Positions 1 through 64,000 of a DNA stretch of 64,000 bases are shown piece after piece. Source of the stretch: Saccostrea cucullata (taxonomy: Eukaryota); assembly GCF_032062105.1 (NCBI RefSeq), contig NW_026920225.1, positions 62,001 to 126,000 on the forward strand. Reading direction: 5' to 3'. The translations under genes were made by a program, and so were the position numbers. Under the pieces are notes generated by a model, which saw only the letters and a list, made by a program, of their open reading frames with translations, did not search any database and had not been told where the DNA came from. The number at the start of each line of letters is the position of its first letter. Position 1 is the stretch's first letter.

Positions 1-1670
1 AATAAATTTTGACAGATGTGTTTGTATAAGAAATGAAAAGAATTATATCCAGTCTATTTGAATAAAGAATAATTTATAGCAGTAAATGAAGACATGAATT
101 GAAGAAACTCTGTGTCTCATTTGACCTACAAACATGAAGGTCATTGACACTTAAGTTATATGTAATGCGTGCTACATGTATACACAGAAAGCATCGTTTC
201 CAGAGCATTTGATATTATTAATTGTTAGTCGATCTCGTATTTTTTGTAATCTCAGCTTTGCTTAAGACTTTCAGCAATTAATAAAAATGTAAATATGATG
301 TTTTTAAATGAATTTTAGTCATTGTTCTTTGATGAACTACACAACTCTTTGTAAACAACTTCTTAAAAGTAATTTGGTAATAATAATATGTACATGTATT
401 ATTGTTTTTTGTAAGGTTTTAGTGATGATTTGATGAACTGTTAAGTATTAATTTCAAAGCACACATGATTTGATATAGAATAATTTGTTGGTTTAATGTC
501 AAGGGAAAAAATGAAATAAAATCCTAATTCTTTTGAATAGTTTTACAATTTATCATGTTGATTTAATGACAAGACAAGATATGAAATAAAATACTAATTT
601 TTAAAAATAGTTTTATAATTTATCAAAAATTGAGGAAAAGAAAAGATATCTATTTTGGTGACTTTATCAGACTATTCATGTCTTCTGTATCGCCTTGTAG
701 GTAACAATTGTTTACAGATTTTTTGAGATCAATCACTGTTCATTTTCTTCCAGCTTTTTTCAATGAGATAAAATTCTGACATTCTTTACTTGTCACCCTA
801 TTATTGTCTTATATTTGTAATAAATTTTGACAGATGTGTTTGTAAAAGATGAAAAATTATTAGTCTATTGGAAAAAAAATAATATTATAGCATTAAATGA
901 AGTCATGAATTGAAGAAACTTGTGTCTCATTTGACCTACAAACGTGAAGGTCATTGACACCCCATGTTCAATGTGACTTGATTATTCCCACTTACTGACA
1001 GTTAAATAAGTATCCTAGTATTGGGAATATATACTTATAATTTGATTGTGTTTAGCATTTCCATATTTCTCATGTCATACAAACAGGGTGGGCATTTAAA
1101 TTGATTGAACTGTAAGTTTTCACAATAAATTTCCCACGATTTTGTGATGAAATTTGTTCGTACACCTTGCATCATAAACATTAACGTGAGAATTCCTAAG
1201 ATGTGAATTGTGTATTGCCTGTATATATACTCAGGTGTTTATTTAATATACATATACAGATTTTAATGAAATTTGATGGACTGTTAAGTACCTGCAACAT
1301 TTGAGAGAACAGACTAAGAAATAGGGGTGGAGAGGAAAGAGAGATGGAAAAACATACTGAGTTTATTTTAATTCGTTGAATAGGCAGTTATCATCATGCA
1401 TTATTTCATTTGATTTAAGGAAGAAAAAAATTGACATGTCTAGGTAGATTGTATATATGCATAGATATATGTGCAACACACTATATTTATTTTGTGATAA
1501 AAAAATTTGTGAACAAAAATAGATAAAAGGATCTAGCTAGCAAAAGTACTGTGGCGATAACGAAAAAGAAAACTGCTGTATTTATTTGAATTGAGAAAAA
1601 GAAAAGATATCTATTTTTTGTAACCTTATCATGTCTTTATGTCTTCTGTCTTCCTTGTCCAGGTAACGAT
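1..1670. repeat. Old local tandem duplication (~0.8-0.95 kb period) in a FERM intron
   Basis: 1-150 matches ~819-960 (AATTTTGACAGATGTGTTTGTA...TTTGACCTACAAAC.TGAAGGTCATTGACAC). 636-706 matches ~1597-1668. 417-448 matches ~1262-1290. Confidence 0.8.
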
Positions 1671-3068
1671 TATTGATTTGGGTGACATACCTGTACATTT
1701 ACTTGTGTCAGATGTACCTTTAAATCTTGACTGATTGGGGTCTAGGTATGCACGTATTGCAAGCATCGATCACACTATTGATTTTTTTGTAAAAATGAGT
1801 AAAATTAGCCTTGGAAAAAAGTGCTGGAAGAAAAATTGTATGTCATGTACAGTGTAAACAAATCAAAAATGAAATATGTACACAAACCTCATTAAGTACT
1901 GGTAAACATTATTATTTGAGCATTTTGGATTTTTGTTCTTTTTCCTATTTATGGTTTATTGTTATGCTTTACTGGTAAAAACTGGAGCATTCTTTTTTTG
2001 AATAGTTACTTATAATTTGTTTGTGTGCATCATTTCCATATTTTGTGTGTGTTACAAGCATGTATTCATTTTTCTGAGCAATTGCATTATGAGTATAATG
2101 ATTATGATGGGAAGAAAAACTAATTTATCATTTATGAGGAATTTCTTTTTGATTTAGAATAACAATGCATCTTTTCAAACATGTTGCAGGGTTTATTAGT
2201 ATTATGATTTCCCAGTGGGGATAATGATATTTATTATAAGTGTTGACATATCTACCAAGATTTGATATGAAGACATGTTATCACAAAGTTGTTCCCCATG
2301 AGTAAACAATTTTCCGAGACCCAGGAATAGACATAATCAGTGTCCCCCCTTGTCTTGGGGAGGCTCGAATCGTTCCTGATGATAAGCCTCTTACCTGTGT
2401 TTTTACCTGTGTAAAGGTGTCAGCTAACTGACAGACACTCAGGTAGTAGCATATTTATACGGCTCCGGACTCACAGGTAAATACTACCCTCTCAAAACAC
2501 TGATTAATATATAGACAGGTGTATATGTATTAAGGTAGACAGGCATGTATAAGTAGAATATATGTGTATTGGCAATTTTTTCTAGACAAACAATAATTCA
2601 TTTCCACTGGCCTGCCTTTATGAATGAGTAAGAACATGTAAGACAATGTCATTACATATATATTTGTACTTTTACATTTGGAACAATTGTAGTAAGATGA
2701 TATTTAAAATGTTACAGTAATATATATCTTTGCCATCAATAAGTGCACACAATCCTCATATTCCTAGTAACTGCCTTTTTATCTTGTATATAAGTTAGAA
2801 TTATTTCCTTTGACATTTGTTTCTAATCCTTTTATGTATTGTACATCTACTTGATCATGTTGATGAATTGTATGCAGATCAGAACTTAAAAGCGAGGTCA
2901 TCGGTATTTTCTTGCCGTGTAAATTCTGCTCTTGTGAAAAAATCGATAGTGAAAAAATAATAACATTGAAAATCCAATCAATTTTTAAAGCAGTATGCTT
3001 GAAATATTTACATTATTGTATTTTCCTCCTCTATAATCAAATTTAATTATTATCCCAATGTTTTGTAG

Positions 3069-6000
3069 GAATGGTTAAATGTAGAAAAGAAGATATCCAA
3101 GCAAATGAAAGGTAAATGTCATCAAGAGTTATTCCCCTTTAGTTCTTCAGCTTGCATTGGATTTTATAATATATTGATTCATATATGAAAAGAAGTGCAT
3201 GTCAACACCAAGAAAAAAATACATTTTACAGGCATGCATCTTTTATTCTTGTTTAATTAGAAAATAATAGTTGAGCATCTTCAAGGTATGAGGCTTGAAA
3301 GTGTTAAAAATAGTCATGGCTTTCATTGCACTAGTATTTATTCCAGAAAAGCTACATTTCATATATTTATACATGTTATACATATGTATATATATTTCAG
3401 GCTTGGCATGGGAGTTTAAGTTTGAGGTTAAGTTTTACCCCCCAGACCCTCAGACTCTGCATGAAGACTTAACTAGGTGGGTGTTTGAGGTTTCTATCAG
3501 TAAGGACATTGGAAATTAGTTGTTTATGTTGGGGCTTGCTGAAATCTTATACATTTCTTACAGTTTCAAGTTACTAATAACAGTTCTCTTTTTTTTTTTT
3601 TTTTTTTTTTTTTGTAGATACCAACTATGTCTGCAGATAAGAAATGATATTGTCAATGAAAAGTAAGTAAAAGAACACGGTTCACTTTTGCCTTATTTGG
3701 CCCTGTGAATTTCTGAAAAACTGAAACTGCATAGTTTTAGTTAATAATGCATTAAATATCACTTAGATCTTTGGTGACTGCGTATCTATCAAAATGACGT
3801 CATTTTCTGGCCAGTCAATGCATTATGACGTCACGAAATGCCTCGATTTCCTCATATTCTGAAAAAGTCTACAAAAACGGCCAATTTTTAAAGCTATTTT
3901 TAGCTCACCTCAACGAAGTTGGGGGAGCTTATGTAATACCCTCGGCGTCGGTGTCGGCTTCGGTGTCGGTGTCGGCGTCGGCGTCGGCGTCCCGGGTTAA
4001 GGTTTAGTTTTTTGGAGCAGTTTTCTTTTTAAGTACTTCTATGTCCTATATTGATTAGACATGCATGGAAGATGGTTCTAGTGTGTTTCATTGTACCAGT
4101 CAAAGTTTCAGATGCTGCAATTTTAGCACTATGACCAGGTTAATGTTTTTGGAGCAGGTTAACATTTTTGGTGCAGTTTTTGGTGTAGGTTTCATTTCCA
4201 AGTAACTATAAGCCCTATGTTAACCAAACTTGCATGGATGATACATCTAAGGATGCATAACCGGGCTTGCTTCGGATGCTGAATCTGACCTACTTTTTCC
4301 GGTTGAGTGAACAGGTTAAAGTTTTTTGGTGTAGGTTTCATTTCCAAGTATCTGTAAGTTCTATGTTGACCAAACTTGCATGGATGATACATCTAAGGAT
4401 GGATACAACCAGGCTTGCTTCGGATGCTGAATCTGACCTACATTTTCCATTTGAGTGAACAGGTTAAAGTTTTTGGTGCAGGTTTCATTTCTAAGTATCT
4501 GTAAGTCCTATGTTGACCAAACTTGCATGGATGATACATCTAAGGATGGATACTACCAGGCTTGCTTCGGATGCTGAATCTGACCTACATTTTCCGGTTG
4601 AGTGAACAGGTTAAAGTTTTTGGTGCAGGTTTCATTTCCAAGTAACTATAAGCCCTATGTTGACCAAACTTGCGTGGATGATACATCTAAGGATGGATAC
4701 TGCCGGGCTTGCTTCGGATGCTGAATCTGACCTACATTTTCCAGTTGAGTGAACAAATAAAAGTTTTTGGTGCAGGTTTCATTTCCAAGTAACTATGAGT
4801 TCTTTAATGACCAATCTTGCATGGATGATACATCTTAGGATGCATACTACCAGGCTTGCTTCGGATGCTGAATCTGACCTACATTTTGTGGATGAGTGAA
4901 AATGTTAGTTTTTGATGTATGTTTCATTTCCAATTAACTATGAGCCTTATAATGTGCAAACTTGCATGGACGATACATCTTAGGATGCACACTAATGGAC
5001 TTGCTTCGGATGCTGAATTCGACATATATATTTTTCAGATAATAGACCAGGTTAAAGTTATGGTTGCAGGTCTATTACCAAAAAACTTTAAGGCTTTTAT
5101 AACATTGTATAAACCAAACTTGCACAAATGTTGCATCAAGAGATGAAAACTCAAATTTGCTTTAGATGCTGAATTACATTTTCATGAAGAAGAACTACTT
5201 TAATTTTTTTATGTTGGTCTACTTCAAAGTATCAGATCAAAATTGCTTAGATATTTTCATTTTTTGGAATGTACATTTTTTGTTGGTTAATTGTGTGACT
5301 TTGCCTTATTTAAAGACAACATTTGTTGAGGTGAGCTCTGTAATCTCTGATTACCTATGTTTTGATATTTGATATAGAGCGCAACCTCTGATCTAAAATA
5401 TACAACTAGTAAATGATAGAGCTGTTTCTGAGGATTAATGGACATGTTTTATTTTTAAGATCAGAGAGTGCGCTCATATTATTTTTCTTTACTGAAAGTA
5501 CTCAATTAACCTGTTTGCCTAAAAATTCAAGAACATAGCAGTTTCATAAAGCCAGTTCTCCTAGACCTGGACTTTTAGAAGATTTTTTTTAATAGGATAT
5601 GAAAGCACCAAGTCTCTACTTTATTTTAATGCTTCAAAATAATAGAAAATCAAGTGTTGATCAATTTATTGGTATATCTACAGGGCCATTTTATGAATAA
5701 AGTGAACCGACTTCTTTTTAAAATATACTGCTATTTAGTAATTATTTGAAGTTTGTTTCATTTCTAACTTTGGAAGTAACAGGAAAGTGACTGCCCTCTC
5801 TGTTACAAAATCTATAGAGCATTCTCTGACTGAATTCCAAGGGTGAAATCTGGAGTAAAATATACACATGATATTCGTTTTCAGATTGCCTTGCTCAGCT
5901 GTAACCTATGCTCTTCTGGGATCCTACACAGTCCAATCGGAGCTGGGAGATTTCGACATCGATGAATTCGGTCCGGGAACAGAATATATCAGGAAGATGA

Positions 6001-7649
6001 GATTTGCTCCACATCAAGATAGAGAACTGCTGAAAAAAATAGCAGAGCTTCATAAAACTCACAGGTACTAGGATTTTTAGAGTTACACAAAACTCACAGG
6101 TAATAGGACTGTAAGAAATACAATGGGACAAAAAAAGGTGACATTAAGGTTCACTGACCCTCTGATAAGAGAGATAACTCTTACTAAGCTAGATGTAAAT
6201 AAATATTTAAAAAAGAATTCTGTCATCTTTCACCCAGAGAGGTATTCTGAACTTTGGGGCATATTTAAATCAATGTTAGTGTAAAAGCAAATTTTTTAAG
6301 AGTAAACAGAGAAGTCAGTAAGCTGGTTCATGTTCTCTATTTTATCATTCTTTACTTGCAGGGGACAAACCCCAGAGGAAGCAGAACTGCATTTCCTGGA
6401 AAATGCCAAGAAACTGGCAATGTATGGAGTTGATCTCAGTAATGCAAAGGTACTACAGGAGTTGTTTTGAAAAATGATGATTTGTTGAATGTTGATACAG
6501 TCAATTACAGTGTTGTGTAAAAGGAAATAGTCAGGAGAGTCCCCTTTAGTGGGATATACCCTATATTATTATTTTTGGATGTTGCTATTTTTGGCTATTA
6601 CTATTTTTGCAGGAAGATGAGGGGGTGGACCTTCAACTAGGAGTGTTCCCCCTTAGTGGGGTATACCCTATATTACTATATTTGGCTGTTACTATTTTTG
6701 TAGGATGGTGAGGGAGTAGACATTCAGTTAGGGGTGTGTTGGAGTGGTATTCTTGTCTTCAGAGAAAAACTACAGATCAACAAATTTGTGTGGCCAAAGA
6801 TTCTCAAAATGTCCTACAGAAGAAAAAAGTTCTACATCAAGCTAAGAACAGGGGAGGTAAGATTTCTGTCTTTCTCTGAGAAATTTTGTACATCCCAAAC
6901 CTTTGGCAAACTTTACGGTAATTCAGATAAATTCAGTAAATTCAGAATTTTTTTCGTCTGAGGATTATCATTCAACTTCTTCACTCAGTATCTTTAAATA
7001 AAGTTGGACTTATCTTTTGTAGTTTGAAGAGTTCCAGAGTTTGATAGGTTTCAAATTTTTATCAAGTAAACATTCCAAACGTATGTGGAAGATCTGTGTA
7101 GAAAACCATGCCTTCTTCAGGTAAGTCATTTAACCACATATCCCCCTTCCTCACCCTTATCCTCCCAAAAAGGTACAGCTGAACTTTGGGATGTTGAACA
7201 CAATATCTCAATTACCATGGATATGTTGAAGTGATTTTTGAAGTCCCAACTATATATTCTTTAAGTATTTTCCTTTCATATCAAAGCCTTGGATTTCTTG
7301 AAGTTTAATCTTGGTCTGGTCAAGTTTGAGATAATGAAATTTGACATGTAATTATATTGTGACTGTAATCAGTACACTAGTGTGTGACACATGTTTCACC
7401 AAAATGACAAAGTGGACTCTGAAGTCACAATGTCCTTGTTATAATTTTACAGAAACAGAGAGCCTGACTCTCCAGGAACACAGAGAGGATTCCTAAAACT
7501 GGGATCCAAGTTCCGTTACTCCGGGAGAACTCACTTCCAGACCAAGCAGGCTATGCTGGGGGTAGACCGCCCCTCTCCATTCTTTGATCGTGTCCACAGC
7601 AAACGGGCCACGTATCATGGCAGGACCAAAAACAAGGATCTAGCAGATG
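3069..7649 (+). CDS. Band 4.1/coracle-family FERM protein: FERM and FERM-adjacent (FA) exons; 5' exons lie upstream of the window
   Basis: AG/GT-bounded, phase-consistent exons 3069-3111, 3401-3476, 3618-3662, 5885-6064, 6362-6449, 6704-6856, 7023-7120, 7453-7649. They translate to [51 protein letters not shown]...[22 protein letters not shown]...[15 protein letters not shown]...[12 protein letters not shown]...WPKILKMSY...[12 protein letters not shown]...[11 protein letters not shown], the protein 4.1 FERM+FA signature. Confidence 0.96.
3673..5714. mobile_element. Non-autonomous TIR element flanked by AAA|TTT, related to the 18.4-24 kb transposon, with a nested HINE
   Basis: Left end aaa|GAACACGGTTCACTTTTGCCTTATTTGGCCCTGT. 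Right end reverse complement aaa|GAAGTCGGTTCACTTTATTCATAAAATGGCCCTGT. No direct target duplication. Confidence 0.75.
3902..5360 (+). mobile_element. Helentron-associated interspersed element (HINE) with a 147-bp tandem array
   Basis: T-run then AGCTCACCTCAAC, with inverted GTTGAGGTGAGCT at ~5325-5337. (GTCGGC/T)n microsatellite at 3943-3990. About 6 units of 145-147 bp (anchors 4201, 4346, 4493, 4640, 4787, ~4933). 3' hairpin GTAATC-TCT-GATTAC. Confidence 0.85.
7174..7350. mobile_element. Degenerate Tc1/mariner (pogo/Tigger-like) MITE
   Basis: TA-CAG...TG-TA ends; internal layout resembles the 43424-43598 MITE. Confidence 0.45.
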
Positions 7650-7924
7650 GTAATTCACCACGATCCGTATTGTCATCTTTGTCTTTTTTTTTTTGTTTCA
7701 TACATTTCCGTCTTTTTTTTTTGTTTTAAGATGACCTAATTTCATGGTTGAGATTTCATATGACAAGTCATGGGTTATATTGTAGACATACAAACCTTTA
7801 AAATGATAAATTCACATAACTTGGTTGTTTCTTTCTCTGTAATTAAATAATTTGATCAAGAACTTTATTGTCTCTTAAGTTGTGTTAAGAACTGTAATGT
7901 CTGTTCATATTTTCTCTTCTCTAG

Positions 7925-10900
7925 AAATGTACAAACCTCGACCGGAGCCTAGGCACATCCCGGAGTATAACCGAGAAGAGAAGATGATGAGGAAGGTTCC
8001 AGAGCCTGAGATCAATGACAAAGAAGACAGGGAAGATGTGTTTGAAGATGAGGAGGAGGAGGAAGAGGAGCCAGACAACAGGAAGAGTCGGATGGAGAAG
8101 ATGCACGCCGTCCCGACCCCGCTGGCGCAGGTCATGATGAAGAAGGAACAAGTGGAAAACAACAACCAGGAAAATAACCGCCGGAGAAGGTCATTCGAGG
8201 AGGAAATGTCCGACAGACCTCTGGATGATAGCATGGTACGTACAGACAGACTTAATAATCATAACCTAGTATATAGACATGCTTCTACTAATTCAGGGAA
8301 ATACTTGGACACTAATCAGAATCACACAAACGTTTCACTTAGTCCGGTTTTATCATTAACCAAGACAACTATGAAAAGACAGAGAGGGCGCCAGCGAACA
8401 GGAAGTGAGAGTTTTAAGAAAGTTTCTTTCGATGAGGAGAGCCTCAGAAGTGCTAGCTCTCAGTTCAGTAGGAGTGATAGTGAACTGTTTCCTCAGAAGT
8501 TATCTCTGCCCCCTAAAACGAGGTACCAGAAAAAGAGAACAGGCAGCCAATCCAGTGTTGAGAGTCCCCTAGCCATCAGGTCAACCATGACAGCATCTCC
8601 CAGTGTGGAAAGTCCATTAGAGTTCAGGTCAACCGTGACAGCGTCTCCCAGTGTGGATTGTCCAGTGGCTGTCAGGTCAACTGTGACAACATTTCACAGG
8701 AATCTTCACCCAAGGAAACTGGATTTCAAACGACATTCAGTGGATAAAGATTTGAATTCTAGTATTGATGAAGGATATTCTGACACTTTTGAAAGAAAAA
8801 TTTCAGAGAGAAGTTATGGAAAAAATACTAGCTATACAAATTCTTCTAAATCTGATTCTTTTGATGGTTCCAGACATATAAATGAAACAAAAGAAACAAA
8901 CAGAGCTCATAGAAATAAGTCTCATCTGATAGACACTACACTAGGTGGGAGTCTGTACAGATACAGCTCATCAGACTCTGAGGACTTCAGTAGTCCAGTG
9001 AAAGTGGAGGAGGAAAAAGTGACATCTAAGTCAAAAGATGTAAGGCAAGTAGGTAGGAGAGGAAGGCAAAAAGAACAGCCTGTCATGAACAAGGAGCCAG
9101 TGCCTGTTAGAAGGGAGAGTTCTGATTTTGTTATCAAAAACTTAGAATCAGAACCAGGAGGTGGGTTTAGAAGGAGAGAATCTGGTCCAGGAAATCTCAG
9201 CAAGAACTACAGGATAGCTCCCTCAGAGAAGTCCATAGAAAGAAGGGATTTCTCCAAACAGGATGGCTCAAATGTCACAGACACATACAACTACATAAAC
9301 AATGAAGCCATTTTGTTAGAAAAGTACATTATAAGAAAGCCAGAGTCTGAATCTTCCAGCAGTCCTAGAGAACAGAACCTGCTGGATGATAGCATCCTTG
9401 TCTCCAACCTGAGAGGCACCCCAGAGGAGGTCGCTCTACAAGGCAGTATTGAGTACTGTGGGTTTGCAGCAGGACCAAGGTCTACCTCCTCAGTGGATGA
9501 TATCCTGGACAAAGGAGAACAAAATGATGAACAACACACTTCTCACATCAATCATCAAATATCAAAGGAGGAAATCTCAGAATTAGAGCCTTCTAAAGCA
9601 GTTCTAGCTGAAGATGAAATAGAAAATGATGAGAGGCATGAAACTAACGGTAGAAACATGAATGATGCTTTAACAAACAGCACAGCATCTATCTTGTCTT
9701 TATCATCAGAAGAAGGAAGTGTTACTGTGAATGATTTTATCCAAAGTTATGACCATGAACCCTGTGTTCGAAGGGCAAGGTCAATGACTCTAGGTCAGGA
9801 GGAAAGAGAACCTGTTGACACCCCATCCTTTGAGAACAAGAAAGTGAGATTTTGCAGTGAGGATAACCTTGTGTATGAAGTGAGATATGGATTTTCTGAT
9901 GAGGAAAAGCCTCCTGAATCACCAGAGAAACTCAACTTAAACTTCATTGATGACAGTCTGTCTGATGATCAGCTCTCAGATTCCGAGTCTTCACCAAACA
10001 CTCCCTCCCTGTCTCGATATTTCAATGACTCCTCAGGGTCGTCTAGCTCCTGTACTCCTGATACCTCTCCAAGGTTGGAAACCACATCTGCAGTGGCAGG
10101 CACTTCTCATAGGACACTCCTACAGAAGAGTCTTCAGAAACCAGCAAACAGAAAGATCATGACAGATGGAGGAACCTTGGAAAATGATGAGAGAGCTGAG
10201 GAGATGGAGTTACTGAAGAAAAATGATCTTTTTGAGGATGCTAATGTAATGAAAGAGTTTTCGAATGAGAGTATTGAAATGGAAGAAGACTTTAATTCCA
10301 AGAATCAAACAATACCTCAATCATTATTAAACAATGAATTAATGACAAGTGAACAGCAGTTATTTTCTCTGAGTGAAAATGACATGGAAAATGTAAAGAT
10401 TAGTGAGATGGAAAGCAAGACAGATTTTGATGAGGAACAAAAGATACACCATGATGAACTTGATGCATTTACTCCACTTCAGTCTGGGAAGAAGAGTGAT
10501 ATAAAGGCAGCAGGGAATATTTGCAGAAATTTATTCAAGGACGATGGAAAACTGAAAGAAGTGTCCAATGCATCAGATGCTACTGCAGCAGATCTTTTAT
10601 CCAGCAAAGAGATACCTCAAAATAGTTTAGATGAAACAATTCAACAGAAGAATATTGAATTTAAAATGCAGTCTTTGTCCATGAACAGTGATGAAGACAT
10701 ACGAGGCAAGAATTTCAAAGTGAAACATCCCAAGGAAGACTTTGAAGTCAGAGAAGGAGTTGTCTCTGGACATGAAGAGCTTCTTCCTGTCATGTCATCA
10801 CTTTCTGCTTGTGGTCAGATACCAGCTGTAGATGAACACTTTAATTCAGTCACCTATCCTGCCCCATTACCCTCATCCACTTTTGTTGTTAGTTCTACTT

Positions 10901-13089
10901 CTGACAAGCATACCTATACTGTGTCAAAGGAGGCACCTTGTGGAACCACATCTATTGTTCCTAGTCAAAGTCAGTCAGGGATTTCAGATCAGTCTAACTA
11001 TTTACATGTGTGCAATACAACAAAAGACATCCCTTTTGAATCTGTTGCCTCTCCTGTCATTTCTACTAATGATCAGAGTGAGACGGCACATAAAAATTCA
11101 TCAGCACAGAATTCATCCATCAAAGAACCAGACAGTACAGCTAAAGAAACTTGCAGAAATACTGCCTTTATTGCTTTCCAAAGTACACCTGTTGATAAGC
11201 CTTTTGCTGTCACCAATACGTCTGTTAGTGATAATACACAATCTAGAGCAATTTCAACCCAGGGTAAAACAATTATTACAACTAGTACCTCAGAGCTTGG
11301 AGCTCCCATCAGCACTACTTCACACACTCCTCATAAATCCGAAGTCTCAGCAAGTTTCATCAAGCCTTCCTCAGTTCCTACCGCTTTTTCACAGAGTGCT
11401 TTTTCTGATTGGAACAGAACACCAACACCTATTAGACCTTTGGTTTTCATTCCTCCTAAAAAGACCATGATGTCTGCCTTACAAAAAAGTTCAGAAGATG
11501 TTTCTACTGTTCAACAACAGAATCCTCCTAAAAAATCAAAGAGTGGACCTGATTCTCAAATGGAGAGACTTGATGGGCAACAGAAATCCCCCAGGGACAG
11601 TTACAGCAGCACTGCAGAGTGGGTCTTATCCCACTCAAATAGGTTTGTCAACACCAGCTCTGATAAAGTCGACAAGGGACCCAATGTGAATCAAGTCACT
11701 GCCAAGAAGCCCAAAACTAAGGAGGATGAGGGGGTTGATTTCAGCATAACTAGACAGTTAAAAGACAGAGGAGATATCAGTACAGGTATCAAAATGGAGA
11801 GAGAAGTAAAAGTTAAGGAAAGTGAACAGATGAAGTCTTCTTCTCCCATTGGTGGAAATAACACAAAGAAGTCTATATGGAATCAGCTAGAAAGGGAAGG
11901 TGGGGGAAAAGAAAATGCAAATGATTGGGAAGTAAAACAGACACAGTTTGAAAGTTTGACAGATGCTGATAGCAAGAACATCAACTTAAAAGCTATTGAT
12001 AGAAAAGAGAATACAGTGTGTGTTAACAGAGAACATTTTCAAAAATCTGGGCTCCATGGAGACAAACAATTTAAATCAATCCAGTTAAATGTAGATGGAA
12101 GCACTATTTCACCATCAAGAAATTCCTCTGAATGTCAGGAGCTGAAGAAAGAAATAGAGGTTTCAGGCAGAATGAATGTTAAAGGCATTCCAAATAGCTC
12201 AAATGAACCATTTCTTGGAAATCCAAGGGAAAATTATGAAGATTACAGAGATTTTAAAAGGCCATTAAATACTTACACAAGTGAATCCATGTTTTCTCCT
12301 ATCTCAGCAAGACAGAAGAAGAAGGTGTACATTGATGGCTCCCTTCAGAGAAGAAGAGTGTTGGAAACACAGAAAGAGAAAGGTGAGGCAGGGAAAGACG
12401 CTGTGGATAATGTGATTGCTGGACAAGATGAAGACGGGGGATTGAAAGATGATGGTGTGAAAACAGAATCCAAAGACAGCAATATGGAAAGAGAGATTTT
12501 AGCACAGAGGGTTGAAGCAATAGAAAACATTGAAGAGTATGAACTTGCAGAAGAGGTAGTTAAAGATTCTCAAAGAGGAAGTGTTGCTGATTTAGAAGAG
12601 ATGAGTTGTCAAAGATCCCACAATAATTTAGCAGACAGTAATGGAGAACGGAATGGACATAGAAATAGAAAGAAGGAAGGACTTGGAGGGGGAAATTGTC
12701 CTTCTCAGTTACACAACATGGGATCACAGGAGAGACCAGGCAAAGATGGAGAAGATTTGGAAAGACGTGATGAACTGCCTCTTCTCTGTGACTCTGAAAA
12801 CTCTGAACTGGAGGAAGATTTTAAAATGGCTGAAGAGGAACCTGACAGCCTGCCAGAGAATTCAGCTGTTATGATGAGGGTGAAGCCTCAAGTGAAAAAA
12901 GATGAGGGTCCACCATTACCCCAGGCAGGCGGAGTAGACGTTCCTACAATGTTGCCTAGGAGACTAAGTGCTAAGAGGTTAAGTTCGATGATGGTTCGCC
13001 CCGAGAGTCCGGAAGCCGTGTACATCCTGTCTGAGGTCTTCTTAGCAATACTGATATTCCTCATCTCAATGCTTTTCTTATTCTTCTGA
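7925..13089 (+). CDS. FERM gene, giant terminal exon (isoform A): low-complexity S/E/D-rich region ending in a hydrophobic C-terminal helix
   Basis: Phase-1 acceptor at 7923-7924 is in frame with the FA exon. The ORF is open for 5165 nt to TGA at 13089 and ends VYILSEVFLAILIFLISMLFLFF*. An AATAAA at 14776 is followed by GT-rich sequence. An internal phase-0 donor ATG|gtacgt follows 8235. Confidence 0.85.
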
Positions 13090-15715
13090 GTCAGAATAGA
13101 AGCTTATTTAAAGTTTGTGAAATTGTTTTAGAGGCCTATCCTATAAACATTTATTAAAAGTTGCAATATCATATATTTTAATCATTGTTTGAACCCCATC
13201 TAGCACAGAATCTAAACTATAAAAGACAATGTCATATAAAACATATAATGGGAACTTTTTTTTTGAATAACATTTTCTGTAAGTTTTTTTTCTTTCTTTT
13301 TTTTTTATAGCTAAAATGGCTGTAATATTTTTCATATCAATTTTTTTAAAGGTAATAATATCTTCTTTTATTTTTGTCTTCATTTCAAATTCCTCGTTCT
13401 TTACAGAGGAATGAACATATTTAGTATATGTATGGTATACAAATATTGATTTTTTTTCTTTTGATTATTATATTCTGATGACTGTGATACAGTTTGGCTT
13501 GTACTTATGTTATATTTAATCCTGCTCTAGTCCCAGACTGTCCATATTATTAAGCCATGTTTTACATAGTTCTACATTTAAAAGATTTAGTCGTTATTCT
13601 TATGTTGAAGCTTTGATGCTACTTTATAGTTTAATCCATTCTTCTGGAAGTGCCATGCAATAGTTTAGAAATGAAATCCAAGTGAAGAGTTCATATACAT
13701 TTGTTACCGTATAAGTACATTTTCAAATAGAATATATAACTTTAAAAAATCTTTGTAAAATTGATGTTTGAATGTAAAATTGTTAAATATAGTGCTGTAT
13801 TTTTGTAATGGTTTGCTTTATTGAGGAATATGTTTTACAAACACATTTTTGTTTAATTTTGTTTATGTGTCTCAGGTTTTCATATAAATTTACATTATTA
13901 TATTTACACTGTTGTTCTTGCATATTGTTGTTTTCATATACAAGAGGTATTGTAAAAGAAAGGAATGAAGAAAATGCTGAAAAGCAATTTGGGAATGCTA
14001 TTTGTAAAAAAAAATCTTGTTTCCTTGGTTTCATCTATTAATTGTTTTCTTGTTAGTATAATTAAAACTGAAGGGAAAATGTGTACTTTTCAGTCATTTT
14101 TAATTTTACAGAAATTCAAGAGTTTGAGATGTACCTGAATAGCTCAGTTTTCTGAAGCAAGTGTGGTTGTTTTGTTGCCAATTTTTTTTTTTCATCATCT
14201 CTCCCTCAAAATTCATTGTACTGTTGATCAATTCAGGAAAATGCTGGCCATTCACTTCTGAATTATTCATGTACTCTATATATTTTTGCAGATTAATATT
14301 TTATGTTCATTATCTTTTTTCAACAATTGTAGATATGAAATTCCAACCTAACATTCTGTCTCGAATGAATTATTTTATTTAAAAAATTGAATTATCTTCC
14401 ATTTTGGGTATAGAACCATTTCTCGCATTGCTATGGATACATCCCTGTATTTCAAACAATTTTAATATGATAATGCACAAGACAGCAAGATTTGGATTGT
14501 TAAGCTAACATGTACATTATAGGACACATGACATTCACTTTGAGTTTTGAAACAGATAATCAAATTTTCAATCTTTTGCTTTCCTTTGGCTTTTGTACTT
14601 AGTAAGTGCTAAATTAATAATTTTCTTTGCTTTGTACACATGATTATTATTATGTACTTAAAGAAGTCACTTATACACTTGTTTTCTGTTTGTATAGGTA
14701 AAATCTTGTGTTCATTTGAATTATTTATTTTGCTAAAAATGTTGAATTGTTAACTTTGCTGAAATACTGGAGCGAAATAAAAGATGCTATAAAACGGATG
14801 TTGTTCTTCATATGAAAATGTTTACATGTGATTGAGTAACATTCTGTATATATGGTTTTTTCCACAAGGTACTTATTTTGCATTGTGTATTTGATCACAA
14901 ATTTTCAACAGGATTCCACACCGCATATTGAAAATGCAGTTAAGACGTGAAATGTCAAACCATTAACTACCTGCAGTTTCAGCAGAAATTGTTATTAAAC
15001 AGCATTTTAATGTCACAGTGGAAAAAAGTATGTTTACAGTATTTCATATGAATAGGATTACTCATTTCCAAACGAGTTGCACCATTAGCCTTTCTCCTGT
15101 CTTGTTGTGAAAAATGTCGCCACCGATGATCGAAATACTTATCTTGTAATGCATGCACAGCTAAATATGTGTAGTATATGTCTAAATATAGTAACTAACC
15201 TTTTGTCTATGTCGTACAATTGTACAGATTTTATAACAAGGTATTTATATAGCCCAGTGATGGATATTTGGGGCACCTGCTTGCGGGTTTGGAGGAGACA
15301 TATAACTGATCTTTCCTTCAGAGAAATACTAACAACTAATATTAATCAAGTAAAATAAAAGTATACCATTTGCTAACATATTCTAATAACTGCTTACTAT
15401 ATTTGTTTATCATACATGATATTGGATTAACAGGGAAAAATATTTCTTGCTTATTCCCAATTTTACCAACATTTTAAAATTCTTGCAAACTTGAAAAAAA
15501 GTAATAACTTTTTTTAATCAGAATGAATGGCATACTTCTTCATGACATGACAGGAGAATTAACAATTATTGGTATGAACTATGAATTTGAACATAAATGC
15601 AACTTTCTAATCAGAATAAACAATCTTTTTCTTCTTAAAAATGTTCAGTGGTCCCATTTTCCCCTGCAGAGTAATTGCTAATATTAATAATGAAAATCTG
15701 GGCTTTGCTTTGTAG

Positions 15716-18700
15716 GAAAGGTCAGTTGATGTCCCTCCAAACGAGCAAGAACCCCCGAGTGTACATAACCTCCCCTCCCCACCACTCGACCCCCCAGCAC
15801 TCCTTAGCAAAGAGGAGCGAAAGAAACGAGAGAAAGAGGAAAAGGAGCGTAAGAAGAGAGAGAAGGAGGAACAAAAACGGAAGAAGAAAGAGGAGGAGAA
15901 AGAAAAAAAGAGGCTGGCCAAGGAGAAGAAGAAGAAGCCGCCGGTGGAGGAGAAGTGGCAGGAGGCTGTGGCAGTGTCGGCTACCACAGAAACCGTGGTG
16001 GTGTCTGATCGGGCACCGCGGAGAATGAGCAGCTTTGAGGAGCAGAAAGAGGATAAGGTGAGTCCTAGCTTTCTTAATAAATATAGGTTTATATGCATGG
16101 ATATTGAATTTGCTGCATGATGGATTGTCAGTTTGAATTGTTCATTTATAATTTTTCCAAAATTTTGTTGAAAGACAAATGAGAGAAAAAAGTTCTTAAC
16201 CAAATTTGTTATAGTCAAGCTTATTTAATCATTGCATTTGTCTTGAAATATGTAGATAAATATCTTTGTTTGAAACTTTGGGGGTTTGATTGTGTTGGTT
16301 TCATTTCGTACTGCATTGCATTGAATATTTCATTTACTTATCAATTAATATTTGTATTAATCCAAGGTAAGTAAGAAAGAACAACTCTAACCCTTTAACA
16401 AGAGAAAAGAAATACCATATGTAATCAGGAATAATGCATGCTCTTTTCCTGTAATTAGCCTGAACATCGCGAGGCCGATGAACGAGAGGTAAAGAGTGCG
16501 GAGGCAGAAGGGGATTCTGAGAGTGATCGAGCCGATCAGGGCTCGGAGCAGGAGGGGTCAGAGAAAGAGGACGACCCCAAAGACGAGAAAGCGACCAAAG
16601 AGGTTACATATCACACGGTGTGACTCTCAACACACTAATCAAAGCTTCAGTCCTCTTACTAACTTATACTGTAGGCTATGTCTCTAGCGCCACTTTGTGT
16701 GTGAGTTTGGGGTTTTAGCTGTGGCCAGTTATCTAGAATTGCTGATGACCAGAGGAAATCCAGACCTTTGATATAACATGCTTTGCTTCTGCTAATATTT
16801 GAGAAGATTTTTTTGCAGTACCAGGGTACTCAAGTATTTGTTTTCACAGGATGTACAGAGCATAGCCAATTTAAACCTTGGACTTGTATTATGTGAACAA
16901 AAACAAATAATTATTTTGAGTCTAAATTTATATCTTTAAATTGATTAATACAAACAGTAGAGGTACTTGAATCAGAAATTACCTTTTAATTAGTTTTCTA
17001 ATTTTCTTCATGAAGGATGTTATAAGAATCTTAATTGTACTGTTAAAATGTGAAATTGGCAAGATTTGATTATATATATTACACCCCAACAAAACATACG
17101 TGTATCTGTAGAGTAAATAGATCAAATGGTACTGTAAATCACTTTTTATTCACGAGAACCTTATTTTCGCGTAATTACGCGAGACAGTGTGCTTATGAAA
17201 ATTTAATTCTCGCGTATAATAGCATTCCTTAAAATTATACAGAGGAATAATGACAATTCATGAAAATTTTGATTCACCAATCAAGAACCAATGACTCGCA
17301 AAAGTAAGGTATCGCAAAAATTTAGTGATTTTCAGTATTTTAAGTATAATTAACTATTCTTTTAATAAAGCATGGACAAAAGTATATAGACTAAAAATCC
17401 TATAAACTATAGCTAGTGAACTGTTGATAGGCATTAAAGCATCACCTTTTATGCAGCCATCTTCTTGGTAAACAACATGCTATAAAACATGGCCAGGCTT
17501 CTTAACTGGCCTGGATTTGATTTTGTCTTCAAAATTAGCTGAACTCTTAATTCATAGTGTTTACAATGCAACAAATAATAAGAACAATTTTAATGTAAAA
17601 TAAAAAGAGAAAACATGAATATATGTGGCAATATGGTATCCCTCCCAGCATTACTGACTTAACATTGTGTGGGGGGGGGGGTATTAGATGGCATACCTAA
17701 TGGTGATTCTTTAATAGCTCTATCCATATTTAGCCATGTTTGAATGTTGAATTTTGTTGTGGTGTGGTCATAGTTGGATCCATAATTTCTATAACCATTC
17801 TTTGAAGGGGATTTATGATAATTTATTAAAGAGTAAAACTGTTTTGGGAATTTATATTAATTAATAAATAACATTTAAAAACAGAAAGAGAAGGATAATA
17901 TAACTTATTATAATTGAGATGGTCATGCATGCCCCCGTTAACTTGGGATTAATGAGAATTAATGTTTCTGATTTCAGTCCTACGAAAATAAGGCTTTTAG
18001 CGTAAGACATGACTCACTTACTAGTAACCTTGGTACATACCTAGGCCTTGTACTGCTAGTCATCAGTTGTTTGTCATTGCTGAAAATGTCGTTGTGCTGG
18101 AAAAGCTCAGATCATAATTCAATTTGGTCATTATTTGTTCTGCATGAATATATGCATGAATTTCAAAACTTGAGAAAAAAATCTTTTCAAAAAGTTAAAA
18201 TAAGGAGAAACAATTTTTTTTAGATCTCTATTGTACAATTTAGATTTTGTTGGATGTGTGTGTACGTGCAGTTAGAATAATAAAAGCTTCAATGTCTTTT
18301 TTTATATAAATATATATATACGTACGTATGCTATGTATCCTCAGTTTTAACAAAGGACTTAAGCCAGAATGTACAAAAATCCGCCCTGTCACCAAAACGG
18401 ATGAAACTTTTTCAAACAATGCTCTTAGATTAGTATATTATATAACATTTTATTTTTTAACAATATATATATGAATTTGGTATTGTTCTCACTGATAATT
18501 CTACGACGTCATGACGTTGCCGTTACTTATTCTAACGTCATGACGTTGCCTTTACTTACTTTAATGTCATGACGTCAATCGTATATACTTTAACGTCATG
18601 ATAAGAAATTAATAAGTAGTAAACATGTAATATATATATATTCTAAGGAGGAAAAAATTCAATTATTTTTATATAAATCTCAATTTATCAATTTTTCTTC

Positions 18701-21700
18701 AAAGAAATTCTGAGGCATTGAAAAGAGTTTAGTGTTACTTGCTTTTCTTATAGTCTGTACTTCTCTAAAGAAAATATATACTCGTACTTCATAAGCAGTT
18801 ACGCTGTTTATTTACTATTTTATAAATGTAACAGTGTCAATTTAAAATAATAATAACAAAATTATCAGTTTTGTAAACATTTGTATTTCTTGCTCCAATA
18901 GAATTCATAATACACAAAATATTGAAGTAACCTTCACTTAAACATATTCTTAAAGTAAAACATAAAAATACATACATCAGAAATAATGTATAATGTATAT
19001 GCAAAGTCAAGTTATGCCTTTTTACTGATTATTGCTACAATATCACACCTGACTTAAAACTCACACATGAGATTATAAACAGTTAAATTAAATAAATAAG
19101 ACTCTACATGCGGAGCGGCCAAATTTCCGCTTCCGACTTAAAACTCACACATGAGATTATAAACAGGTAAATTAGAAAAATAAGACTCTACATGCGGAGC
19201 GGCCAAATTTCCGCCTCCGACTTAAAACTCACACATGAGATTATAAACAGGTAAATTAGAAAAATAAGACTCTACATGCGGAGCGGCCAAATTTCCGCCT
19301 CCGACTTAAAACTCACACATGAGATTATAAACAGGTAAATTGAAAAAATAAGACTCTACATGCGGAGCGGCCAAATTTCCGCTTCCGACTTAAAACTCAC
19401 ACATGAGATTATAAACAGGTAAATTAGAAAAATAAGACTCTACATGCGGAGCGGCCAAATTTCCGCCTCCGACTTAAAACTCACACATGAGATTATAAAC
19501 AGGTAAATTAGAAAAATAAGACTCTACATGCGGAGCGGCCAAATTTCCGCCTCCGACTTAAAACTCACACATGAGATTATAAACAGGTAAATTAGAAAAA
19601 TAAGACTCTACATGCGGAGCGGCCAAATTTCCGCCTCCGACTTAAAACTCACACATGAGATTATAAACAGGTAAATTGAAAAAAATAACAATTTTTTTTA
19701 AAAACATATATACAACATATATATAAAATAACAATATATAAAATACAATGAAGATTAACTAACTGTTCACTCCTCGGGAACACTTCCACAACTACTGTCA
19801 TCACTGTCAGACTCGTCCAAAGCAGGTGGGATGTCAGCTGCATCAAGGACATGCTCACTCCAGTCACGCACACCATATGTCCATTGTTCATGCCTTCCTT
19901 TTGCCAGGTACCAAATGATGGCTGCTATGTGAGAGCACATGCCTACAACTCTGGCACCCGCTCTGCAGGTACAATACCATGCTACTACAGAGTCATCAGA
20001 ATACTCAATCCAAACTAAATACTGTTTTGATGATGTGTGCCGACTCTGAATTTTTACCTTTAGGAGCCTATCATTTTCTTTATGGAAGGAAATATCACAA
20101 CCTCCCTCAATGTGTTCTTGAATATAGCTACGAGAGAGCTTCAATTGATAGGTGCCACAAGTCAAATTCCGCAACTTATCCTCATCCAACATGGGGAAAT
20201 TCTGAATTTCACATTCAAGAACTGTTTGCCATTGAGTAGATCTTCTGTTAAGTCCATTCTCCTGAACCATTTGTTTGAGATTATTCACCTATTAAGAAAG
20301 GCAGTAATGCAATGCATATATGAACTGAATCATGTGCATGTAATTATAACTTATATACTGATGTATTCAAGAGAGATGAGCAAGATAGAATTAAAAAATT
20401 AAATGTCTTCTTAAATGCAGATTTTTGCAGCTGCTCAATTACATTACGATATTATACAAAAAAATCAATTTGTACAACTTAAATACCTGTTTGGACAGAT
20501 AGAGCATTTTTGCTGCCTCTGCATCATCAGCCTCAGTGCTGTTACTTTTACTAAGGGGTGGAGAGAATCTGTTTGAGAGAGCGCAGACTATCCTCACATA
20601 GTCACCGATGAAGGGAATTTGATTAGTGGGTAGAGTCTTCTCTAAATATCTCCACCTTTTGATACGTGCGTTTGAAGATTCCACTACCCATCTGACCTGA
20701 AAAATATGTTTTCAAAACTTATTCATAGTAAATATATCTTCACAAGAAATTGTAAATAAATTTATTGAAAGAATTTACATGTTATTTACCTTTGTCACAA
20801 GTCTGCTCATATCTGCATCATCAGTAGTCATTTGGTTTTGTCCCTTGAGCAGAAATCGGGGCATTTCTGCCTGGATTCCAAGGTCTTCAAGAAGAGGCAA
20901 AGCATCCCTGAACCCGCGGTCAACAATAAAGATGTCGTCTTCACTTAGCCAGTTCCGAATATCTTAAGCATTTGTTTTAATGATATGTTGCAGGATTGAA
21001 GCATCATTGTTTTTATTATCAGCTAGATATGGTCCTAAGATTGAAACATAGTAACCAGTAGTAGTCACGATAACCATAGGTTTGATTAGTGGTCTCCCCT
21101 TGTGGATGCTGTAAGAACGTCTATGGAAGTGGAAATTATTGCTCTTGGCTGTGTATATGTAAGTACATGTACCATCCAGTACCAATATGGCCTGTTTCTT
21201 CTCGATGTTACCGAACAGTGTCTGTGCTAGCTGCCGTGTATGGTCATCGATGACTTCCTCTCTTCTTATGTGTTCAAACCCAAGATGGTGCGGCACAAAG
21301 CTGATCATCAATGCTGTTCTTACAGCACTAATAGCTCTCCTTAAGCTGGATTTGGAAGTTTGGAAAAGTGTTGACAGTATTTGATTGGACAAACCAGTTT
21401 TTAATTTGCACAGGAATATTGCAACGGATTTTCTTAGACTTCTAGATGGTGTTGGTTTCACTTCATCTCTCACAGAGTCACATATTGTATGGAAATCTTC
21501 CTTGTTGAGTCCCAGCAAAGATAAATAGTCTGTATCGGTCAGAGTCATGGTGCCATCAAAGTCCAAAAAAGACTTGTCATATTTATGACATAAAACACGC
21601 ATCTCTTGAAGTAAACTTAGGATGGTAGTTCTGTTAACAAAGGCATGGTCTGTTGTTGGTAATTGCTGAATTGCAGCAGTTGTGAAACGTCCATTTTCCA

Positions 21701-24700
21701 CATGACCAGGACAACATCTATTTCCGGATGGAATTAAGACATCGTGTTCGATAAAAACAGATGTGCGGCATTCTGGTGACACTACTATCAATTTTGGCCC
21801 TGGTTTCTTACAAACGATACAACAGGCATGAGTCTTCGCAGTGGATTTAAGGTGCAAGGATACAGATGGTGGAATGGAGAGATGTTTTCTGTTGTCATTT
21901 GTTTCGGACGCTGGACATTTCCTGTGAATTGCGGTAGAGCAGGGTGTTGCAGATGGTTTACGGCATGAAACATCTCTGTAATAATTGCTTCTACATTTGC
22001 TGCATATGACAGAATTATCCCTTCCTTCTACCATAAACCTTTTTCTTAAATATTTTCTTATGCCTTTGTCAAAATGCCTCCTTTCATTGGGTTTTGTTCT
22101 TTTAGAGCACAATACACAGTTGAAGTATTCAGTTTTGTGTCCTGGCATTATCTGAAATTAAATATAAGAATGTTTACATTTTATGCATTATTATCCAGGC
22201 ATACTAAGAATTCATATACCTTTCCAACTGAATAAAATGACATTTTTTATTTCATTTTACTGCTATAATTTATTTTAAACTACAGCCAAAAAGGCTTATT
22301 AAAATTGTGATCTTTTGAAAATATCTTCTCAATCTCATCCAGATTAGAATAACAATAAAATAATTTTCCCATGGTCTAAGCTATCTACATGTATGCTCAG
22401 ATTCATGGACTTAAATATTGATAAAACTTTGCCCGAGGAAGAACATGAATTTTTACATCATTGTACAAAAATTGTCTTCTACTTACTCTAGGAATACTTC
22501 AAAGATATTCGAGTTTAACCACCTAAAATATTGCTGCTTTATTTTTGTTTTAAAAATCTTTAAAACTCTTCACTGTGATATTTATTTTATGGACTTTTTT
22601 CTCCTTTCTATTTAAATATGCACACGCGTTAGGATCCACCCCCCAATTTCAGCAATTTATATTTAATAACCTGGGAAAGAACAACAAAAATAAAGTAGCA
22701 GAATTATAATATTAAAATTAATTTTGGCAGTTTATTACTTTAAAACATTTAAAACTACTAATTATGTTTAATGAATTTGCTTTAACATGCTTTAATTTGC
22801 ATTGTTGAATATATTGTTTTAAGAAAAAATCATTTTTAATGAAAAATCATTAAAAATATATTTAAAAGGAACATGAATTTTTTAAAGAGAGGTAACTCGT
22901 GACAACAAAAACAAAAAAAACACCTGATATAACAATATGTTGAATATCTGTGTTAATTTGTCTATTTTTCGGTAAATTATGACTATTAGAAATGTAAACT
23001 AATATTTTTACATTGATATATGGTCTTATAAATACGTACTTTTATTTTATTTCAAAAATAGAGGGGATTCAGATTGACATGTTCCAATGTTATCATTGCT
23101 GAAATTTGAACTAGATACTCATAGGTCTAACATTATATACAGATTTTAATAAAACTTAATTTAGACCAATGCCGATCTTTTTTGCATCTCAATCACATAT
23201 GGGTCAAGCGAGCGGTCCATGTATTATCAGCTCAGAATCATCATATTATATTGATGCATGTGTATGTTAAAGCTTACTTTACTTATATGTTTAGAAGAAT
23301 AAAGATACTCACCACAACAAAGTCATGTAAACGTCTCTATCTTCAGTCGATTTAACTATGCATTGTATATTGGTTCCATTGCATTCCGGATAGTCAGTTA
23401 TATTTTATCACATCGGGATCGGAAATATTCACCTTTTTACAGATGCTAGTTTTGCCGAGTGGATTTTATATCCTTTAAAATTCATTTACGGGCACAATAA
23501 ATTATTCAAAAATAAATCATTTAATGTGACTATTTAAGTCTAACCTTTATTTCTACTAAGCCCTACTGAGAGGGGGAAAAATCCGGAAATTATCGTTTAC
23601 ACAAGTCAGGCATCAAAGTACTGAGAAGTATGATTTAAGTAGGGCGCCACACGTGAACCACCAAAAACCAAATGAATTATGGATTAACATATATCAAGTT
23701 AACTGTGTTTAAATTTTCATCATGGTTTAAGGTTGGCGCCTTTAAAAAAATCGCTGTAAAAAGGTCTAAATTTCTTTGAAACTTGGTATTTTAGCATTAC
23801 CGCATCCGGTTTTGATGTTTATAATACGGCACGTGCTGTTTCCTTCCCAAAAATCAAGACGGAGACCAAAGGTTTAACATCTAGTAAAAAGTTGGCCTAC
23901 GTTTCGCTGCTTAATAATGAAGTTTGATTTTCAGGAATTGACAGGGCCAAATCATGCAGATTTTGGCTTAAGTTCTTTATATTGAAATATATATATTTAG
24001 ATCTAATTAATGAAAATTACATTTCTGGGAGGAATTTTTGGCAATGCTCATCATTTTACTTCTCTTTGGGGCTAGAAACAAGTCTTAATGATTTTCATTG
24101 GGCATGCATGTTTTCAGAATCAATTAAAAGCATTTTGCTTGTTTAAAAAAAAAAAAAAAACATGATCATACATTATGAATGCAGGAATATCTGGTCCATT
24201 ATTTTTTTTTTAAGTATTTGCCTGAAAGTTAGTATTTGTCTTTGAATTTTGTTCTAGCCCTGTATTTTCAGTGTGTATTCAATTCTCCCATGCATATATT
24301 TGTTTAGATTTATCAATTCCATGTAAACAATTAATAGCTAGTGTAGACTATCTATAATGTGATAATCAGTTTTGTGATTTTTCTTTACCTTGCAATTATT
24401 TATAGTTTATGCCATGGATTTAATTTGTACTATCTTTTTTTTCTTCATTTACCAATCCTTTTCCCAAAATATTTCCCCTTCTTATATACACTATACTCTT
24501 TTCCTGTTCCCTGTTTTGGTTGGATATTTTGGAATGATAAAATTATGAAGATTGATAAACATATAATTATAAATAAAACCCTCAAAATAGCCATGCAGAC
24601 TTTACAATATTTATAAAATCTAAATTTATCTTTTCCTGTTTGTAGGCCAAGGATGAGAATCTAAACCGCAGCACAGACCGAGTAGGAGAGGAGTTTGATT

Positions 24701-63490: not shown

Positions 63491-64000
63491 TACGTTCCCC
63501 TAAATTCTCTAAGCCAAATTTAAGACCATAGTTAGTAACAAGTCTGTCCAAAAAAAAATGCCAGGAAATTACCACTGATTGGTATACATCTGTTAAAAAA
63601 AATGAAATTCAGAACAGGAAATTACACTCTACATAATTAGTGTAATGAAGGAAATATGTTTTAAAATCTGTCCCATATTGTCCTTTTGATTTTTGAGTTA
63701 GTATGAAAACCTCTTTTTCCATTATGAACATACATGATATATTATGCTAGTAATCTAGGGGAGAATTTATAAGGGGAATTTAACATGCTTAATTTCAACA
63801 TCTTGAAAAATTAAGCTATTCCAGAAACTAGTAGCACAAAAGGATTTTATATCGATGGATGTGAATGATTATGCATGCTACTGATCCTAGCTAAATGTTG
63901 TGCACCAAATTTACAGCAATACACTGAATTAGATTAATAATAAATGTTTTAATATTCATCAATTCCTTTCCTGCATGATGATATACCTGTTGTGTTTTAA

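Follow-up and report, generated by a model that had tools for sequence, protein, structure and literature searches.

The window analysed here is a stretch of 64,000 nucleotides from Saccostrea cucullata (contig NW_026920225.1), and it carries the oyster (Saccostrea-type) orthologue of protein 4.1/coracle. Its features are given below; joints and coverage refer to four RNA runs (X1, X2, X17 and X18), which come from a species related to S. cucullata.

3069-3111, 3401-3476, 3618-3662, 5885-6064, 6362-6449, 6704-6856 and 7023-7120, plus strand: FERM-coding exons with AG/GT ends, located by tblastn with protein P0172
7453..7649, plus strand: FERM-adjacent (FA) exon, joined to 7925 in 4/4 runs
7925..8235, plus strand: shared 5' part of a composite exon, with the bivalve motif MEKMHAVPTPLA, covered in 4/4 runs
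8236..8241, plus strand: internal phase-0 splice donor ATG|GTACGT, the switch point, joined to 15716 in X17, X18 and X1
8236..13089, plus strand: read-through extension of 1617 codons, rich in Ser/Glu/Lys/Asp, predicted disordered, net charge -47
8416..8430, plus strand: KKVSF, RVxF-type (PP1-docking-like) motif 60 residues past the donor, invariant in 6/6 oyster rows
9838..9852, plus strand: KKVRF, second RVxF-type motif, inside a 25-residue conserved island, invariant in 6/6 oyster rows
13018..13086, plus strand: C-terminal hydrophobic helix with nothing after it, predicted tail anchor, GRAVY 2.74, tail charge 0
13036..13041, plus strand: weak GAG|GTCTTC site, used by NCBI model P0002, 4/9 consensus positions
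13090..14781, plus strand: candidate 3' UTR of the long form, with ATTAAA at 13153, ATTAAA at 14061 and AATAAA at 14776
15716-16057 (Lys/Glu-rich charged helix) and 16459-16602, plus strand: short-form exons, joints in reads
17978..18001, plus strand: optional 24-nt mini-exon of the short form, SYENKAFS, in P0002 and not in P0172
24646..24705, plus strand: final coding exon of the short form, EEFDL-stop, located by tblastn with P0172

The head of the gene contains FERM N, M and C and the FA domain, as seen by Pfam on P0172 and by the tblastn exon matches; over this head P0172 is 98.5% identical to the NCBI model of the window gene. The head is about 60% identical to protein 4.1/coracle and its best solved relative is 4.1B (E 7e-124). 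In a midpoint-rooted tree of 4.1 sequences only, without a non-4.1 outgroup, the bivalve clade and gastropod 4.1 are sister groups (98/92). This tree contained no FRMD3/5 sequence; the named top matches are of the 4.1/coracle type, and neither FRMD3 nor FRMD5 is named among the 240 matches listed. The first 70 FERM residues have no match in the window, so the first FERM exons lie upstream of it, while the exon joints from 6064 onward are present in reads. No signal peptide was seen at the N-terminus of P0002 on inspection by eye.

The original prediction saw neither a 4.1 C-terminal domain (CTD) nor a spectrin-actin-binding domain in this gene. The first part stands: tblastn with CTD-bearing proteins gives no match in the window, and PF05902 is found in 0/17 bivalve proteins vs 3/3 controls. 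The second part carries no information, since PF04382 is missing from all 20 proteins, three invertebrate controls included. Among the individual bivalve proteins compared, no second, CTD-bearing copy was seen. Because it lacks the CTD, we class the bivalve gene as a 4.1-derived orthologue and not as a canonical member.

The composite exon follows an acceptor AG at 7923-24. Its internal donor, after 8235, matches 6/9 consensus positions and has the same phase, 0, as the exon at 15716; the compatibility predicted from the letters is thus borne out, and the joint 8235→15716 is present in three of the four runs (26 reads in X17, 34 reads in X18, a contig in X1; none listed for X2). One X2 contig holds four spliced exons and stops just 15 bases past the donor. 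The M|V junction at the donor is identical in oysters and scallops, and the short form P0164 follows the long Argopecten model with 99.8% identity through residues 1-509 and diverges exactly at the donor. The same donor is therefore used in the short form, while the long form reads through it. Short forms have no transmembrane segment and end in an EEFDL/EEVSF type C-terminus in 25/25 cases.

In IgM (PMC5928244) and in WDR33 V2 (PMC11019558) a skipped donor likewise extends an exon into the intron, and in WDR33 V2 the added intron sequence encodes a transmembrane segment (PMC11019558). The bivalve gain differs in its size, 1600-2900 residues, and in giving the longer product, while the intronic form of IgM loses its anchor.

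Past the donor, the open reading frame 7879-13089 runs on without interruption, as predicted, to a hydrophobic C-terminus; the chance probability of such an open run is about 1e-49. No Pfam family is found in the extension. About 14 short islands are conserved and the remainder drifts: across six oyster rows, 287/1567 spacer residues are invariant, against 18/23 terminal residues.

The highest 19-residue hydropathy window, 2.74, lies at residues 1716-1734, with no other window above 0.84, and such a tail appears in 0/2000 shuffles. The terminal segment is modelled as a helix (pLDDT 94-96). It is the single hydrophobic helix, lies within the last 30 residues and has no counterpart elsewhere in the protein, so it is predicted to be a tail anchor. 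Loss of the tail in orthologues had been named as a possible refutation; instead, it is kept in 8/8 other oyster proteins and also in scallops, Solemya and a clam. A register of an acidic residue, Leu and then Ser, defined after viewing the tails, fits 6/8 of them, and the clam tail falls outside the register common to the others. A profile of the oyster tail gives three matches, all oyster proteins, among 1.84 billion representatives; it misses the scallop and Solemya tails and is therefore uninformative on absence elsewhere. In the ESM Atlas, the tail had no usable match.

Splicing out at the weak site was the other outcome that could have overturned the original prediction. The extension would then act as a giant internal exon, left by splicing at 13036, and yield a soluble product with the hydrophobic codons intronic, as in P0002. 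We regard this as very improbable. The site is weaker than the donor at 8235 (4/9 vs 6/9), and in 8/8 orthologues Ile replaces Val at this position, which removes the GT. Models from three species take three different exits from the extension: in P0002 the splice lies before the helix, in P0130 after it and in P0160 upstream. None of the 12 joints listed in the four runs of a related species starts at 13036, and the X1 and X2 contigs continue through helix and stop. The site is likely not the real main donor, though it may see minor use in S. cucullata itself.

Two of the four runs cover the extension, helix and stop included, at a few percent of exon depth (10-22 in X1 and 4-13 in X2, vs about 100-390 in the bins of flanking exons). 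X1 comes from random priming, and part of its coverage may therefore stem from pre-mRNA; X2 has depth 0 in the intron bins mappable by X1 or raw reads. In X17 and X18 the extension is mostly empty (12/13 and 10/13 bins), which indicates a rare or restricted long form. The Logan proteins P0003 and P0005-P0007 have been left out of the expression evidence; P0003 starts in intron sequence. Joint and coverage together support the predicted switch between splicing and read-through, and a tail-anchored isoform very probably exists.

Coverage stops near 13164 in X2 and near 14250 in X1, where contig ends do not reveal RNA ends and no read ends pile up. The AATAAA at 14776 is present as predicted. We do not accept it as the poly(A) site used, given the coverage ends and hexamers at chance level in 13090-15715 (AATAAA 3 seen vs 3.4 expected, ATTAAA 3 vs 4.4); the two ATTAAA are nearer. 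The predicted fall in CpG is also there, from an observed/expected ratio of 0.73 to 0.18 past the donor, but it is uninformative as evidence: the upstream FERM exons pooled are already at 0.30, which makes the short CpG-rich exons the exception.

Could the extension be a separate gene without FERM that lies inside the intron, has a start of its own and encodes a disordered tail-anchored protein? RefSeq separates it in this way in C. virginica and C. gigas (P0009 and P0010), the start of P0010 lies downstream of the first available Met, and no read or contig in the four runs joins FERM to tail. However, all six other oyster proteins that reach across the donor keep an open frame there in spite of indels, as do both scallops and the clam contig L001. 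Coverage starts at the donor without a gap, and scallop and Solemya models join the extension to FERM. A nested gene is therefore improbable, and we judge it highly probable that FERM and tail lie on one molecule ended by intronic polyadenylation.

The layout is confirmed, and it is more widespread than first noted. Models of Argopecten, Pecten and Solemya combine FERM, giant spacer and terminal helix; these are the only three with the hydrophobic tail among 119 long 4.1-like matches. A scan blind to the tail, using the shared-exon motif alone, finds one locus, in a clam, open for 2848 codons to a hydrophobic tail. The RefSeq isoforms listed for Mercenaria, Mya, Dreissena and Mizuhopecten are short only. 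As oysters, scallops and clams share the layout, bivalves likely make a giant membrane-anchored form. The spacers, 1600-2900 residues long, do not align: BLAST of the oyster extension against those of scallops and Solemya gives nothing below E 1.3, and a scan of metagenome contigs with it gave 205 pattern matches, none confirmed.

The two short motifs KKVSF and KKVRF are of the RVxF type and resemble PP1-docking motifs. Both scallops have a matching motif 55 residues past the donor, and a conserved RVxF-type motif in a disordered region is, by sequence, what characterizes a PP1 regulatory subunit. The long form could thus be a signalling scaffold or spacer, for instance targeting PP1, anchored in the ER or nuclear envelope, with any bridging incidental. 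The invariance of both motifs, the near-equal distance of the first from the donor in scallops and the conserved islands in a drifting spacer agree with this, and PPP1R3F is a precedent as an ER tail-anchored PP1 subunit (PMC5450235). On the other hand, two RVxF matches arise by chance in 312/2000 shuffles, and past the head Solemya lacks a strict match. The FERM head is also highly conserved, which indicates that it still binds the cortex. We find a purely signalling role unlikely.

Given a molecule that holds both FERM and tail, the helix very probably inserts as a tail anchor. Bivalve tails have a GRAVY of 1.9-2.8 and a charge of 0 or -1, and a very hydrophobic tail of low charge is the ER pattern (PMC5450235), so the ER is probably the resting membrane.

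Hydrophobic tails also move on from the ER to later membranes, and the long form might travel to the plasma membrane, head and tail then sitting on the same membrane in a cortical or junctional scaffold with a permanent anchor. FRMD3, whose transmembrane segment is C-terminal, and FRMD5, which also has a transmembrane segment, are FERM proteins that the bivalve long form is predicted to match in this respect; they form a separate FERM subfamily of about 600 residues without a giant spacer. FRMD3 is described as single-pass at cell-cell contacts (PMC11687992), and another FRMD3 paper (PMC9834407) has no transmembrane passage. Coracle is reported to bind septate-junction adhesion proteins (PMC3195077). 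The very hydrophobic helix of 21-25 residues suits such a scaffold as well. A spacer of 1600-2900 residues would however be unneeded there, and zero charge without a luminal tail fits ER residence (PMC5450235). This scaffold is possible but unlikely.

We instead favour a bridge between two membranes. Splicing at the internal donor would give a soluble adaptor of about 650 residues, and read-through a giant form of about 2080 residues in the window species. Its terminal helix would insert into the ER while the FERM head grips adhesion proteins and lipids of the plasma membrane, so that cortical ER would be tied to cell junctions. The long acidic spacer would keep the two membranes loosely and widely apart and would also bear docking motifs, of which two are PP1-like. 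The gap between ER and plasma membrane is 10-30 nm. We estimate the spacer at 30-40 nm as a coil and 600-1000 nm in contour, far longer than the gap needs, which counts against a tether.

In general, the bivalve proteins share the FERM and FA head with protein 4.1/coracle but lack the CTD, end differently in the short form and carry a terminal helix in the long one. The 4.1 proteins are described without a transmembrane region (PMC11334333); this peripheral character holds for the bivalve short forms and not for the predicted long form. In mammalian cells, 4.1 bridges ER and plasma membrane through its CTD and TMEM24 (PMC11334333). The 4.1-TMEM24/C2CD2 junction likewise has FERM on adhesion proteins and the ER at the other end, but its contact with the ER runs through a second protein, a lipid-transfer protein that the CTD binds (PMC11334333), whereas we propose a helix on the same chain. 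No lipid-transfer module was seen in the bivalve form. The tail would provide directly the ER link for which vertebrate 4.1 relies on CTD and TMEM24.

Junctophilin is far shorter than the bivalve long form, and we know of no soluble splice form of this kind for it. The shared plan is a single chain of a plasma-membrane-binding head, a flexible part and a transmembrane segment in the ER, with MORN repeats in junctophilin where the bivalve form has FERM (PMC11230412); Pfam finds no MORN repeats in the extension or in bivalve 4.1 proteins.

The tether between ER and plasma membrane is still something we infer, as in the original prediction, though it is better founded now by the ER-type tail and the vertebrate CTD bridge (PMC11334333). 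As a whole, an ER-anchored 4.1 tethering the ER to adhesion sites is a tentative reading, whose chances we put slightly short of even. More speculatively, an early bivalve 4.1 may have lost the CTD and gained an intronic giant arm with an ER anchor, so that a choice between splicing and polyadenylation switches to a PP1-recruiting tether, the first transmembrane 4.1; we hold this broader scenario to be possible but rather doubtful. A giant tail-anchored bivalve 4.1 was not found in the literature.

If the tether is real, bivalves would offer a natural experiment on how 4.1 links ER to adhesion sites, in which protobranchs, oysters, scallops and clams all retain the anchor in the absence of the CTD. 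It would open a direct test of a tail anchor as a substitute for the CTD-TMEM24 bridge. The variable spacer, of which little sequence is kept, would let tether length be compared with docking motifs. The finding also corrects the databases, in which five oyster models handle the extension exon in four ways and none links FERM to tail.

The open reading frame is 98% identical to P0002, the NCBI model for Saccostrea cucullata, and the exons upstream of the composite exon code for the FERM and FERM-adjacent (FA) domains. In a tree of 47 rows hand-picked from the fetched proteins (midpoint root, FRMD3/5 rows absent), the 15 bivalve rows form a single clade (100/99), sister to four gastropod 4.1 rows (98/92), and the closest relative of solved structure is 4.1B. 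The original prediction saw neither a spectrin-actin-binding domain nor a 4.1 C-terminal domain (CTD, PF05902), and this holds: the CTD is found in 0/17 bivalve proteins versus 3/3 controls, and the spectrin-actin domain in none of 20 proteins, the 3 controls included. Because of the FERM/FA exons, the tree placement, the 4.1B match and the CTD count, the gene is, judged from its sequence, a bivalve 4.1/coracle orthologue without the CTD. No second bivalve copy keeping the CTD is seen among the named rows of the matches listed.

The composite exon opens after the AG at 7923-24 and, by sequence reading, has the predicted internal phase-0 donor (ATG|GTACGT after 8235), which matches the phase-0 exon at 15716. 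Exon matches place the rest of the short form as follows:

15716-16057, forward strand, short-form exon
16459-16602, forward strand, short-form exon
24705, forward strand, EEFDL-stop ending the short form

With the P0002 N-terminus, the products have 2083 (long) and 655 (short) residues. Bivalve short forms (P0163-P0189) share a conserved acidic-hydrophobic end (EVSF 12, EFDL 11, EVSI 1, EFEL 1; n=25), here at 24646-24705, which resembles a PDZ-type ligand. A switch to the long form would swap this motif for a membrane anchor.

Reading on past the donor, the frame is indeed open for 1617 codons to a stop at 13089, a run with a chance probability of about 1e-49. Hydropathy peaks at 2.74 in the last 21-23 residues and is at most 0.84 elsewhere, with no other hydrophobic segment; none of 2000 shuffles reproduces this tail, and the predicted structure models it as a helix (pLDDT 94-96). 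Pfam has no family matching the extension, which scores as unfolded in 81% of windows. The predicted fall in CpG across the donor is real (0.73 to 0.18), but the FERM exons themselves pool at 0.30. An AATAAA serving as the extension's own poly(A) signal was not borne out, such hexamers being no commoner than chance. Within the extension, P0002 excises a 90-nt GT-AG stretch (8651-8740) where a 48-bp tandem repeat (8576-8699) ends; no joint removing it is among those listed for four runs, and this intron is likely a prediction artefact.

Further features of the window are:

4175-5018, 147-bp tandem array of 5.8 copies, inside a FERM intron
6613-6660, partial copy, with an AG of its own, of the beginning of the FERM-C exon (6704), inside the intron before that exon
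19051-22157, reverse strand, transposon-like insert with ORFs matching a SWIM finger (E 1.5e-4) and HTH_Tnp_4 (E 0.001, below cut-off)
30268-32574 (reverse) and 45516-46853 (forward), related ORF pair (32% over 72 residues, E 6e-13)

No joint to the partial FERM-C copy is among those listed. The insert sits in a short-form intron and adjoins a tandem array with 7.6 copies of an 84-bp unit. One ORF of the pair has a weak TIR_2 match (E 0.038), and each is followed by a long low-complexity region; they are possibly TIR adaptor paralogues.

Splicing at about 13036, or a tail unconserved in orthologues, would have spoken against the long form. P0002 does splice at GAG|gtcttc before the helix, as if the extension were an internal exon. 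This is very improbable: the codon there is Ile in 8/8 other oyster proteins (about three lineages), so the orthologous site has no GT, and none of the 12 joints listed (4 runs from a related species) starts at 13035. The Ostrea and Magallana models leave the extension at two different further places, one past the helix. The tail is retained in all eight other oyster proteins, and across six oyster rows 18/23 terminal residues are invariant versus 287/1567 in the spacer.

Beyond oysters, exactly 3 of 119 other long 4.1-like matches have the hydrophobic tail: Argopecten (3010 aa), Pecten (3026 aa) and Solemya (3331 aa), each with FERM, FA and a giant spacer, and all lacking the CTD. Two RefSeq sets annotate the extension as a separate gene, but these scallop and Solemya models unite it with FERM, and we consider a separate gene improbable. 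The M|V switch point is common to scallops; as far as this point a short form matches the Argopecten long model at 99.8% identity. A DNA scan with the shared-exon motif only (the tail was not in the query) found one locus, L001, closest to Mactra, Mya and Mercenaria (77-81% over the FA exon). Its likeness to short forms ends at a phase-0 GT, and its frame of 2848 codons ends in a hydrophobic tail (2.6; elsewhere at most 1.22). For four other bivalves, RefSeq lists short isoforms only. Spacers from different lineages do not align with one another. The scallop models P0012 and P0013 carry long 11-residue tandem repeats (SKETSIDDIVP-type, residues about 960-1400) that are absent from oysters; such repeats are one route of scallop spacer growth.

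Four of the 24 RNA runs listed were examined, all from a related species. The short form is made: 26 X17 reads and 34 X18 reads span the 8235→15716 joint, as does a contig in X1; in X2 no such joint is listed, though both exons are covered there. The extension has a depth of 10-22 in X1 and 4-13 in X2 (flanking exon bins roughly 100-390), and contigs 11741-13255 (X1) and 11485-13164 (X2) extend over both the helix codons and the stop. As X2 depth is 0 at 13507-13873 (X1 there: 9) and in the following intron, its extension signal is unlikely to be DNA or plain pre-mRNA. In the oligo-dT runs, 12/13 (X17) and 10/13 (X18) extension bins are empty. No record in the four runs joins FERM to tail; an X2 contig with four spliced exons stops 15 bases past the donor. 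Assembled contig ends do not mark RNA ends and give no basis for placing a poly(A) site. Thus, of the predicted isoform switch the short form is confirmed, while the long form is likely made at a low level and not in every sample.

The switch, open frame, conserved tail and CTD absence are firm. We consider it plausible, at slightly under an even chance, that the long form is a tether. The FERM head would hold plasma membrane proteins and lipids, and the tail helix would insert into a membrane after translation. By the scaling law for coil size, 1700-2900 residues would span about 30-40 nm, a calculated value exceeding the need of a contact; therefore the disordered arm likely doubles as a spacer and a carrier of motifs. 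KKVSF and KKVRF do not vary among oysters, and scallops repeat the first at the matching place, but two such matches turn up in 16% of shuffles. A scaffold that does not tether is rather unlikely. Tails have a GRAVY of 1.9-2.8 and a charge of 0 or -1, in agreement with a hydropathy/charge rule for ER targeting (PMC5450235); an anchor in the plasma membrane is unlikely too, if slightly less so than the scaffold. The mammalian CTD joins FERM-bound plasma membrane components to ER-anchored TMEM24/C2CD2 (PMC11334333). As a tether, the CTD-less bivalve form with its own ER anchor would make this link on a single chain.

Coracle reportedly has junction partners (PMC3195077). The bivalve long form descends from 4.1/coracle and, because it has a predicted transmembrane segment and no CTD, is filed as a derived variant. 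It would work like junctophilin, plasma membrane to ER on one chain (PMC11230412), and would resemble the 4.1-TMEM24 bridge in its way of working, except that the ER anchor would lie on the 4.1 chain itself (PMC11334333). Likeness to FRMD3 is limited to layout (PMC11687992). The RNA switch probably belongs to the composite terminal exon class (PMC5928244), through which WDR33 V2 gains its anchor (PMC11019558).

The literature searched, mainly papers available without subscription, held no account of a membrane-anchored bivalve 4.1. The layout is real, and it is already present, unnamed, in three public models.
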